From: a virus
Lineage: Duplodnaviria > Caudoviricetes
IMG/VR virus record: IMGVR_UViG_651703056_000001
Location: 1-64,000 of that record
Reading direction: 5' to 3' (one strand)
DNA: 64,000 nt
Within the stretch, counting starts at the first letter, position 1. The number at the start of each line of letters is the position of its first letter. The translations under genes were made by a program, and so were the position numbers. The notes beneath the pieces are model-generated. The model was not told where the DNA came from, made no database searches, and saw nothing but the letters and a program-made list of their open reading frames with translations. This document shows, one piece after another, positions 1-64,000 of this stretch.

Positions 1-147
1 ACAGTTTTTTGCGTGTTATGGATATTTTTCCGTGGCACGCTTTTTTTTGTATTATAATAGTAAGATAAATGTAAACTGAAAAGTATTGAACTCTCAGAGA
101 CATTGTGGTATAATAGTTATATAACAATTGAATGAGAGGAGATAAAT

Positions 148-1167
148 ATGAACGTAGTAGAAGCAAATGTATTATCTATTGTACCACAACCTGATTATGA
201 AGTATATAATGCTATTCAATCATTTTTAGAGTCAGCAGGGGTTGAATCAAATAATACAAAAGTAACTTATGAGACAGCAATTAAAGACTTTTTTAAAGTA
301 ACACGTTCTAAGAGCTTATATGAGCTTTCTAGGAACGATTTAATCTTTTCTTATATAGATGTAGAGAAGTATCGAAACGGACTCATAGGAACGCTTAAAA
401 ACGCATCTATCAACATTAAGATGATTGCAATTAAAAAGCTATTCGATAAACTTGTTAAATATGAAATAGTGAAAGACAGCAAACCTTTCGAAATGCACAA
501 GCTAAAAGAACATGATATTAAAAGTTATGACTCAATGTCAATTGAAGAAGTGCGTAAATGTATAGAGGTCGTAGAAGACTCTAAAAACGGTTTTGAGAAA
601 GGTTTACTTATTCGTTTAGCATTTGTCACAGGATTCCGTAAACACGCTCTAATGACCCTTAAATTCGCAAATATAACTACTCTGAATGGACAAAATGTTA
701 TTAGGGTTTTAGATAAAGGAAATAAATGGTCTACTAAGAAACTTGACGATGAACTTTATGAAGAAATTATGCAATACAAAGAAGTAGTTAATCGTGATAA
801 TATCTTCAATTTATCGAATACAACTGTTCAACGTATGATGAAATTGATTAATAATAAAGTTGATTTCGGTGATAGATATATTACTTTCCACAGTTTTAAA
901 AAAGCAAGTATTGAAGAAGTAGCGATTCAGACGAATTACGATATCAAAGCAATGCAATATCAAGGTAATCATGCTGATGTAACAACTACGTTAAATGTAT
1001 ACTTAGCTAAAAAGACAATGGATAATATGCCTACTATATCATTAACAAGTAATGAACCTGATTTGTCTGCTTTAAAAGATTTGACAAAAGATGATTTATA
1101 TGATATTATTAGTAAGCTAGACCGTCAAACACAAATTCAAGTACTTGAATTAGCAAACAAGAAATAG
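148..1167 (+). CDS. Tyrosine recombinase (XerC/D / phage integrase family)
   Basis: Catalytic Arg in 'FVTGFRKHAL', H-x-x-(R->K) in 'FHSFKK', 'GNH...TTLNVY' His/Tyr nucleophile; N-terminal core-binding helices. Confidence 0.85.
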   Translation: MNVVEANVLSIVPQPDYEVYNAIQSFLESAGVESNNTKVTYETAIKDFFKVTRSKSLYELSRNDLIFSYIDVEKYRNGLIGTLKNASINIKMIAIKKLFDKLVKYEIVKDSKPFEMHKLKEHDIKSYDSMSIEEVRKCIEVVEDSKNGFEKGLLIRLAFVTGFRKHALMTLKFANITTLNGQNVIRVLDKGNKWSTKKLDDELYEEIMQYKEVVNRDNIFNLSNTTVQRMMKLINNKVDFGDRYITFHSFKKASIEEVAIQTNYDIKAMQYQGNHADVTTTLNVYLAKKTMDNMPTISLTSNEPDLSALKDLTKDDLYDIISKLDRQTQIQVLELANKK

Positions 1168-1175
1168 AGGTAAAA

Positions 1176-3500
1176 ATGGTAAGCCTAAGAAACAATGAAC
1201 TATCAGTCACAGTGATACCAAAACGAGTTATCTTCCAAACGATTAATGAAGAAGATGAAAGCTCATTCTCGGTATTAGCTTGTAACGTAGTAGAAAAAGG
1301 TGTAGTTAAATTAAATAAATATGGAAATATCACAATTACTGGGGATAATCTTATTGATTTGAAGATTGATGTACCAACCCCAGCATACTTGAGTCCGTCA
1401 ACGAACTCTAAATATCCAGATGGATATACTGCACGTATTCCAGTAGATGACATTCCAGAAACAGCAAAAGGTCAATGGGATTTCCTTCGTTCAGTCTTAG
1501 GAGTCACTACAACTGAGAATTTCGCAAAAACCTACAATGATGATGTTAAAATTATTGACTTTTTATTTGATGAATTAAATCGAAATGAAATTATCGAGAA
1601 TGTTAAAGGTGTTGGAGAAAAAACTTATGAATCATTCATCAAACAGCTTAAAAGTAAATCAGAATATGCTAAGACTTATGCTTTTCTTTCTGATTATGGA
1701 ATGACAGATTCATTAATCTTAAAAATCTATCGTAAACACAGTGTCTTTAAAGTAATTAAGAATATTGTAGAAAAAGACATTTTCAGATTGACGGAGATTA
1801 ACGGCATTGGTTTTAAACGTATTGATGAAATCTATCTTAAACAAGAAGGTTCTAAAAAAGAAGATGAAAAACGTATAGTTAGTGGACTTGAATATTACAT
1901 TTCAGAAAATCAAGAAAATGGAAATACACGTATCGAAAAACGCAAACTTGAGCAAGGAAGCCAAACCCTTTTAGATATAAACATTGATTATATTCGTAGA
2001 ATGGTTAAACTTAAAACTTTTCATATCCGCACGGACAATATATTCGATGTTATGAGACGTGCACAAGAAGATGAAACATTATTTAGGGGTAAGATTATTG
2101 AGTTTCAAGGAAAATATTCTACTGCTAGTACGTTTACAACAGAGTGGAATGTGTTCAGAGAATTAACTAGTCGCTCACGTAAAAAACCAGAAATTGCTGT
2201 TGCAGATATGGATTCAATCATCAAGAGATTTGGTGACAAGTCAGGATTCTATCTTAGTGAAGAACAAAGTAATTTCTTCCGAAACATGTTCAACTCTGAA
2301 ATTAGCTTCCTTTTAGGCTCATCTGGTTCTGGTAAATCTAGTGCTCAGGCAGTATTGCTTGAGTATACAAAAGAGACAAATCAGTCAGTCTTATTCTTAG
2401 CTCCAACAGGTATGGCTCGTAAACGTATCACAGAAGTAACTGGTAACGTTGCCTATACTATCCACTCATTTATCCGCAGTAAGAAATTAAGCAAGCAAAG
2501 TTTCGACATTTACTTGATTGATGAAGCGTCAATGATTGATGTTGAATTAGCTGAAAAACTTCTTAAGACAATTCCAATGGGTAAGAAAATTATCTTTGTG
2601 GGAGATGGCTCACAGATTCCCTCAGTATCATTTGGGAACTTCCTTTATGATTGTACAAATAATTCTGTTATTAAAATTGATAGATTTACTAAAGTTTTCC
2701 GTCAAAGTGAAGGCGGTATCTTGGATATTGTAACTAAGATTCGTCAAGGTGAACAGTTTCTCCCAAGCACATTCAACTCTCGTAAAGTTTTCGGTAATAA
2801 CTGTGTTTTCGATATGTCATTGACTCGTAATGAACAACCAATTGATAAAGTTCTTACCGCATATAAGAATACTATCAAAACTGGTAAATATACAGCAGAT
2901 GACATCGTAGTTCTTAGTCCAACCAAAAAAGGTAAAAACGGAACAGTTGCTATAAATAACAGCATTCAATCATTTATTAATCCTCGTAAATCATTTCATG
3001 AGTTCAGTTCAGCAACAGATGGAACAGACGTTGTATTTCGTGCAGGCGATAGAATCCTTAATAAGAAAAACCGTAAAGATGTACCTGTATATTATCAAGC
3101 AGAAAGTGGAATATACACCTATAGCAACAAAAAGGTAGATATTGTAAATGGAGATATCGGACATATTGTAGCCTTTGAAGATAAATCTGTCTATGCTAAA
3201 TTCGATGACTTAATCCTTCTTTTTAGTACTACAGACTTTAACAATCAATCACTCATTCATGGATGGGCGATTACAGGTCATAAATCTCAAGGTTCTGAGT
3301 TCAAGGTGGTTATCTGTCTGTTTGAGCGTAGTTCTAAATTCCAAATGAATGGAAACCTCCTCTACACTATGACAAGTCGTGCAAAAGAACTTTTGCTTGT
3401 ATTAGGCGATATCTCAACAATTAATTCATCGTTAAAGAAATTCGAGAATACAAGTCGTGAGACTAATCTTCTTGACTTCTTCAATTTAAAAAATAAGTAA
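1176..3500 (+). CDS. recD2: RecD2-like SF1B helicase
   Basis: HhH motifs (KGVGEK, NGIGFKRID), Walker A GSSGSGKS, LAPTG, IDEASM, VGDxxQIPSV, FRQ, AITGHKSQGSEF, LYTxxSRAK. Confidence 0.9.
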   Translation: MVSLRNNELSVTVIPKRVIFQTINEEDESSFSVLACNVVEKGVVKLNKYGNITITGDNLIDLKIDVPTPAYLSPSTNSKYPDGYTARIPVDDIPETAKGQWDFLRSVLGVTTTENFAKTYNDDVKIIDFLFDELNRNEIIENVKGVGEKTYESFIKQLKSKSEYAKTYAFLSDYGMTDSLILKIYRKHSVFKVIKNIVEKDIFRLTEINGIGFKRIDEIYLKQEGSKKEDEKRIVSGLEYYISENQENGNTRIEKRKLEQGSQTLLDINIDYIRRMVKLKTFHIRTDNIFDVMRRAQEDETLFRGKIIEFQGKYSTASTFTTEWNVFRELTSRSRKKPEIAVADMDSIIKRFGDKSGFYLSEEQSNFFRNMFNSEISFLLGSSGSGKSSAQAVLLEYTKETNQSVLFLAPTGMARKRITEVTGNVAYTIHSFIRSKKLSKQSFDIYLIDEASMIDVELAEKLLKTIPMGKKIIFVGDGSQIPSVSFGNFLYDCTNNSVIKIDRFTKVFRQSEGGILDIVTKIRQGEQFLPSTFNSRKVFGNNCVFDMSLTRNEQPIDKVLTAYKNTIKTGKYTADDIVVLSPTKKGKNGTVAINNSIQSFINPRKSFHEFSSATDGTDVVFRAGDRILNKKNRKDVPVYYQAESGIYTYSNKKVDIVNGDIGHIVAFEDKSVYAKFDDLILLFSTTDFNNQSLIHGWAITGHKSQGSEFKVVICLFERSSKFQMNGNLLYTMTSRAKELLLVLGDISTINSSLKKFENTSRETNLLDFFNLKNK

Positions 3501-3592
3501 TATTATTGTAAGAGAAATGACATAACATTGTATTTGACATTTCTCTCTTATTATGGTATAATATATAAATACCGTAAAGAAAAGGAGAAAAA

Positions 3593-4207
3593 ATGATAAA
3601 CATTATTGCGGAAGACTTCAATAACTTCATCAAAGAAAACAATATCAAAATCAATACTATGCAAGATATGATTAACGCTATTGAATACTTTGAAAACTAT
3701 GACGAGATTGAAGCTCTTGAAAAACATAACGAATTTTTTGATGAGGTTCAACTAGAGTCCGTACACCCTACGTCTTTATCTTCTGATGAAGCTGTAAATC
3801 TTTCTAAGAAAGAAGTGTGTGACCTTCTCGGACAACTCAAAAAAGCAGAGACTAGAGAAGACAGAAATGAAATTATTTTCCTTATGGCAAATGAAATCAA
3901 CTCTGCATATAAACATCTCTCATTATTTTATTCTAATGAAAAATTTTTAACCAACATATATGATTTCAAAAACCATATCAAAGAGAGTCTCTACGCTCTT
4001 GGTTTTAAATATGATTTAGATAAAATCGTAAACAATGTAATTGTAAATTCATTCGAGCAAGGTAACTCGTTCATGGTTACATTCAATACAGATAATGTCC
4101 TCATTGTTTATAACTCAGTTGATAACTCAGGTGAGGTGTTAAAACTAGATACAATGCAGGATATCGCAGTCTTCACAAAAGTCATTAGTGACTTAATTAA
4201 AGAATGA
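3593..4207 (+). CDS. Hypothetical protein
   Basis: ORF with GGAG RBS and upstream TTGACA/TATAAT promoter. Confidence 0.7.
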   Translation: MINIIAEDFNNFIKENNIKINTMQDMINAIEYFENYDEIEALEKHNEFFDEVQLESVHPTSLSSDEAVNLSKKEVCDLLGQLKKAETREDRNEIIFLMANEINSAYKHLSLFYSNEKFLTNIYDFKNHIKESLYALGFKYDLDKIVNNVIVNSFEQGNSFMVTFNTDNVLIVYNSVDNSGEVLKLDTMQDIAVFTKVISDLIKE

Positions 4208-4263
4208 AGAAAAGCAAATAACTAGAGTGTGAATTAATTCACACCGAAAGGAAAACTTATACA

Positions 4264-4959
4264 ATGAAAAAATCAACTATCTTAACTGTCGCAACAGCAA
4301 CTATTTTGACACTCGGTGCTACACTTCCAACATATGCTAAAGCAGAGGAAGTTAAAGAAGGAAACACTACTTTTTATGTGGTAGAGTCTGGTGATACTCT
4401 ATCTAAAATTTCTGAAAAATATGGTGTTCACTTTTCAGTAACACACGCAAACAATGCAGACCAAATCTCTAATGCAGATTTAATCTTTGCAGGTCAAAAA
4501 CTTATTGTAGATGGCGAAGGGTTCGATAAAACAAAAGCTACAGTAGCTCTTAAAGAAGATACAGCAGAAGCTGAAAGTACACCTGTAGCATATAAAGAAG
4601 AGACCGTTGTAGATTCAGCTCCAGAATCAGCACCAGTCCAAGAAGCACCACATGCTCAAGCTCCAGCTCCAGCTTCTACTGGTGGAATTGACCTTAATCA
4701 AACATCAGGTTCAGTTGACATCAACGCCTTAGCTAACTACTTAGCTGGTGCAGGAATGTCTGCTGGATATTCAGCAAGTGAATGGGCTTATATCATTCAA
4801 CGTGAATCAAATGGTGAAGTAACAGCAACTAATTCTTCATCAGGTGCTTACGGTGCTTTACAACTGCTTGGTCATGGTGAGTACGCAGGTATGACACTCG
4901 GTGAACAAATTAATATGGCTCGTGGATTGCCAGCAGGTTCATGGGTAGTTTACCCATAA
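4264..4959 (+). CDS. Secreted LysM-domain protein with C-terminal lysozyme/transglycosylase-like domain
   Basis: Signal peptide, LysM 'YVVESGDTLSKIS...LIFAGQKL', Ala/Pro linker, 'WAYIIQRESNG...NSSSGAYGALQ'. Confidence 0.85.
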   Translation: MKKSTILTVATATILTLGATLPTYAKAEEVKEGNTTFYVVESGDTLSKISEKYGVHFSVTHANNADQISNADLIFAGQKLIVDGEGFDKTKATVALKEDTAEAESTPVAYKEETVVDSAPESAPVQEAPHAQAPAPASTGGIDLNQTSGSVDINALANYLAGAGMSAGYSASEWAYIIQRESNGEVTATNSSSGAYGALQLLGHGEYAGMTLGEQINMARGLPAGSWVVYP

Positions 4960-4970
4960 GAAAGAAAATT

Positions 4971-5000
4971 AAAAGAGGAGAGTAAATCTTCTCTTTTTTT
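4971..5000 (+). terminator. Intrinsic terminator
   Basis: AAAAGAGGAG...CTTCTCTTTT hairpin followed by T-tract. Confidence 0.7.
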
Positions 5001-5015
5001 GTATACACTCGATAC

Positions 5016-5044
5016 TTGACAAATTGAATATAATATGATATAAT
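5016..5044 (+). promoter_or_regulatory. Consensus sigma-A promoter (representative of many in the window)
   Basis: TTGACA-17 nt-TATAAT with extended TG. Confidence 0.85.
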
Positions 5045-5082
5045 TATATGTATATAGAATATTAATTAGAAAGGAGATTTAA

Positions 5083-5466
5083 TTGGAAGAACAAGTATTA
5101 GGAATATCATTAATCTCAGAAGTAGATGGAAAACGTGAACCATATTTTGTAGGAAATTTCATTGAAACAATGTTTGGTGTTCCATTAAACACATTAATCG
5201 AAAACATTGATGTTTCAGAGAACGAATCTGATAAACTTTATGATGTAGTATTTACTTTCTTAAATAATACTGAGCTAGAGTTTTCACTTCTTAAAAATCA
5301 ACTAGCAATATGGCATACTGACGAGCCAGATGTCTATAATAAGTTTAAAAAAGAATCAGAACTTAGTTCAGAAGCGTATCTTGATAGTTTAGAAGAACAA
5401 GAAGAAGAATTGAAGAAAATTAACGAAGAAAAAGCTAGACGTAGCTTGAAACCTAATGGTATCTAA
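5083..5466 (+). CDS. Hypothetical protein
   Basis: TTG start after AAGGAG RBS. Confidence 0.65.
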   Translation: MEEQVLGISLISEVDGKREPYFVGNFIETMFGVPLNTLIENIDVSENESDKLYDVVFTFLNNTELEFSLLKNQLAIWHTDEPDVYNKFKKESELSSEAYLDSLEEQEEELKKINEEKARRSLKPNGI

Positions 5467-5481
5467 GGGGAATATAACAAA

Positions 5482-5829
5482 ATGAATGAGGCACAAAAAC
5501 ACGAAAAAATAATTGAAGAAATTCATGACATGTTTGTGAAGAAAAACGCAGACTATGGTAATTCATTCGAAAAGAATTTGGATGAGTGGGGCTTGATTGT
5601 TTCGGCAATGAGAACCCAAGAGAAACTTGACCGTGTAAAAACTTCGCTTAAGCATGAGCTTAAAGTAAAAGACGAGTCAGTAGAGGATTCATTCCTCGAT
5701 ATTGCTAACTACGCTATTATGACAGTAATGTGGTTGCGAAAAGAAAAAGAAAAGAAAGAAGAATCAATGACTTACGAAAAATATGAAGAAAATCTAATCA
5801 AAGAAGTAGCGAGAGGAATCCAGTTTTAA
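5482..5829 (+). CDS. DUF1599 / nucleotide-modification-associated domain 1 protein
   Basis: 'KKNADYGNSF...R..EKL.R...DESVEDSFLDIANYAIM' signature. Confidence 0.8.
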   Translation: MNEAQKHEKIIEEIHDMFVKKNADYGNSFEKNLDEWGLIVSAMRTQEKLDRVKTSLKHELKVKDESVEDSFLDIANYAIMTVMWLRKEKEKKEESMTYEKYEENLIKEVARGIQF

Positions 5830-5851
5830 GTAAGTCATTCAGGAAGTATAA

Positions 5852-6187
5852 ATGAATAAATACGATGGAGATTTTAGTCATGTAGGAGTGACGCAGTTAA
5901 TTGAGTACGAAGATGAGTTGAATTGTGATATTGATTTGTATAACGAAAGCATTGTTCGTTTGCAGTTAAGTTATCAACGAGGAGAAAAACCACTCAAAGA
6001 ATATCTGAGTGAGTTTGAAATACTCAATGATAAGATTGAACAACTACGTGAATATCGAAACAACTTAACTTTAATTATCAATTCTCGAATCAAAGAATTT
6101 GACAATGACAATATCTTTGAATTAGACAATGAGGACTTTGTGGAGAAGTTCTACAAAGAAATGAAAAATGGAGGTTATGAAATTTGA
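5852..6187 (+). CDS. Hypothetical protein
   Basis: ORF in tightly packed operon. Confidence 0.6.
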   Translation: MNKYDGDFSHVGVTQLIEYEDELNCDIDLYNESIVRLQLSYQRGEKPLKEYLSEFEILNDKIEQLREYRNNLTLIINSRIKEFDNDNIFELDNEDFVEKFYKEMKNGGYEI

Positions 6188-6408
6188 TTGATTATGAAAC
6201 AAGAGATAAATTTAAAAAAGAATTGTCTGAGAAAACAAATGAAGAATTGTTAGGTCTCATTAGAGAATTTACAAAAAAGTCTCGTGAATTACTAACTTCT
6301 CTAGCGAGATATGAAACGAGTGATGATTACACAATTATTAAACAGATTATTGATAATGAATATTATCGAACTACAACAATAGATTATTTAGTTGGAGGTG
6401 CTATTTAA
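6184..6408 (+). CDS. Hypothetical protein
   Basis: Overlapping start/stop, GGAGG RBS. Confidence 0.6.
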   Translation: MIDYETRDKFKKELSEKTNEELLGLIREFTKKSRELLTSLARYETSDDYTIIKQIIDNEYYRTTTIDYLVGGAI

Positions 6409-6665
6409 TGTTGGTAAAAACTTTAAAAGTTATTAATCACTATGAGAGTGGCTTTTTAGATAAATCATCTAAAATAACCGTAGAAATATTTGATGTAGAC
6501 CGTAATGTAAAGATTATAGAGGGTGACATTGCTCGTGACAACATGAACGAAGTTCTTAAAGGGATTAAAATAGGGATTAATATGGCAGGATATCAAGTTA
6601 CAGTTTTGCCAATTGAAGAATATGATGATTTGACAAAAGCAGTTCGTAAAGTAAAGCAGACTTAG
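6408..6665 (+). CDS. Hypothetical protein
   Basis: TAATG coupling, GGAGG RBS. Confidence 0.6.
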   Translation: MLVKTLKVINHYESGFLDKSSKITVEIFDVDRNVKIIEGDIARDNMNEVLKGIKIGINMAGYQVTVLPIEEYDDLTKAVRKVKQT

Positions 6666-6674
6666 AGGTTTAAA

Positions 6675-7014
6675 ATGATTAAAAAAAATAACCCAAACTT
6701 TCGAGGTAAGAGGTGAAATAATCACTATTAAAGAATTTGCTAAATTTGATGATTCAGGCAATTTAATATATGATAAGGTTCTTGATGATATCGCAATGAA
6801 TAAGATATACGAAATATATCGAGAGAGAATGGGTTACTATAGTTTAGGAACAATACGTCAGTTAATCTTCTATTACGCAGGTGGATATGAGAAAGCATCT
6901 GAGATATCAGGATTATCTAAATTAAGTCTTAAATTACTTTGCAACGGAAGTCTTGCAACACAATATGAAGAGGATAGATTAGAGCTTATAGTTAAAGCAG
7001 GTCTTGTATTATAA
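6675..7014 (+). pseudogene. MqsA-like antitoxin/HTH protein, frameshifted in A8 run (6681-6688)
   Basis: Removing one A joins ATG 6675 to ORF 6796..7014: MIKKITQTFEVRGEIITI...GNLIYDKVLDD...IYEIYRERMG...HTH-like C-terminus. Confidence 0.55.
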
Positions 7015-7088
7015 ACTTAGAAATCAATCACGGAACATATACATTGGCGGTAATAATACTTATCAAGAAGTAAGAGAGGAAAGCCAAA

Positions 7089-7685
7089 GTGGCTAAATTA
7101 TTTTTTAAATATGGAACAATGAAATCAGGTAAATCAACACACTTATTGATGACCAAACACAACTATACAAGTCAGAACAAAAGAGTATTAGTATATACAA
7201 GCAATAAAGATACAAGGTGGGGAAGTGAAAAAGTGATTTCACGAATTGGAATCAATAGTTTTGCATTACCTGTGACAGATGAAATTTTTAATGAGATTAA
7301 AGAGGAACACTTTAAAAAGCACATCGCTTGTGTTTTGGTAGATGAAGCTCAATTTCTTTCTGCTGAACAAATTGTCGCTCTTTGTTCAGTTGTAGATAAT
7401 CTAGGAATACCTGTGATATGCTATGGATTGAAAAACGATTTTAGAAATGCTCTCTTCGAAGGCTCTAAAACTCTACTAGAGCTTGCAGATGAAATTGAAT
7501 TAATCAAGACTGTCTGCGAACATCACACATGCGGTAAAAAGGCAACAATGAATTTACGATTAGTAGATGGCAAACCAATTTATAAAGGTGAGCAGTTTCA
7601 ACTAGGCGATGAGGATTATGTCCCAGTCTGTAGGAAGCATTATTATAATTATGAGGAGAATGAAGATGGTAGATATTCTGGCTGA
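7089..7685 (+). CDS. tdk: Thymidine kinase
   Basis: GTMKSGKS P-loop, VDEAQFL, YGLKNDF..LFEGS, C-terminal Zn-binding Cys, YVPVCRKHY. Confidence 0.95.
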   Translation: MAKLFFKYGTMKSGKSTHLLMTKHNYTSQNKRVLVYTSNKDTRWGSEKVISRIGINSFALPVTDEIFNEIKEEHFKKHIACVLVDEAQFLSAEQIVALCSVVDNLGIPVICYGLKNDFRNALFEGSKTLLELADEIELIKTVCEHHTCGKKATMNLRLVDGKPIYKGEQFQLGDEDYVPVCRKHYYNYEENEDGRYSG

Positions 7686-8010
7686 TTTAGTTCCTCTATA
7701 TGGAGTAATTCTTATTATTGCCATATGGTGTTTCGGAAGTCATTTAATTAGTAAACAGTATTCTAAAGATTTAAAATCATTAGAATTACATGATAAAATG
7801 AAAATTAAATTAGGGGAAGAATTAAATGTTCCAAAAGAAGAGGTTCTTGAAATATGGTTCGATAGAAGTCTCAGAGATGTAAAAGGAGTATATGTAATTG
7901 ATAATAAAATGTTTAGCGATTACATCTTTATTGTGAAATATACAACTAAAGAAGATAGTTACGAAATTGAAACTTTTAAGAAAGCTCAAAAAGAAGTAAC
8001 AGATTTTTAA
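7666..8010 (+). CDS. Hypothetical membrane-anchored protein
   Basis: N-terminal hydrophobic helix; GAGGAG RBS. Confidence 0.6.
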   Translation: MVDILADLVPLYGVILIIAIWCFGSHLISKQYSKDLKSLELHDKMKIKLGEELNVPKEEVLEIWFDRSLRDVKGVYVIDNKMFSDYIFIVKYTTKEDSYEIETFKKAQKEVTDF

Positions 8011-8135
8011 GGAGTCTAACGATTCCTTTTTTATTTGTTAAGAGATTGTAATAATATATTCATTGACAAATAAGCGTGGTTATGTTATAATATATAATAT
8101 AGATAAAACATAAGTCAACATAAGGAGGTAATTAA

Positions 8136-8369
8136 ATGTTTTGGATTTTAGCTATAATGATAATATTAATGTTTTATCGTCCTAAAGAGATGATACTAAT
8201 TTTGTTCGCTTTTGCATTTTTTGGATTTGGGTATTGGATATTTAGTTTTATATCATCAGAACCAGTATTTACTTTTTCAATCTCTATATTTGTAATTTGG
8301 ATTCTATCTTTATCACTAGGATTGATAAATAAAACAACAGGGGAGGATGAAAATGAAGATGACACCTAA
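8136..8369 (+). CDS. Small membrane protein
   Basis: Highly hydrophobic; own promoter and AGGAGG RBS. Confidence 0.65.
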   Translation: MFWILAIMIILMFYRPKEMILILFAFAFFGFGYWIFSFISSEPVFTFSISIFVIWILSLSLGLINKTTGEDENEDDT

Positions 8370-8598
8370 AGAAGAATATTTATTAAATTGCTTAAGGCAT
8401 ATTACTGAGACATCTTCTGAGTCGGATATTGCAGACTTTGCAGACCAAGTTATTTATATTTCTGGGTCATTCCCAGAAGAAAAAAGTATTGTAGAGGAAT
8501 ACACAGAATTAGTCAATGAACTGTGGGAATGTTATCGTAGTGAAGAACCACCATCATATAACCTATACGAAAGATTTGAGGACTTAAATATAAAATGA
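8347..8598 (+). CDS. Hypothetical protein
   Basis: ORF, RBS. Confidence 0.6.
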   Translation: MKMKMTPKEEYLLNCLRHITETSSESDIADFADQVIYISGSFPEEKSIVEEYTELVNELWECYRSEEPPSYNLYERFEDLNIK

Positions 8599-9047
8599 AA
8601 AATTCAGAAAATGTTATTAATGAAATTCTTAATGAATCGACGTTGCAGTATGTTCCAGTATGCGTAGCAGACTTCATTGACAGATATCCTGATATTGAAG
8701 ACACATCAATGCTTTATATTTACAAAGATTTTGTTGAGAGTGACGCTTGGCATGAGTTTTGTTTAATTGAAGACTCATTAGAAAAATATGGTCGCTGGGA
8801 TGATATGCTTTATAAGGCAATTCGTTTTGGATATGTAATGGATATTAAAGAACCTCTTTGTTATCTCCGAAACACAGTTGCTTATAAAGAGATTGAAGGT
8901 AATGAAGTTGTTGACTACAAAGATTTATACTTAGCATCCGACGGAACTCTTGTATCTAATAAACTTTTTGCAAAGAAATTTAAAATGGAAGAGGTTGAAG
9001 AGGTTGAGAGTGGAGTCTATGAATTAGAATTTATCGAGGAAAAATAA
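8595..9047 (+). CDS. Hypothetical protein, DUF1642-like
   Basis: 'VPVCVADFI...AIRFGY' pattern. Confidence 0.5.
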   Translation: MKNSENVINEILNESTLQYVPVCVADFIDRYPDIEDTSMLYIYKDFVESDAWHEFCLIEDSLEKYGRWDDMLYKAIRFGYVMDIKEPLCYLRNTVAYKEIEGNEVVDYKDLYLASDGTLVSNKLFAKKFKMEEVEEVESGVYELEFIEEK

Positions 9048-9272
9048 ATGAGAACATATAAAGGATTTATACAAAGACTTGACAAAGTAACTAGTATTGT
9101 GAGAGAAACTGTCGGAGACAAAGAAAAAAGCGAATTAACAAAAGAAGAATTGCTCGTTGTAGTTAAGTGTTGTGAATATATAGCTCATAGTTATTATAAA
9201 ATGGCGATTATCAATAGCTTCCAGCAAGCTGGTGCTGGATTCTTAATAAATGACCCTAGGAGAAAAAAATAG
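9048..9272 (+). CDS. Hypothetical protein
   Basis: ORF adjacent to previous stop. Confidence 0.55.
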   Translation: MRTYKGFIQRLDKVTSIVRETVGDKEKSELTKEELLVVVKCCEYIAHSYYKMAIINSFQQAGAGFLINDPRRKK

Positions 9273-9483
9273 TATGTATTTAGTAATGATTGAAACATAC
9301 AAAGATGAGGAAAATGTTCCCTACTATGAAACTCGTAGTGTAAAAGGAGACCAAAATATCTTAAAAGAATTACGTTCCATTAGAGATATAGAAGGATACT
9401 CACAAGAAAGAATTAAAACATTTATTAAGAAACTAGATGAAGATGGTCTAGTATCATGGGAGGAAATAGAATATGGATTTTAA
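9250..9483 (+). CDS. Hypothetical protein
   Basis: ORF; exact start uncertain. Confidence 0.5.
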   Translation: MTLGEKNSMYLVMIETYKDEENVPYYETRSVKGDQNILKELRSIRDIEGYSQERIKTFIKKLDEDGLVSWEEIEYGF

Positions 9484-9562
9484 TGACGTTTTAACTTTAG
9501 CAGTTTTAATTGCAGGACTACTTATTAATAAATGGATAAATAAAAAATATGGAGATGATTAA

Positions 9563-9724
9563 ATGAAAGTTAAAGAATTAATCAAAGAACTAGAAAAATT
9601 TGATGAAGACATGGAAGTTCAATATGATTATGACGGACGGTTCAGTACCATGCCTATTGATGATGTGTATACTTCTAATGAATATTATGATGAAGATAGA
9701 AAAGAAGTAGTAGTTTTATATTAA
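9563..9724 (+). CDS. Small protein MKVKELIKELEKFDEDMEV... (53 aa)
   Basis: Read manually; GGAG RBS; paralog of 10709..10867. Confidence 0.65.
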   Translation: MKVKELIKELEKFDEDMEVQYDYDGRFSTMPIDDVYTSNEYYDEDRKEVVVLY

Positions 9725-9847
9725 AAGAATGAAAGGTTTATGCTTGACAAATATATAAAAAATATGATAAAATAGAATTATAGAAATTAAGGAGAAAAAT
9801 TATGAAAGAAACAGTAGCAGTTATTTTAATTTGGGTTGGAGCAGTAG

Positions 9848-10402
9848 GTGTATATGGATTTACAAAAGAAGAAATTGAAAGATGGAGCGGTGATGAGTGA
9901 ATTAGTGAAAAATAGTGACACGTTTGTACTATTTAATAGTCATTATCAAGTATATCTTGCAATTGGTACAGGAACACTCATGATTGAAGCAAATGTGGTT
10001 CACACAACTACATCTCCAGAAACTGCTCGGACATTCTCAATCTATGCTCAAGCAAGGGAGTTCATGAGCTTACTTAATGAGTACCATGATAAAGAGTTTG
10101 GAGCGTGGGGAGTAATCAACAACGAATATATAAACTTTTTCTGCAAAGTTGCTGAACATCAACCCCAGCTCACGATTCAAAAAAGCATTGCAGATAAATT
10201 AGATGATATTTTTATTACATTTATCAGAGAGCGACATAGTTCTAGTGTTTGGAATTTGTTATGGCGAGCAGAGGAAATAGACTGGGAAATCGGTGAACAG
10301 TTATCGGCATTACTACCAGATGAAAATCAAGTTAATATCGCTGTAGCCTACCTCGCAGGCAAAGCCCTTGGAGTTGATTTAGTGAAAGTGGTGGAAGGAT
10401 GA
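9848..10402 (+). CDS. Hypothetical protein of lactococcal prophage type
   Basis: C-terminus 'QPQLTI.KSIA...AYLAGKALGVDLVKVVEG'; start uncertain. Confidence 0.55.
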   Translation: MYMDLQKKKLKDGAVMSELVKNSDTFVLFNSHYQVYLAIGTGTLMIEANVVHTTTSPETARTFSIYAQAREFMSLLNEYHDKEFGAWGVINNEYINFFCKVAEHQPQLTIQKSIADKLDDIFITFIRERHSSSVWNLLWRAEEIDWEIGEQLSALLPDENQVNIAVAYLAGKALGVDLVKVVEG

Positions 10403-10644
10403 AAATTGAATTAGAAACAAGACCTTGCTTGGTAACTTTTAGTAATAAAAATCAGGTCGAAGGAACTTTTATGGGGTTATTTCAACATTCGCATACTCAT
10501 GGAGATTCACCATTGGTGGGTGGATTTAAAGCAGGAACTGTCGCTTATCCTATCGCTATTGTAGAAATCAATGGAAAAATGCAAGAAGTACGAATTAGTC
10601 AGATTGAATTTCTTGATGTTGCAAAAGACGAGGTATCAGAATGA
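10399..10644 (+). CDS. Hypothetical phage protein
   Basis: ATGA overlap with upstream gene. Confidence 0.65.
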   Translation: MKIELETRPCLVTFSNKNQVEGTFMGLFQHSHTHGDSPLVGGFKAGTVAYPIAIVEINGKMQEVRISQIEFLDVAKDEVSE

Positions 10645-10708
10645 CAGACAAACTAATATCGCTGGTCAATGACTGGTGGGAAGTGGTAGCGAATTTAAAG
10701 GAGAGCGT

Positions 10709-10867
10709 ATGACAGTAAAGAAATTAATTGAACAACTTACAAAGTTTGATGAAAAACTTGAAGTTAAGTTCGACTTTAAATAATTTCAAACTTTATACAT
10801 TGACGGAGTTAAAGAAACTACCGAAGATTATAAAGAAGGTAATGAAAAGATAGTTGTAATTTATTAA
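10709..10867 (+). pseudogene. Paralog of 9563..9724 interrupted by in-frame TAA (10781-10783)
   Basis: MTVKKLIEQLTKFDEKLEVKFDFK*FQTLYIDG...KIVVIY aligns end-to-end with 9563 ORF. Confidence 0.65.
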
Positions 10868-11036
10868 AAAGTTAATGCTTGATAGTATTAGCTTTTATTT
10901 TTAAAGAAATATGTAAGTATGCGGGCTGATAAAACTTGAAGCTAGAAACTTAATTAATTTTAACAGTTAATCAGACTTTATATTTGACAAAGTGAGAATA
11001 ATTTGATATAATAGAGTTGTGAAAGAGGTAATAACA

Positions 11037-11756
11037 ATGTATAAAGCAACCTTTAGAGAAAGACCACTAAGAACAAATGCACCAACACAACCGAGAGAAG
11101 GAGAAAATAAAATGACTAAGTTTGAAGAAGATTTAAACCGAAGAATGGATTTAAAGGAAGTTCCGATGTATTTTACCCAATCTGGTTGCTCCATGACTAG
11201 AAAAACATATATTGAAACGAACTGGGTTTTTGATACATATAAAAACTGGCACTCAGACGAAGAGTTTCAGGAGTTATTTGATAAATATAGTAATCTCAAT
11301 GATAACTATGAAAAAGAAGTAATCAGAAGTTCTAAACTAGAATCGCAAATCATTGATTTAAAATCCCAACTCCAACAGCAAGCCCTGCCAGTCGTGCCTG
11401 AATTTGTTGCTGTACAGATTGAAAGAGTTAAGAACTCTAATGGTAACTTTGCAACTCTTGGTTTATTCGACTGGAATCATGAAGCTAAACCTGATTATAC
11501 TAAATGGATTCATGAAAATGTATTTGATTTTATGAGAGCATGCACTATCGGCTACACAGTCGAAAAACCACAGCTGTTCTATTTGAGAAATAAACTGACA
11601 GGAATGTATCTGTACAAGAAACCTCTTGGTGGATATGGGGAAGACCCTGCTAGTTATATTAAAGACCTGACTGATGATTTTAAGTTCACCCAAAAAGAAA
11701 TTGATGGAATGGATGTTCAAAGCTATGAGAAAAAAGATGAATATAAAGGAGAATAA
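11037..11756 (+). CDS. DUF1642-domain protein
   Basis: 'QQQALPVVPEFVA...GYTVEKPQLFYL...FTQKEID' lactococcal prophage signature; alternative start 11112. Confidence 0.7.
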   Translation: MYKATFRERPLRTNAPTQPREGENKMTKFEEDLNRRMDLKEVPMYFTQSGCSMTRKTYIETNWVFDTYKNWHSDEEFQELFDKYSNLNDNYEKEVIRSSKLESQIIDLKSQLQQQALPVVPEFVAVQIERVKNSNGNFATLGLFDWNHEAKPDYTKWIHENVFDFMRACTIGYTVEKPQLFYLRNKLTGMYLYKKPLGGYGEDPASYIKDLTDDFKFTQKEIDGMDVQSYEKKDEYKGE

Positions 11757-12096
11757 AGAAATGGTAAAAGTATTAAGCAAAAGAGATTTTATATCAAGTT
11801 TAAAAGAAATTGTAAAAGTTAATGAAAATAAAAGTTATTCAGATAAACTTAAGAATAGAATGTTAGATAATTTTGTTGAAGCATACGCACCAGAGGAAAG
11901 AGAGATGTTTGAGATTCAAGATATGAATACTGGTGAATATATTGTGAAGAATGACGAAGGTCAAGAGTTCCCATTCACTTATGTTAGTGAGGAGGAGTTT
12001 GAACATGTTCAAGAAGAATATAAATATTTCACTGGGGAAGAACTTCGATTTATCAAAAATGGTTCTTATAAAACAACATCGGTTGGGAAGTGGTGA
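11674..12096 (+). CDS. Hypothetical protein (true start probably 11761)
   Basis: AAGGAG RBS before MVKVLSK. Confidence 0.55.
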   Translation: MILSSPKKKLMEWMFKAMRKKMNIKENKEMVKVLSKRDFISSLKEIVKVNENKSYSDKLKNRMLDNFVEAYAPEEREMFEIQDMNTGEYIVKNDEGQEFPFTYVSEEEFEHVQEEYKYFTGEELRFIKNGSYKTTSVGKW

Positions 12097-12309
12097 TATG
12101 AATATTAATGATATAGTACCTGATTTCTCTGAAATCGTAAAATTAAAAGAAGAAAATAGAATCATGAAAAAAGCATTGATTAATTTACAGTATTTAACGA
12201 TTCTTGAAGTTGATGATTTAGATTTCGAACTTGGTAAAGAGTGGCAGTCAAGAGTAATTGATGGTGAGAATATAGCACAAAAAGCTCTGCAAGCTATTAA
12301 GGATATTAA

Positions 12310-12633
12310 ATGAGTAAAAGATATTATGTGAAATCAAAAATTGAGACATCTTCTTATTCAAGTATGGATGGATTTGAAAGTCATTCTTATGACAATCTAT
12401 GGTTAAACGAATGTGGAATGTTTTCTCCATTTGTTGAAAGTTATCCATTTACTAGAGAAGAGTTGGCTAAAATATCTGATGGGTATTTCTATAAAGAATC
12501 TCAATGTCTTCCATTTACGTGGATATACAGTCCAGATGAGTTAAAAGAAACGTTAGGTTGGGAGTATGATGAAGATTCTGATGTCTTTATTTGGGTAAAC
12601 CCTATTATTGAATTGGTAGAAAAGGAAGATTAA
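12310..12633 (+). CDS. Hypothetical protein
   Basis: ORF in operon. Confidence 0.6.
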   Translation: MSKRYYVKSKIETSSYSSMDGFESHSYDNLWLNECGMFSPFVESYPFTREELAKISDGYFYKESQCLPFTWIYSPDELKETLGWEYDEDSDVFIWVNPIIELVEKED

Positions 12634-12635
12634 AT

Positions 12636-12956
12636 ATGACCCTAGGACAAATTGTTATTGTTATCATTGCAGGAATGCTTTTAGCTTTTCTCTTGATGCA
12701 GATTATAGGATACGAAGCAACGATTCAAGATTTAGAGGAAGATTTATACTCAGCAAGAAATCCAGAGTTACTTGACTTGAAAGATTTTGATGATAGTAAA
12801 CGTCTTGAGACAAGTGATGGTATTCTTGAAGCAAATAATTTTAGTCTTGGTTCATTCTTCATCGACAATCATAGTCGAGTGGTGTGGAGAGTGATTGAGA
12901 ATCATAAAGGAAAGAAAGTATTTCACGCTAGTGGGATTGTAGAGACAGAGGATTGA
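12636..12956 (+). CDS. Hypothetical membrane-anchored protein
   Basis: N-terminal TM helix; followed by terminator GAGGATTGAC/GTCAGTCCTTTTT. Confidence 0.6.
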   Translation: MTLGQIVIVIIAGMLLAFLLMQIIGYEATIQDLEEDLYSARNPELLDLKDFDDSKRLETSDGILEANNFSLGSFFIDNHSRVVWRVIENHKGKKVFHASGIVETED

Positions 12957-13330
12957 CAGTAGTCAGTCCTTTTTCTTTTCATCTTGTGAAAATTAATTAG
13001 AGAGAAAGAATATCTATAGTGTGTCTTAAGTGTTGGTATATATGGGTTTAAAAAGAATCGTAATAAGTAGATTTAGAATATTTTGAGTAGTTTTGATAGA
13101 AAATGAATATGTTTTGGTATAAAATTAGTGTATAAAGCGTTATTTTAATAGGGTTTCTAGCTATTTTTAGTGTGTTTTGAGGTGTTTTTAAGGTGCTTTT
13201 GTAGGGATATTACGTTTTATTTGTACTCTAAAATGAGAGAAATATGAGCATATGAGAGGGTTATTAACATTAGTTATTGTTCGTTTGTTTATAGGGTTTA
13301 TTAGAAATTGTAGATAGTTTATTAACAACA

Positions 13331-13351
13331 TGTGGATAACTCTGTGGATAA
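13331..13351 (-). promoter_or_regulatory. Two perfect DnaA boxes
   Basis: TGTGGATAA at 13331-13339 and 13343-13351 (reverse complement of TTATCCACA). Confidence 0.7.
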
Positions 13352-14525
13352 CTTTATTTTATTTCACTCAGTGAACATGAGAGAAAAATGAGAGGGGTTC
13401 AAAAAACAGCACATAAAAAATTGAGATTTGGGTATATTTTGAGAGAGGGAAAGTGGATTTGGGAGAAACCCTAGGGGGTGGGGCAAGAAAGATGGCTGAG
13501 AAATGATGTATTTTGTGTGTATGTGGGTTTGTTAAAAAAGAGGACATAAGATATTGTTTATGAGAGAGATATAGAGGGTGATAGATTGTCAAAAAGATTA
13601 TTAGAATAATAAGATATGTGAAGAAAAACGAAGTAGTGTTAAGTAGCTGATGAAGATAAAGAAGGATTGAGAAAGGTTGACACAACGCAGTTGTGGTGGG
13701 GATGACTAGGGCAACGGAGTTGGGGAAAATATGAAATAGTAGCGTGGTGTAAGTGGTAAGAGGTTTTTTGAGTTTTTGATTTTCTAATTTTGGTAAAAAC
13801 CTACCCCCCCATTTTTAAAAGTGGCATATAATCAGAATTATAAACCGCCTATACATATTTTTTTAGCCCCTGTTTTATCAAATCATTGTCTACCCCCTCT
13901 AATAAAAAAATACGATGTCAGATTCTGGAAGCCCCTCATGAAAGCACTTTCAAAATTAAAAAATTGTTCTAATGATTTTATCATTTTTATATGATGAAAT
14001 TTTATTTCATTTATAGCTAAAAAAATGAAATGTTTTGAAACGCTTTACCTTGTTTATTCGGGCGACGATTGTTTACAGTCAACAAACCACAAACAACCAA
14101 ACCAACACCCAACCAACCCAAACCCATCCATCATTAGATTCCCTCACGTCTTACACCCTTTTATTCCTCATTTTACCTATAACTCCCCAACCAAGCAAAC
14201 TAAACAACCCCACAGATACAACCTCAAACCCCCAAAAAATACCCCCAATCAAACCCCCTTACAAATCCATTTTTTTATTTTTCTTTTTTCTCTTTTGTCT
14301 TTCGTGCTATTCTCTTACCACTCTAACGCCTTACCCTTATACCTGTTAACCTCCTTACCTCTTACCCTTTAACCTCGTTAGCTTAACATATCATCATAAC
14401 ATATCATCATATCATATAAGCATAACATCATATATCATAACAATAAACAAACAAAAGAAAAGGCAAAGCCTTAACGCTTTACCCTTTTACCTATCTTATA
14501 TCATTATAACAATCGTTATATAAGT

Positions 14526-15047
14526 CTATTGCTTTACCTTTGCTATATCATCGGCATCCATATCGAACCACAGCTCTTTATCATTGTACTTATATGATAC
14601 CATGTTACGATATAATTCTCTTCCTTTATCATCCCACAATTCCATTTCTACCGTCCAATCATCTCGATTATCATTATCATCACACAATTCTTTTATCTTG
14701 CTTTTCATTTCCTCGATAGTCATCTCACTATCCCACGCAATTGTTATATGGTCAGTGTCATAATTATACCATCTTGGACTATAAAGGCTATCCACTCGAA
14801 ACGTTCCCACGCTATCCAATTCATTGCAAAACATTTCGCAATACAATTCCCCAATCGCTTCAAGATATTCAGATGTATTAATTGTAACATCTATGTCATA
14901 AGCATCAACCCCCAACATATCAGCCAATTCCATAACCTCATCTATATCCATATCACTATTGAGCCATATACTCTCATATAGTCCATTGAACAACTCTAAT
15001 GCTGTTACATCAATAGTAAGCTGATTAAGTTCTTTTTTGTTTTCCAT
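14526..15047 (-). CDS. Highly acidic hypothetical protein
   Basis: About a quarter D/E; own minus-strand sigma-A promoter 15102-15130. Confidence 0.75.
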   Translation of the reverse strand: MENKKELNQLTIDVTALELFNGLYESIWLNSDMDIDEVMELADMLGVDAYDIDVTINTSEYLEAIGELYCEMFCNELDSVGTFRVDSLYSPRWYNYDTDHITIAWDSEMTIEEMKSKIKELCDDNDNRDDWTVEMELWDDKGRELYRNMVSYKYNDKELWFDMDADDIAKVKQ

Positions 15048-15410
15048 GTTTTTGTTTTCCTTTTTATTTTGTTTTTTTTGCTTTCTTTACCTTATAAAAC
15101 CATTATACACCATCAGCCCCTCGATGTCAAGCGTTAAGCACCTAATACTATTACAATACCGTAACAATACTATAAATATCATATAACTATATTATTACAT
15201 TTATATTACGCAATCCATCACTTCCTCGATGGATTCTATACGCTTATATAGCTATGTTTAACACTTTCTATTATACAGCTATACATATCTATTATAATAC
15301 TATAACAGCGCTATATATAACCGATTCAGTAAGCTTATAACGTTATTCAATAGTACCATTATAAAGCAGTAAAAAAAAGCCCTGTAAATTACAAGGCTTT
15401 TTATTTTTCT

Positions 15411-15809
15411 TTATTTTGTTTTTTTGCTTTCTAGTTCTTTAATAATTATTTGCTTAATTTTTTCGCTTTCCTCATCGTTATCTTTTAAATATACATCGTC
15501 ATATTTTTGGTAACTTTTTAAGTCGTTAAATAAATCATACCCGATGATATACCAAAGCATATTAGAAACTTCTTCAGGGTTTGAAAGGTCTGTTAAGATT
15601 TCGCAAAAATTTTCGATTTCATAGCTTACGACCTCACCGATGGCTTGAAAAGTTCCATAATCTTCTAAGGCCTTTTCAGCTTTATAAGTTCCGATGATGT
15701 AATAATCTTCATTAAATACTTTTTGATGTAAATCTGAAATATATCCGTCAAAATCTTGTAAAGTTTCGATAATGTTTTCAATGGCTTCATTTGTTGTAAA
15801 ATATTTCAT
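15411..15809 (-). CDS. Acidic hypothetical phage protein
   Basis: 'DLHQKVFNEDYYIIGTY' motif; own promoter; terminator at about 15371-15410. Confidence 0.75.
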   Translation of the reverse strand: MKYFTTNEAIENIIETLQDFDGYISDLHQKVFNEDYYIIGTYKAEKALEDYGTFQAIGEVVSYEIENFCEILTDLSNPEEVSNMLWYIIGYDLFNDLKSYQKYDDVYLKDNDEESEKIKQIIIKELESKKTK

Positions 15810-15952
15810 GTTTTTATTCTCTTTTCTTTTATTTGATAAGTCTATTATAACTAATTGTTTTTATTTTGTCAAGTGTTAAGCTTTTTTTATTATGTTTTTT
15901 TGTTGTCCTCCTTTACTTGATAAAACCATTATATCATGATTCTTTTTAAAAG

Positions 15953-16336
15953 TCAAATATAAACATTTTTATTTATTAATTTTTTTAACTCCTTTTTTAA
16001 CATTTCTCTATTTTTTGCATTTAAAGCAGTATAAAAACTAAACCCCAAACGCTTTACAACTATATTTATCAGCATCTTAACTCTATCAAGATATATAAAC
16101 CTAATCAAACCTCGCAAGCCCTCACGGTCTAAGATATTGAAATTTTTCCTCCTATCTTTTGCGTAACCGTCTAACAATGTAAGCGGATAACATTTTTTTA
16201 ATTCTTTCAGCTGATTATCTGTTAAAATATCGCTATAAGTATTTTTTAAAACATCATCGATTATTTTGTTTTTTTCTTTTTCGATTTCTTCTAAAATATC
16301 CATTATAATATTTTTATCACTAAAAAATTTTTCCAT
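15953..16336 (-). CDS. Basic hypothetical protein
   Basis: GAGG RBS; minus-strand island. Confidence 0.6.
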   Translation of the reverse strand: MEKFFSDKNIIMDILEEIEKEKNKIIDDVLKNTYSDILTDNQLKELKKCYPLTLLDGYAKDRRKNFNILDREGLRGLIRFIYLDRVKMLINIVVKRLGFSFYTALNAKNREMLKKELKKLINKNVYI

Positions 16337-16567
16337 TTTATAACCTCACAAAATACTAAATTTAATTTTTTGCGTGTTTTCGTGAATTAATTGAACCATT
16401 TGAGAATTGAGTTCTTGAGCTTTTTCAGCCCAACCTATAAAAATACAAAATTCTTTTTCTGTTTTCAGTTCGTTCATGACTTTTCTAAATTCTGACAATT
16501 GATGCACCTTTTTCTTTCTTTAGCTTTATAGCTTATTATAGCATTATTCTTTTTATTTTGTCAAGTC

Positions 16568-16894
16568 TTAATGTTCTGTTAAATAAAATTCTTGAAAAGC
16601 GTCACAATTATCATAAGTCAAGCCTCGTACTGTGTAAAGTTCGTTTTCTGTCAAGTTTTTATTTTCTTTTAAAAATCTATCAAGTTTTTTGATTTGTTTT
16701 TCTTGATAGATTCCAGGCAATTCCCTGTAATGGTCTAACTTTGCAATTCTTTCGCTTTCATGCCTCAAGCTTGTTATTTCATTAGAAAAAGCTTTTTATT
16801 GTGTTGTTTGACCTTTTGGAGTTGCGAACCCCAAACCAAACCCGATGGCAAGAATTGCAAGCGTGAAAGTGATTTTTTTTGTTGTCTTTTTCAT
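16568..16894 (-). pseudogene. Signal-peptide-bearing protein interrupted by in-frame TAA (16796-16798)
   Basis: MKKTTKKITFTLAILAIGFGLGFATPKGQTTQ*KAFSNEITSLRHESER... continues in frame into ORF 16568..16768. Confidence 0.65.
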
Positions 16895-16975
16895 GTTTTC
16901 TTTTTCCTTTTCTTTATTCGATAACACTATGATAAAACTTTATTTTTATTTTGTCAAACATTTAAGTGTTACAAC

Positions 16976-17231
16976 TTAAATGTTTTCTTGTAACAACTCT
17001 ATCACAATATCGTGCATAGTTTCCCAAGTTTTGTTACTTTTCGGGTATCGATAGCCCGCTTTTTCGATGGCTTCTAGTTGCCATTTATAAAAATAGTTGT
17101 GTATTAAACCATTGCATGCCAGCATTTCAGCGCTTTGCCCTTTTATCCATGAATTATTAATATCATGTTTTAAGCTAAAATAATCAATATTATCATTAAT
17201 ATATTTTTTTTGCTATTTGTTTTTTAGTCAT
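16976..17231 (-). pseudogene. Small protein frameshifted in A8 run (17204-17211)
   Basis: One A fewer gives 84-aa MTKKQIAKKYINDNIDY...ELLQENI with RBS and promoter. Confidence 0.6.
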
Positions 17232-17423
17232 TTTTTAAAACTCCTTTTTCTTTATAATATTATGATAACACTTTTATTTTTAAAAGTCAAATCAAAAAAC
17301 TTTTTTAATCATGTAAAAATGTTTTTTGAATTGCAATATAAAAAAATCTTGAAATGTCATGTAAACTATGATTCACAAAAAGGAGGAAAACACAACAAAA
17401 AAAACGCTTTTCAGCGTTTTAAA

Positions 17424-17712
17424 TTATAAAGCTTTTATTATATTATTTTTTAATAGTTCGCTCGTTTCCCAACAATACGCCCGACAACTTGCGACGCTTT
17501 CAAATTTTAAAGGCTGTAAAAAATAGCGGTATGTATTAAATTTTTTTAAAAAAATTAATTCATTTTCATTTTTTTTGATAGATTCCAATATAATAAAAAT
17601 TATCAAGTTCATCAAAAAATTCTTTAAAAATGATATTTTGCTTTTTATATTTAAAAGGAAATTTAAAAACCTCAATAAAGATGTAAGCATTTTCATCTTT
17701 TAACTTTTGCAA
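17424..17712 (-). pseudogene. Small protein frameshifted in A8 run (17569-17576)
   Basis: GGAGG RBS, TTG start (MQKLKDENAYIF...); one A fewer joins it to the C-terminal part of ORF 17424..17696. Confidence 0.55.
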
Positions 17713-17724
17713 GTTGTAACCTCC

Positions 17725-17841
17725 TTACATGTTATTAATAACCAAAATTTTAAAGGCAACAACCGCAACCAATGCAAGCCCGAACAAAATCGAACCGCCC
17801 AACGTTCCCCCGTTTATAATGTCATCGTGTTTTTTATTCAT
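17725..17841 (-). CDS. 38-aa membrane peptide
   Basis: MNKKHDDIINGGTLGGSILFGLALVAVVAFKILVINNM; AAGGAG RBS and promoter. Confidence 0.55.
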   Translation of the reverse strand: MNKKHDDIINGGTLGGSILFGLALVAVVAFKILVINNM

Positions 17842-18133
17842 TTTTAAACTCCTTTTTTATTGTATAACTTATTTTAGCATGATTCTTTTTAAAAGTCAAG
17901 AATAAAACACAAAAAAAAGAAAACTTTTTTTAGTTTTTATATAGTAGAAAATAGCTAAAAAGAAAAAAAACACGAAACAAAAAGATATAAATGTTTGACA
18001 AATCTATAAAACAATGATATAATTAAATAGTAGAAAAACAAAAGAAAAGAAGAAAAAAGGAGGAAAAACCCCACAAAATACCCAAAAAACCCAGAAAAAA
18101 AATCTCTAAAAAATGACCTAAAATTTTTCTGAG

Positions 18134-18360
18134 TTTTAAATATTTTTTTGAAAATATTTTTATTGTTCTATCTTGTATATAAAAATCTAAAAAACCCCCA
18201 CAATATATATGTAATATATATGTAATATATTTTGAAAAATTTTCAGAAAATTTGGTCTGGAAATTTTTTTTGATTTTAAAATATATTTTTGAAAATATTT
18301 TCCTTGCTATATCTTGTATTATAATTTTTAAAAAACCCACCATATATAGTATATAATATA
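18134..18360. repeat. Imperfect ~85-bp direct repeat, two copies about 140 nt apart
   Basis: TTTTAAA...TTTTGAAAATATTTT...TATCTTGTAT...AAAAAACCC...ATATATA at about 18134 and 18274. Confidence 0.6.
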
Positions 18361-18521
18361 GTAGAATTTTTTTGGCTTTTGATTTTCGTTTTGGCTTTTA
18401 AAGGAATCTTTTTTTTAGTTAATAAACTTAAAATTTTTTAAATCAAGTCCAAAAATAATCGAGGTTGACAAACTTCAAAGATAATGATACAATATGTTTA
18501 TGAATAAAAAAGGAGAAGAAC

Positions 18522-19013
18522 ATGAAATGGGTAAAAATTAAAGATTTTACTAATTATTCTGTGTCGGAATATGGAGATGTTAGGAATGACGGAACAGAAA
18601 GAATTTTAGCTAAACTTTTTGACAAAGATAGTTATGTTAGATATAACTTATATAAAAATGGCAAAATGTACACTCTTAAGGCTCACCGATTAGTGGCTAA
18701 ACACTTTTTGAACAAGGTGGAAGGCAAGGAGTTTGTGAACCACATTGACGAGAATAAGCAAAATAATCACTTCTTAAATTTGGAATGGTGTACGCAAAGA
18801 GAAAATATAAATCACGGCACGAGAAATGACAAAGTGAGTAGGGCACAATCTAAAGAAGTAGAACAATACGACTTGCAAGGTAACTTACTAAACATCTTTT
18901 ACGGAACAAAAGAAGCAGAAAGAAGCACAGGTATAAATCAAGGAAACATCAGCAAGTGTTGCACTGGAAGATATAAGTCAGCAGGTGGATATGTATGGAA
19001 ATATACAGACTAA
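18522..19013 (+). CDS. Free-standing HNH homing endonuclease (NUMOD4-HNH-NUMOD1)
   Basis: 'YSVSEYGDVRN', 'HRLVAKHF...VNHIDENKQNN...NLEWCT..EN', C-terminal 'EAERSTGI...ISKCC..AGGY.W'. Confidence 0.9.
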   Translation: MKWVKIKDFTNYSVSEYGDVRNDGTERILAKLFDKDSYVRYNLYKNGKMYTLKAHRLVAKHFLNKVEGKEFVNHIDENKQNNHFLNLEWCTQRENINHGTRNDKVSRAQSKEVEQYDLQGNLLNIFYGTKEAERSTGINQGNISKCCTGRYKSAGGYVWKYTD

Positions 19014-19139
19014 ATAAAATAAAACACAAAAAAAGAACTTATATTTGACAAGGCTCTTTTTTTTATGGCGTGACATTATCGTAGAAAAGAAAGAGATAAC
19101 AATGCGAGTAGGAGAAATAAATATGTTTTCTAAACATAC

Positions 19140-19514
19140 TTATCCACAGCCTGTGGATAACTTAAGATAAAAATTGTATATTTTATACAAAACTGTGGAT
19201 AACTCAATGTAGTAAAATTAGGATTTTACTGTTGCATATTTTAGCTCATAATCGTACATTTTTAGACAATAAGCCCCTGAAATGCCCTATATTAGAGTTT
19301 TTCATATAAATATATGGGGATTTTTGACAGTTTTTTATAGTTTAGACTCAAATTTCAGCTTAAGATAGAGTTTTTTATACAAATCAGCACGAGTTATACA
19401 AAATATTCAGAATTATTTTTACATTTAGATAAATTAGAAGAGTTATCCACAGATTTTTTTAGAGTTATCCACATATTTAAGGAAGTTATCCACAGTTTCT
19501 AAAAGTTATCCACA
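19140..19514. promoter_or_regulatory. Cluster of seven perfect DnaA boxes
   Basis: TTATCCACA at 19140, 19443, 19465, 19486, 19506; TGTGGATAA at 19152, 19194; AT-rich tract follows at about 19540-19590. Confidence 0.8.
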
Positions 19515-19610
19515 TGTTATGCAATTATGCAATTTATAATGTATATTTTGATTAAAATATTGTTTATATACTATATATATAATATAATTTAAGTCAGACT
19601 TTAAAAATTT

Positions 19611-19989
19611 TGAGTTTCTAATTTTTGAATCCAAACCAAAAAATTTGACTTTCTAATTTTTTATTTCAAACTGAAAAAATTAGAGTTTGAAATTTTTAAA
19701 TCGAGCACCATGCATCAGGTAATTAATTTTGAGTTTCTAATTTTTGAATCGAGCTGGCAACTTTCATTTTCTAATTTTTGAATCCAAACTAAATTTATTT
19801 GTGTTTCAAATCTTTGAAACGAAACTGATTTTATTTGAGGTTGGAATTTTTCAAACCAAACCAAAAAATAAATTGGGATTGAAATTTTCAAATCGAGTAA
19901 CCCCCTTATTTTGTGTTTAGGATTTTTGAAACCAAACTGATTTTAAAAACAGCCTATAATATTGAATATGAAATTTTTCAAATCAAACT
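19611..19989. repeat. Array of ten degenerate ~27-bp direct repeats (iteron-like)
   Basis: Consensus TGAGTTTCTAATTTTTGAATCCAAACT at about 19611, 19646, 19682, 19730, 19764, 19800, 19836, 19874, 19912, 19963. Confidence 0.75.
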
Positions 19990-20072
19990 AAAAAATATTT
20001 AGCCTTGACATTTTTAAAACGATTTGATATAATATATTCATAATCAAAATTTTAAAAGTAAGTAGGGTAAAA

Positions 20073-20264
20073 ATGAAAATTTCAGAATTAAAAGAACTAG
20101 AAGGTCAGAATGTATTTTTTAAAAACCCTTTGGGTTACATACAAGAAGTCACAGTAAAGCGTATTCTAAATTCTCGTACGGTTGTATATTCAATTAAAAA
20201 CTACAACTTTACAGGTTTCGCTTGGGAATTTTTCAAAACAAGAGAGGATGCAGAACATGCGTAA
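20073..20264 (+). CDS. Hypothetical protein
   Basis: Follows TTGACA/TATAAT promoter. Confidence 0.6.
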   Translation: MKISELKELEGQNVFFKNPLGYIQEVTVKRILNSRTVVYSIKNYNFTGFAWEFFKTREDAEHA

Positions 20265-20312
20265 AATTATGCTAGTAGAAGAATCAATCAAATTTGATAA
20301 AGGTAATAGAAA

Positions 20313-20516
20313 ATGAGTGATAAATGGTATGTAATTAAAGTTTCAGAAGAAAATAAGTTTAACAAAAAGCGAAACTATATAATAAGCCCTTATTATGATA
20401 ACTTAGAAAAAGATATAAAGAGAAACAAAGATACAATTATTTCGATTATACCAAGTAAAGAGGCAGCAGAAAATACAAAAAGAGTTCTAGATGAACAAAC
20501 TACAAGAGCAAAGTGA
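20313..20516 (+). CDS. Hypothetical protein
   Basis: ORF. Confidence 0.55.
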   Translation: MSDKWYVIKVSEENKFNKKRNYIISPYYDNLEKDIKRNKDTIISIIPSKEAAENTKRVLDEQTTRAK

Positions 20517-20538
20517 TTAATTTAAAGGAGTAGCAACA

Positions 20539-21123
20539 ATGGCAAAACACAATCCAAAAATAGTATTATTTATTTCTCGAAACAAAGATAATAAAAATGT
20601 TTAAGGATTTAAGCAACGGTCATACACATTTTTAACAAACAAACAATATAATTCTGTTGAAGATGGATTAGACCTATTAAAAGACTTCAAGAATTTTGTG
20701 AGCAAAGGTGTACTTGGAGAAACTTCAAGATGGTATATGTCAATCAATGAGCGTGATTCGAAAAAGGTAAATAACAAATTAATCCATTATCTAATTGACC
20801 ATCCTGAAATGAATCCAGCAAGTATTCCGTCTAAGTCAGTTAGTTTAGCACAATCTATGGAGTGTGCTGTAACTAAGAAATGGCTATTTGATTTCGATAG
20901 TGATGATTATAAAAAGATGCTTGAGTTCGAGGAAGATATCCATAAAATAATTCAAGGTGATAAGAGGGAAATTGTTCATTATGAAACAATGAATGGTTAC
21001 GCAGTAATTGTACCTCATGGATTTGACACTAGATATTTATTGGCAAAATGGAATAAAGAAGAAAACATCGTGGAAGTTAAACGTGACGGAATGTTATTGC
21101 TAGATTGGAGACAATATGTTTAA
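20539..21123 (+). pseudogene. Conserved-looking phage protein with in-frame TAA (20602-20604)
   Basis: AAGGAG RBS, MAKHNPKIVLFISRNKDNKNV*GFKQR... runs in frame into ORF 20698..21123 (WLFDFD, TMNGY). Confidence 0.7.
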
Positions 21124-21370
21124 AAAGAGAATTACCAGATTAATTATATCGATTGTTTCTTATTTATTTCTTATTGGAACATATTGGATATCTCCAACAG
21201 TAGAAATGGGGAATAACATTTTCAAGAACATTGCTATACTTCTAGTTGGTCAACCTATTTCAATTATATTTGTAATAGGATGTATCGCTATGTTTATTAT
21301 ATTCTTTGAATTTATTACATATGCAATTATATACGCAATTTTTACATGGATAATGAATGGAAATAAATAA
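21116..21370 (+). CDS. Membrane protein
   Basis: Two hydrophobic segments. Confidence 0.6.
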   Translation: MFKKRITRLIISIVSYLFLIGTYWISPTVEMGNNIFKNIAILLVGQPISIIFVIGCIAMFIIFFEFITYAIIYAIFTWIMNGNK

Positions 21371-21568
21371 TGTATAACTGTGTAAAGATTATTTATTAGA
21401 CGATGATTTTATCACAGGTGGACGAGATACTAAGAATAAGAAAATTTGGAAAGTGTGGACAGTGCTTTCTCCTGCAATGTGGTGGTAACCATAATTTAAT
21501 ACTAGAGGTGTTGACACAACATCTCTTTTTTGGTATAATAGTATTATAGAAGTGAAGGAGTAATCAAA

Positions 21569-21769
21569 ATGATTGATGAAGTAATTGCTGAAAGATATGT
21601 TTTTAAAATATTTTACACCAAAGGCAAGGTGAAAGAATTTAAACAAGAAGGAAGTTATGAAAAAATGAAACGACAATATTTGTTGCTTAAAAATAATGAA
21701 AATATTTCCAAGGTTTTGGTATTTAAGTTATCACCACAACAGATAGATACATCAGATTGGGGGAGTTAA
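21569..21769 (+). CDS. Hypothetical protein
   Basis: Promoter and RBS. Confidence 0.6.
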   Translation: MIDEVIAERYVFKIFYTKGKVKEFKQEGSYEKMKRQYLLLKNNENISKVLVFKLSPQQIDTSDWGS

Positions 21770-21948
21770 ACATGATGGTGAACAATGTGAAGCAACTATG
21801 CCTGTTATAGAAGTTTCTATTGAATGAGGTCTGTAACTATTATAGAACAAAAGTAGTAGTATTGAATTAAAAAATGAAAGTTTATGCTTGACAAAATGAA
21901 AATTATTTAGCATAATAGTATATATAGAAATAAAGGAGAACATAAATA

Positions 21949-22329
21949 ATGGTAAAATTAACACAAAAACAAGCCGATTATCTTAAAAGTTTTAGAAATG
22001 ACAAAAAATTAGCTTTCTATCATATTGGTAGGTGGGGTTTTGGTTATAATCTTAAAGACGGTAACGAAAAAGTTTACGCAACTAATGAAGAAGCACCGTT
22101 CACTTACGATGAAAAAGAAAAAATGTTAGATGCTGTTATTAATGGTTATGAAGTTGTCGTACCTACATTTAAGTTTTTTAACTATTTTACAAAAAGTCAT
22201 TACCCTTTATATTATGCTGGAAATTTGAACCAATTAACGGACAGTGAAGAAGAAGCTCTTAAAGTTAAAAAAGATAGCGAAGAATATAAAGCCTTGGAAC
22301 TTTTAGGTTTCCTTAAAGAAAAGGTATGA
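21949..22329 (+). CDS. Hypothetical protein of lactococcal prophage type
   Basis: MVKLTQKQADYL...A.INGYEV. Confidence 0.65.
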   Translation: MVKLTQKQADYLKSFRNDKKLAFYHIGRWGFGYNLKDGNEKVYATNEEAPFTYDEKEKMLDAVINGYEVVVPTFKFFNYFTKSHYPLYYAGNLNQLTDSEEEALKVKKDSEEYKALELLGFLKEKV

Positions 22330-22556
22330 TAACATCTTTTGAATCACTAGCTGAAAGGTGAATTGACATTTCAAGGCAAGACATTTACTGTAGAAGGAGA
22401 ATACAAATGATTAAAAAAGCAATTGTAACATGCGATAAATGTAAAGAACGTTTCTTAATTACAAATGATTATTCAGTCATTAATAAGATTTTAGATGAAG
22501 GACATTATATTTGCTTCACCTGTAAAGATAAAATGGTTATTTATTAAGGAGAGATT

Positions 22557-22919
22557 ATGAAAAAACTAATTCCAGCAAAAGAAGTTGTTTCAAAGTTAAA
22601 GAAGAGTCTCGAAGATATTCCAGTGGAACTATTAGCTTCGTTTTATGAAGATTCAATAGTGGATAGCATTGAATATTATACAAAAAGAGGAATCAATGCG
22701 TTAATTCTAGGTGTTTTATGGGATGATGAGATAGAAAAATATTATTATGGAGAATATATTTTACCGTATAAAATCAGGAAAGAACTAAGAGAGAAATATA
22801 ATATTTCTAAGGATGTTCAGATTTCTGCATATTTAAAAATAACTCGTAAAATGGAAGATTTAGGGTATAATATTAAATATATTGGTGGTGACATGAACCA
22901 AATGGTGATAAGATGGTAA
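22557..22919 (+). CDS. Hypothetical protein
   Basis: RBS, ORF. Confidence 0.6.
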   Translation: MKKLIPAKEVVSKLKKSLEDIPVELLASFYEDSIVDSIEYYTKRGINALILGVLWDDEIEKYYYGEYILPYKIRKELREKYNISKDVQISAYLKITRKMEDLGYNIKYIGGDMNQMVIRW

Positions 22920-23130
22920 ATGAAGATAGTTATGTAGTATATAAAACATGGTATCCTAAGATATTTGGATTTACATATTTTGTAATTAGGAATAGGAATA
23001 TTTATAATGAAGAGCTATTGGAAGATACTACTCCTATTCTTTATACAAATAATTTTGACATAGCAACAAATATCGTAAGAAAACTTAGAGAAGAATATAG
23101 AAGAAACTAAGAGAAAAAGGGAGGTAGATA

Positions 23131-23373
23131 ATGTTAATGCAATATACTGGTAGAGATGGAGATTTAGGACTTAAAACCAATGAGAATTATTATGTTGTAG
23201 CAACAACAGACCACAATATGTGGAGCATTTGTGTATATATTTATGAAATTAATTCTACTTATCCTATTTTTTGTCCTTATGATACTTTTGAAGGGTTCTT
23301 TATGAACTGGAATCCACATCCTAAAATTGAAGAAGAGGAAATTGAGGAAGAAGATGATTGGAGTGATTTTTAA
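23131..23373 (+). CDS. Hypothetical protein with acidic tail
   Basis: GGAGG RBS. Confidence 0.6.
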   Translation: MLMQYTGRDGDLGLKTNENYYVVATTDHNMWSICVYIYEINSTYPIFCPYDTFEGFFMNWNPHPKIEEEEIEEEDDWSDF

Positions 23374-23451
23374 CAAAGAGTAGCTTGTCTCTTGACAAGT
23401 TGCTCTTTTTATGATATAATTTATATATATGAAAATTGAAAGAGGTGCTAA

Positions 23452-24060
23452 ATGGCAAATGTATTACTAGATATGGATAATACACTAACTCGTGTGGATG
23501 TTATTCTTGATAAAATGTCAAATGTTTTCCAAAAAGATATTATCTCGGCAGATAAACTAGAATCATTCAAACTAGCTAAAGCGTTTGATGTAACAGAAGA
23601 GCAAGAAAAGTTCTTCTGGGAACATTATGGCTATGAGGTAATTGAAAAGAGTGAACCAAACGAAAAAGTAATTGAATCATTATTTAAAAATGTTATTAAA
23701 AGTGATGATAAGGTCTATATTATCACAGCTCGTCCAGAATCACAGAGAAAAATTACAGAGGATTGGATAAGTAAATTTCAAATTCCACACTCAGACTTAA
23801 TTTTAACTGGAAGTCATTCTAAAATTCAGCATATTGAAAATCTTATGCTAGATACAATAATTGACGACAATCCAACGTTGTTTGAAGAAATAGAATCAGT
23901 TCCTAAAGTTTTTCCTAATTCTTTCATATCTAAGATTGTGAAAGATAAAACAATCAAGCGTTATGCGATAGATTTCAACTATAATAAAGACTCATTAGTT
24001 GAGTATCGAATTAATAGAGATACAGGAGAAATAACAAATGGTATTAATCAAGCTCAATGA
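23452..24060 (+). CDS. HAD-superfamily 5'(3')-deoxyribonucleotidase-like protein
   Basis: DMDNTL motif I, ITAR motif II, K, IDDNP motif IV. Confidence 0.85.
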   Translation: MANVLLDMDNTLTRVDVILDKMSNVFQKDIISADKLESFKLAKAFDVTEEQEKFFWEHYGYEVIEKSEPNEKVIESLFKNVIKSDDKVYIITARPESQRKITEDWISKFQIPHSDLILTGSHSKIQHIENLMLDTIIDDNPTLFEEIESVPKVFPNSFISKIVKDKTIKRYAIDFNYNKDSLVEYRINRDTGEITNGINQAQ

Positions 24061-24433
24061 GGCAAAAAGAAAAACAATTAAAGAAATCAATACCTTAGAG
24101 TCAGAGGTCTTACCGTATGACGCTGTTAAGTTTATTTCAGGTTCTTTCCATATCTCAATCCAAGAAGTAGTTGAGGCACACCAAAGTGGGAGAATGTTAG
24201 TAACTAAAAATAAGAAAGTGTTTGCATCATTTCTCTTTGAAGAGTGGATGAGTGCCATAGGTGTTAGTAAAGAGGAAGACCTGACACAAGACAATTTTAT
24301 AAAAACTGTTTGGTATGACTTTACTTTTGTTGACGATTATGAACATGTGCTGAGGTATTCAGAAAGTGAATTAGGTATTAATGATGATACACTGCTCCAT
24401 ATCTTTTACGAAGGAAAAGGAGATGAAGAATGA
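24038..24433 (+). CDS. Hypothetical protein
   Basis: ORF in operon. Confidence 0.6.
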   Translation: MVLIKLNEAKRKTIKEINTLESEVLPYDAVKFISGSFHISIQEVVEAHQSGRMLVTKNKKVFASFLFEEWMSAIGVSKEEDLTQDNFIKTVWYDFTFVDDYEHVLRYSESELGINDDTLLHIFYEGKGDEE

Positions 24434-25188
24434 ACATAAAAGAAGAATATAGACAAGGAAATATCCTAGTTTTAGGATTCAGTGATTCTAAGATTCTAAA
24501 AGATTTAGATAATGAATCTAATACGTTGTTTGGGGTATCTTTTGACTCAAAGGCGGTTCAAGGTGCATATAATGAAGGGTTCTATAATGTTTTTGATTAT
24601 AATATCACTAACATTAATAAGTTATTCTCAGACGGACTGTTTGATACAATCATCCTCGACCGAGCGTTACACAAAGTGTTTACTTTAAATCAAAATCAAG
24701 GTGTATCTAAAAGTGCAACAAATGGTGCTAAGAAAGCTATTGTCATGATGTCTCAGATTTGGGGATTGTTAAAAGATGATGGTGTTGTACTCATTCAAGA
24801 TTCAATGAAACCAGTTACCAGTTTTAGGTATGATGCCGTATCGTATGTATCGACAGAGAAATTTGAAGATTACTTAACAGATGTTAAAGAGACTGAAAGT
24901 GTTGTTAAGTTAGGAGAACCACAAAGCAATAGAGAAGCACTAAAGTTGGTAGACTTCTTGCTGTTTGGTAAAGGTTATATTGAAAAAACTATTGGTGTGC
25001 AGTATATGCCATTTGATTTACAAGAAATTCAATACTATTTAGATTTAGTAGGATTTGAAATCATCAAAGCATCTACAAATGTTGATAAAGAACTTCTTGA
25101 ATTTTCGCGTGAAGTTCAATATTATAATTTGAGTCATGAAAATATCTTTCCTAATACAGAATATACTTTAAAATTAAGAAAAAAATGA
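24430..25188 (+). CDS. Degenerate class I SAM-methyltransferase-fold protein
   Basis: 'ILVLGFSD', 'DGLFDTIILDRALH', 'LLKDDGVVLIQD' pattern; glycine motif I eroded. Confidence 0.5.
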   Translation: MNIKEEYRQGNILVLGFSDSKILKDLDNESNTLFGVSFDSKAVQGAYNEGFYNVFDYNITNINKLFSDGLFDTIILDRALHKVFTLNQNQGVSKSATNGAKKAIVMMSQIWGLLKDDGVVLIQDSMKPVTSFRYDAVSYVSTEKFEDYLTDVKETESVVKLGEPQSNREALKLVDFLLFGKGYIEKTIGVQYMPFDLQEIQYYLDLVGFEIIKASTNVDKELLEFSREVQYYNLSHENIFPNTEYTLKLRKK

Positions 25189-25293
25189 GTAAGTTATCAA
25201 TTAACTTGCTCTTTTTTCTTTTTTATGGTATAATAATATATGTTACAGAGAAATAACAATCGTTGAGTTCTTACGAACAGATAGGAGATTTTA

Positions 25294-26325
25294 ATGACAA
25301 ACTATGACAAAACCTTTATGCTTGGTGCAGGTCAAGGCTCATCTCAAAAAACAAGTAATGAGTATATCGTCATTCACGATACAGCCAATGACAAAAACCA
25401 AGGCGACAATAGTGCATATAATGAAGCGAAATATATGCACAACAACTGGCAAGACGCATACACACATGCAATTGCTGGATGGGATAGAGTATATCTAGTA
25501 GGAGAAGCTGGATATGTTGCTTACGGTGCTGGTGAGGTAGCAAACAGTCGTTCGCCTTTCCAAATTGAATTAGCACATTACACAGACCCAGTTAAACAAA
25601 GACAATCTTATGTTAACTACATCAATGCTATCCGTGAGCATGCAAATAAATTTGGTATTCCATTGACACTTGACGGTGGAGGAAAAGGTATCAAATCTCA
25701 TAAGTGGGTATCTGATAATATTTGGGGAGACCATCAAGACCCTTACGGTTACTTGGCACGTATTGGAATTTCTAAAGCACAGTTGGCTGCCGACTTGGCT
25801 AGTGGCGTAGGTGGAACAGCTCCTACTCCAGTATCAAAACCAGCTCCAGTTCCAGCATCAAAACCAACTTCTACTAAAAAGGTACAAACCAATGTAGTAT
25901 ATGGATTGCATCAAAAAGGTGGAGGTTGGTTAGGAGAAATTACTAACTTCAACAACAGCGAATCTAATGGGTTTGCTGGGTTGCCAAATCATCAACATGA
26001 CTTGCTCTATATGCGAGTAACTCATGGTGCATTGAAATACCGAGTACACACTATCGAAGATGGATGGCTCGGTTGGGTGACAAATGGTAATAAGAATGAT
26101 ACTGTTAATGGATGTGCTGGTATTTCTGGTCACACTATTGATGGCGTACAAGCTTATTTCTACACACCTGGCGGTGAAGTATATCAACAAGCTCATTATC
26201 GGTCACAAACCACTAAACGTGCAGGTTGGTTAGCTCCAGTAGTTGATGACTCAGACTTTGCAGGTATCTTAGGAGAACCTTTAGATAGATTGCAAGTAGC
26301 AATTAGTAATACAAACCCATTCTAA
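25294..26325 (+). CDS. Endolysin, N-acetylmuramoyl-L-alanine amidase (Amidase_2) with C-terminal cell-wall-binding repeats
   Basis: [19 protein letters not shown]..., DHQDP Zn ligands; P/A linker; 'YRVH...GWLGWV', 'AG..G..ID..Q' repeats. Confidence 0.9.
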
Positions 26326-26516
26326 ATGGTGAATTAAGTATACCTTCGAGTATGCTTTTTCGAAACACAATAGCTACTAATATTAGAGTTCTACCCAGTT
26401 GAATATTGGGGTTCATTCAAATAAGAATAAAAGAAAAGAGATATTTTATCTCTTTTTTCTTGACTTTTATTTCATATTATGATATAATAATAATATAACA
26501 CAATTAGGAAAGGAGT

Positions 26517-26750
26517 TTGAACGCAGTGCTAATTTTTAACAAAGGTGACTTTAAGAAACAAATGCGACTCTTAGGACTTACACAAGAAGATATGCTTGAG
26601 ATTATCTATGCTCAGTATGGCATTGAGTTATCAAGAGGAAATTTTAGTAAAGTTATCAATGGAAGTGTTCATTGGAAGCTAGAATTGGCAATGGCTGTAT
26701 CAGAAATTTTAGATGTTGAAGTGAATGAATTATTTAAGCTGAAAAAATAA
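26517..26750 (+). CDS. XRE/Cro-like HTH regulator
   Basis: 'LTQEDM...LSRGNFSKVING...LAMAVSEILDVEVNELF'. Confidence 0.8.
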   Translation: MNAVLIFNKGDFKKQMRLLGLTQEDMLEIIYAQYGIELSRGNFSKVINGSVHWKLELAMAVSEILDVEVNELFKLKK

Positions 26751-26772
26751 TTTAAAAAATATAACATTATGC

Positions 26773-26801
26773 TTGACAAATGAATTTTAATTTGATATAA
26801 T
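26773..26801 (+). promoter_or_regulatory. Sigma-A promoter of replication operon
   Basis: TTGACA-17-TATAAT. Confidence 0.8.
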
Positions 26802-26848
26802 AGTTATGTTGTCAAAATAAAACCTAAGAATAAAAGGAGTCCAAAGAA

Positions 26849-28051
26849 ATGGCTAAGAAAAACGAAGAGAAAATCTTGAATCAAACAAAAGGAACATTCC
26901 GCCTTATCGGTAAAATTACTGGAACAGAGCGTGATAACTTCTTTACTTCACGTATCCTCGAACGAGGAAAAATGAAAGGTAAAGAAATGCGTTCACTTCG
27001 ATTTGGAGTAAAGACTTCTAATCAACAAACAGTTTATGTTCAAATGACTGGCTATGAGCCAGAGACTGTTTACTTGTGGAACGCTAAGGAAAAAGACAAG
27101 TCTAAACGTAGCTCTAAAATGAGTTATGACGACTATCTTGACCAAAAAGAAGTTTTGGAAGAAGATGGAATTATCACGCTTGATTCAACAGTTGGTCTTA
27201 CAGAAGCAGGTAAAGATGCCCCACGTGTACATGACACCAAATTTGATAACGTTATGCTTGCAGAAGAGTTGCTTGAAAACGGTATGACAGTAATGGTTAC
27301 TGGTACATTAGGACGTGGAGAATACGAAAAAGATGGAAGAGTAATTCAAACTCAAAACTTTGATGTTCAATCAATTCTGTTGTATGACCGTGAGCTTGAT
27401 TTTGATAGTCCTAAATTTAAAGAATCTGCATATTTCACAGAAGAATTTGTACTATTTGATACAGATTATGAAAAAGGTGATGAACACATCACAGTAACTG
27501 GTAAAACTATCAACTATGCTCAAAAAACTTTCCCAGTATCATATGCGTTATCTTGGGAAAAAGACTTGAATAATCCATTTGTTAATTATGAGTCAATGTC
27601 AGATGAAGAAAAAGCAGAAGCTGATAAAGAAATTAATGCACAAATTAAAATGAAACAAGGAATGGCTAGTGCATTTAAAAAAGTTAAATTTGGCTCACTT
27701 CTTAAAATTGAGGGTAATATCATTAACCGTGCAGTTGTAGTTGAAGAAGAAGCTGAGGAAGATGACCTCCTTGCACAAATGCGTGGTAATGCTCGTAAGG
27801 TTACGAACTATATTTCGTTGTTGAGTATTGAAGGTACTGACAAACATGAACCTGCTAAGTATACAGAGGATGACTTCATGAAAGCTCTCGAACAATCTGA
27901 ACTGGTTACATCTGACTCTAAAAAGGATGAAGAAGAAGATGACCTTGGTGGACTTCGTGGTAAAGGTAAAACTGCAAGCAAAAAGTTTGATGAAGAAGCT
28001 TTTGGTTCAGACCCAATGGAAGACATTGATGACTCAGACCTCCCATTCTAA
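26849..28051 (+). CDS. Putative ssDNA-binding protein (SPbeta YorF-like position)
   Basis: Beta-rich N-terminus, acidic tail ending DDSDLPF, first gene of replication block. Confidence 0.65.
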   Translation: MAKKNEEKILNQTKGTFRLIGKITGTERDNFFTSRILERGKMKGKEMRSLRFGVKTSNQQTVYVQMTGYEPETVYLWNAKEKDKSKRSSKMSYDDYLDQKEVLEEDGIITLDSTVGLTEAGKDAPRVHDTKFDNVMLAEELLENGMTVMVTGTLGRGEYEKDGRVIQTQNFDVQSILLYDRELDFDSPKFKESAYFTEEFVLFDTDYEKGDEHITVTGKTINYAQKTFPVSYALSWEKDLNNPFVNYESMSDEEKAEADKEINAQIKMKQGMASAFKKVKFGSLLKIEGNIINRAVVVEEEAEEDDLLAQMRGNARKVTNYISLLSIEGTDKHEPAKYTEDDFMKALEQSELVTSDSKKDEEEDDLGGLRGKGKTASKKFDEEAFGSDPMEDIDDSDLPF

Positions 28052-28100
28052 TTAAACCTTAGAATCAATGCACATCAAAACACGAAAATAGGAGAAAACA

Positions 28101-30194
28101 ATGGGAATTAAAGATAGAATTAAGAAAAATAAAATCAGTACAAAATTGTCAGATATGAAGATTACAATTGCAGGTAGACCTAAGTCGGGAAAAGCATTAG
28201 ATATTAATACTAAAATTCCAACACCTAGTGGATGGAAATTTGCAAAAGATATTGAAGTGGGAGACGAGATTTTTGACCGACTAGGAAAACCAACTATTGT
28301 CTTGGGGGTGTATCCTCAAGGTGAATTGCAGGCTTATGAGGTTATAATGCAAGATGGTACTTCTTTTGTTGCTAATGATGAACATATTATTCCATATGTA
28401 ACAAGCAAAAAAAACATCAATAATAAAACTCTCAAAGAGATGATGGTTGATTACAAAAAACCTAAAACAAAATTTGAACACGACACACATACACATAAAT
28501 ATCGAATCCCTAAAAATAATGCTGTAGAATATGAAAAGAAAAACTTTATCATTGAACCTTATGCTTTGGGAGTCTTGATTGGTGATGGTTGCTTACTTGA
28601 AAGCAAATTATCAATTTCAAGTAATGAATTAGATGTTTTAGAGAATACATCAAAAGCACTTGGTTTACCTATGCCATATAAAAATTCTCAAAAAAACTAT
28701 ACTTGGAATTATGAAACAAATGAACAGACAAAAAAAATTAAAGATGAATTAAAGTTTTTGGGTCTAAATGTAAAATCTGTTGAAAAACATATTCCATATA
28801 AATATCTTATTTCTTCAATTGAACAGCGTAAAGAACTTCTTGCAGGATTGATGGATACAGACGGAACAGTCTATATTAACAGAGAGACTGGTTCAATGCG
28901 TTATCAATTTAGCACTAGTAGTAAACAATTAAAAGATGATTTTAAAGAACTTGCTCTATCTCTAGGTTATGGTGTAACAGTATCAGTCGATAATAGACAC
29001 CTTAAAGAAGGTTCGAATGCAAATTTTGCTAACTATTCTCTAAGCGTCTATACCGATGAGGTTATTGTTTCCTCAGAGAAACACCTTAAAAAACTTGAAG
29101 GATATGAAGTTCGCTCATTTAAAGACCAGTATACATATATTACAGATATTGTAGAAGTAGAGCCACGTGAAATGGTGTGCTTTAAAGTGGATAATGAGGA
29201 AGAATTATTCTTAATTAATGATTATATTGTAACACATAATACGTCACTTTTTTACGAAATCCTCAAACGTGAAGGTGGTCTTGATACTGGATTACTCTTT
29301 GCGTTTGAAAAAGGGTATAACTTCCTTGATGGAATTAACGTAGTTGACATTGAATCATGGTCTGACTTTATTGATGCAATCGATGAACTAGAAGATGATA
29401 ACGAGGGATTCGTTTATGTTGGTATTGATACGGTTGATATCGCAGGTCGCTTATGTCAAGAGTACGTACTTCGTAAACAGAGTACTAAAGATGGAAAACG
29501 ATATGATGCAATGGCTGACATTCCTTTTGGTAAGGGATATGAGTTGGTTGAAGCGGAGTTTTCTCGTCAATTTGCTCGCCTTGACCGTATCTTTGGTGGA
29601 TGGATGAGCATCACCCACGACAAAGATAAGACAGTTAAAGAAAAATCTGGTCTTGAGTATGACAAAACGATGATGTCAGCGACTGGTCGTACAGGAGACT
29701 ACATCAAGAACTCATCAGACTTTATTGTCTTTATCGACATTCAAACAGAGAAAACACGTGATAAAGAAACACGTAAACAAACTGTTAAAGAAAATCGTAA
29801 GATTCGTTTCCGTGGAGATGGTACAACGGAAGCTGGTGGTCGTATTTCTAAAGTTCCAGAAGAAATTGATTATGATGTTGATTTATTCTTGAAAACTATC
29901 CGTGATGCAGTTCTAGCAAATACTGGTGCAAGCGAAGAATCAACAGAAGAAAAACCAAAAGAAAAAAAAGTTCGTAAAACTGTGAAAGCAGACAAACCTA
30001 AAGAAAAAGAAGAAAACGTAGTTGATATTGATTCAATCAAATCAAAAATCGGAGACTTCCTTTCTGATTTAGATTTGTCTGAGAAAAAAGTTTGGGCTAA
30101 ACGATTTAAAAAAGACCTCGGAACAATGAACTTCAATGAATCTGATGATATTAAAGCACTTCAAAGTATTTTATCTGATATGTCAGAAGGATAA
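28101..30194 (+). CDS. AAA_24/Sak4-like ATPase (YorG-like) containing an intein
   Basis: Walker A GRPKSGK|T split by intein; IDT Walker B; 'DIPFGKGY'; ITH. Confidence 0.8.
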   Translation: MGIKDRIKKNKISTKLSDMKITIAGRPKSGKALDINTKIPTPSGWKFAKDIEVGDEIFDRLGKPTIVLGVYPQGELQAYEVIMQDGTSFVANDEHIIPYVTSKKNINNKTLKEMMVDYKKPKTKFEHDTHTHKYRIPKNNAVEYEKKNFIIEPYALGVLIGDGCLLESKLSISSNELDVLENTSKALGLPMPYKNSQKNYTWNYETNEQTKKIKDELKFLGLNVKSVEKHIPYKYLISSIEQRKELLAGLMDTDGTVYINRETGSMRYQFSTSSKQLKDDFKELALSLGYGVTVSVDNRHLKEGSNANFANYSLSVYTDEVIVSSEKHLKKLEGYEVRSFKDQYTYITDIVEVEPREMVCFKVDNEEELFLINDYIVTHNTSLFYEILKREGGLDTGLLFAFEKGYNFLDGINVVDIESWSDFIDAIDELEDDNEGFVYVGIDTVDIAGRLCQEYVLRKQSTKDGKRYDAMADIPFGKGYELVEAEFSRQFARLDRIFGGWMSITHDKDKTVKEKSGLEYDKTMMSATGRTGDYIKNSSDFIVFIDIQTEKTRDKETRKQTVKENRKIRFRGDGTTEAGGRISKVPEEIDYDVDLFLKTIRDAVLANTGASEESTEEKPKEKKVRKTVKADKPKEKEENVVDIDSIKSKIGDFLSDLDLSEKKVWAKRFKKDLGTMNFNESDDIKALQSILSDMSEG
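28194..29240 (+). mobile_element. Intein (349 aa, Ala1, LAGLIDADG endonuclease) in Walker A
   Basis: Starts ALDINTKIPTPSGW, ends VCFKVD...YIVTHN|T; LGVLIGDG and LAGLMDTDG motifs. Confidence 0.9.
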
Positions 30195-30300
30195 TAGATT
30201 AAAAGAGAGAAGAAATTCTCTCTTTTTTTGTATCTTACACTTGACATATTTATTTTATTATGATATAATATTACTATACTAAAGAAATGGAGATGGATAA

Positions 30301-30918
30301 TTGGCTAAACAAAGTATTCGAACATGTCCTGTCTGCAAGAAAAAAGACAAGATTGATGTTATGGTTCAATATGAAAAACTTCCAAACAGATATTTACATC
30401 CAGAATGCAAAGAGATGGAGATAGAAAAGTTCAAGATAAATCAAATAGAGCAAGAAAAGAAAGATATTTTCTGGAAAACTCTGGCTGAAATCGTAAACTT
30501 AAAGTTTGTTGATATTCCACCACGCATTTATACCTTAGCTCAGAATTTAAGAAGTGGAAATCCTGTATTCAACAAGAGAAAAACTGACAAAAGATATCGT
30601 GATGGGTTTGAATGGGATGTTATGACACGGACAGTAATTGATTCTAAACAAAAGATTAGAACAGCAATTGAAACAAAAGACTTTCAATCAATTGATTCGG
30701 CATTATATTATATCATGAAAATTGTGGTCAATAGAATCCCCTTAGTTCATCAAAAGATGGAAAGGGAGAAGAGAGCTCTTGAGGTTCAAAAGGCTCGTGA
30801 AGCAAGTCTCACACAGGAAGATATCAAGAAGATTGTTAGATATCAATATGATGAGGAAGACGAAAAACCTAGAAAAAAACGTAAGAAACTAGGTAATGAT
30901 ATTAGTAAATGGTTATAA
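30301..30918 (+). CDS. Zn-finger replication protein, putative helicase loader (YorH-like)
   Basis: CxxC...HxxC N-terminus; directly upstream of helicase. Confidence 0.55.
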   Translation: MAKQSIRTCPVCKKKDKIDVMVQYEKLPNRYLHPECKEMEIEKFKINQIEQEKKDIFWKTLAEIVNLKFVDIPPRIYTLAQNLRSGNPVFNKRKTDKRYRDGFEWDVMTRTVIDSKQKIRTAIETKDFQSIDSALYYIMKIVVNRIPLVHQKMEREKRALEVQKAREASLTQEDIKKIVRYQYDEEDEKPRKKRKKLGNDISKWL

Positions 30919-30927
30919 GAGGAAAAT

Positions 30928-32472
30928 ATGACAACAGCTAAAAAGAAAACAAAGGCACAAGTAGAAGCTGAATCAATAAAACGACTAGCTAGTACTAATG
31001 AATCATATTTTGTAGGGTTGCTATGGAGTCAACCTATGGAAACATATACAAGCTATAGTGAAAAGATTTCGCCAGACGATTTCCTACATCCAGAATGGGG
31101 TTTTTATTTTGAATTAGGTAAACGTCTTTACAAAAAAGGAATTAAAAAGTTCGATGACATATCAGTAAATGCAACAGTTGAAGAAATTGGTGTTCGTGAT
31201 ACCTTTGAAGAGTATGGAGGATACGGAACAATGGTACAATTGATTGATATTGTTGAAGAAAATGCACAAAACATTGAATCATACTACGATGCTCTCCTCA
31301 AAAATAAAGTAATCATGGCTCTTATTGATTTAATTGGTGGAAAAGTAATTACTAATAATAAGAAGTATGATTACCGTGAAATGAATGCTCGTGAGATTTC
31401 TCAGTACTGGCAAAATCAAATGAACAATATTGCAATTGATGGAATCTCCTCATTTGAAAGTGAAAATCTCTATATCAGTGGTAAAAAGTTTTTAGGAAAC
31501 TTAGAAAATAAAGCTGATGGAGTTCTTAAATTTGCAAACTCACGTCTATTAAATAGTGTTGTACAAGGTATGCCACGTGGAGAAGTGACAATGTTAGGTG
31601 GGTTTGGTAATAGTGGTAAATCTTCATTTATGACAGATAAAGTCCTCTTGTCATGTATTTATGATGTTGACAAAACACTTGTTATTCTTAATGAAGAAGG
31701 TGCTGATAAGTTACGAGAAAAAATATTTTTAACATTGGTTAATCATGAGATGAATAAGTATGGAACTAAAGAACAGCGTAATTTTGAACGGCAAAAACTC
31801 AATAAAGTTAATGAATTAGACGATGAAGACCGCAAACTTATCTATGAAACTTTTGATAAATTAAAAGAATTAATGGATGGCGATGAAGCACATATCAAAA
31901 TCGTATTCATGGAACAATATCAGATTGAAGATTTAAAGAATATCGTAGCCCTACACGCAAATCTTGGATATGTTAACCTTATTATTGATACTCACAAAGT
32001 ACCTGATAATTATAAGTCGGCAAGTCGTTGGGAAGCAATTGTTGAAGCAACAAAAGAAATTTATAAATTAACTCGCCCTGAGTCTGGTGGATTTAACCTC
32101 CGCACTATGTTGACTGTTCAGTTGGCAGATAACCATATTAAAGATAAATTCCTTGGATATGATGCTATTGGTGAGGGTAAAGGAATGAAAAATGAAGCAT
32201 CTATTTTGATGATGTATCGTCCTATTTTCGATGATGAATATGAAAAAATCAAACCACATCGTTTTGTTAAGAGTGACCTAAGTAAAGACGGATATGTTCA
32301 AGAAGCAGTTTCACTAAAACGAAACAAAACTTATTATGTAATGTTTATTCCTAAAAACCGTTATGGTCAAAACACGGACAATGGACAAGACGCAATTATT
32401 TATGAAGCTCGATTCCAGTACAACTCATTTGTTGAGGTTGGATTTGCAACTATTCCACGTGAATATAATTAA
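30928..32472 (+). CDS. DnaB-like replicative helicase
   Basis: GGFGNSGKS Walker A, NEE, IIDT, TVQL, KNRYG arginine finger. Confidence 0.85.
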   Translation: MTTAKKKTKAQVEAESIKRLASTNESYFVGLLWSQPMETYTSYSEKISPDDFLHPEWGFYFELGKRLYKKGIKKFDDISVNATVEEIGVRDTFEEYGGYGTMVQLIDIVEENAQNIESYYDALLKNKVIMALIDLIGGKVITNNKKYDYREMNAREISQYWQNQMNNIAIDGISSFESENLYISGKKFLGNLENKADGVLKFANSRLLNSVVQGMPRGEVTMLGGFGNSGKSSFMTDKVLLSCIYDVDKTLVILNEEGADKLREKIFLTLVNHEMNKYGTKEQRNFERQKLNKVNELDDEDRKLIYETFDKLKELMDGDEAHIKIVFMEQYQIEDLKNIVALHANLGYVNLIIDTHKVPDNYKSASRWEAIVEATKEIYKLTRPESGGFNLRTMLTVQLADNHIKDKFLGYDAIGEGKGMKNEASILMMYRPIFDDEYEKIKPHRFVKSDLSKDGYVQEAVSLKRNKTYYVMFIPKNRYGQNTDNGQDAIIYEARFQYNSFVEVGFATIPREYN

Positions 32473-32482
32473 AGGATAAAAA

Positions 32483-33533
32483 ATGAATGATTTAGCAGAG
32501 ATTAAAAAACGACTCTTTGAAGAGGATAAAGTTCAAGACCTGTTTGAATCAATTGGTTGTCAAAATATAAAGTGGGAACAAGGTGAGACTCTTATTACAG
32601 CTCAGTTACCTGATGATTTTCACTCTACAAATACACGTGCTGTACAATGCAGAGTGAATGAGGGGCTATGGTGTTCAATAAGAAACAGGAATGACTTTAG
32701 CGGAGATATCTTTAACTTAATCTCTTATCTCGTACACAAAGTAAAAGGAGATGAACTACAGGATAATTTAAATGAAGCAAAGCAATATATTTGTAAGTTG
32801 TTTCATTGGAGTTATTCAAGCGGGAAGATTGAAGAAAGATATGACCCACTTAAAAACATCAAAAGTATGATGTATAAAGGAAGAGGTAAGGTAAGAAAGC
32901 CTAACAAAGTTCTTAATGAGAGTGTTCTATTCGATTTCTTAGATTTGCCTAATAAGCTATGGGAAGATGAAGGAATAAGTATAGAAACTCAAAGGACTTA
33001 TGACATTGGGTTTGATATTCTCACTAGAAGAATCACAATTCCTGTTCGTAATAAGTTTGGACAGTTAGTAGGGGTCAAGGGTAGAATGCTTTTAGAGGAT
33101 GATGTGAATGAGTCAGACCCTAAATATATATACATCTACAAGTGTAATCAATCACAGGAACTGTTTAATTTCTATATTGCTAATAAATCAGCAAAAGAAA
33201 AGAAAGAACTAATCATTGTAGAAGGTGAAAAATCTTGTATGAAATTTTATGAGAATAAGATTTACAATGTAGTAGCTCTTGGTTCGAGTGATATTTCTCC
33301 TGCTCAGGTTGATATGATTTACTCACTAGGATTTGACATTGAGATTGTTCTAGCTTATGATAGTGACAAAACAATTGATGAAATTCAAAAGACAGCAGAG
33401 AAGCTCAATCAAAGAAGTGTGTCAATGGTATTTGACAAAGAAAAGAAAACTGGCAAAAAAATCTGCCCCCATTGATAATGGTATCAAGGTTTGGAAAGAT
33501 TTATATAATAACTATAAATACGATTTGGAGTGA
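32483..33533 (+). CDS. DnaG-type primase (TOPRIM); apparent frameshift near 33441-33461
   Basis: RITIPVRN..GQLVG.KGR, KY, IVEGEKS, LAYDSD; removing one A extends to SAPIDNGIKVWKDLY...DLE* ending 6 nt before recJ start. Confidence 0.8.
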
Positions 33534-33539
33534 TGAAAC

Positions 33540-35321
33540 ATGGTAAAATGGATACAAAAGAAAGCAAAGATTAAAGCTGATAGAGAGGATGATTTAAAGA
33601 CAAAAATTTTAAAAGCACGTGGGATTCCCTTAGAAGACCATCAGGAGTTTTTGTTTCCTGATGAAAAGTGGGAAAATCACCCTTTTGAAATACGCAATGT
33701 AGAGAGGGCTGTCAATCGTATCTTGGAAGGTATTGCAGACAAAGAAACAATTGTAGTAAGTGGAGACCCTGATGCAGACGGAATCACAGCAACAGCCATT
33801 ATGTTCAATCGACTGAAAGCACTACAAGATTTTAATGAGTTCAACTTAGATTACATCTATCCTCAACGTGATACAGGTCATGGATTGTATGGTCAATTAT
33901 CAGTTCAAGACCATTGGTTAAATAAAGCGGAAAAGGCAAAGGCTGAAAAAGATAAAGAAAGTCTTGCTAAGTGGGAAAAGTTGATTGACCTTAGTCGTTC
34001 AAACATTGAAAAGACAAAAGTAGCTGACATTCTCATTGTTTTGGATAGTTCAAGTAATGACTTAAAAGGTGTTGAGCGTGCTCGAACATTGAATCCTGAT
34101 TTAGATATTATTATCCTAGACCACCATGAGTTCGACTCCAAAGAGATTGCGAACAAAATGGACAAGGAAGTTATCTTATGCAACCCTCATCATCACCTAG
34201 ACGAATCAGTCAATAAAGATTTATCAGGTGCTGGTATGGCTTATAAAGTAGCTAAAGGAATTGATGAGGTATTAGATGATGATGGATTCTCTAATAAATT
34301 TCGTGATTTAGTCGCAATCGGTTTGGTAGGAGACATGATGAGTGTTCTTAATTTTGAGAATCGTTACCTTATCTCACAAGGGTTGCAAAATGTTAACAAC
34401 ATTGGTTTATCACGAATCCTTAAAGGTGCTAAAATTAATACATACCGATACAACACTAAAGACATTGGATATAGTATTGCACCATTGATTAACTCATCTG
34501 CTCGTATGGGAGAGATTGAACTTGCTTTTCAAATTTTAATGGTAGATAATGATACTGATGCCAAAAAACTCCGTCTCAAAATGGATAAATTGAATAAGAA
34601 ACGTCAAGAAACTCAAAAAGCCGTCATGCAAAAATATGAAGACACTCAAAATATGGAAGACAAGATTGTCATTGTTATTGATTCAGAATCAAACAAAGGT
34701 ATGAATGGTCTAGTAGCTCAGAATATTGCTCAAAAATATCATCGTCCATGTTTCGTTGTTACAGAAGGCAAAGATGGAATCTGTCGTGGTTCAGGTCGTT
34801 CTTATGGTAGCTTTAATACTAATGAGTTCTTGAGTGAATTGGACTTCGTAGAAGCACAAGGACATGGACAAGCTCATGGATTGAATTTTCCTCTTGACCG
34901 ATTAGATGATTTAAAAGAGTATATCGAAGAAAATATGCCAGATAATCTTGAAACAGAACAGACATTCTATTACGACATTGAATTGGAAAATATTGAAGAA
35001 GCATTCATGGACTTGACTGACTTAATCAATATCAATTACATTACAGGTAATAAATTTCCAGAAGTTGTAGTACGTATGAATAATGTTATGATTGAGGAAC
35101 GTGCAGTTATTGGTAAAACAAAAGAAACAGTTAAATTTAAAACAAGTGGAGACTTAGTTTTTATTAAGTTTAAAGTTAATGAAGACTGGAATAAAGATAT
35201 TGATACATTTGACACTGTTAGTGTTGTAGGTAATGGTACAATTAATGAGTTTTATAACTTCGCAACAAAAGAAATGACACGAACACCTCAAATTATTATC
35301 ATGGATATTATAAAGGAATGA
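33540..35321 (+). CDS. recJ: RecJ-like ssDNA exonuclease (DHH family)
   Basis: GDPDADG, LDHH, DLSGAG, GDMM, P.INSSAR, GSGRS, GH..A.G. Confidence 0.9.
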   Translation: MVKWIQKKAKIKADREDDLKTKILKARGIPLEDHQEFLFPDEKWENHPFEIRNVERAVNRILEGIADKETIVVSGDPDADGITATAIMFNRLKALQDFNEFNLDYIYPQRDTGHGLYGQLSVQDHWLNKAEKAKAEKDKESLAKWEKLIDLSRSNIEKTKVADILIVLDSSSNDLKGVERARTLNPDLDIIILDHHEFDSKEIANKMDKEVILCNPHHHLDESVNKDLSGAGMAYKVAKGIDEVLDDDGFSNKFRDLVAIGLVGDMMSVLNFENRYLISQGLQNVNNIGLSRILKGAKINTYRYNTKDIGYSIAPLINSSARMGEIELAFQILMVDNDTDAKKLRLKMDKLNKKRQETQKAVMQKYEDTQNMEDKIVIVIDSESNKGMNGLVAQNIAQKYHRPCFVVTEGKDGICRGSGRSYGSFNTNEFLSELDFVEAQGHGQAHGLNFPLDRLDDLKEYIEENMPDNLETEQTFYYDIELENIEEAFMDLTDLININYITGNKFPEVVVRMNNVMIEERAVIGKTKETVKFKTSGDLVFIKFKVNEDWNKDIDTFDTVSVVGNGTINEFYNFATKEMTRTPQIIIMDIIKE

Positions 35322-35322
35322 G

Positions 35323-35610
35323 ATGAAAATTGAAGAAATTAAACATGTAAAACCAGAAGATCTTGCTGTCATTGAAGATGGTACTGTATATGGTTATGTT
35401 GTAGACAGAGGATATAAAGATGGGGCAATCATAGTCGATGAATACCCTAAACTATATACAAAAGAAAGCATGATGAAATTTATGCAAGAAAATGTTAAAC
35501 ATGCGTTAGCTATGTATGGTATGACATTCGACAGCAAAGATGGAATGGCGGAAAATCGAAGACTAACAAAAGAAGAAAGAGATATCGTAATTGAAGATTT
35601 CTTTTCATGA
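35323..35610 (+). CDS. Hypothetical protein
   Basis: ORF. Confidence 0.6.
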   Translation: MKIEEIKHVKPEDLAVIEDGTVYGYVVDRGYKDGAIIVDEYPKLYTKESMMKFMQENVKHALAMYGMTFDSKDGMAENRRLTKEERDIVIEDFFS

Positions 35611-35984
35611 GGAGAACATAATGAATCATAAAAGACAAGAATATGGATATAATCAAATGTTGTTCAACTATATTACAGATTATTCACAGCAGATTAATGA
35701 AGCGGTAAGTCACATGGAATTTATTTGGCAGAACAGAGATAACTTCAAAGAAGATATTGAAGTCGAAGAAGTGATTAAGACATTCAAAAAAGTTATTGAA
35801 GAGAAAGTGGAACTTTTTCTATCATATCTTGAACCGCTAGACGAAGAATAAAATGATAACAAAACATTAGAAACTTCACATTATTTTCAAAAGAGTAATT
35901 TATTTACTCTTTTTTTTATTTTATGTTTGACAAAAGTATTGTAATTTGATATAATTATAAATATAGAAAGTAGAGGAACTAAAC

Positions 35985-36284
35985 ATGGCAAACATCACTA
36001 TCGAAACACGCAATGCATCATTTGAAGAAATCCTTGAAACAATCAGCGACCGACAACGTGTAGTTATTGACTACTTGGAAGCATTTGACGAACCTTTATC
36101 TGCAAGTGACATTGCGTATGGCTTATATATTAACGGACTTGTTCCAACACCTGAACGCAATTCAGTACATCCTCGATTAACAGAATTGACAAAAATGGGA
36201 ATTGTACATGCGGTCGGTAAGAAAAAAGACCGAGTTACAAATCGAAAAGTTGCGGTATATGAATTAGTAAAGGAAGTTCGATAA
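35985..36284 (+). CDS. Winged-helix DNA-binding protein
   Basis: 'RQRVVIDYL...LSASDIA...RNSVHPRLTEL..MGIV..VGKK.D.VT.R...Y'. Confidence 0.75.
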   Translation: MANITIETRNASFEEILETISDRQRVVIDYLEAFDEPLSASDIAYGLYINGLVPTPERNSVHPRLTELTKMGIVHAVGKKKDRVTNRKVAVYELVKEVR

Positions 36285-36865
36285 TGAAAAAACTTAATGC
36301 AAATCAAACAATTCCAACAAACATTGTGAAATACTTGAATGGAGTCCATCATAATGAATATGAAAGTGTAGTTGATGCATTTATTGAATCATACGATGAC
36401 TGGACATTACCTGATGAACTTAATGATTTCTGCAAAGACATTAAGAACTTTCACTTATGTGTAATCTACTTGCTAGATAGCGAAAGGTCATTACATATGT
36501 TTGAGAACGGAGAATAATATGTATCCTATAAGAAAGGAGAAAATATGGGAAAGTTTTTAAAATTTAAACAGTTCTGGTGTGGTCACTTTGCTCTTGGTCA
36601 TCGTGGAAGTGTAGATGGTTTCAAACTGAATGTCACATGGCTTTCACACAATAAAAAGGTTGAAGTTGAAATCACAAATAAGTGTGTAAAATGTGGTGTA
36701 GAAACTTTAGTGTATCTTGGATTTTTAACCCCCTCAGAATACGTCAGATTCAATTCTAAGCATCTTTTTGACAAATTTGTCCAAACATACGCTGATGAGC
36801 GTGTGTATGACCATGTGGTCATTTCAGAGGGTATTAAAAAGGAGAGGCGAGTAAGAAAGGTGTAA
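36284..36865 (+). CDS. Two hypothetical proteins (36284..36517, 36545..36865)
   Basis: ORFs with RBS. Confidence 0.55.
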
Positions 36866-37305
36866 AATAAGAATTTTATATATGGTTTATTATGGTGCTT
36901 TTTATTTGACAAAGACAAATAAATAGTGTATAATAGTGTATAGAATAAAGAAACAAAAATAAACGTTTAATTAGTAAGAGGTTGTAAGTTTGAAGCATGG
37001 GGACTAGAATTTAAGGAGATTGAATTATGAAAAAGGTAAAATTTGAATTTAATGACAGTTACCAAATACCTGTAACAGAAGTTTTTGAATTTGAAGACGA
37101 AACGACAGAAGAGGAAATCGAAAAAGAGTTTCGTGAGTGGTTTTTTAACGAACTTGATATAGCTGGTATAGGAGGAAATTTTGAGGAGATAGAAGAATGA
37201 CCGACAAAGAATTTAGAGTTTGCACCAATTGTGGTGTTATGGATTTAAAAAGTAATATGTGGAACATGAATTACGGATACTATCTCTGTGATGACTGTTA
37301 CTGGG

Positions 37306-37361
37306 AAGACGAGGCCTCAGAATGACCGACAAACTAATATCGCTGGTCAATGACTGGTGGG
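37306..37361 (+). repeat. ~56-bp repeat shared with 10625-10680, encoding mini-ORF MTDKLISLVNDWW
   Basis: AAGACGAGG...TCAGAATGAC.GACAAACTAATATCGCTGGTCAATGACTGGTGGG at both sites. Confidence 0.85.
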
Positions 37362-37371
37362 GAGGGATTGA

Positions 37372-37587
37372 ATGAAATCAAGCTGGAAGAAGCAAAGACA
37401 AGCAACTAAAAAACGGCAAATTAAAAATATAAGAATCGTTAAATTTTATTTAGGGAGCGAATGCTGGCTTTATTACCAAGAGCTTGAAAAGAACTGTCCT
37501 GAATGCGGTTATATAATGGGTTACTATGAAAATTTTGATGATTGTTACTATTCGTGCAGTAGATGTGACTTTCAGGAAGAGGATTGA
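37372..37587 (+). CDS. Small Zn-ribbon protein
   Basis: CPECG...CSRCD. Confidence 0.6.
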   Translation: MKSSWKKQRQATKKRQIKNIRIVKFYLGSECWLYYQELEKNCPECGYIMGYYENFDDCYYSCSRCDFQEED

Positions 37588-37793
37588 ATGACGCTTAAAG
37601 AATTATTAGATTCGTACAATATTGAAGGCTCGGAATACTATAAAATAGAAATTTCAACTAATAAAGTCAAATTTGGATGGAAGGGAAAATACCCATCTTG
37701 TGCATTAAGTTCAGACTTACTATATAGAGCTGTAAATAATTGGGGTATTGACTCTCAAAAAAGAGAAATATTTATCATTTTGGAGGACAACCA

Positions 37794-38000
37794 ATGAAAC
37801 TTTTGTGTAAGCTGTTCGGGCATAAGTGGGAATATATAGGAACTTTAAGCAATGGAGAGTACCAAAGGTATAAAGAAAGGTGTGAAAGATGCGATAAGGT
37901 TGTAATTGCAACATTTGCGACGAAAAACCCCTATGTTATCAACCGCTCAGACCTTGACGAGTCTGAAAGTATGGTTAAGGAGGAATACAAAAATGAATAA
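37794..38000 (+). CDS. DUF1660 family prophage protein
   Basis: MKLLCKLFGHKW...CERC...NRSDLDESE. Confidence 0.8.
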   Translation: MKLLCKLFGHKWEYIGTLSNGEYQRYKERCERCDKVVIATFATKNPYVINRSDLDESESMVKEEYKNE

Positions 38001-38328
38001 ATTAATTGAAAAATATATTTTAACAATTATTGCACTTATTTGCGATGTTTTGGCAATGGCAATCTCAATTGTAACGCTTAGTTTAAGTTGGAATCACTTT
38101 ATTGTACCAGCTTTTAATGCTCCAAAGTTAGGATTCATGTTAACATTTGCAATTATGGTGATGTGGGAGTTGTTTGCATATAGAGCAGAGATAACAGGAA
38201 TTACAACTCTTTTATCTAAAACTACAAATACACCCAACGAACAAATTGCAGTTGATTATGCTGTAACCAACGTAATGGTTTCACTAATAATTGGATTGAC
38301 TCTCTTAGTGCTAAGCGTATTTATTTAA
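37993..38328 (+). CDS. Membrane protein
   Basis: Three hydrophobic helices; GGAGG RBS before MNKLIEK. Confidence 0.6.
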   Translation: MNKLIEKYILTIIALICDVLAMAISIVTLSLSWNHFIVPAFNAPKLGFMLTFAIMVMWELFAYRAEITGITTLLSKTTNTPNEQIAVDYAVTNVMVSLIIGLTLLVLSVFI

Positions 38329-38410
38329 AACTATCTAATGATAGTTTTAAATTTGACTTTTGAATGATATTATGATATAATATATATTATAAAGTTAAGG
38401 AGAAACGTAA

Positions 38411-40227
38411 ATGAAAAAGAAACTTGATACAATTAATGAACGTATTCAACAGTTAGCAGAATTGTATGAATGTCAAATGGATGTCACTCTATCTACAAAT
38501 GATAAAGAAAAGTTATTTCAAATTTACTTAGAATATCAAAAAGAGAGTGCAAAAGTAACGAGTTCAAGAATGATATATTTAGCACGAAGTTCTGGAAACA
38601 CTCAGCTTCTAAGACATTTTGGTGTTTTTGAAATGTTTGAATATATGGAGACAAAAAATGGAAAGTAAAGAAATATTTACTAAAGCACAACTATCAATCT
38701 ATCGAAACTTACTTATTATCTGGATGAATAATTCAAACTTAAGATTTAATCAACTTATCTCTAATCTTCAAGTAGATTTTAATAATCAGCAGTTTAGAAA
38801 ATACTCACGTAGCGATGGGACACCAGATTTATTCTGTTTGAGCGATGAGAAGTTTGCAGAATTTTTAGAAGATTTAATAGAGGAGAATAGTTAATGGAAT
38901 ATAAAAAATCATTTGTACACAATGGATTAAAATATCAACGCTCAGAGGACACAGTTCTCTTTACACTTAGAAATAAAAATAACCAATACATTGGAATTGA
39001 TTTAGGTCGTAATGGTAATGAATTTGTTATTGAAAAGACCGTTTTAACAACAAGTGACGAAGCATTTATCTTTATGATGGATAAAGAGATTTTTGAAGAA
39101 AAAGGAATCTCTAACACAATTGCTATGCTACGTAAAGAGGCTAGTAACAAAATGAACTATGCAGGATTTAAGCCAGTCATGGTGTAGGGAGACTAATATG
39201 GTACGGTATTTAGTACAATGGAAGAATGGAGAAAATTTTACCAATCATGGATTCTTTCGAATAAGTGAACAGGCATTTGAGTCAATCAAAGATTGGTGGG
39301 AACTAAATAGTTTTAAACCTAATTATGTTCGTGTTCTTGGTGAAGACGACACAATCAAAGCAATTGACTATGGGAGTTATACATCATTTTATTATATTAT
39401 TCCAGTAACAGAAGATACCTTTAGCGATTTATTAATCAATGGTGTAGAAGCATATGGAATGAATGTAAATTGGAATAAATATAAAAGTAATTAAACTGTA
39501 ATTGACTTTGTTATTTAAATATGGTATAATTATTATATCAAGTTAAGGAGAAACGTAAATGAACATAAAACAAATTTTAGACATGGAAGTTGTCAAAGAA
39601 GTACGTGTTGATTGGAATGACAATCACGATGGAGTATCTCATTTTGATATCAACACTCTTGATACAGCATTTTTTATGGAGGATGAATGGGATAAAGTAG
39701 CAGAACACATTATGTATAAATTTGTTATTTATCATAATGTTGATGGTCGAAGAATTTGGGCTTTAGGATATGCAACTTTTGATAACGTTCCATTTATGAT
39801 TATTCAAAATGCAGGTCGTGAGGGTGATGATTATGTTCAAGAGTATATCTTTAATGAAGAGGTGTATGAACAAGCCGTAGAATTATTACTTGATATTCAA
39901 AGGGCTATCCCAAGAGGAGTCAGAAAGCCAACTATTTATAGTATCGAAGAACACAATAAGAATTTGAACTCGTTTTATGGTTATGAAATTAAGGAGAACT
40001 AAAACATGGAAATTAAAAAAAAGACTGGTGGATTTGCTGATATGTCTGGGTGGCTGATTGAAGGTGCAAACATATCTATTGCGGTTGATGAATTAACTAA
40101 TACACAGAGTGTAGTTTGTTATCCAGACCATAAAGTTGAATCCCATCAAGAAGCAGATAATTTGATAGTTTATCTCACAGAAGATGAACTTGAACTCTTG
40201 AAAAAGATTTTCAGAATCGAGGAATAA
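38411..40227 (+). CDS. Run of six hypothetical proteins (38411..38668, 38619..38894, 38894..39187, 39159..39494, 39559..40002, 40006..40227)
   Basis: Consecutive + strand ORFs with RBS and two promoters; some starts uncertain. Confidence 0.55.
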
Positions 40228-40329
40228 AATTTAATTGACAAGGAAAAGTCAATAACACCTAATCACTATATACATGAGTGCGTGGTCAGCAGAGTAGCTG
40301 GTGTAAAATAACTCATGTATATAGATTTA

Positions 40330-40466
40330 TATATCGTTAGTCGTGGTTGACTGATTGAATAGCTTGATAGATGATTTTCAATGTATGATGAGACAGTCTT
40401 GTAAAGGATTCTGAATTGTTAATCGGAGAGTGAAAAATTTTGCAGGTTCGATTCCTGTCGATATAG
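40330..40466 (+). ncRNA. tRNA-like RNA, 137 nt, with expanded anticodon loop and long insertion
   Basis: Acceptor TATATCG/CGATATA, D-arm AGTC-GTGGTT-GACT, T-arm GCAGG-TTCGATT-CCTGT. Confidence 0.6.
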
Positions 40467-40482
40467 TTAAGGAGGTTCTCAT

Positions 40483-41196
40483 ATGAAAGAACATATTGTA
40501 GTAGTCGATGAAGTTCACGAAGATAACATGGAGAAACTAAAAAACATAAATAATGTAAAAGAATCTGTACAAGTGCTTTCCGACTCTTTTGTTGAAGTTG
40601 CAGGAAAAATGAAAGAATTGGCAGATTCTTTACGTGGCGAACCTGTTGATGTTTATGACCCATTAACAGACAAACGTAAGAGAGAACAATCTTTCAAAAA
40701 TGGTGTAAGTAATCTTAAACATATCAAAAAACGTGGAGGAAAGTAATATGTTAGTTAAAGTAGGAAAACGTATAAAAAAACAAAAGGAACAAAAATTATG
40801 AGAATAACTAAATACATCAAAAATAATAATGTTAAAATAGTTGTGTTATTAACAATTATTACATTAATCATTAGCATTGCATACGCATTTAATTATTCAT
40901 CAAATAAAAAAATAAATGACAAAAAAGAATCAATAAAAACTGAAATTTATTTAAATAAACTTAATGAATTAAAAGATGAAAATGATAGAATATTAGAATT
41001 ATATCGTGTTACAGATGGAATATCAGAATACGAATATGAAACTTATGAAGAAAGAGAATTAAAAAATCTTAAAGACTGGCAAAAAGATAATAATATGACA
41101 GATGAAGAATATAATGATATGAAAGATTTTGTAGAATTAAATACTAAAACATATAGTGATGTATATTTTAATCAGCCAACGAGAAATAATTACTAA
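40483..41196 (+). CDS. Two hypothetical proteins (40483..40746; 40798..41196 membrane-anchored)
   Basis: ORFs; second has an N-terminal TM helix. Confidence 0.55.
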
Positions 41197-41296
41197 AAAT
41201 AATGACTTTATTCTTGACAAGTGTTTAAGGATATGATATAATATATACATAGAGTCAGGGTAATAACCCACACGAACTCGAAAAGGAGAAAACATA

Positions 41297-42373
41297 ATGA
41301 CAGTAATTAACGTAAGTAACAAATTCCAAATCTTTCCAGATGACCTTAAAACATTCGATAAACTTCCAAAAGGAACGTATAATGTCCGTTTTAACAAAAT
41401 GGAGGGATTCTCTCTTATTAAACGTGATAACTTAACTGTAGATGAAAAAATGTACGGAAATCACAAAGAAAAAGCTCAAAAAGCTATTAAAACATTCGGT
41501 TTATTTGAACGCTCTATGGGTATTATTCTTTCAGGAGATAAAGGAATTGGAAAAACAATGTTTACACGCTACCTTGCAAATCAATTTGTAGAGGAAAATG
41601 AACTACCTGTGATTTTAGTTGACCAACCATACTTTGGTATTGCTGATTTCCTTTCTTCTATCAAGCAAGAAGCAATGATTCTTTTCGATGAATTTGAAAA
41701 GGTCTTTGACCAAAATGATGATAATGCTGAGAGACAAGATTCATTGCTTGGATTGTTTGATGGGCTATCTAGCACAAAACACATGTATGTAATCACGGTT
41801 AATGACTTAAATCGTTTAAGTAGTTTCATGCAAAATCGTACTGGACGATTTCATTACCATTTCCGATTCAAATATCCTAAAGGTCAAGAAGTTCGTGATT
41901 ACATCCATGACCACGTTCAAGACATTGATGAATCAGTTTTAGATAAAATTGTTGACTTTAGTACAAAAGTTAAAGTTACATTTGACACACTTCGTTCAAT
42001 TGCTTTTGAAGTAGCAAATGGACATAGCTTTTCTGAAACTATTGAAGACCTTAATATTAGCCAAGGAGACGCTTCTCGATACTCTATCTTGGTTAAACTT
42101 AAAGATGGCACAATTCATAAAATTCAAGATAAGTACGAAGTTGATTTATTCGAAGATTTTGTAAAATTTGGTGGTCATATTGATGGAGAATGGGTTAAGT
42201 TTGTCTTTGAATCTAAGAACTTACAATCAATTGCGTCCGAGGATGGATACCTTGTAGACACAGGTATTGAAGCTAAAGTTTATGATGATGAAGATGGCGA
42301 ATATGTTCCACTAGAAATTGCCGAGATTCTTCTTAAAATCAACAATGATGCAAGTATTAAATATACAGTTTAA
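41297..42373 (+). CDS. AAA+ ATPase
   Basis: GDKGIGKT Walker A, LFDEFEK Walker B, NRTGRFHY. Confidence 0.85.
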   Translation: MTVINVSNKFQIFPDDLKTFDKLPKGTYNVRFNKMEGFSLIKRDNLTVDEKMYGNHKEKAQKAIKTFGLFERSMGIILSGDKGIGKTMFTRYLANQFVEENELPVILVDQPYFGIADFLSSIKQEAMILFDEFEKVFDQNDDNAERQDSLLGLFDGLSSTKHMYVITVNDLNRLSSFMQNRTGRFHYHFRFKYPKGQEVRDYIHDHVQDIDESVLDKIVDFSTKVKVTFDTLRSIAFEVANGHSFSETIEDLNISQGDASRYSILVKLKDGTIHKIQDKYEVDLFEDFVKFGGHIDGEWVKFVFESKNLQSIASEDGYLVDTGIEAKVYDDEDGEYVPLEIAEILLKINNDASIKYTV

Positions 42374-42402
42374 AAAAATATTAGACACGCAAGTGTCTAT
42401 AA

Positions 42403-42475
42403 GGCTCTTTAGCTTAATTGGTAAAGTCCTCCGCCCATAACGGAGTAAGTGCAGGTTCAAGCCCTGCAAGAGCCA
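42403..42475 (+). tRNA. tRNA-Met/Ile2 (CAT)
   Basis: GGCTCTT/AAGAGCC acceptor, CTCCG-CCCATAA-CGGAG anticodon arm, GCAGG-TTCAAGC-CCTGC. Confidence 0.85.
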
Positions 42476-42523
42476 TTCCCTAAAAGGAAAATAGACAGAT
42501 AGATAGAAAGAGAGGTACTAACC

Positions 42524-43907
42524 ATGATTTTAAAATATGGAGTACATAATGGCAAAGGAGAAACCGTTGTTTGTATCGTAGACAACATCACAAGTGTAGA
42601 GGAGATTGAAGGAAGTAATGCCCCAATCTTCCATCATGAACGAGGAGAGAAACCTCGAACATACTTTGGAGATATCCTTGATAATAAAGAAATTATCTTT
42701 ATGTATTTGATGAATGATGATTTCAAAACAATTAAGATTTATAAGAAGGCTTAAACATGAAACGTATAAAAACACAGACTGTATCATTTGATGTAGATGA
42801 AGTGAAAGCATTGACAGGTTTTACTTTAAAAAACTCATGGGGAAACTATATTCTTGAACATGAAAAATATGGAATTGTCCATGACATGCTTGAAGATGAA
42901 GATGATGAATCTTTTACAGAAAATAGTCTGTTTAATTATTACATGACTGAGTTAGAAGATACCCTAAGACATTATGTTTATCAAAACTTTAGTTATGATT
43001 ATGCTCATATCGTACAAAATGGTCGATTCGAGTATGCTACTCGTGAATTTACTGTTCAATTCCATTCTGATAATAAAGTTACAGTATATTTTATCCTCGA
43101 AGAAGGTTACTCTTTGGAGATAACTTAATTTACTTTTTATTTTATTGCTTTTGAATATAATATGTAAGGAGAAAATATGGACACAACAACTGCATTAAAG
43201 ATAACAGTAACGGCTGTGATTGGGTATATCTTTGAGTATGGATGGTATAAGAGTGTCGAGTGGATTTCTGAATGGAATTATACATGTGGAATGATATGGT
43301 TATTAGCGACATTTGCAATACAGTTATTTTTAGTTCTTAGATTTATGGATGATTTTCTTGATTTATTTTAAAGTTTATGCTTGACAAATAATAAATAATA
43401 TGGTATAATATACATATAACGTAAGGAGAGAAACATGGAAGATAAATATACCGACATAGTAGTTCGTACAACACTTATAAACATAATTACAGTTCCAGAA
43501 GAAGTCGCTCATGATAGAGATTTGGTTGATGATTTTGTGGAGAAGTTTGGAAAAACAAAAGAAGTGCTGGATACAGATAACATAGAAACTGATGTCTTAG
43601 AGTACTGGTTTGAGGATGAATATGGACATGAACATCGACATTATTGAGAGGAAGTTTGACTATGAATTTAAAAATTAAAATTACAGTATCTTATTCAAGG
43701 TATGACATGGATGATTTTAATGACGGTAGCAAAATAGACTTTGTAGTCGACATACCAATGAAACGCACCAAGAACAAAGATAAGTTAATAGAAGATATAT
43801 CTTGTTTTTGTAGTGAAACAGCAAAAAGTTTGCTTATTGCAAATGATATTGAGTTCAGAGAATATATGATTCGGACTGAATATTTAGAAAAATCAACGCC
43901 AGTATAA
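42524..43907 (+). CDS. Five small hypothetical proteins (42524, 42757, 43177, 43435, 43644)
   Basis: ORFs with RBS between tRNAs. Confidence 0.55.
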
Positions 43908-43985
43908 AATAATTAAAAAAATTCAACTTTATGCTTGACATTATATCTGAAATGTGGTATAATATTAATATAGAGTTGATAATAA

Positions 43986-44058
43986 GTTCGGTTAGTGTAA
44001 TTGGATAACACACATAATTTCTAATTATGTACTCTGGATTCGAGTTCCAGACTGAGCA
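43986..44058 (+). tRNA. tRNA-Arg (TCT)
   Basis: GTTCGGT/ACTGAGC acceptor, CATAA-TTTCTAA-TTATG, CTGGA-TTCGAGT-TCCAG; promoter just upstream. Confidence 0.85.
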
Positions 44059-44130
44059 TTGTGTATGAAAACCTCCACCAAAAAATAAAAGAGGAAATTG
44101 CAAAAGGACACAGTTTGCAGAGGAATACAC

Positions 44131-44619
44131 ATGGAATGGAAAACAATAAACTTTATTTATGGTTTTGAAAACCTTTATGAGGTAAACAAACTTGGACAAG
44201 TTAGAAGAATTGATTCTCAAAAAATATTAAAGCCAACGCTAAATAATACTGGGTATCATACAGTTCATCTATCTAGCGGGAAAAAGAGAAAAAGAATTGG
44301 TATCTCTATATTAGTTGCTAAAGCATTTATTCCTAATCCTGAGAATAAGCCAGAGGTTGACCATATTGATACTAATAGAACAAACAACCATATATCTAAT
44401 TTAAGATGGGTTACTCGTCAAGAGAACATGGATAACCCATTGACATTAAAACATCTTGAAGTCAACAAAGGAAATAAATATTCCGATAAAGGATATAGAG
44501 ATGATATATTAAGTTTGAGAGAAAAAGGTATGTCATATGATGAAATAGCTAAAACTCTTAATTGTTCTAAATCTACCGTCCATTACCACATCAAAGGTAA
44601 AGGAAACGAAAATAATTAA
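44131..44619 (+). CDS. HNH homing endonuclease (NUMOD4-HNH-HTH)
   Basis: 'YEVNKLGQVR', 'LVAKAFIPNPENKPEVDHIDTNRTNN.ISNLRWVT..EN', C-terminal HTH. Confidence 0.9.
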   Translation: MEWKTINFIYGFENLYEVNKLGQVRRIDSQKILKPTLNNTGYHTVHLSSGKKRKRIGISILVAKAFIPNPENKPEVDHIDTNRTNNHISNLRWVTRQENMDNPLTLKHLEVNKGNKYSDKGYRDDILSLREKGMSYDEIAKTLNCSKSTVHYHIKGKGNENN

Positions 44620-44842
44620 AGTATAATTACTTTATACTTGACAAACATTAAACAATATGTTATAATAGTATATAGTGATTATTAAATGAAATAGAGTGCG
44701 AGGTCAGTCATATTATTATGATAGTGGACTGAATGACTAGAGTAAAAAGACTAACAATCTTCTAGTCTTAGAATAGGCAAGTTCCGTTCAATGTCTCCCA
44801 AGATTCGGCTGGAGAGACCGAGAAGACAGCTTTATTTCTAAA

Positions 44843-44915
44843 GATTCATTGGTGTAGTGGTTATCACGCTTGCCTGTCACGCAAGAGAACAGGGGTTCGA
44901 ATCCCCTATGAATCG
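44843..44915 (+). tRNA. tRNA-Asp (GTC)
   Basis: GATTCAT/ATGAATC, CTTGC-CTGTCAC-GCAAG, AGGGG-TTCGAAT-CCCCT. Confidence 0.9.
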
Positions 44916-45027
44916 TAGATGATATAGATGATAATTACATTATTGCAATTAATTATTTATATCATCAAGTCCATAGTAAGGCAATCACATTTCATGTGAT
45001 ATTGTTTACGACATTGGGCGAAATTTT

Positions 45028-45115
45028 ATCGAGTTAGCTCAATGGTAGAGGCGATGACGGTGTACACCGTAAAAACGGGAGGTCATAGACAGAGGTTCGA
45101 TTCCTCTACTCGCTG
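45028..45115 (+). ncRNA. tRNA-like RNA with 23-nt anticodon loop
   Basis: TAGCTCAATGGTAGAG D-arm, ATGAC/GTCAT stem enclosing GGTGTACACCGTAAAAACGGGAG, AGAGG-TTCGATT-CCTCT. Confidence 0.65.
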
Positions 45116-45200
45116 TAATTAACTGAGGACGGAACAGGCAACCGTCACACCCTAGTGGTTTAAAGAGATGTGGGAAATGTCACCCCACCAGTTAATTTAA

Positions 45201-45267
45201 AACAAGTCTGCTTATGTATCTTAAATGATATACTGATTAGATTAGGGTTGGATTCCCTAACTTGTTA
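45201..45267 (+). ncRNA. tRNA-like RNA lacking D-arm
   Basis: AACAAGT/ACTTGTT perfect acceptor stacked on TAGGG-TTGGATT-CCCTA. Confidence 0.55.
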
Positions 45268-45462
45268 TAGATAAGATAGTAACACGAGTCTTATCGTCCC
45301 TCGCGGATGAAATCTGGCGAGCTATCAAAATTTGAGGTGCTTAGGAAAATAATAAAGATAGTCCTAATTGTTAAATGAGTAAAGCTATCCAAGTCGACAG
45401 TAACTAACAGCCCTTTATTTATTATATGTCAGTGAATCTTTAACGTAGCTGGTATATAATAA

Positions 45463-45534
45463 CAGGATATGGTGTTAATGGTAGCATGCGTGTTTTGGGA
45501 ACATGTAGTGCTGGTTCGAGTCCAGCTATCCTGA
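45463..45534 (+). tRNA. tRNA-Pro (TGG)
   Basis: CAGGATA/TATCCTG, CGTGT-TTTGGGA-ACATG, GCTGG-TTCGAGT-CCAGC. Confidence 0.9.
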
Positions 45535-45701
45535 TGAGTGGTGTATAGTCCACGAAGTGCTAAGCTATTGCGCAGTACCTTGGCTCAACTATACAAGAAC
45601 CATATTGAACATAACTGGTGCATGGTTATTAGGATATGGGGTTAGTTAACGGAAGACCTAGTGTATTAAAGTGTCACAGGCTTAATTAAGTGACAGCTGA
45701 T

Positions 45702-45758
45702 TAGAGTAACAGGTGTGCTAACGTATATTGCGAGAGGCTCGATTCCTCTCTGCTCTGT
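45702..45758 (+). ncRNA. tRNA minihelix-like RNA
   Basis: TAGAGTA/TGCTCTG acceptor plus GAGAGG-CTCGATT-CCTCTC, short linker only. Confidence 0.5.
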
Positions 45759-45817
45759 TGAGGGAGCATAAACCTGGCGAAAAGTTATGTGGAGGAATGA
45801 ACCTGGCGAAAAATTCA

Positions 45818-45875
45818 TCTGATATTATGGTTAAATAAAGGACGCTTTATGTTGGTTCGATTCCAACTATCGGAT
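45818..45875 (+). ncRNA. tRNA-like RNA with 4-nt anticodon loop and no D-stem
   Basis: TCTGATA/TATCGGA, ATAAAG-GACG-CTTTAT, GTTGG-TTCGATT-CCAAC. Confidence 0.6.
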
Positions 45876-45936
45876 ATAGGTGTTGCTTATTCACCGTATA
45901 ATAAGCTAGAAAAGTAAGTATAGTAGGTAAATAAAA

Positions 45937-46452
45937 ATGACAAATCCAATTCTAATCAAAGAATTAAGTTTTCAACTTAAGGAATACCGAGATATCTTAA
46001 CAGATATTATTAAGTTATCTGCACGTTCTGATGACCAAGCAAATTCAGCTAAAAATATATTATTTCAAATATTTTATCATACAGAATGGATGATTCAAAT
46101 GTATGCTGGTAATTATGAAGAAAAACCACATAGAGATTCCGAAGATTTAAGTTTCAAAGAGGGAAAAGTTTCTCAAAATATTGTAAAATATATTATGGAC
46201 AACTTCAAAGGTATTCCACTCACAGAAGAAGGTTTGAGTAAGTTGACTAATAAAGAAAAAGAATTTTTAAAACCTTTCGAAGACCTAGTATCTATCACCC
46301 ACAGAATGATAAGGGCTGTTGTGGATTATTCAGATAGTCATTCTGAAAGTAAAACCATAGACAGAACAGATGCACAACCTCTTAGTATTTTATATTTCAT
46401 TGATTCACTAAAAGAAAGAACGACTTATGCTATGGAAAAAGAAGTCTACTAA
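45937..46452 (+). CDS. Hypothetical alpha-helical protein inside the RNA island
   Basis: 171-aa ORF with AGGT RBS. Confidence 0.65.
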   Translation: MTNPILIKELSFQLKEYRDILTDIIKLSARSDDQANSAKNILFQIFYHTEWMIQMYAGNYEEKPHRDSEDLSFKEGKVSQNIVKYIMDNFKGIPLTEEGLSKLTNKEKEFLKPFEDLVSITHRMIRAVVDYSDSHSESKTIDRTDAQPLSILYFIDSLKERTTYAMEKEVY

Positions 46453-46865
46453 ATTAGGTGACTCATTACAGTTAGATTAGGCGTATGATATTATCCTTTG
46501 GTTTAAATCCATAAAGACAGAGCATAAAGCTCGACTGTGTGTCTATTGCGTGCAATAGATGACGGTTATATCTTGATACAATTAAAAGGAACTTTGAGTA
46601 GTTCGCCTTTATGGAAATGGGTTGTTAGTGTATACCGCAAAATAAAACTATCTGTATCCGTTACTCTTGACGATATAAGAAGCTTAAAATCATGTTTGGT
46701 CTTTGCATATCCTTCCTAAAGACTAAGGTGTACCGATTGACGGTACTTAAATGTCATAGAGTTGACAGCCAAGCAGAGGGTGCATAGCATAGAAGCGAAT
46801 CTAGGGAGCTATAAGTTAAATGATACAGCCAAACAGAAACCGAAACTAACAGCTCTTTGCATAGT

Positions 46866-46936
46866 GCGAACATAGTATAGTGGTAATGCTACAGACTCTA
46901 AGTATGTAAACGTAGGTTCGATTCCTACTGTTCGTA
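46866..46936 (+). tRNA. tRNA with CTA anticodon (amber-suppressor-like, Trp-type body)
   Basis: GCGAACA/TGTTCGT, GTAT-AGTGGTA-ATGC, ACAGA-CTCTAAG-TATGT (one G.A mismatch), GTAGG-TTCGATT-CCTAC. Confidence 0.65.
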
Positions 46937-46992
46937 TATCAGTACCTTATCCGCTTAAGTAGAAATACAGCGCATTAGATAAGGGCGATTGA

Positions 46993-47064
46993 ATCCGTTT
47001 AGTGTAGTGGTTAACACATCAGATTCCAAACCTGATAACGTGGGTTCGATTCCTACAATGGATG
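46993..47064 (+). tRNA. tRNA-Trp (CCA)
   Basis: ATCCGTT/AATGGAT, TCAGA-TTCCAAA-CCTGA, GTGGG-TTCGATT-CCTAC, G discriminator. Confidence 0.85.
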
Positions 47065-47277
47065 TTTTATATGTGTGCAAGTCTCTCGTAAGGGAGATGG
47101 TGTTAAATGAGGAAGATGTCCGACAGCCATATAAAAACAACACACCAAAATACGACTCTATATAGTATTTTGGCTGGCAATCTTGGTGGTAATCGTTATA
47201 GGGACGGTAAGTCCGAAAATGATAGGGAAGGTGTTGTATGCCTATCTGCGAGAGTGTTCAAGAAACTCTCATTTTAT

Positions 47278-47349
47278 ACAGGGTGGGTGGCAAGGCGTCA
47301 CGCTAGTTTCATAAGCTAGAATAGAACGGTTCGATTCCGTTACCTTGAA
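47278..47349 (+). tRNA. tRNA-Met (CAT), unpaired 1:72 (initiator-like)
   Basis: ACAGGGT/ACCTTGA, CTAGT-TTCATAA-GCTAG, AACGG-TTCGATT-CCGTT. Confidence 0.8.
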
Positions 47350-47480
47350 TATTGCTGAAAAGTAAGAACCGACTGTCCGAAATATATCAATATAGAAGTC
47401 TACGGTATAGAAAACGTTCATAAGGGTGTGATTGTTCCGTATGGGAACTTGACCATAAGTTGCTCGTTAACCCTTAGCCA

Positions 47481-47547
47481 GAAAGAGTGGTCTAATGTAA
47501 GACACTTGAAATTTCAAGAGTTGTGAGTTCAAATCTCATCTCTTTCA
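47481..47547 (+). ncRNA. Anticodon-less tRNA-like RNA
   Basis: GAAAGAG/CTCTTTC, GTCT/AGAC D-stem, CTTGA-AATT-TCAAG (4-nt loop), GTGAG-TTCAAAT-CTCAT. Confidence 0.7.
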
Positions 47548-47658
47548 TATATTGGTCTTAACAGATAATGTGAAGGTTATATTAGCTAGTCTATGATATA
47601 ACTCAAAAAACTACTCGTACAGTACTCGATTTGTAGTTTACCAATACACAATTTGGTT

Positions 47659-47735
47659 TCCCACTTCGTTTAAATATTGGAATAAGACTGCCTATTCGAG
47701 AACAGGTAACCTCGGTTCGATTCCGAGGGTGGGAA
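47659..47735 (+). ncRNA. tRNA-like RNA with 10-nt anticodon loop
   Basis: TCCCACT/GGTGGGA, TGCCT-ATTCGAGAAC-AGGTA, CTCGG-TTCGATT-CCGAG. Confidence 0.65.
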
Positions 47736-47779
47736 TTTAATTTAAAATATTATTACTTAGGAAAGAAGGAGGTAGGATA

Positions 47780-48898
47780 GTGTCCACACACAAAATTGCT
47801 CAGAAAATACCTTTTAAACCAACAAAGAAACAAGTGAAGTTCTTTAAGGATTGTTTTGGTGCAAGAAGATTTGCATATAATAGTCAAGTTGCTGTATTCA
47901 ATACCTACTCAGAAGAAAATAAAGATTTGACCTATCCTAAAATTACAGACCTAAAACGTGAGAATGAATGGTTGAAAACAAGTGTTGTTCCAGCTCATAG
48001 TCTGTCTAATGCGCTCATGGACTTCGGAAAAGCTCGGACGGCTTACTTCAAAAAAGCCAATTATGGTAAAAATCGTCCAAGCTTTCATAGTCGTCATGAT
48101 TATATTCAATCATTTAGAAATGGAATGCCATTCAAAACAATACGTGAAAATGGAAGATACCAACTTTCAAAGAAACTAGGCTACATTAAAATTCGAAAAC
48201 GTGATAAACTACGCTACCCAATTGAACAAATGACACAATGGACGATTAAGCGTGAAGGAGAAAAATACTATATTATTTTCTTGTTCACGGTTGAAATTGA
48301 AACACGACCTGAAATCACAGGCTCAGTTGGTATAGACCTCGGTATTAAAGATTTTGCAATAACATCAGACGGTGAAAAGATTGACCTACCTAAATCTCTT
48401 GGAGAGTTGGAAGCCAAAGTCATAAAAGAACAGCGTAAACTCTCACGTAAACAAAAAGGGAAAGGTAAGCAGTCGAACAACTTCTATAAGCAAAAAGCCA
48501 AGTTACAAAAGGCTCATGCAAAAATACGCCATGTTCGTGAGAATTTCCAACATCATGTTTCAAAACAGCTGATTGAAGAAAACCAATTCATCGCTATTGA
48601 GACATTGAGACCATCCAACATGATTAAGAACCACAAGCTGGCACGTTATATAGCAAGAGCCAGCTGGCGACAGTTCACAAATCAGCTAGAATATAAAGCG
48701 GATTGGTATGGAAGAACTTTACAAAAGGTGGGAACATACTATCCAAGTTCAAAAACTTGCGGAAATTGTGGGAATATCTATCACAATTTGAAGCTCTCAG
48801 AACGGGAGTGGACGTGCGCTAAATGTGGTACTTATCATGATAGAGACCTTAATGCAAGTCAAAATATCCTCAAAGAAGCACAACGATTAGCTTCTTAA
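47780..48898 (+). CDS. tnpB: TnpB RNA-guided endonuclease (IS200/IS605 family), no tnpA in window
   Basis: FGARRFAYN, RuvC-I GIDLG, RuvC-II IAIETL, CGNC...CAKC Zn finger, RuvC-III HDRDLNA; AGGAGG RBS, GTG start. Confidence 0.92.
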   Translation: MSTHKIAQKIPFKPTKKQVKFFKDCFGARRFAYNSQVAVFNTYSEENKDLTYPKITDLKRENEWLKTSVVPAHSLSNALMDFGKARTAYFKKANYGKNRPSFHSRHDYIQSFRNGMPFKTIRENGRYQLSKKLGYIKIRKRDKLRYPIEQMTQWTIKREGEKYYIIFLFTVEIETRPEITGSVGIDLGIKDFAITSDGEKIDLPKSLGELEAKVIKEQRKLSRKQKGKGKQSNNFYKQKAKLQKAHAKIRHVRENFQHHVSKQLIEENQFIAIETLRPSNMIKNHKLARYIARASWRQFTNQLEYKADWYGRTLQKVGTYYPSSKTCGNCGNIYHNLKLSEREWTCAKCGTYHDRDLNASQNILKEAQRLAS

Positions 48899-49061
48899 AA
48901 TATTTGTAATCGTTAAAGAACCGACCGACAATCGGGGATAGCTCACTCCATATAGGCGACCTCTGGCACGAGGAAACAAATCCGAAGCTAAGTGTACCTA
49001 GTTCGTGAGAATCACGGCACTTTAATGCCGTGAGTGTTCAACTCTTGACAAACTCATTTGA
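48899..49061 (+). ncRNA. TnpB omega/reRNA scaffold with IS right end (TTCAA 49037-49041) and guide from 49042
   Basis: GC-rich structured tail, subterminal hairpin TCACGGCA-CTTTAA-TGCCGTGA, then GTGTTCAA; 5' boundary probably inside tnpB. Confidence 0.75.
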
Positions 49062-49073
49062 TTATGATATAAT
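49045..49073 (+). promoter_or_regulatory. Sigma-A promoter
   Basis: TTGACA 49045-49050, 17 nt spacer ending TGA, TATAAT 49068-49073. Confidence 0.85.
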
Positions 49074-49111
49074 AATATATGTAAGTTAAAAAAACGTAAG
49101 GAGAACATAAT

Positions 49112-49219
49112 ATGGGGTGCATAATTCCGATTGTATTGATTTTAATATTTCTAGCAAATCCAGTTCTGGGTTTAGTCGCAACGGTTATTGTATTAGCAAT
49201 AGCAAGTCTTAAAAAATAA
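49112..49219 (+). CDS. 35-aa hydrophobic peptide
   Basis: MGCIIPIVLILIFLANPVLGLVATVIVLAIASLKK; AAGGAG RBS. Confidence 0.6.
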   Translation: MGCIIPIVLILIFLANPVLGLVATVIVLAIASLKK

Positions 49220-49233
49220 GGAGAATAAACACA

Positions 49234-49890
49234 ATGACACAAAGTAAAACACTCACAGTACAAGAAGCGCTTAATGAACTTAAAGTTCTTGACAAACGTA
49301 TTGAACGTAAACTTGGCGACACTAAATATGTAGGTGTTGTTCAAGAAGACAAACTTGTTTATCCTGCATCATCAAAAGGTGATAAAGATAAATTCATTTC
49401 AGACGCAAAATCTAGTATTGATTCATTACTTGATTTGATTGCTTACCGTCATGCTTTGAAAGCTGGTGTATTGCGTTCTAATGCGTTAACAGAAGTTGTA
49501 ATTGGAGACAAAACAATGACAGTTGCAGAGGCAATTGATTATAAAACTTCAATCCAAAGTGAAAAAGATTTGGTTCAAACTCTCGTTAATGATTTGACCC
49601 AAGCGACAACTAAGATGACACGTATTAATGAGGATATTGATAAGACTCTTGAAAAGAAACAAAATAGTTTGTTAAGCTCAGATAAAGATGATAAAAATCC
49701 TGATATTATTAAATTCTTGAAAGAACAAGCTGAGAGCGAAAAAGCAACAGTTCTTGAATTGGAAGTTGGTAAAGCTATTGTAAGTGATTACACTAAAGCT
49801 AAACTTGATTCAATTGAACAATTTGAACAAACAGTTGATTTCAAGTTAACTGCATCAAATGTTTCAACAGAAATTACCGTTGAGTGGTAA
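49234..49890 (+). CDS. Coiled-coil protein, DIP1984-like ('septicolysin'-misannotated) family
   Basis: 'TVQEALNELKVLDKRI...LK.GV.RSNA.T.V.IG...MTVAEAI...VDFKLT.SN.ST.I.VEW' two-fold internal repeat; family recalled, not searched. Confidence 0.65.
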   Translation: MTQSKTLTVQEALNELKVLDKRIERKLGDTKYVGVVQEDKLVYPASSKGDKDKFISDAKSSIDSLLDLIAYRHALKAGVLRSNALTEVVIGDKTMTVAEAIDYKTSIQSEKDLVQTLVNDLTQATTKMTRINEDIDKTLEKKQNSLLSSDKDDKNPDIIKFLKEQAESEKATVLELEVGKAIVSDYTKAKLDSIEQFEQTVDFKLTASNVSTEITVEW

Positions 49891-49905
49891 TAATTAAGTT
49901 ATAAT

Positions 49906-50267
49906 CATGTTATGACGAACAACTTAAAGTATAGATTTCCAGACAGTTTTGTTGAAAGATTCTTATGACTGGAAATAAAATATTAAATATAATGAATCTT
50001 TAAAAAACTATAAAAGAATATACTAGAAGTCTCTCTTGGAGACAATTATCAATTTTGATTGGCATAGAGACCTCTCAAAATTGATAAAGATGACTAATAG
50101 ATTATAGTTTAAAGCTCATGCTTTATAGCTTAGAGTTTATATCTTATATTGGATAATGAATCCAGTTATAGATTAAGTTTGAGGGGTTAAGTTTTCTTAA
50201 AAATCCTAGAGTTACGTTTTGTGACTTTCTATATCAGTTTGGTTGTACGCTAGGCTGTCATAACATG
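49906..50267 (+). ncRNA. ~360-nt structured RNA with closing helix, pseudoknots and heptamer repeats
   Basis: CATGTTATGAC (49906-49916) pairs perfectly with GTCATAACATG (50257-50267); internal 13-bp helix; 7-nt repeats; no ORF. Confidence 0.7.
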
Positions 50268-50269
50268 GT

Positions 50270-50306
50270 AAAATAAGGACTACTTCGGTAGTTCTTATTT
50301 TTTTTA
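50270..50306 (+). terminator. Intrinsic terminator
   Basis: AAAATAAGGACTAC-TTCG-GTAGTTCTTATTTTTTTT. Confidence 0.85.
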
Positions 50307-50379
50307 TACTTTTCTCTTGACAAAGGAAATTAGTTATGGTATAATATATTATAACCGATTGAAAGGAATGGTATTAACA

Positions 50380-52335
50380 TTGACAGAAAAAATTAGAAAG
50401 CTGAGCAATCGTGACCAAGCTCGTGAAAAGATTGCGGTATGGTACGGTTCAGCAGATAACTACCAACATGGACTAAAAGAACTCCTAGCCAATGCAACAG
50501 ATGAAATTATTAATAATTTTGAAGAGGGAACTATTACGGTCAAGCTGAGTGAAGATGGTTCAACAGTAACTGTTACAGATACTGGTCGAGGTATTCCAAT
50601 TTCAGGCGAAACCGATGGAATCCCTAACTATGAATTACTGTTTTTGACTCTCTTTGCAGGAACTAAGTATGGAGATAGTGGAGTAACAAATGGAACTTAT
50701 ACAGGCTCAAACGGTGTAGGTACTACAGTTCTTAACTATACGTCAGTTCTTTTTGAAGTAACATCAATTATTAAGGGAGTTAAATACCATATTAAATTCA
50801 CTAATGGTGGTGAAGTCACAGAGGATTTAACAGAAGAAAAGACAAGTGATATTGATGGAACAACTGTGACATTTTCACTTGACCCAACAGTTTATACAAA
50901 AACAATCTTTAAAGATGAAGATGTCCGTGAGATTGCACACCGTTATGCTGTTAGTTCAAACAAGATTACAGTCGATTATATTCATGGAGAAACTGAATTA
51001 ACATATCATTATACAGATTTGAAAGAATATTATTCAGAACTTACAAGTGCTGTCAACACAAGTGGGATTGTCTTTGGTGATTTGGTTGAGTATCAAGATA
51101 CAATTACGAGTAATCAACATGATGTTTTCACATCTCATGAAGAATTAACTTCTCTTTCGATTGCATTATCAACCTCAACAACACCGACACAAGAATCTTA
51201 CTTAAACTTAAACTATTTGCCTAACGGTGGGAAGATTAACGAAGGAATCATTAATGGTATTAAACTTTACGTTAATAAATACTGTCGTGCAAATAATCTT
51301 TTTCCTAAGAAAGTCAACTCTTTCTCAGACTCAGACATCACAGAATCATTTAGTTTCGTAGCTGTTATGTTTTCAAACAATGTTGAGTTTGCAAATCAAA
51401 CTAAATTCTCTACAAATAAAGAACTATATAAAGAAGTTGCTAAACGCAGGGTTACACAAATCTTAGAAGTCACAGAGATTGAAGACCCTAAAAACTTTAA
51501 AGACATTATTAATCACTTATTGCTTGTTCAAAAAGAGAATACAGTCAACGCTAAACACAAAGAGAAACTTAAAAAGAAATTGACTGAAAAAGTAGATACA
51601 ATGTCAAATCGTATTGACAAGCTAGTTGACTCTCGTGTTCACGGAGAAGAAGCGGAGCTTTATCTAGCAGAGGGAGATTCAGCTCATGGTTCAGTAGTTT
51701 CAGCTCGTGATAGTAAGTTCCAAGCAAGTATGCCTATGGGCGGTAAGTTCCTTAACGTTGAAAAGGCAATGAACATTGAGGATATTGTTAATAATGAAAC
51801 AATTATGAATGTTATTAAAGCACTTGGTTGTGGAATTGATTTAGGTAAGAAACAAAAAGACTTGCCTAAATTCGACATTACTAAGCTACGCTATGGAAAA
51901 ATTATTTGTGCATCAGATGAAGACCCAGATGGTGCACAAATTCAATGCTTAATTATCACTCTGTTTTATAAGTTAATGCCAGAAATTATTCATACTGGTC
52001 GCCTATACTTGGCTCAAACACCTTTGTTTGAAATTAAGCTTAAGGATGACTCAGTTCTGTATGCTTATACAGATGAGGGACGTGATGAAATTCTTAAAGA
52101 ACAAGGGAGTAAAGTGGTTCAATACACACGAGCAAAAGGCCTTGGGGAGCTGGATGCACACATTATGGCTGAGACAGCAATGAATCCTGAAACTCGTCAC
52201 TTGACACGTGTCACAATTGAAGAAGCTAAACATGCAGAACAGGCTATCGTTGACTGGATGGGTACAAACGTAGACAATCGTAAACTATTCATTTCACGAA
52301 ACCTTAATAAATTTACTAAAGAAGGGTTAGAATAA
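50380..52335 (+). CDS. gyrB: Type II topoisomerase subunit B (GyrB/ParE-like)
   Basis: E..AN.TDE, DTGRGIP, GxxGVG, EGDSA, PMGGKFLN, SDEDPDG, KGLGE; start taken at TTG 50380. Confidence 0.92.
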   Translation: MTEKIRKLSNRDQAREKIAVWYGSADNYQHGLKELLANATDEIINNFEEGTITVKLSEDGSTVTVTDTGRGIPISGETDGIPNYELLFLTLFAGTKYGDSGVTNGTYTGSNGVGTTVLNYTSVLFEVTSIIKGVKYHIKFTNGGEVTEDLTEEKTSDIDGTTVTFSLDPTVYTKTIFKDEDVREIAHRYAVSSNKITVDYIHGETELTYHYTDLKEYYSELTSAVNTSGIVFGDLVEYQDTITSNQHDVFTSHEELTSLSIALSTSTTPTQESYLNLNYLPNGGKINEGIINGIKLYVNKYCRANNLFPKKVNSFSDSDITESFSFVAVMFSNNVEFANQTKFSTNKELYKEVAKRRVTQILEVTEIEDPKNFKDIINHLLLVQKENTVNAKHKEKLKKKLTEKVDTMSNRIDKLVDSRVHGEEAELYLAEGDSAHGSVVSARDSKFQASMPMGGKFLNVEKAMNIEDIVNNETIMNVIKALGCGIDLGKKQKDLPKFDITKLRYGKIICASDEDPDGAQIQCLIITLFYKLMPEIIHTGRLYLAQTPLFEIKLKDDSVLYAYTDEGRDEILKEQGSKVVQYTRAKGLGELDAHIMAETAMNPETRHLTRVTIEEAKHAEQAIVDWMGTNVDNRKLFISRNLNKFTKEGLE

Positions 52336-52336
52336 A

Positions 52337-54451
52337 ATGGAAATTGTAGAAAAGGAATTACAACATATTGTGACGGACAATATGGGTCAATATTCAACAT
52401 ATGTACTACTTTCACGTGCTATTCCTGATTTTCGAGACGGATTAAAACCATCTTATCGAAGAATTTTATGGGCTATGCAAGAAATGAAAGCTACAAGATT
52501 TACAAAATCATTTAACGTAGCTGGTGCAGTCATGCTTTATCACCCTCACGGTTCAACATATCCAACTATGGTTGGTATGGCTCAGAAAGATAGCCAACTA
52601 AATCCTATGGTTATAGGAAAGGGGAACTTCGGACAACATGCAAGCGAATTAGCCTTTGGTGCTGAACGTTATACAGAAGTTAAACTTTCTGCTATTGGTC
52701 TCGACATGATGGCTGATGTTAAAAAGGGCGGTGTTGACTTCATTGATAACTATGATGGTACACGTAGGATTCCAGAAGTGTTTCCAGTTAAATATCCAAC
52801 TATATTAGCTTATGCTCAATCAGGAATTGGTGTAGGATTTAGTTCAAGTATTCCTTCATTTAACACAACCGAATTGTGTGAAGCTATTATTAAACGAATT
52901 GAAGATAATGAACAGACATTGCTTATTCCCGACTTTGGTACTGGTGCTTATATTATCAATGACCCTGATGTTATCAAGTCAATCAATGAAAATGGTAGTG
53001 GTTCAATCAATCAACGTGCTAAAGTTGAGTTTGATAAAGATAGTCGTGAGATTATTGTTAAAGAAATTCCTTATGGAACAACAAAAGAGAAAATCATCGA
53101 ACGTATTATTAAATTAAATAAAGAAGATAAGCTCAAAGAAGTTGCTAAAGTAGAAGATACAAGTGGATTGAAAGGTCTTGAAATTGTTATCACAGCTAAA
53201 CGTGGTGTTGACCTTGAACAACTACTTGAAAAACTTTATCAAATGACACCGATGCAAGCAAGCTATTCTACCAACTTAATGGTTATTAATCGTGAAGGAT
53301 TACCAGAAAAAATGGGTGTATGGACACTTATTGCTAAGTGGTTAGATTGGCGCACAGATACATACCAACGTATGATTACAAAAGATATTCAAACTAAACA
53401 AGTACAGCTTGAAATTTTGTACGGATTGGAAAATATCAAAGATGATTTGGAACATGTAATCAAAATTATTCGTAATTCTACAGATGATAATGTCATTCAA
53501 AATCTATCTAGCGAGTTTAATTTGAGTAAACTTCAAGCAGAACGTGTTTCAGGGTTGAAGCTTAAAAATCTTACAACTACTTTCATTAAAAAACAATTGA
53601 GTAGTATTAAGAGTCTCGAAAAAGAAATTGAACAACTTGAATGGACAGTTGAAAAACCTCAGCGTATCCATAAATTGATTGTTCAAGATATGAAAGATGT
53701 TATTGCTCAATTTGGAACACCTCGTAAATCACAACTCATTGACAAATCTATAGTAGCTAAGAAAGCAAAACTTTCTCCTGTAAATACTGTAGAAGAATAT
53801 AATGTAAAAGTTATTGTAACTAAAGATGGTTATGTTAAAAAGATTCCTTTGACTTCTCTTCGTGGTAATGCAGAGATTCAATTTAAAGAAGGAGATACCC
53901 CCACATCAGAAATTGATACTGATAATGGAGAAGAACTTCTTATCTTCACAAATAAACAGAATGTTTATAAGAAACAACTTAATGATTTGAGTGATACTAA
54001 ACCAAAAGATTTAGGTAATTACATTCCATCTCTAATTGATTTAGAAAAGGGCGAAGAAATTAAGGGTATTATAACGCTTTCTAAGGACACCAAATACGTT
54101 CTTTTGGGATTTGAAGACGGAAAGGTCGCTAAAGTCAACGTAGAGGCTTATAGAACGTCCACAAAGCGTTCTAAACTTAAGAATGGTGTAGTTGGTAAAA
54201 TGATAGTTTTACTGACGACATTAACTGACGATGTAGATATTATGTCTATCTCTGAAAGTAATAAAGCTATCGTTACTAACACATCTATGATTTCTGCTAA
54301 AAATTCTAAAGCAACACAAGGTATTACTAACCAAAAATTAAAAGAAGGAGAATCAATTAAGAAATTACTTGTTCTTCAAGAAGATGAAGAGGATAATCGA
54401 GAATATTATCGTGTACAATCAGCGGGTGCTGGTAAGAAATTTAAAGGATAA
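52337..54451 (+). CDS. gyrA: Type II topoisomerase subunit A (GyrA/ParC-like)
   Basis: RAIPDFRDGLKP..RRIL, YHPHG, GKGNFG, AERYTE catalytic Tyr. Confidence 0.92.
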   Translation: MEIVEKELQHIVTDNMGQYSTYVLLSRAIPDFRDGLKPSYRRILWAMQEMKATRFTKSFNVAGAVMLYHPHGSTYPTMVGMAQKDSQLNPMVIGKGNFGQHASELAFGAERYTEVKLSAIGLDMMADVKKGGVDFIDNYDGTRRIPEVFPVKYPTILAYAQSGIGVGFSSSIPSFNTTELCEAIIKRIEDNEQTLLIPDFGTGAYIINDPDVIKSINENGSGSINQRAKVEFDKDSREIIVKEIPYGTTKEKIIERIIKLNKEDKLKEVAKVEDTSGLKGLEIVITAKRGVDLEQLLEKLYQMTPMQASYSTNLMVINREGLPEKMGVWTLIAKWLDWRTDTYQRMITKDIQTKQVQLEILYGLENIKDDLEHVIKIIRNSTDDNVIQNLSSEFNLSKLQAERVSGLKLKNLTTTFIKKQLSSIKSLEKEIEQLEWTVEKPQRIHKLIVQDMKDVIAQFGTPRKSQLIDKSIVAKKAKLSPVNTVEEYNVKVIVTKDGYVKKIPLTSLRGNAEIQFKEGDTPTSEIDTDNGEELLIFTNKQNVYKKQLNDLSDTKPKDLGNYIPSLIDLEKGEEIKGIITLSKDTKYVLLGFEDGKVAKVNVEAYRTSTKRSKLKNGVVGKMIVLLTTLTDDVDIMSISESNKAIVTNTSMISAKNSKATQGITNQKLKEGESIKKLLVLQEDEEDNREYYRVQSAGAGKKFKG

Positions 54452-54469
54452 AAAACAAGGAGAGTTTAC

Positions 54470-55312
54470 ATGGATTTTATAAAATCGCCACTGAATTATA
54501 CAGGTGGAAAATTTAAACTGTTGCCAAAAATAATGCCACTGTTTTACGAAGCAGAGACATTTATTGATTTGTTTGGTGGCGGTGGTAATGTTGGAATTAA
54601 TTCTAAGAGTGAAAAAATTATTATTAACGATAGAGAAAAAGTTGTAATTGATTTTTTCAAAAAAACACAAAAACTCTCGATAGAAGATGTTCTTGAATCA
54701 ATTAAAGGCTATATTGAAACTTATGATTTAAGTAAAGTGAATCAAGAAGGTTTTTTAAAGATTAGAAAAGATTACAATGCTTCAAAAGAAAAAGACCCAT
54801 TAATGTTCTATACAATGCTAATGTATTCTTTTAATTATCAAATTAGATTTAATTCTAAAGGTGAATACAATATGCCATTTGGAAAAGACCGCAGTAGTTT
54901 CAATAAAAATACTGAAAAGAATATCCGAAATTTCCACAATGCGATTATCTCTAAAAAAATTATTTTTACAAATAATGATTTCAGAGATATAAAAGTGGAA
55001 AAAATTAATAGTGATACAATGGTCTATTGTGACCCACCATATTTAATTACTACTGCTTCATACAATGAAAATGGTGGCTGGACAGAAAAAGAAGAGATAG
55101 ATTTATTGAATTTACTAGATGAATTAAATGATAAAAATATTAAATTCGCTTTATCAAATGTCCTTGAACATAAAAATAAAAAAAATACCATACTAATAGA
55201 ATGGTCTAAAAAATATAATATACATTTCTTAGATATGAATTATAACAATAGTAATTACCAAAGTACGGCTAATCAGGCTAAAACAGTAGAAGTACTTATA
55301 ACAAACTATTAA
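54470..55312 (+). CDS. Orphan DNA adenine methyltransferase (Dam/D12 class)
   Basis: NYTGGK, DLFGGGG, YCDPPY, EVLITNY. Confidence 0.9.
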   Translation: MDFIKSPLNYTGGKFKLLPKIMPLFYEAETFIDLFGGGGNVGINSKSEKIIINDREKVVIDFFKKTQKLSIEDVLESIKGYIETYDLSKVNQEGFLKIRKDYNASKEKDPLMFYTMLMYSFNYQIRFNSKGEYNMPFGKDRSSFNKNTEKNIRNFHNAIISKKIIFTNNDFRDIKVEKINSDTMVYCDPPYLITTASYNENGGWTEKEEIDLLNLLDELNDKNIKFALSNVLEHKNKKNTILIEWSKKYNIHFLDMNYNNSNYQSTANQAKTVEVLITNY

Positions 55313-55337
55313 AAATAAGAAATTTAAAGGATAAAAA

Positions 55338-55980
55338 ATGGAAAAAACAATATTTAGTGTTATCAGAGGAGTTCTGATGACAGTAATCACAATAGGTTTA
55401 CTCTTGGGTTATATTTGGTTTACCTTTGATTTGAGTATGCTTGCATGGGGAACATTTCTTGCAGGAATTATGTTTCAGGGGACTGTAGTTATGTTGATAG
55501 TTGGCTTATGGTTAGAAATATTAAGTTATATCTTCTTCTTTGTCTTAGGTATGGCATTAATATTCTGGATATCAGTTTTATTTAATAAAATTGAAGAATA
55601 TATTTTCGAAGAAGGGAAAACACAAAATGATTAAAGTTTACAAATGTCGAGCACAAATTAATACACCTTATCTGACATCAAATTCACGTTCAGGATTCTT
55701 TAAAAAAGGAGAAGACTTTCTCATGTATCGTAGCTCAAAAGGTACATGGGTTGTAAGTTCTCCTAAGAACTCAACAATGCACACAAACGCTATTCCAATC
55801 AAACATGCTTTTGATACGAAGCGCTCATGGCTCTTAGACCTTAATATCACGAGTATTGTGAATATTTTTGAAGCACCAAACAAGACACATCTACGTCACT
55901 CATTCGCTCTATTCAAATACCCTAGCTTTGCAAATTTTGTAAATATAGAGAATTTTGAACTCAATCTTAAAGGAGAATAA
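55338..55980 (+). CDS. Membrane protein (55338..55634) and hypothetical protein (55591..55980)
   Basis: ORFs in operon. Confidence 0.55.
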
Positions 55981-55982
55981 TA

Positions 55983-56501
55983 ATGAACAAAATTAAAATT
56001 TACTTTGCCAGCCCATTATTTTCAGATATGGAACGTTGGTTCAATACCGATATTGTTGACAGCTTACGCTACACTCTTCCTGAAAATGTAGAGATTTATC
56101 TACCACAGGAAAATGAAGCAATTAATGATAAGTCAGGATATGCAAACTCTGTAATGATTGCAGAAGCTGATACAAATGAACTATTAAGTTCTGACTTTAT
56201 TGTAGCTGTCTTAGACGGTGCAACAATTGATGTTGGTGTAGCTAGTGAAATTGGAGTTGCCTATGCTAAAGGCATTCCAGTTATTGGTCTGTATTCAGAT
56301 TCACGTCAAGGTGCTTTTGGAAACACAAACAAAATCAATGCTCTTGAAGAAGTGGGAGAATCCCAATTCTCTTATATCAATCTCTATACTGTAGGATTAG
56401 TTAAATCCAACGGTGCTCTATTTAAAGATGTTAGCGACTGGTTCAACTACATTGTTGACGAAGCTAAAAAATTATCAGAAGAAAAGGAAACAAATGACTA
56501 A
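55983..56501 (+). CDS. Nucleoside 2-deoxyribosyltransferase family protein
   Basis: IYFASPLF, YLPQEN, D..., DVGVASEIGVAYA, NLY. Confidence 0.88.
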   Translation: MNKIKIYFASPLFSDMERWFNTDIVDSLRYTLPENVEIYLPQENEAINDKSGYANSVMIAEADTNELLSSDFIVAVLDGATIDVGVASEIGVAYAKGIPVIGLYSDSRQGAFGNTNKINALEEVGESQFSYINLYTVGLVKSNGALFKDVSDWFNYIVDEAKKLSEEKETND

Positions 56502-57153
56502 ACTAATTAACAAACCAGCGTTCCAATACGCATACATCACTATTATCGTGCTTGCTCAATTAGTAGTACTCTGTACAGTTCAAACACCTATTATTCAATG
56601 GGTCTCAGGTATTTCAGGTGCATTATATGTATCAACTTTAACGTTCAGTAAGAAATATACTTTCTTAGTTGCTCTTGTATTTAACACGACAATGTTATTT
56701 ATCGGTATTCAACATGGTATCTTATCTGAAAGTATTCAACAACCATTATTTATGGCAATGGGTATCATTGGATTCATTCACATGAACTTCAAAGGACGAT
56801 ACAAATTTATCAATAATACTCTTCAACGAATTAAAAATATTGAAGTTTGGAAAATTCTCTTACTTAGTGTGGTTGTTATGATAGTTTGGACTTTCATCTC
56901 TAAAGGTCTTGGTTCTCCCATTTGGTGGAAAGACGGAATCCTTGGTGGTGTAGCCATCTCAGCACAGTTATTCTCTATTGCAGGAAGCAAATATAGTTGG
57001 TTCTACTGGATGACACTAAATGCTCTTACAACTTGGACATGGTTTACCTTAGCGACACCTAATGTTACTATGGGTGTTCTATATCTAATCTTCCTTGTAA
57101 ACTCAATCTTTGGTTACGTTTTCTGGAATGTATCTAATAAAGAAATCCTTTAA
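56494..57153 (+). CDS. pnuC: PnuC-like nucleoside/NMN transporter
   Basis: Multiple TM helices; 'DG......AQ.......SW.YW..LN', 'N.IFGY..W'. Confidence 0.75.
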   Translation: MTKLINKPAFQYAYITIIVLAQLVVLCTVQTPIIQWVSGISGALYVSTLTFSKKYTFLVALVFNTTMLFIGIQHGILSESIQQPLFMAMGIIGFIHMNFKGRYKFINNTLQRIKNIEVWKILLLSVVVMIVWTFISKGLGSPIWWKDGILGGVAISAQLFSIAGSKYSWFYWMTLNALTTWTWFTLATPNVTMGVLYLIFLVNSIFGYVFWNVSNKEIL

Positions 57154-57256
57154 ATGAAGAAAAATACAGCCACAGTTAATTCTGTGGTTTTATGTTACTT
57201 GACAAACCATGAAAAATATGGTATAATATAACTTGTATAGAAATGGGAGGAAATAG

Positions 57257-60200
57257 ATGGACAATTTATTTGTTGTTAAGAAAAGAACAGATGAGAAACA
57301 AGAAAGGGTGACAGAGGAGTGGAACTTCGATAAGGTAATTTCTGCTTGTCAAAAGTCAGCCCAACACATAGACAAACCTCTAACTAAAGAACAAATCGCT
57401 AAGATTAAATCCTTGGTGGAACTTGCTATTGCTAAACGTAGAGACGATATTTTAGCTGATACAAGTATACAGCATGAAGATAAACTTCATTACATTAATG
57501 TGCGTGAAATTCACGATATTGTTTTGTTAGCTCTTAAACAAGTTGATACTGATATCTATGATTCATATCATGAATATCGAAATTATAAAATATCGCAAGA
57601 TAAGCATTATCGTGAACTATACAAGGATTTAGATAGTCTTAAGAATGGAATTTATACTGAGAATGCAAACAAAGATAGCTCTATTAATTCAACTAAACGT
57701 TCTCTTCTTGCTGAAATGACCCAGAAGAAAATTGTGACTGACTTTATTCTTCAAAAGAACTGGGCTAAGGCTCATGAAGAAGGATGGATTTATATTCATG
57801 ACTTAGGAGATTTATACTGGCGAAGTTTCAATTGTGATAACGTTGATTTAGCAAATATCATTAAGACTAAAAAGCAAAAAGACGGAGAGTATGCTTTTAC
57901 TTTAAATGGTATTAAATATCCTGAACCTAAATCAATTAGTTCAGCATTCAATTTAGTGGCAGATTTGATTTTACAGATGTCTAGCCAACAGCACGGAGGA
58001 CTGAGTGTCCAGAACTTTGACTATTTCCTAGCACCTTATGCAGAATTAACTTACGATAAAGCATTCAAAAGATATATGGAAAAGGGAATTGCATATGACA
58101 CATCACGTGAAATGGCAGAAGAAGATACTCTTTATGCAATCAAACAAGGTGTTCAAGGGTTTGAACTTGAAATAAGTACTATCTCTAATGCATTGGGACA
58201 AATTCCATTTACATCAATTGGTTTTGGATTAGATACATCGAAATGGGGTCGTGAAATTACTCGTGCCTTCTTGCTTGAGCGTTCTGAACCAGATTGTGTA
58301 CTTGTCTTTCCTAAATTAATTTTTGCTAGTGCTAAAGAAGTTAACTTGAATCCTGATTCACCTAACTATGATTTATTCCAATTGGCTATTAAATGCAGTT
58401 CAACTAAACTATATCCTGACTATGTTTCAATGGATAATGGTATTCTTGCTCCTGCGTACAGTCGTCACAAAGATGACCTAGACCAAATTTTATCAGTACC
58501 AATGGGTTAGTGAAAATGTAGCCCATTTAAAACCTTGTGAACCTCTCTTAGAGGGTGTGGATTAATATAATCTGCTAACAGTTAGGTCTTATTGATGTTT
58601 GTAGCAATCTTTAAGATGAGACTGTGCCAAGCCAAACTATGTTTGGAAGGTGCAACGACTATCCGTGATGAGTGTAGCGGAGCTTAGAAATAAGATATGT
58701 TTTAAAAACATATAGACCATGAGATAAGAACATGGTCGGAGCGCAAGGCAACTTTATGTTGATGATATAGTCTGTCCCATTGGTGACAATGGATTTTAGA
58801 GAAAATCATAACTCTAAACAAAGTATGTGCAGAAGCTACAATAATGTTGAATTTATTAATCCTTTAGAAGATTCAGAAGACTTCCAAAAAGAAGTTTATA
58901 AAGGACGTGGAAATGTTGGTGTAGTAACAATTAATTTCCCTAAAATTGCTATAGAATCAGGTGGTAACTGGAATAAATTCTATGAATTACTACATAAATA
59001 TACCAATATGACGATGGATATCTTAGATTGGAGATATTATTATGCTGGAGAGGCTAGAGCAGAAAGCAATCCTCTCATGTGGATGGAAGGTGGTGCATGG
59101 AGACGACTCAATCATGATGAAAAAATCTCTAAAACAATCTTTAATTTCACTGCCTCTGTTGGTATTATTGGGTTCAATGAAGCTTTGAACTACATGTATT
59201 TGAATAATGGGTATGAAGTTGATAACTTACCAAATTATAAGAGTGGTGAACAACGTCAACAAGACCAAATAAAATTCATGGAAGTACTTAATTCAATTAA
59301 AGAATTTAGAAATATCCATGATGCTGTTCGTATTGATGAAGAGGGTATTCAAACTCGTGTTTGGGATGATGAAGGAAACTTTATTAATCCAGACCCCGAT
59401 AAGAAATACCTTGAAGTTTATGAAAAGTTAGACACTACACGCAAAACAACTATTATCCCTCGTATGTATTCTATCTATGGAACACCTGCTGAATCTCTTG
59501 TGTATAAAATGATGAAGCAATTACAAGAACAGTATGGATTCATCAATGGTATTACATCTCAAGAAGATGGAAAAGGACGTAATTACATTACTAATTCATT
59601 CCACCAGCCAGTGTGGGTAGAATCAAATGTATTTGATAAGATTGATTTTGAAGCACCTTTCCATTTGGACAAAATGGCAAGTGGTGGACATATCAGTCAA
59701 AATGAATTTGCATATGGTACACCTGTGACAGTTCTTGAACAAACTGTTAAATATGCTATGGAACGAGGCATGTATTATGGGATTAATATCGCATCTAGTC
59801 ATTGTTTTGATTGTGGATGGAATGGAGAGACAGCAGACACTTGTGCTGAGTGTGGTTCAGAGAATGTAGTAACAATTCAACGTGTTTGTTTCACAGGAGA
59901 AAACCTTGTATTTACCGACAAGGGGTACGTAAAAATCAAAGATATCAAAGTGGGTGACAAGGTTTGGACAATGAATAAGAGATTTAAACCTGTCGTTCAA
60001 GTTGGTAAAAAAGAAGTAGAAAAAACAATTAATCTTAAAATTTCAGGAACAGAAGATGTTGTATCAACCTTAGACCATCCTTTCTTTGCTAAAAAAGATA
60101 AAAATTCAGAAACAGAATTAATCGAAGCACAAAACCTAACAAAAGACTCTTATATTGCAGTACCAATTAATCAAGAATCTATTGTTCCAAAAGTGGAAGG

Positions 60201-61074
60201 GTTGCCTGTTGAAGATAAAGATTTCTGGTGGTTAGTTGGTCGTTATTTAGGTGACGGTTGGGTCAAACAACATAGTGAAAACTCTATTAGAAGTTATATT
60301 TGTGTTGGGAAAGACGATTCTAATGGTATTGAAAAAATTCAATATGTAATAGATAAGTTTAACCTTGGCTATACAGATAAAAGAGAGACTCGAACTACAT
60401 ATATTTGGTCGACGTTTGATAAAACATTTAATAATTTTATGAAACAAATGGGACATAGAGCTGAAAATAAACAGATTCCTGTGGAATGGCTTAATCTACC
60501 TATTGATTTGGCGAGAGAACTTCTTTATGGATATCTTTCTGCTGATGGGTGCGTTCATAATAATAAGCAAATTTGTAACTCTGTTTCTCGTAAATTGTTA
60601 TATGGAATTGGACAACTTGTATTAAAAGTTGAAAATAAAGGATATACTATTTACAAAAATAGAGATGCTGGAATTATGGAGATAGAAGGTAGAACAGTAA
60701 ACACCAAAGCGAGATATGACCTAAAATTCTCTTTAAACAAACCAACTATGAGTTTTGTTCAAAATGGTTATGCTTTCTTTAGAGTTAGAGGTTCTGAAAT
60801 TGTAGAAAAAAATGATACAGTTTACTCTTTGACAGTTTTAGATGATGCAAGTTATACTATTCAAAATCTACTTGTTAAGAATTGCGGTTACCTTTCTATT
60901 ACATCACGCAACGGACATAGTGTCGTAAATGCTGGTAAAACCGAAGAATTACTTGAACGTGTTAATCATGTTGGAAATGCTAAAAAAGAATACACTAAAA
61001 ACTTTGAGAAAAAACACGACATACAAAGAGATGTTGTATCTAAAGAGTTCTCAATGTTTGAAACAGGAGAATAA
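57257..61074 (+). CDS. nrdD: Anaerobic ribonucleotide reductase, join(57257..58507,58828..61074), with intein
   Basis: ATP cone, YIHDL, QHGG, FPKL, YPD, spliced PMG|CRS, GRGN.GV.TIN, TPAESL, Y.TNSFH, GGHI, CxxC-CxxC, RV|CGYL. Confidence 0.95.
58508..58827 (+). mobile_element. Group I intron (320 nt, no ORF) in nrdD
   Basis: P1 ATGGGT|...GCCCAT with U.G at the 5' splice site, CAACGACTA / GATATAGTCT P7 elements, terminal G, restores MGCRS in frame. Confidence 0.92.
59887..60882 (+). mobile_element. Intein (332 aa, LAGLIDADG) in nrdD glycyl-radical loop
   Basis: CFTGENLV...STLDHPF...GRYLGDG...GYLSADG...VYSLTV...LLVKN|C. Confidence 0.92.
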
Positions 61075-61670
61075 TGGCTTATATACACCAAATAAATGCT
61101 ATGGACTTTGAGAACAGCTTCCAAGAGGGCGGATTTAGACACGATAAACAATCTAAAATCCCTGTGGGGGCTGTTGTTTCAGTCTTTATAAACTACTGTT
61201 CATTCCATTGTTTGGGATGTTGGAATAGTGATACGTGGGATAGGAAGGATGACCTTTACATTCCAGATGAAAAAGTTGCAGAACAAATCATCGAAGGATT
61301 AGACCAGTTTGACTTAAATCCATCGATAGGGTTGAGTTTCTTGGGTGGCGACCCTATTTTACCACAGAATGCAGAATCAACAGCTAATATAATTAGACTT
61401 GTTTTAGAGAAGAGACCTAATGTTGTTATTGGTTTATGGACTGGATATAAATTTGAATATCTTTTAAAACATGCTGATGAGAACCAAAAATACATTTTAA
61501 AGCATATAGATGTTATCATTGATGGCAGATTTATTGAAAAGAAAAAGATAGCAAACAAAAGATATGGTTCTTATAACCAACGAGTTATTAATGTTCCTGA
61601 GTCATTAAAAGAGGGTCAAACAGTAATTACAGAATTTTATAAACAAGATATGAAAGATTTTCCAGTATAA
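61074..61670 (+). CDS. nrdG: Anaerobic RNR activating enzyme (radical SAM)
   Basis: CSFHCLGC, LGGDP, WTGY, DV.IDGRF, GS.NQR. Confidence 0.92.
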   Translation: MAYIHQINAMDFENSFQEGGFRHDKQSKIPVGAVVSVFINYCSFHCLGCWNSDTWDRKDDLYIPDEKVAEQIIEGLDQFDLNPSIGLSFLGGDPILPQNAESTANIIRLVLEKRPNVVIGLWTGYKFEYLLKHADENQKYILKHIDVIIDGRFIEKKKIANKRYGSYNQRVINVPESLKEGQTVITEFYKQDMKDFPV

Positions 61671-61745
61671 ATTTAAAAGCTATTCCTTGACGGGGGTAGC
61701 TTTTTGTGGTATAATAGTATTAACATAAAATGAAAAGAGTGAATA

Positions 61746-62474
61746 ATGCGTGGAAAAAGATTAACAACAGAGGAAGTAAAGGAAAGAATTGAATACTTAA
61801 CAGGCAATGAGTACTTGTTACTTGGAAATTATGTTAATGCACATACTAAAATATTAATTAAACACAATCTCTGTAGAAATACCTATGAGGTAAAATGGGG
61901 TAGTTTTCAACAAGGAACAAGATGTCCAAGATGTTTTGGCAGTGAGAAATTAAACAATAAAGAAATTGATAAGAGAATATTTGAATTAACAAAAAATGAA
62001 TATATTAGGATTGGGGATTATAAAGGTACACATACTAAAATACAAGTCAAACATAGTCTCTGCGGAACAAAATATGAGGTAACATGGAGTAGTTTTCAAA
62101 GTGGTAGAAGGTGTCCAAGATGCAACGAATCTAAAGGAGAAAAAGAAATCTCAGATATCTTAAACTCTTTAGGTATTAAATACATTTCTCAAAAAAGATT
62201 TAAAAAATGTAAATATAAAAAGACTTTACCTTTTGACTTTTATGTTCATGACAAAAAATCTAAGCTCCTTATTGAGTTTGATGGAGAACAACATTTTAAA
62301 TCTGTAGAATATTTTGGCGGAGAGAAAGCTTTTCGAGATACTCAACTCAGAGACCAAATCAAAAACGATTTTGCACTGTCAAATAACATTCCTTTATTAA
62401 GAATCCCTTACACAGAACAAGACAATATCGAACAAATCATAACAAATAAACTAAAAGAATTAAATTTTATTTAA
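61746..62474 (+). CDS. Putative free-standing homing endonuclease (Zn-ribbon repeats plus PD-(D/E)XK/Vsr-like domain)
   Basis: Two H..C...RCPRC repeats; 'SKGE..I...L', 'LPFDFY...IEFDGEQH...RD..KN......LLRIPY'. Confidence 0.8.
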   Translation: MRGKRLTTEEVKERIEYLTGNEYLLLGNYVNAHTKILIKHNLCRNTYEVKWGSFQQGTRCPRCFGSEKLNNKEIDKRIFELTKNEYIRIGDYKGTHTKIQVKHSLCGTKYEVTWSSFQSGRRCPRCNESKGEKEISDILNSLGIKYISQKRFKKCKYKKTLPFDFYVHDKKSKLLIEFDGEQHFKSVEYFGGEKAFRDTQLRDQIKNDFALSNNIPLLRIPYTEQDNIEQIITNKLKELNFI

Positions 62475-62527
62475 CTCTTGACAAATTAAAATAAATATGT
62501 TATAATATTATATAGAAGGAGAATAAT

Positions 62528-62997
62528 ATGAATTTATTAGAACACTATATTGAGGAAATTGTTTTTGAAAAGCCTTATAAAGCTGACTGGACAAAACAAC
62601 ATAAAGAGAAATTCATAGAAGTCGAAATGATTGTAAATGTTCATGGTGGGCTATCTAGCGCACATAAAATTTTTACAGTTGACAAATGGAAAAAAGTTAA
62701 AGAAAAAGGCTTCTATATTGCGTAATTATAAAGGAGGTGTGTAAAATGACACTAGGTTCAGTAACTTTCACAATGAAAGGTTTGGTAAAATCAGAATCGG
62801 ATAATTTTGTTTTAGTTCAGCACGACAATCTATATCAAGTATTCGAGAAAGATAGTGATAATCCATTTATCGTTTACGATGATAAAACAAAGCAATTAGA
62901 CTACCTAAACAAAAATGTTTATTCTGCTGATAATCAAAATAAAGCTCGTGCTATATACGAGAAATTACAGATTATCAAAAATAACAGAACGTTTTAG
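62528..62997 (+). CDS. Two hypothetical proteins (62528..62725, 62737..62997)
   Basis: Promoter at 62478 and RBSs. Confidence 0.55.
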
Positions 62998-63060
62998 TTG
63001 ACAAAATAAGACTATTATGGTATAATAGTCTTATTGCTTTATATAGAAGGAGATATAAAA

Positions 63061-63300
63061 ATGGTTAAAGTATACAGTAAATACAATTGTAAAAATTGTA
63101 AACAAGTTAAACGCTTACTCAAATTCTCAGGAATTGATTATATTGAGATTAATGTTGAAGATGATGAAGAAGCCTTTAAATATATTAAAGAAGGACTGGG
63201 GTTCTCTAATCTTCCAGTTATCGTAGCTCAAGATGTAGAACCATTTGAGTTCAACTCTACCAAAGTAAATGAATTTGTTAAAGGCTATACACATGGATAA
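63061..63300 (+). CDS. nrdH: NrdH-like glutaredoxin
   Basis: VYSKYNCKNC, LPV; GGAG RBS before ATG 63061. Confidence 0.88.
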   Translation: MVKVYSKYNCKNCKQVKRLLKFSGIDYIEINVEDDEEAFKYIKEGLGFSNLPVIVAQDVEPFEFNSTKVNEFVKGYTHG

Positions 63301-63664
63301 TATTTTAATTGCTTATAAATCATTAGGTGGAAATTGTGATAGAGTAATTAAAAAACTGGGTATCGAAGGATTCAAGATTGATGGAGATAACATCTACGAC
63401 TTTAATGAGGATAGTAAATTTTATCTCTTGATTCCCACTTATGAGGAAGAGTGGATTGGAGATGCGTGGGATTTTATGGACGATTATCATGAGAACTGCC
63501 TAGGCATTATAGGGTCAGGAAATTTTAACTTTGGAGATGACATGTTCATATTTACAGCGAATGACATGAGTAAGAAATATGATATTCCTGTAATCTATTC
63601 CATTGAGAATTTTGGAAACAAGAAAGACATCAATAACATTAAAGAGTTATTGCAAATAAATTAA
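63293..63664 (+). CDS. nrdI: NrdI flavodoxin
   Basis: Y.SLGGN, IPTY, GIIGSGN.NFG, E.FG..D. Confidence 0.88.
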   Translation: MDNILIAYKSLGGNCDRVIKKLGIEGFKIDGDNIYDFNEDSKFYLLIPTYEEEWIGDAWDFMDDYHENCLGIIGSGNFNFGDDMFIFTANDMSKKYDIPVIYSIENFGNKKDINNIKELLQIN

Positions 63665-63677
63665 TAGGAGGTTTCAC

Positions 63678-64000
63678 TTGACAGTCACAAAGATTGAAAC
63701 AAAAGAATCAGTAACACCAGAGTATTTTATGCTCAACAACCAACTAAATATCATTAAAGATGGTAAAATTCAGTTGAACGCAGACAGAGAAGCTGTCCAT
63801 AGCTATTTCATTGATTACGTAAATCCACATACAGTCTATTTTGGAGACTTGCGTGAGAAGCTCGACTATTTAGTGAAACATAAGTATATCAAAGGCGAAG
63901 TGCTTGATAAATATACTTTCAAATTTATTAAAAAATTATTTAAAACTCTATATGATAAAAAGTTTAGATTCACAACTTTCATGGGTGCGTATAAGTTTTA
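63678..64000 (+). CDS. nrdE: Class Ib RNR alpha subunit, 5' part (runs off window)
   Basis: AGGAGG RBS, TTG start; YFMLNNQLNI..DGKIQL.ADREAV..YF...EKLDYL...KFRFTTFMGAYKF. Confidence 0.88.
   Translation, partial: MTVTKIETKESVTPEYFMLNNQLNIIKDGKIQLNADREAVHSYFIDYVNPHTVYFGDLREKLDYLVKHKYIKGEVLDKYTFKFIKKLFKTLYDKKFRFTTFMGAYKF

What the first reader, a model, noticed from the sequence alone, without database searches (positions are those of the whole stretch)
49045..50306. Candidate new RNP system: coiled-coil protein co-transcribed with a ~360-nt closed, pseudoknotted ncRNA
Seen: one transcription unit runs from the promoter at 49045-49073 through a 35-aa membrane peptide, a 218-aa helical protein and 380 nt without an ORF to a strong terminator. 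The non-coding part is closed by a perfect 11-bp helix (49906-49916 with 50257-50267). Inside, ATTTCCAG/CTGGAAAT (49935-42/49969-76) forms a stem whose loop AAAGATTC pairs with downstream GAATCTTT (49994-50001), an H-type pseudoknot. A perfect 13-bp helix (50046-58/50075-87) has a loop AGAGAC that can pair with upstream GTCTCT (50029-34), a second pseudoknot or switch. CCTAG/CTAGG (50205/50250) and a heptamer repeat track complete it. The protein has a two-fold 'TVxEA...SN.xT.I/V' repeat that I recall from the uncharacterised DIP1984-like family. I also recall similar repeat-bearing tails after homologues in other Firmicutes, but have not verified this. Inference: a dedicated protein-RNA pair, such as an RNA-templated oligomer, a type III TA-like module or an anti-defence RNP. 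I know of no description of it.
Basis: partly seen in the sequence, partly recalled or inferred. Interest (0 to 1): 0.9.

Follow-up and report, generated by a model that had tools for sequence, protein, structure and literature searches.

The report
New phage RNA–protein gene pair
A 370-base, knotted non-coding RNA sits directly behind a small helical protein gene, and the same pair recurs in hundreds of phages (including T5) and in some Bacillus chromosomes, matches no described RNA family and has no known function.

Summary
In this Lactococcus 949-group phage, one promoter-to-terminator unit (49045-50301) carries a 35-aa ORF, a 218-aa helical protein and a ~370-nt RNA (49902-50271). The RNA is closed by a long helix, P1. 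P1 and Px covary strongly (96% of cells paired against 68% shuffled; 314 double changes against 100). The protein family is large (3,498 cluster representatives). A model of the RNA's 3' domain hits right behind the gene in 143 of 153 distant loci and nowhere else in them. These include T5 (behind T5.085, unannotated there), phage G and Bacillus chromosomes. In 91 Bacillaceae genomes the RNA and the protein co-occur 16 of 17 times; the exception is a deletion relic. No Rfam, Pfam or NCBIfam family matches. The protein resembles only PDB 3KDQ, weakly. In phages the pair lies in tRNA arrays, and tRNA genes are sometimes nested inside the RNA. A dedicated ribonucleoprotein reading the heptad tract is the best guess. 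Binding and function are untested, and the protein is acidic.

The parts
49045..49073 (+). Sigma-70-type promoter of the unit: TTGACA, 17-nt spacer with TG, TATAAT.
   Evidence: 12 of 12 matches. A 1281-bp TnpB element ends 4-5 bp upstream.
49112..49219 (+). 35-aa hydrophobic ORF. Seen in the 949 group only, so probably not part of the conserved module.
   Evidence: ORF. phrog_9039, E = 2e-19, function unknown. Annotated in AM4, LW81, P1048, phiL47 and AM1. PMBT69's record annotates none before its homologue.
49234..49890 (+). 218-aa acidic helical protein with an internal two-fold repeat (TVxEA(L/I) ... SNxxTxV/I). It is the partner gene of the RNA.
   Evidence: - ORF.
- phrog_1491, E = 3e-68.
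- No Pfam or NCBIfam family.
- 3,498 cluster representatives at E <= 1e-3.
- AlphaFold pLDDT 86.5.
- pI 5.0.
- 3KDQ is the top structural match: Z 9.3, Foldseek probability 0.98.
49902..50271 (+). The structured ncRNA, measured from the outer end of P1 to the outer end of P1'.
   Evidence: Boundaries from the P1 rule. MFE z = -7.6. Conserved in 949-group phages and PMBT69 and in distant loci.
49904..49916 (+). P1 5' strand. It pairs with 50257-50269. GAA (49917-19) follows as the conserved junction.
   Evidence: Three compensatory double changes in PMBT69. 14 P1 column pairs are 95-96% paired, and 13 of them show double changes.
49919..49924 (+). P2 5' strand (ACAACT). It pairs with GGTTGT at 50241-46 and crosses Px, which makes a pseudoknot.
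   Evidence: Within-sequence complementarity is 5.94 bp against 4.00 bp for swapped partners; 0 of 5000 permutations reach it.
49929..49935 (+). P3 5' strand (GTATAGA). It pairs with TCTATAT at 50228-34, in the loop of a hairpin in the 3' domain.
   Evidence: 6.49 bp against 4.92 bp; 0 of 5000 permutations. One compensatory change in PMBT69.
49935..50001 (+). H-type pseudoknot. S1 is 49935-42 / 49969-76. S2 is 49955-62 / 49994-50001.
   Evidence: Read from the sequence. Family-wide S2 test: 6.68 bp against 4.12 bp, 0 of 5000 permutations, in the 40 of 63 RNAs that fit the CCC...GGGTnA anchor.
50002..50092 (+). Variable peripheral region, with hairpins at 50029-43 and 50046-58 / 50075-87.
   Evidence: Replaced by unrelated sequence in AM4-type phages. 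Other family members carry 0-3 hairpins here, or a tRNA gene.
50093..50189 (+). Heptad tract: UYA-N4 repeats, seven in exact register at 50102-50146. A small hairpin (50151-65) interrupts it, and further heptads follow.
   Evidence: - Invariant or near-invariant T and A columns recur at 7-nt spacing.
- Autocorrelation is 0.53 at lag 7 and 0.49 at lag 14.
- Runs of 5 or more in-phase UYA occur in 33 of 63 RNAs, against 0 of 1260 shuffles.
50205..50254 (+). 3' domain closed by Px (CCTAG 50205-09 / CTAGG 50250-54). The conserved ...AAAAUCC precedes it. The domain holds P3' and P2'.
   Evidence: Px is 98.4% paired and 4 of its 5 pairs show double changes. RNAalifold predicts it independently. Model R1 scores 39.9 bits, E = 2e-6, here.
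50257..50269 (+). P1 3' strand.
50270..50301 (+). Intrinsic terminator ending the unit.
   Evidence: 14-bp stem followed by a T run. Conserved, with compensatory changes, in sister phages.

Best explanation
The stretch encodes a two-part module: a ~210-aa acidic helical protein and, co-transcribed right behind it, a 244-431-nt multi-pseudoknotted RNA. The two are inherited, kept and lost together.

**Shown.** The RNA is a real, strand-specific, structurally constrained gene product. Its presence is tied almost one-to-one to the protein gene across phages of Bacillota, Enterobacteria, Pseudomonas and Vibrio, and in Bacillus chromosomes.

**Inferred.**
- The two form a ribonucleoprotein.
- The pseudoknotted core (P1, P2, P3, Px, PK) is a scaffold. 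It presents a single-stranded array of about 10-12 heptads (UYA-N4).
- Protein copies bind this array in 7-nt register through the conserved SNxxT and TVxEA hairpin pole, much as TRAP or HutP read spaced triplets.
- Because the module sits inside phage tRNA arrays and tolerates nested tRNA genes, its target is most likely tRNA-related or part of host-phage conflict.

**My odds.**
- Real coupled RNA gene: about 0.95.
- Direct RNP: about 0.5.
- Heptad tract is the protein's binding platform: about 0.35.
For: **Covariation.**
- P1 plus Px: 96.2% of 1147 cells are paired, against 68.1% in shuffles (0 of 500 reach it). 314 double-change cells, against 99.8. With the partner slid by 1-3 columns, pairing drops to 28-44%.
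- Px was not used to pick the sequences. It is 98.4% paired.
- P2, P3 and pseudoknot stem S2 each beat 5000 partner permutations.

**Strand and molecule.** 147 of 1147 paired cells are G.U. These would be A.C mismatches on the other strand or in a DNA cruciform.

**Linkage.**
- Model R1 hits 66 of 73 phage loci and 77 of 80 bacterial loci. Every hit is on the + strand, 200-400 nt past the stop codon, with no other hit in about 0.9 Mb.
- The RNA is single-copy in the window's own genome and in three bacterial genomes.
- In one bacterial family of 91 genomes, the RNA is in 17 and the protein in 16 (E <= 1e-56). The 16 coincide and are adjacent. The odd one has lost the gene and the RNA's 5' half together.

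**Control for P1.** A P1 of 12 bp or more is found downstream in 107 of 144 loci. Controls give 10 (reverse complement), 7 (upstream) and 3 (shuffled) of 144.

**One transcription unit.** One promoter, no terminator before the RNA, and a terminator after it.

**Heptad periodicity.**

**Conserved polar residues of the protein.** R72, S82, N83, T86, T96 and N209 sit on the short beta hairpins.

**Weak hint of a discrete RNA in T5.**
- In library X8, a 335-nt contig covers exactly the RNA, at depth 831 against 328 for the gene's contig.
- Adapter-like loose ends lie 9 nt 5' of P1 (X8) and inside P1' (X9).
Against:
- **The protein is acidic.** pI is 4.96-6.43 in 21 of 21 family members. That is unusual for an RNA binder.
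- **No RNA-binding domain is recognisable.** Its fold resembles generic helical bundles: rows 2-50 of the structural search have Z 6.6-8.1, close to the top hit's 9.3.
- **Genetic linkage has other explanations.** A cis-acting 3' element, or an RNA that works alone, would give the same pattern.
- **Expression evidence is thin.** It comes from assembled contigs of T5 libraries. Such contigs cannot show strand, ends or level, and may contain DNA.
- **No RNA data exist for the window's own phage.**
- **P1 was used to define boundaries.** Its covariation count is therefore partly circular. The control and the independent helices offset this.
- **In-phase UYA runs are short in some members.** T5 and B. 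altitudinis have runs of only 3.
Confidence: 0.55

Rival explanations
1. The RNA acts on its own. It would be an 'ornate' structured RNA or RNA-only assembly of the GOLLD/ROOL kind, or a ribozyme. The protein would be only an accessory factor such as a folding or stability helper, or a separate effector made at the same time.
For: - The architecture is large, multi-pseudoknotted and strongly conserved.
- Like GOLLD and ROOL, it lies next to tRNA genes in phages.
- The protein is acidic and has no RNA-binding domain.
- Published cryo-EM work shows that comparable RNAs form RNA-only complexes (PMC12286853; abstract seen in the listing).
Against: Co-occurrence and co-loss with the protein gene are near-perfect. 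GOLLD and ROOL have no such partner. The 7-nt periodic, A-rich tract is predicted to be mostly unpaired. It looks like a set of ligand-binding sites rather than a folded core.
Confidence: 0.2
2. The RNA is a cis-acting 3' untranslated element of the protein's mRNA. It would control stability, processing or autoregulation, and would not act in trans.
For: It always lies on the same strand, starting 1-109 nt after the stop in the loci where the rule found it (one bacterial locus) and within 85 nt in the rest. It shares one promoter and one terminator with the gene. In two T5 libraries a single contig spans both gene and RNA.
Against: - A size of 244-431 nt with five covarying long-range or pseudoknot helices across phyla is far more than known 3' stabilisers need.
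- tRNA genes nested inside it imply that it gets cut into pieces while P1-P3 could still hold them together.
- In X8, the contig over the RNA has 2.5 times the depth of the gene's contig and has separate ends (weak).
Confidence: 0.12
3. The pair is a toxin-antitoxin-like or defence/counter-defence module. The repeat-bearing RNA would neutralise or sense the protein, on the logic of type III TA systems. The module would be carried by bacteria for defence and by phages as a decoy or anti-defence.
For: - It is a self-contained two-part unit found both in phages and as a stand-alone locus between housekeeping genes in B. altitudinis.
- Its distribution among related genomes is patchy: 16-17 of 91.
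- The RNA bears tandem repeats.
- The window protein has a weak PADLOC AbiQ row, E = 0.0087.
Against: - The AbiQ row is marginal. It is absent for the three other homologues tested, and the predicted helical fold is unlike ToxN/AbiQ.
- The gene order is reversed: protein first.
- The repeat unit is 7 nt, not ~35 nt.
- No defence-island neighbours appeared in the two bacterial loci examined.
Confidence: 0.1
4. It is a DNA-level element, with no functional RNA: a replication origin with iterons, a recombination site, or a miniature inverted-repeat mobile element whose terminal repeats mimic P1.
For: It has an inverted repeat at its ends, a tract of short direct repeats, and a position just upstream of the topoisomerase genes in the window.
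Against: - 147 G.U cells and strong strand asymmetry.
- Always co-oriented with the gene.
- Single-copy per genome.
- The 7-bp period does not fit the DNA helical repeat.
- In other phages and in Bacillus it is not near replication genes.
- Internal pseudoknot helices covary.
Confidence: 0.03

Closest known systems
GOLLD and ROOL large 'ornate' RNAs (Rfam families; cryo-EM in PMC12286853, abstract seen only)
   Same: Both are large, highly structured, pseudoknotted non-coding RNAs of unknown function. Both are found in phages and prophages, typically beside tRNA genes.
   Different: There is no match to either model. This RNA is shorter (244-431 nt), has a 7-nt periodic tract, and is strictly coupled to one protein gene, which those RNAs are not.
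TRAP-trp leader and HutP-hut mRNA (oligomeric proteins reading spaced triplets; recalled knowledge, not from any call)
   Same: The RNA presents a run of short triplets at fixed spacing. UYA-N4 here compares with NAG-N2-3 for TRAP and UAG-N4 for HutP. This arrangement is the hallmark of binding by many identical subunits.
   Different: The protein family is unrelated. The tract here is embedded in a large scaffold RNA rather than in a leader. Binding was not tested.
TnpB/IscB with omega-RNA (one such element lies just upstream, at 47780-49041)
   Same: The gene order is the same: a protein gene followed directly by a structured RNA made from the same transcript, the two working as an RNP.
   Different: This protein has no RuvC or other nuclease domain. 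There are no transposon ends. The RNA fold and size are unrelated, and it is single-copy.
Type III toxin-antitoxin systems (ToxIN, AbiQ/antiQ)
   Same: A protein plus a repeat-bearing RNA in one operon, found in bacteria and phages.
   Different: In those systems the RNA comes first and has ~35-nt repeats, and the toxin is a ToxN-fold endoribonuclease. Here the protein comes first, the repeats are 7 nt, and the protein is helical. Only a marginal AbiQ row was seen.
tmRNA-SmpB, RNase P RNA-RnpA and Ro60-Y RNA
   Same: Each has an RNA closed by a helix formed from its 5' and 3' ends. tmRNA has several pseudoknots and a size of about 350 nt. Each has a small partner-protein gene nearby and functional ties to tRNA.
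   Different: ARAGORN finds no tmRNA. No Rfam model of any of these gives a hit even at E <= 10. P1 is 12-19 bp rather than an acceptor stem. The partner protein is unrelated.
PDB 3KDQ, a functionally unknown conserved protein of Corynebacterium diphtheriae
   Same: It is the top hit by profile-sequence search (E = 0.05, over the SNxxT...MTxAEA motif), by Foldseek (probability 0.98, E = 0.014) and by VIA-align (Z 9.3, 149 of 152 residues).
   Different: Identity is 15% and rmsd 9.6 Å. It has 152 aa against ~210. The NCBIfam and Pfam scans gave no family. Its function is unknown too, so the likeness explains nothing.

Membership tests
Any Rfam 15 family (4227 models, including GOLLD, ROOL, RNase P, tmRNA, Y RNA, HEARO/omega-RNA, skipping-rope, drum) | A covariance-model score at or above the family's gathering threshold. 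| tested here: not met
   No hit over the RNA in the window or in 40 homologous loci, including T5 and phage G. In permissive mode (E <= 10) on the window, B. altitudinis and T5, only chance-level rows appeared, all with E > 1.
tmRNA | A tRNA-like domain plus a tag reading frame, as detected by ARAGORN. | tested here: not met
   ARAGORN reports 7 tRNAs and no tmRNA in the window.
Type III toxin-antitoxin (ToxIN/AbiQ type) | A toxin of the ToxN/AbiQ endoribonuclease family. | tested here: inconclusive
   PADLOC gives an AbiQ row at E = 0.0087 for the window protein only. The three other homologues give none. The predicted fold is long helices plus small hairpins.
Type III toxin-antitoxin (ToxIN/AbiQ type) | An antitoxin made of tandem ~34-36-nt repeats encoded upstream of the toxin gene. 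| tested here: not met
   The repeats have a 7-nt period and lie downstream of the protein gene.
DIP1984-like protein family (NCBIfam / DUF6847; names recalled) | A match to the family HMM above its cut-off. | tested here: not met
   NCBIfam: 0 families at E <= 1. Pfam: nothing above cut-off for 21 members. The Atlas lists PF20935 only as a lead: score 0.86, carried by 15% of that cluster's members.
DIP1984-like protein family (by structure, PDB 3KDQ) | A shared fold standing clearly above background. | tested here: inconclusive
   3KDQ is the top hit in three searches, but all are weak: E = 0.05; Foldseek E = 0.014, TM 0.32/0.42; Z 9.3 against 8.1 for the next row.
Phage tail fibre (the label of phrog_1491 and of RefSeq records) | A position in the structural module, with fibre-like domains. 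| tested here: not met
   The gene lies in tRNA or early regions, next to topoisomerase, RNase H and exonuclease genes. It also occurs in a Bacillus chromosome between housekeeping genes. No fibre domain was found in Pfam. The label appears to be inherited annotation.
MITE / mobile element | Several copies per genome with conserved terminal inverted repeats. | tested here: not met
   There is one copy in the window's genome and one in each of three bacterial genomes. The P1 arms differ between lineages and covary.

The most novel reading that the evidence does not exclude
This is an undescribed, widespread ribonucleoprotein. Multiple copies of an acidic, internally duplicated helical protein would assemble in 7-nt register on a UYA-N4 array displayed by a multi-pseudoknotted scaffold RNA. 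The particle would act on tRNAs. For example, it could shield, sort or process the products of phage tRNA arrays, or counter host tRNA-directed defences. That would explain why phages keep the module inside tRNA clusters and even nest tRNA genes within the RNA, and why phage T5 has carried it unnoticed.
Probability: 0.2. Interest if true: 0.95.

Novelty: categorically new. Interest (0 to 1): 0.9.

Why it matters
**What would be new.** If this holds, it adds a new class of large structured RNA together with a dedicated protein partner. Neither matches any family in Rfam, Pfam or NCBIfam.

**How widespread it is.**
- The protein family has 3,498 cluster representatives.
- 721 phage records hold a match to the protein.
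- Carriers include the classic model phage T5, Bacillus phage G, dairy Lactococcus phages, and Bacillus chromosomes that model R1 and the protein profile pick out in the B. altitudinis family.

**Why it is testable now.** T5 with E. coli K-12, and B. pumilus-group strains, are easy genetic systems, so function can be tested directly.

**What questions it touches.**
- It bears on what the non-tRNA content of phage tRNA arrays is for.
- It offers a natural RNA with an unusual strict 7-nt periodic array for structural work.
- It corrects a widely propagated 'tail fiber protein' annotation.

Tried and rejected
**RNA database and sequence searches**
- Rfam at gathering and permissive thresholds found nothing. 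A RAGATH-27 row on the minus strand (E = 2.6; 22.8 bits against a cut-off of 76.1) is chance.
- An exact 16-mer from the most conserved block found only 949-group contigs plus one chance match, L009, in IMG/VR. Sequence-level search cannot reach distant members.
- Fuzzy motif searches mostly failed.

**P1 detection and pseudoknot tests**
- My first P1 rule (10 bp or more) has about 30% false positives: 42-50 of 144 controls. I replaced it with the 12-bp count.
- The rule picked a spurious helix for PMBT69.
- Several bacterial picks were spurious and I dropped them before alignment: L104, L116, L123, L129, L134, L137, L138, L139, L145.
- A generic pseudoknot search did not separate real from shuffled sequences (12.68 against 11.77 bp). 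An anchored test replaced it. That test covers only the 40 of 63 RNAs that fit the anchor.
- RNAalifold on the 949 group alone preferred P2/P3 and missed Px.
- MAFFT did not align P2, P3 or P5 well enough for column counts.

**Protein searches**
- Pfam, NCBIfam and PADLOC gave no solid family.

**T5 RNA libraries**
- Only assembled contigs were available, so they are no proof of transcription, strand or ends.
- Gaps in cover at L193 7954-7964 (X8) and 7944-7979 (X9) are not evidence by themselves.

**Literature**
- 'DIP1984' gave 1 irrelevant paper.
- 'T5.085', 'phrog_1491', 'DUF6847' and '3KDQ' gave 2 irrelevant papers.
- Searches on phage structured RNA and tRNA gave no description of this RNA in listings or passages.
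- The DRT9 paper (PMC12483538, passages read) says only that T5's tRNA-rich del-1 region is deletable. It does not mention this gene or RNA.
- The catalogue of 10,006 candidate viral structured RNAs (PMC10690425, passages read) may list fragments of this RNA in its supplementary tables.
Full report

The window belongs to a 114,768-base virus record. Over the finding it is about 90% identical to Lactococcus 949-group phages (Audreyjarvisvirus: AM4, LW81, WRP3, P1048, phiL47, AM1). It is 64% identical to the more distant PMBT69.

- A perfect promoter lies at 49045-49073 and a terminator at 50270-50301. The next perfect promoter, at 50317-50345, precedes a GyrB-like gene.
- ORFs of 35 aa and 218 aa lie in between, followed by about 380 nt with no ORF of 25 aa or more on either strand.
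- The + strand folds far better than shuffles: z = -7.6, with 0 of 100 shuffles as stable.

**Conservation among close relatives**

I aligned the intergenic stretch of eight phages, then ten.
- The 5' 100 nt and the 3' 200 nt are conserved as far out as PMBT69.
- The closing helix carries three compensatory double changes in PMBT69 and a G.U change in AM1.
AM4-type phages replace it with unrelated sequence.
- That part is therefore real but lineage-specific. The second pseudoknot is not supported.

**The pair is found far beyond Lactococcus**

The protein belongs to phrog_1491, which is labelled 'tail fiber protein'. It has no Pfam or NCBIfam family.

The family is large:
- A profile search of 1.84 billion representatives finds 3,498 at E <= 1e-3 and 1,559 at E <= 1e-30. 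The best 150 are all 202-222 aa long.
- tblastn finds it in 721 phage records: Salmonella 285, Escherichia 140, Pseudomonas 58, Vibrio 55, Bacillus 33, Klebsiella 32, Lactococcus 20.
- There are 323 confirmed loci in IMG/VR and 169 in species-representative genomes, mostly Bacillota.

In the 80 IMG/VR loci that were kept, most have 300-760 nt without an ORF of 60 aa or more right after the gene. Aligning a few of these with the window showed the same ends: helix-GAA(A/C)... at the 5' end and ...GGCU-helix' at the 3' end, with entirely different helix sequences.

Phage T5 has the pair behind gene T5.085 (NC_005859 43505-44143, minus strand). The RNA occupies about 43144-43494. It is unannotated, although that record annotates another 'stable RNA with unknown functions'. 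The gene-plus-RNA stretch is conserved in 444 T5-like records, 438 of them covering 80% or more. Bacillus phage G has it behind gp530.

**Architecture and tests**

From 82 non-redundant RNAs of 244-431 nt, I aligned the 63 that are 380 nt or shorter and lack odd features (A5). The 19 dropped rows are listed in the script.

*P1 and Px.* An unbiased scan of all column pairs recovers two helices:
- the closing helix P1;
- an internal helix Px, of form CCNNG / CNNGG, at 50205-09 / 50250-54 in the window.

On these 19 pairs:
- 96.2% of 1147 cells are paired, against 68.1% after shuffling (0 of 500 shuffles reach it);
- 314 cells have changes on both sides, against 99.8;
- sliding the partner by 1-3 columns drops pairing to 28-44%.

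P1 served to set the boundaries, so I ran a control. A P1 of 12 bp or more is found downstream of the gene in 107 of 144 loci. It is found in 10 reverse complements, 7 upstream regions and 3 shuffles of 144. Px played no part in selection beyond its outer G-G. It is 98.4% paired with four covarying pairs, and RNAalifold predicts it independently.

*P2 and P3.* I tested two further long-range interactions by swapping partners between sequences:
- P2 joins the bases after GAA with the bases before Px-3' (49919-24 / 50241-46 in the window). Self-complementarity is 5.94 bp against 4.00 bp for swapped partners.
- P3 joins the next 5' segment with the loop of a hairpin in the 3' domain (49929-35 / 50228-34). 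The values are 6.49 bp against 4.92 bp.
- For each, 0 of 5000 permutations reach the observed value.
- P2 crosses Px, so the core is pseudoknotted.

S2 gives 6.68 bp against 4.12 bp, with 0 of 5000 permutations. This holds in the 40 of 63 RNAs that fit the anchor.

Relatedness among the sequences inflates all these permutation figures. They are not probabilities.

*The variable region.* It follows the pseudoknot and carries 0-3 hairpins. In several lineages it holds a whole tRNA gene on the same strand:
- L037/38 (Val), L059 (Ile) and L165 (Gln), which is 4 of 111 RNAs scanned by ARAGORN;
- L049/50 and L093, seen by Rfam and by eye.

*The heptad tract.*
- Its median length is 85 nt. Autocorrelation is 0.53 at lag 7 and 0.49 at lag 14, against 0.21-0.36 at other lags. 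The rest of the RNA is flat at 0.27-0.31.
- Invariant or near-invariant T and A columns recur every 7 nt. The unit is UYA-N4.
- In the window, T falls at 50102, 50109, ... 50144.
- Uninterrupted in-phase runs of 5 or more UYA occur in 33 of 63 RNAs and in 0 of 1260 shuffles. T5 and B. altitudinis reach only 3.

**RNA rather than DNA, and which strand**

Of the 1147 cells in P1 and Px, 147 are G.U. These would be mismatches on the other strand or in DNA.

The element is always co-oriented with the gene. It is single-copy in the window's genome and in three bacterial genomes.

**Expression**

No run was sought for the window's own phage.

For the T5 locus L193, 13 RNA libraries from several studies hold the stretch as assembled contigs. 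I laid four of them:
- Two have one contig across both gene and RNA.
- In X8, a 335-nt contig covers 7965-8299, which is essentially the RNA (P1 to P1' = 7971-8321). Its depth is 831, against 328 for the gene's contig.
- In X8 there are also very deep short contigs at 8270-8330. An adapter-like loose end lies at 8330, which is 3 nt after the stop codon and 9 nt before P1.
- In X9, a contig ends with adapter-like letters at 7980, inside P1'.

Contigs cannot prove ends, strand, level or even transcription. I count this as a weak hint.

**Linkage of RNA and protein**

A covariance model of the 3' domain (R1: 84 positions, built from A6) finds:
- exactly one hit in the window, at 50177-50259 with E = 2e-6;
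- 66 of 73 phage loci and 77 of 80 bacterial loci, each on the + strand 200-400 nt past the stop, with no other hit.

Fifty-nine of these 143 loci were in the training set. Among the misses:
- L095 and L166 are truncated.
- L118 has only 587 nt downstream.
- L035/36, L067 and L165 have the RNA by the P1 rule.
- L062/76 and L092 have it by eye.

In the bacterial family of G001 (91 genomes), R1 hits 17 genomes and the protein profile hits 16 at E <= 1e-56. One further, unrelated row has E = 7.6e-4. The 16 coincide, with the two features adjacent. The seventeenth, G021, keeps only the last ~150 nt of the RNA directly after the neighbouring permease gene. The gene and the RNA's 5' half were therefore lost together.

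**Context**

In phages the pair lies in or beside tRNA arrays. Skipping-rope or drum RNAs are nearby in some:
- window 45118-45196;
- L040, L029, L126.

In B. altitudinis the pair is a stand-alone unit. It sits between a homocysteine methyltransferase / amino-acid permease pair on one side and an Ig-domain protein and a subtilase on the other. It is not in a prophage.

**The protein**

- AlphaFold (pLDDT 86.5) gives three long helices plus short beta hairpins.
- The alignment shows an internal duplication. TVxEAL at 8-13 matches TVAEAI at 96-101. SNAxTxV at 82-88 matches SNxxTxI at 208-214. The invariant polar residues are R72, S82, N83, T86, T96 and N209.
- It is acidic in all 21 members, with pI 4.96-6.43.
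- The only recurring relative is PDB 3KDQ, a C. diphtheriae protein of unknown function. It tops three weak searches.

**How it most likely works**

*Shown:* this is a structurally constrained RNA gene that is inherited, retained and lost with this protein gene, and shares one transcription unit with it.

*Inferred:* the two form an RNP.
- The pseudoknotted core would hold out an unpaired UYA-N4 array.
- Copies of the protein would read that array in 7-nt register, by analogy with TRAP and HutP (recalled knowledge).
- The tRNA-array setting points to a tRNA-related or host-phage conflict role.

The acidity of the protein and the absence of any binding data are the main reasons I hold the RNP at about 0.5 and the heptad-platform idea at about 0.35.

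*Rivals:*
- an RNA-only machine with an accessory protein (0.2);
- a cis-acting 3' element (0.12);
- a TA-like or defence module (0.1);
- a DNA element (0.03).

**Novelty**

No Rfam family matches in the window, in 40 homologous loci, or in three permissive scans. No Pfam or NCBIfam family matches the protein.

Literature searches and passages read in two papers gave no description of the RNA, of T5.085, or of the pair.

Two gaps remain:
- Subscription-journal papers are not in the library.
- The supplementary tables of the 10,006-candidate viral RNA catalogue (PMC10690425) were closed, so an unnamed partial listing cannot be excluded.

Noticed in passing
window 47761-49041: A 1281-bp IS200/IS605-type element carries only a TnpB gene (47780-48898; Pfam OrfB_IS605 and the Cas12f1-like TNB domain) followed by a non-coding tail. 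It is inserted 4-5 bp upstream of the -35 box of the finding's promoter. AM4 and WRP3 are contiguous across this point, and LW81 carries a copy elsewhere in its genome.
   Followed up: partly
window 46865-46937: ARAGORN calls a tRNA with anticodon CTA (reported as tRNA-Pyl), which would make it an amber-suppressor-type tRNA inside the phage's tRNA array. Rfam also scores it as a tRNA.
   Followed up: no
window 45118-45196; also L040 2648-2735, L126 3516-3644, L029 4398-4505: Skipping-rope RNA (76.7 bits in the window) lies in the same tRNA-rich regions as the new RNA, and in one locus so does drum RNA. In L126, skipping-rope sits about 80 nt after the new RNA's 3' end.
   Followed up: no
L037/L038, L049/L050, L059, L093, L165 (inside the RNA, about 65-185 nt from its 5' end): Complete tRNA genes (Val, Ile, Gln and others) are nested on the same strand in the RNA's variable region, in several unrelated phage lineages and one MAG. 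Processing of the tRNA would split the RNA into two pieces, which P1-P3 could still hold together.
   Followed up: partly
NC_005859 (T5) 43505-44143, and many RefSeq phage records: The partner protein is annotated as 'tail fiber protein' in many records. Its genomic position (early and tRNA regions, and Bacillus chromosomes) and the absence of fibre domains argue that this label is a propagated error.
   Followed up: partly
L205 (G021:C4:199700-201500): One Bacillaceae genome keeps only the last ~150 nt of the RNA, directly after the conserved neighbouring permease gene. This is a deletion relic of the module.
   Followed up: yes
window 47277-47350 versus 47481-47547: ARAGORN and Rfam disagree on one tRNA each. 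ARAGORN calls a tRNA-Met at 47277-47350, which Rfam does not list. Rfam calls a tRNA at 47481-47547, which ARAGORN does not list.
   Followed up: no
L025 1409-1685: A group I intron (Rfam, 64.8 bits) lies about 1.3 kb upstream of the protein gene in one IMG/VR phage contig.
   Followed up: no
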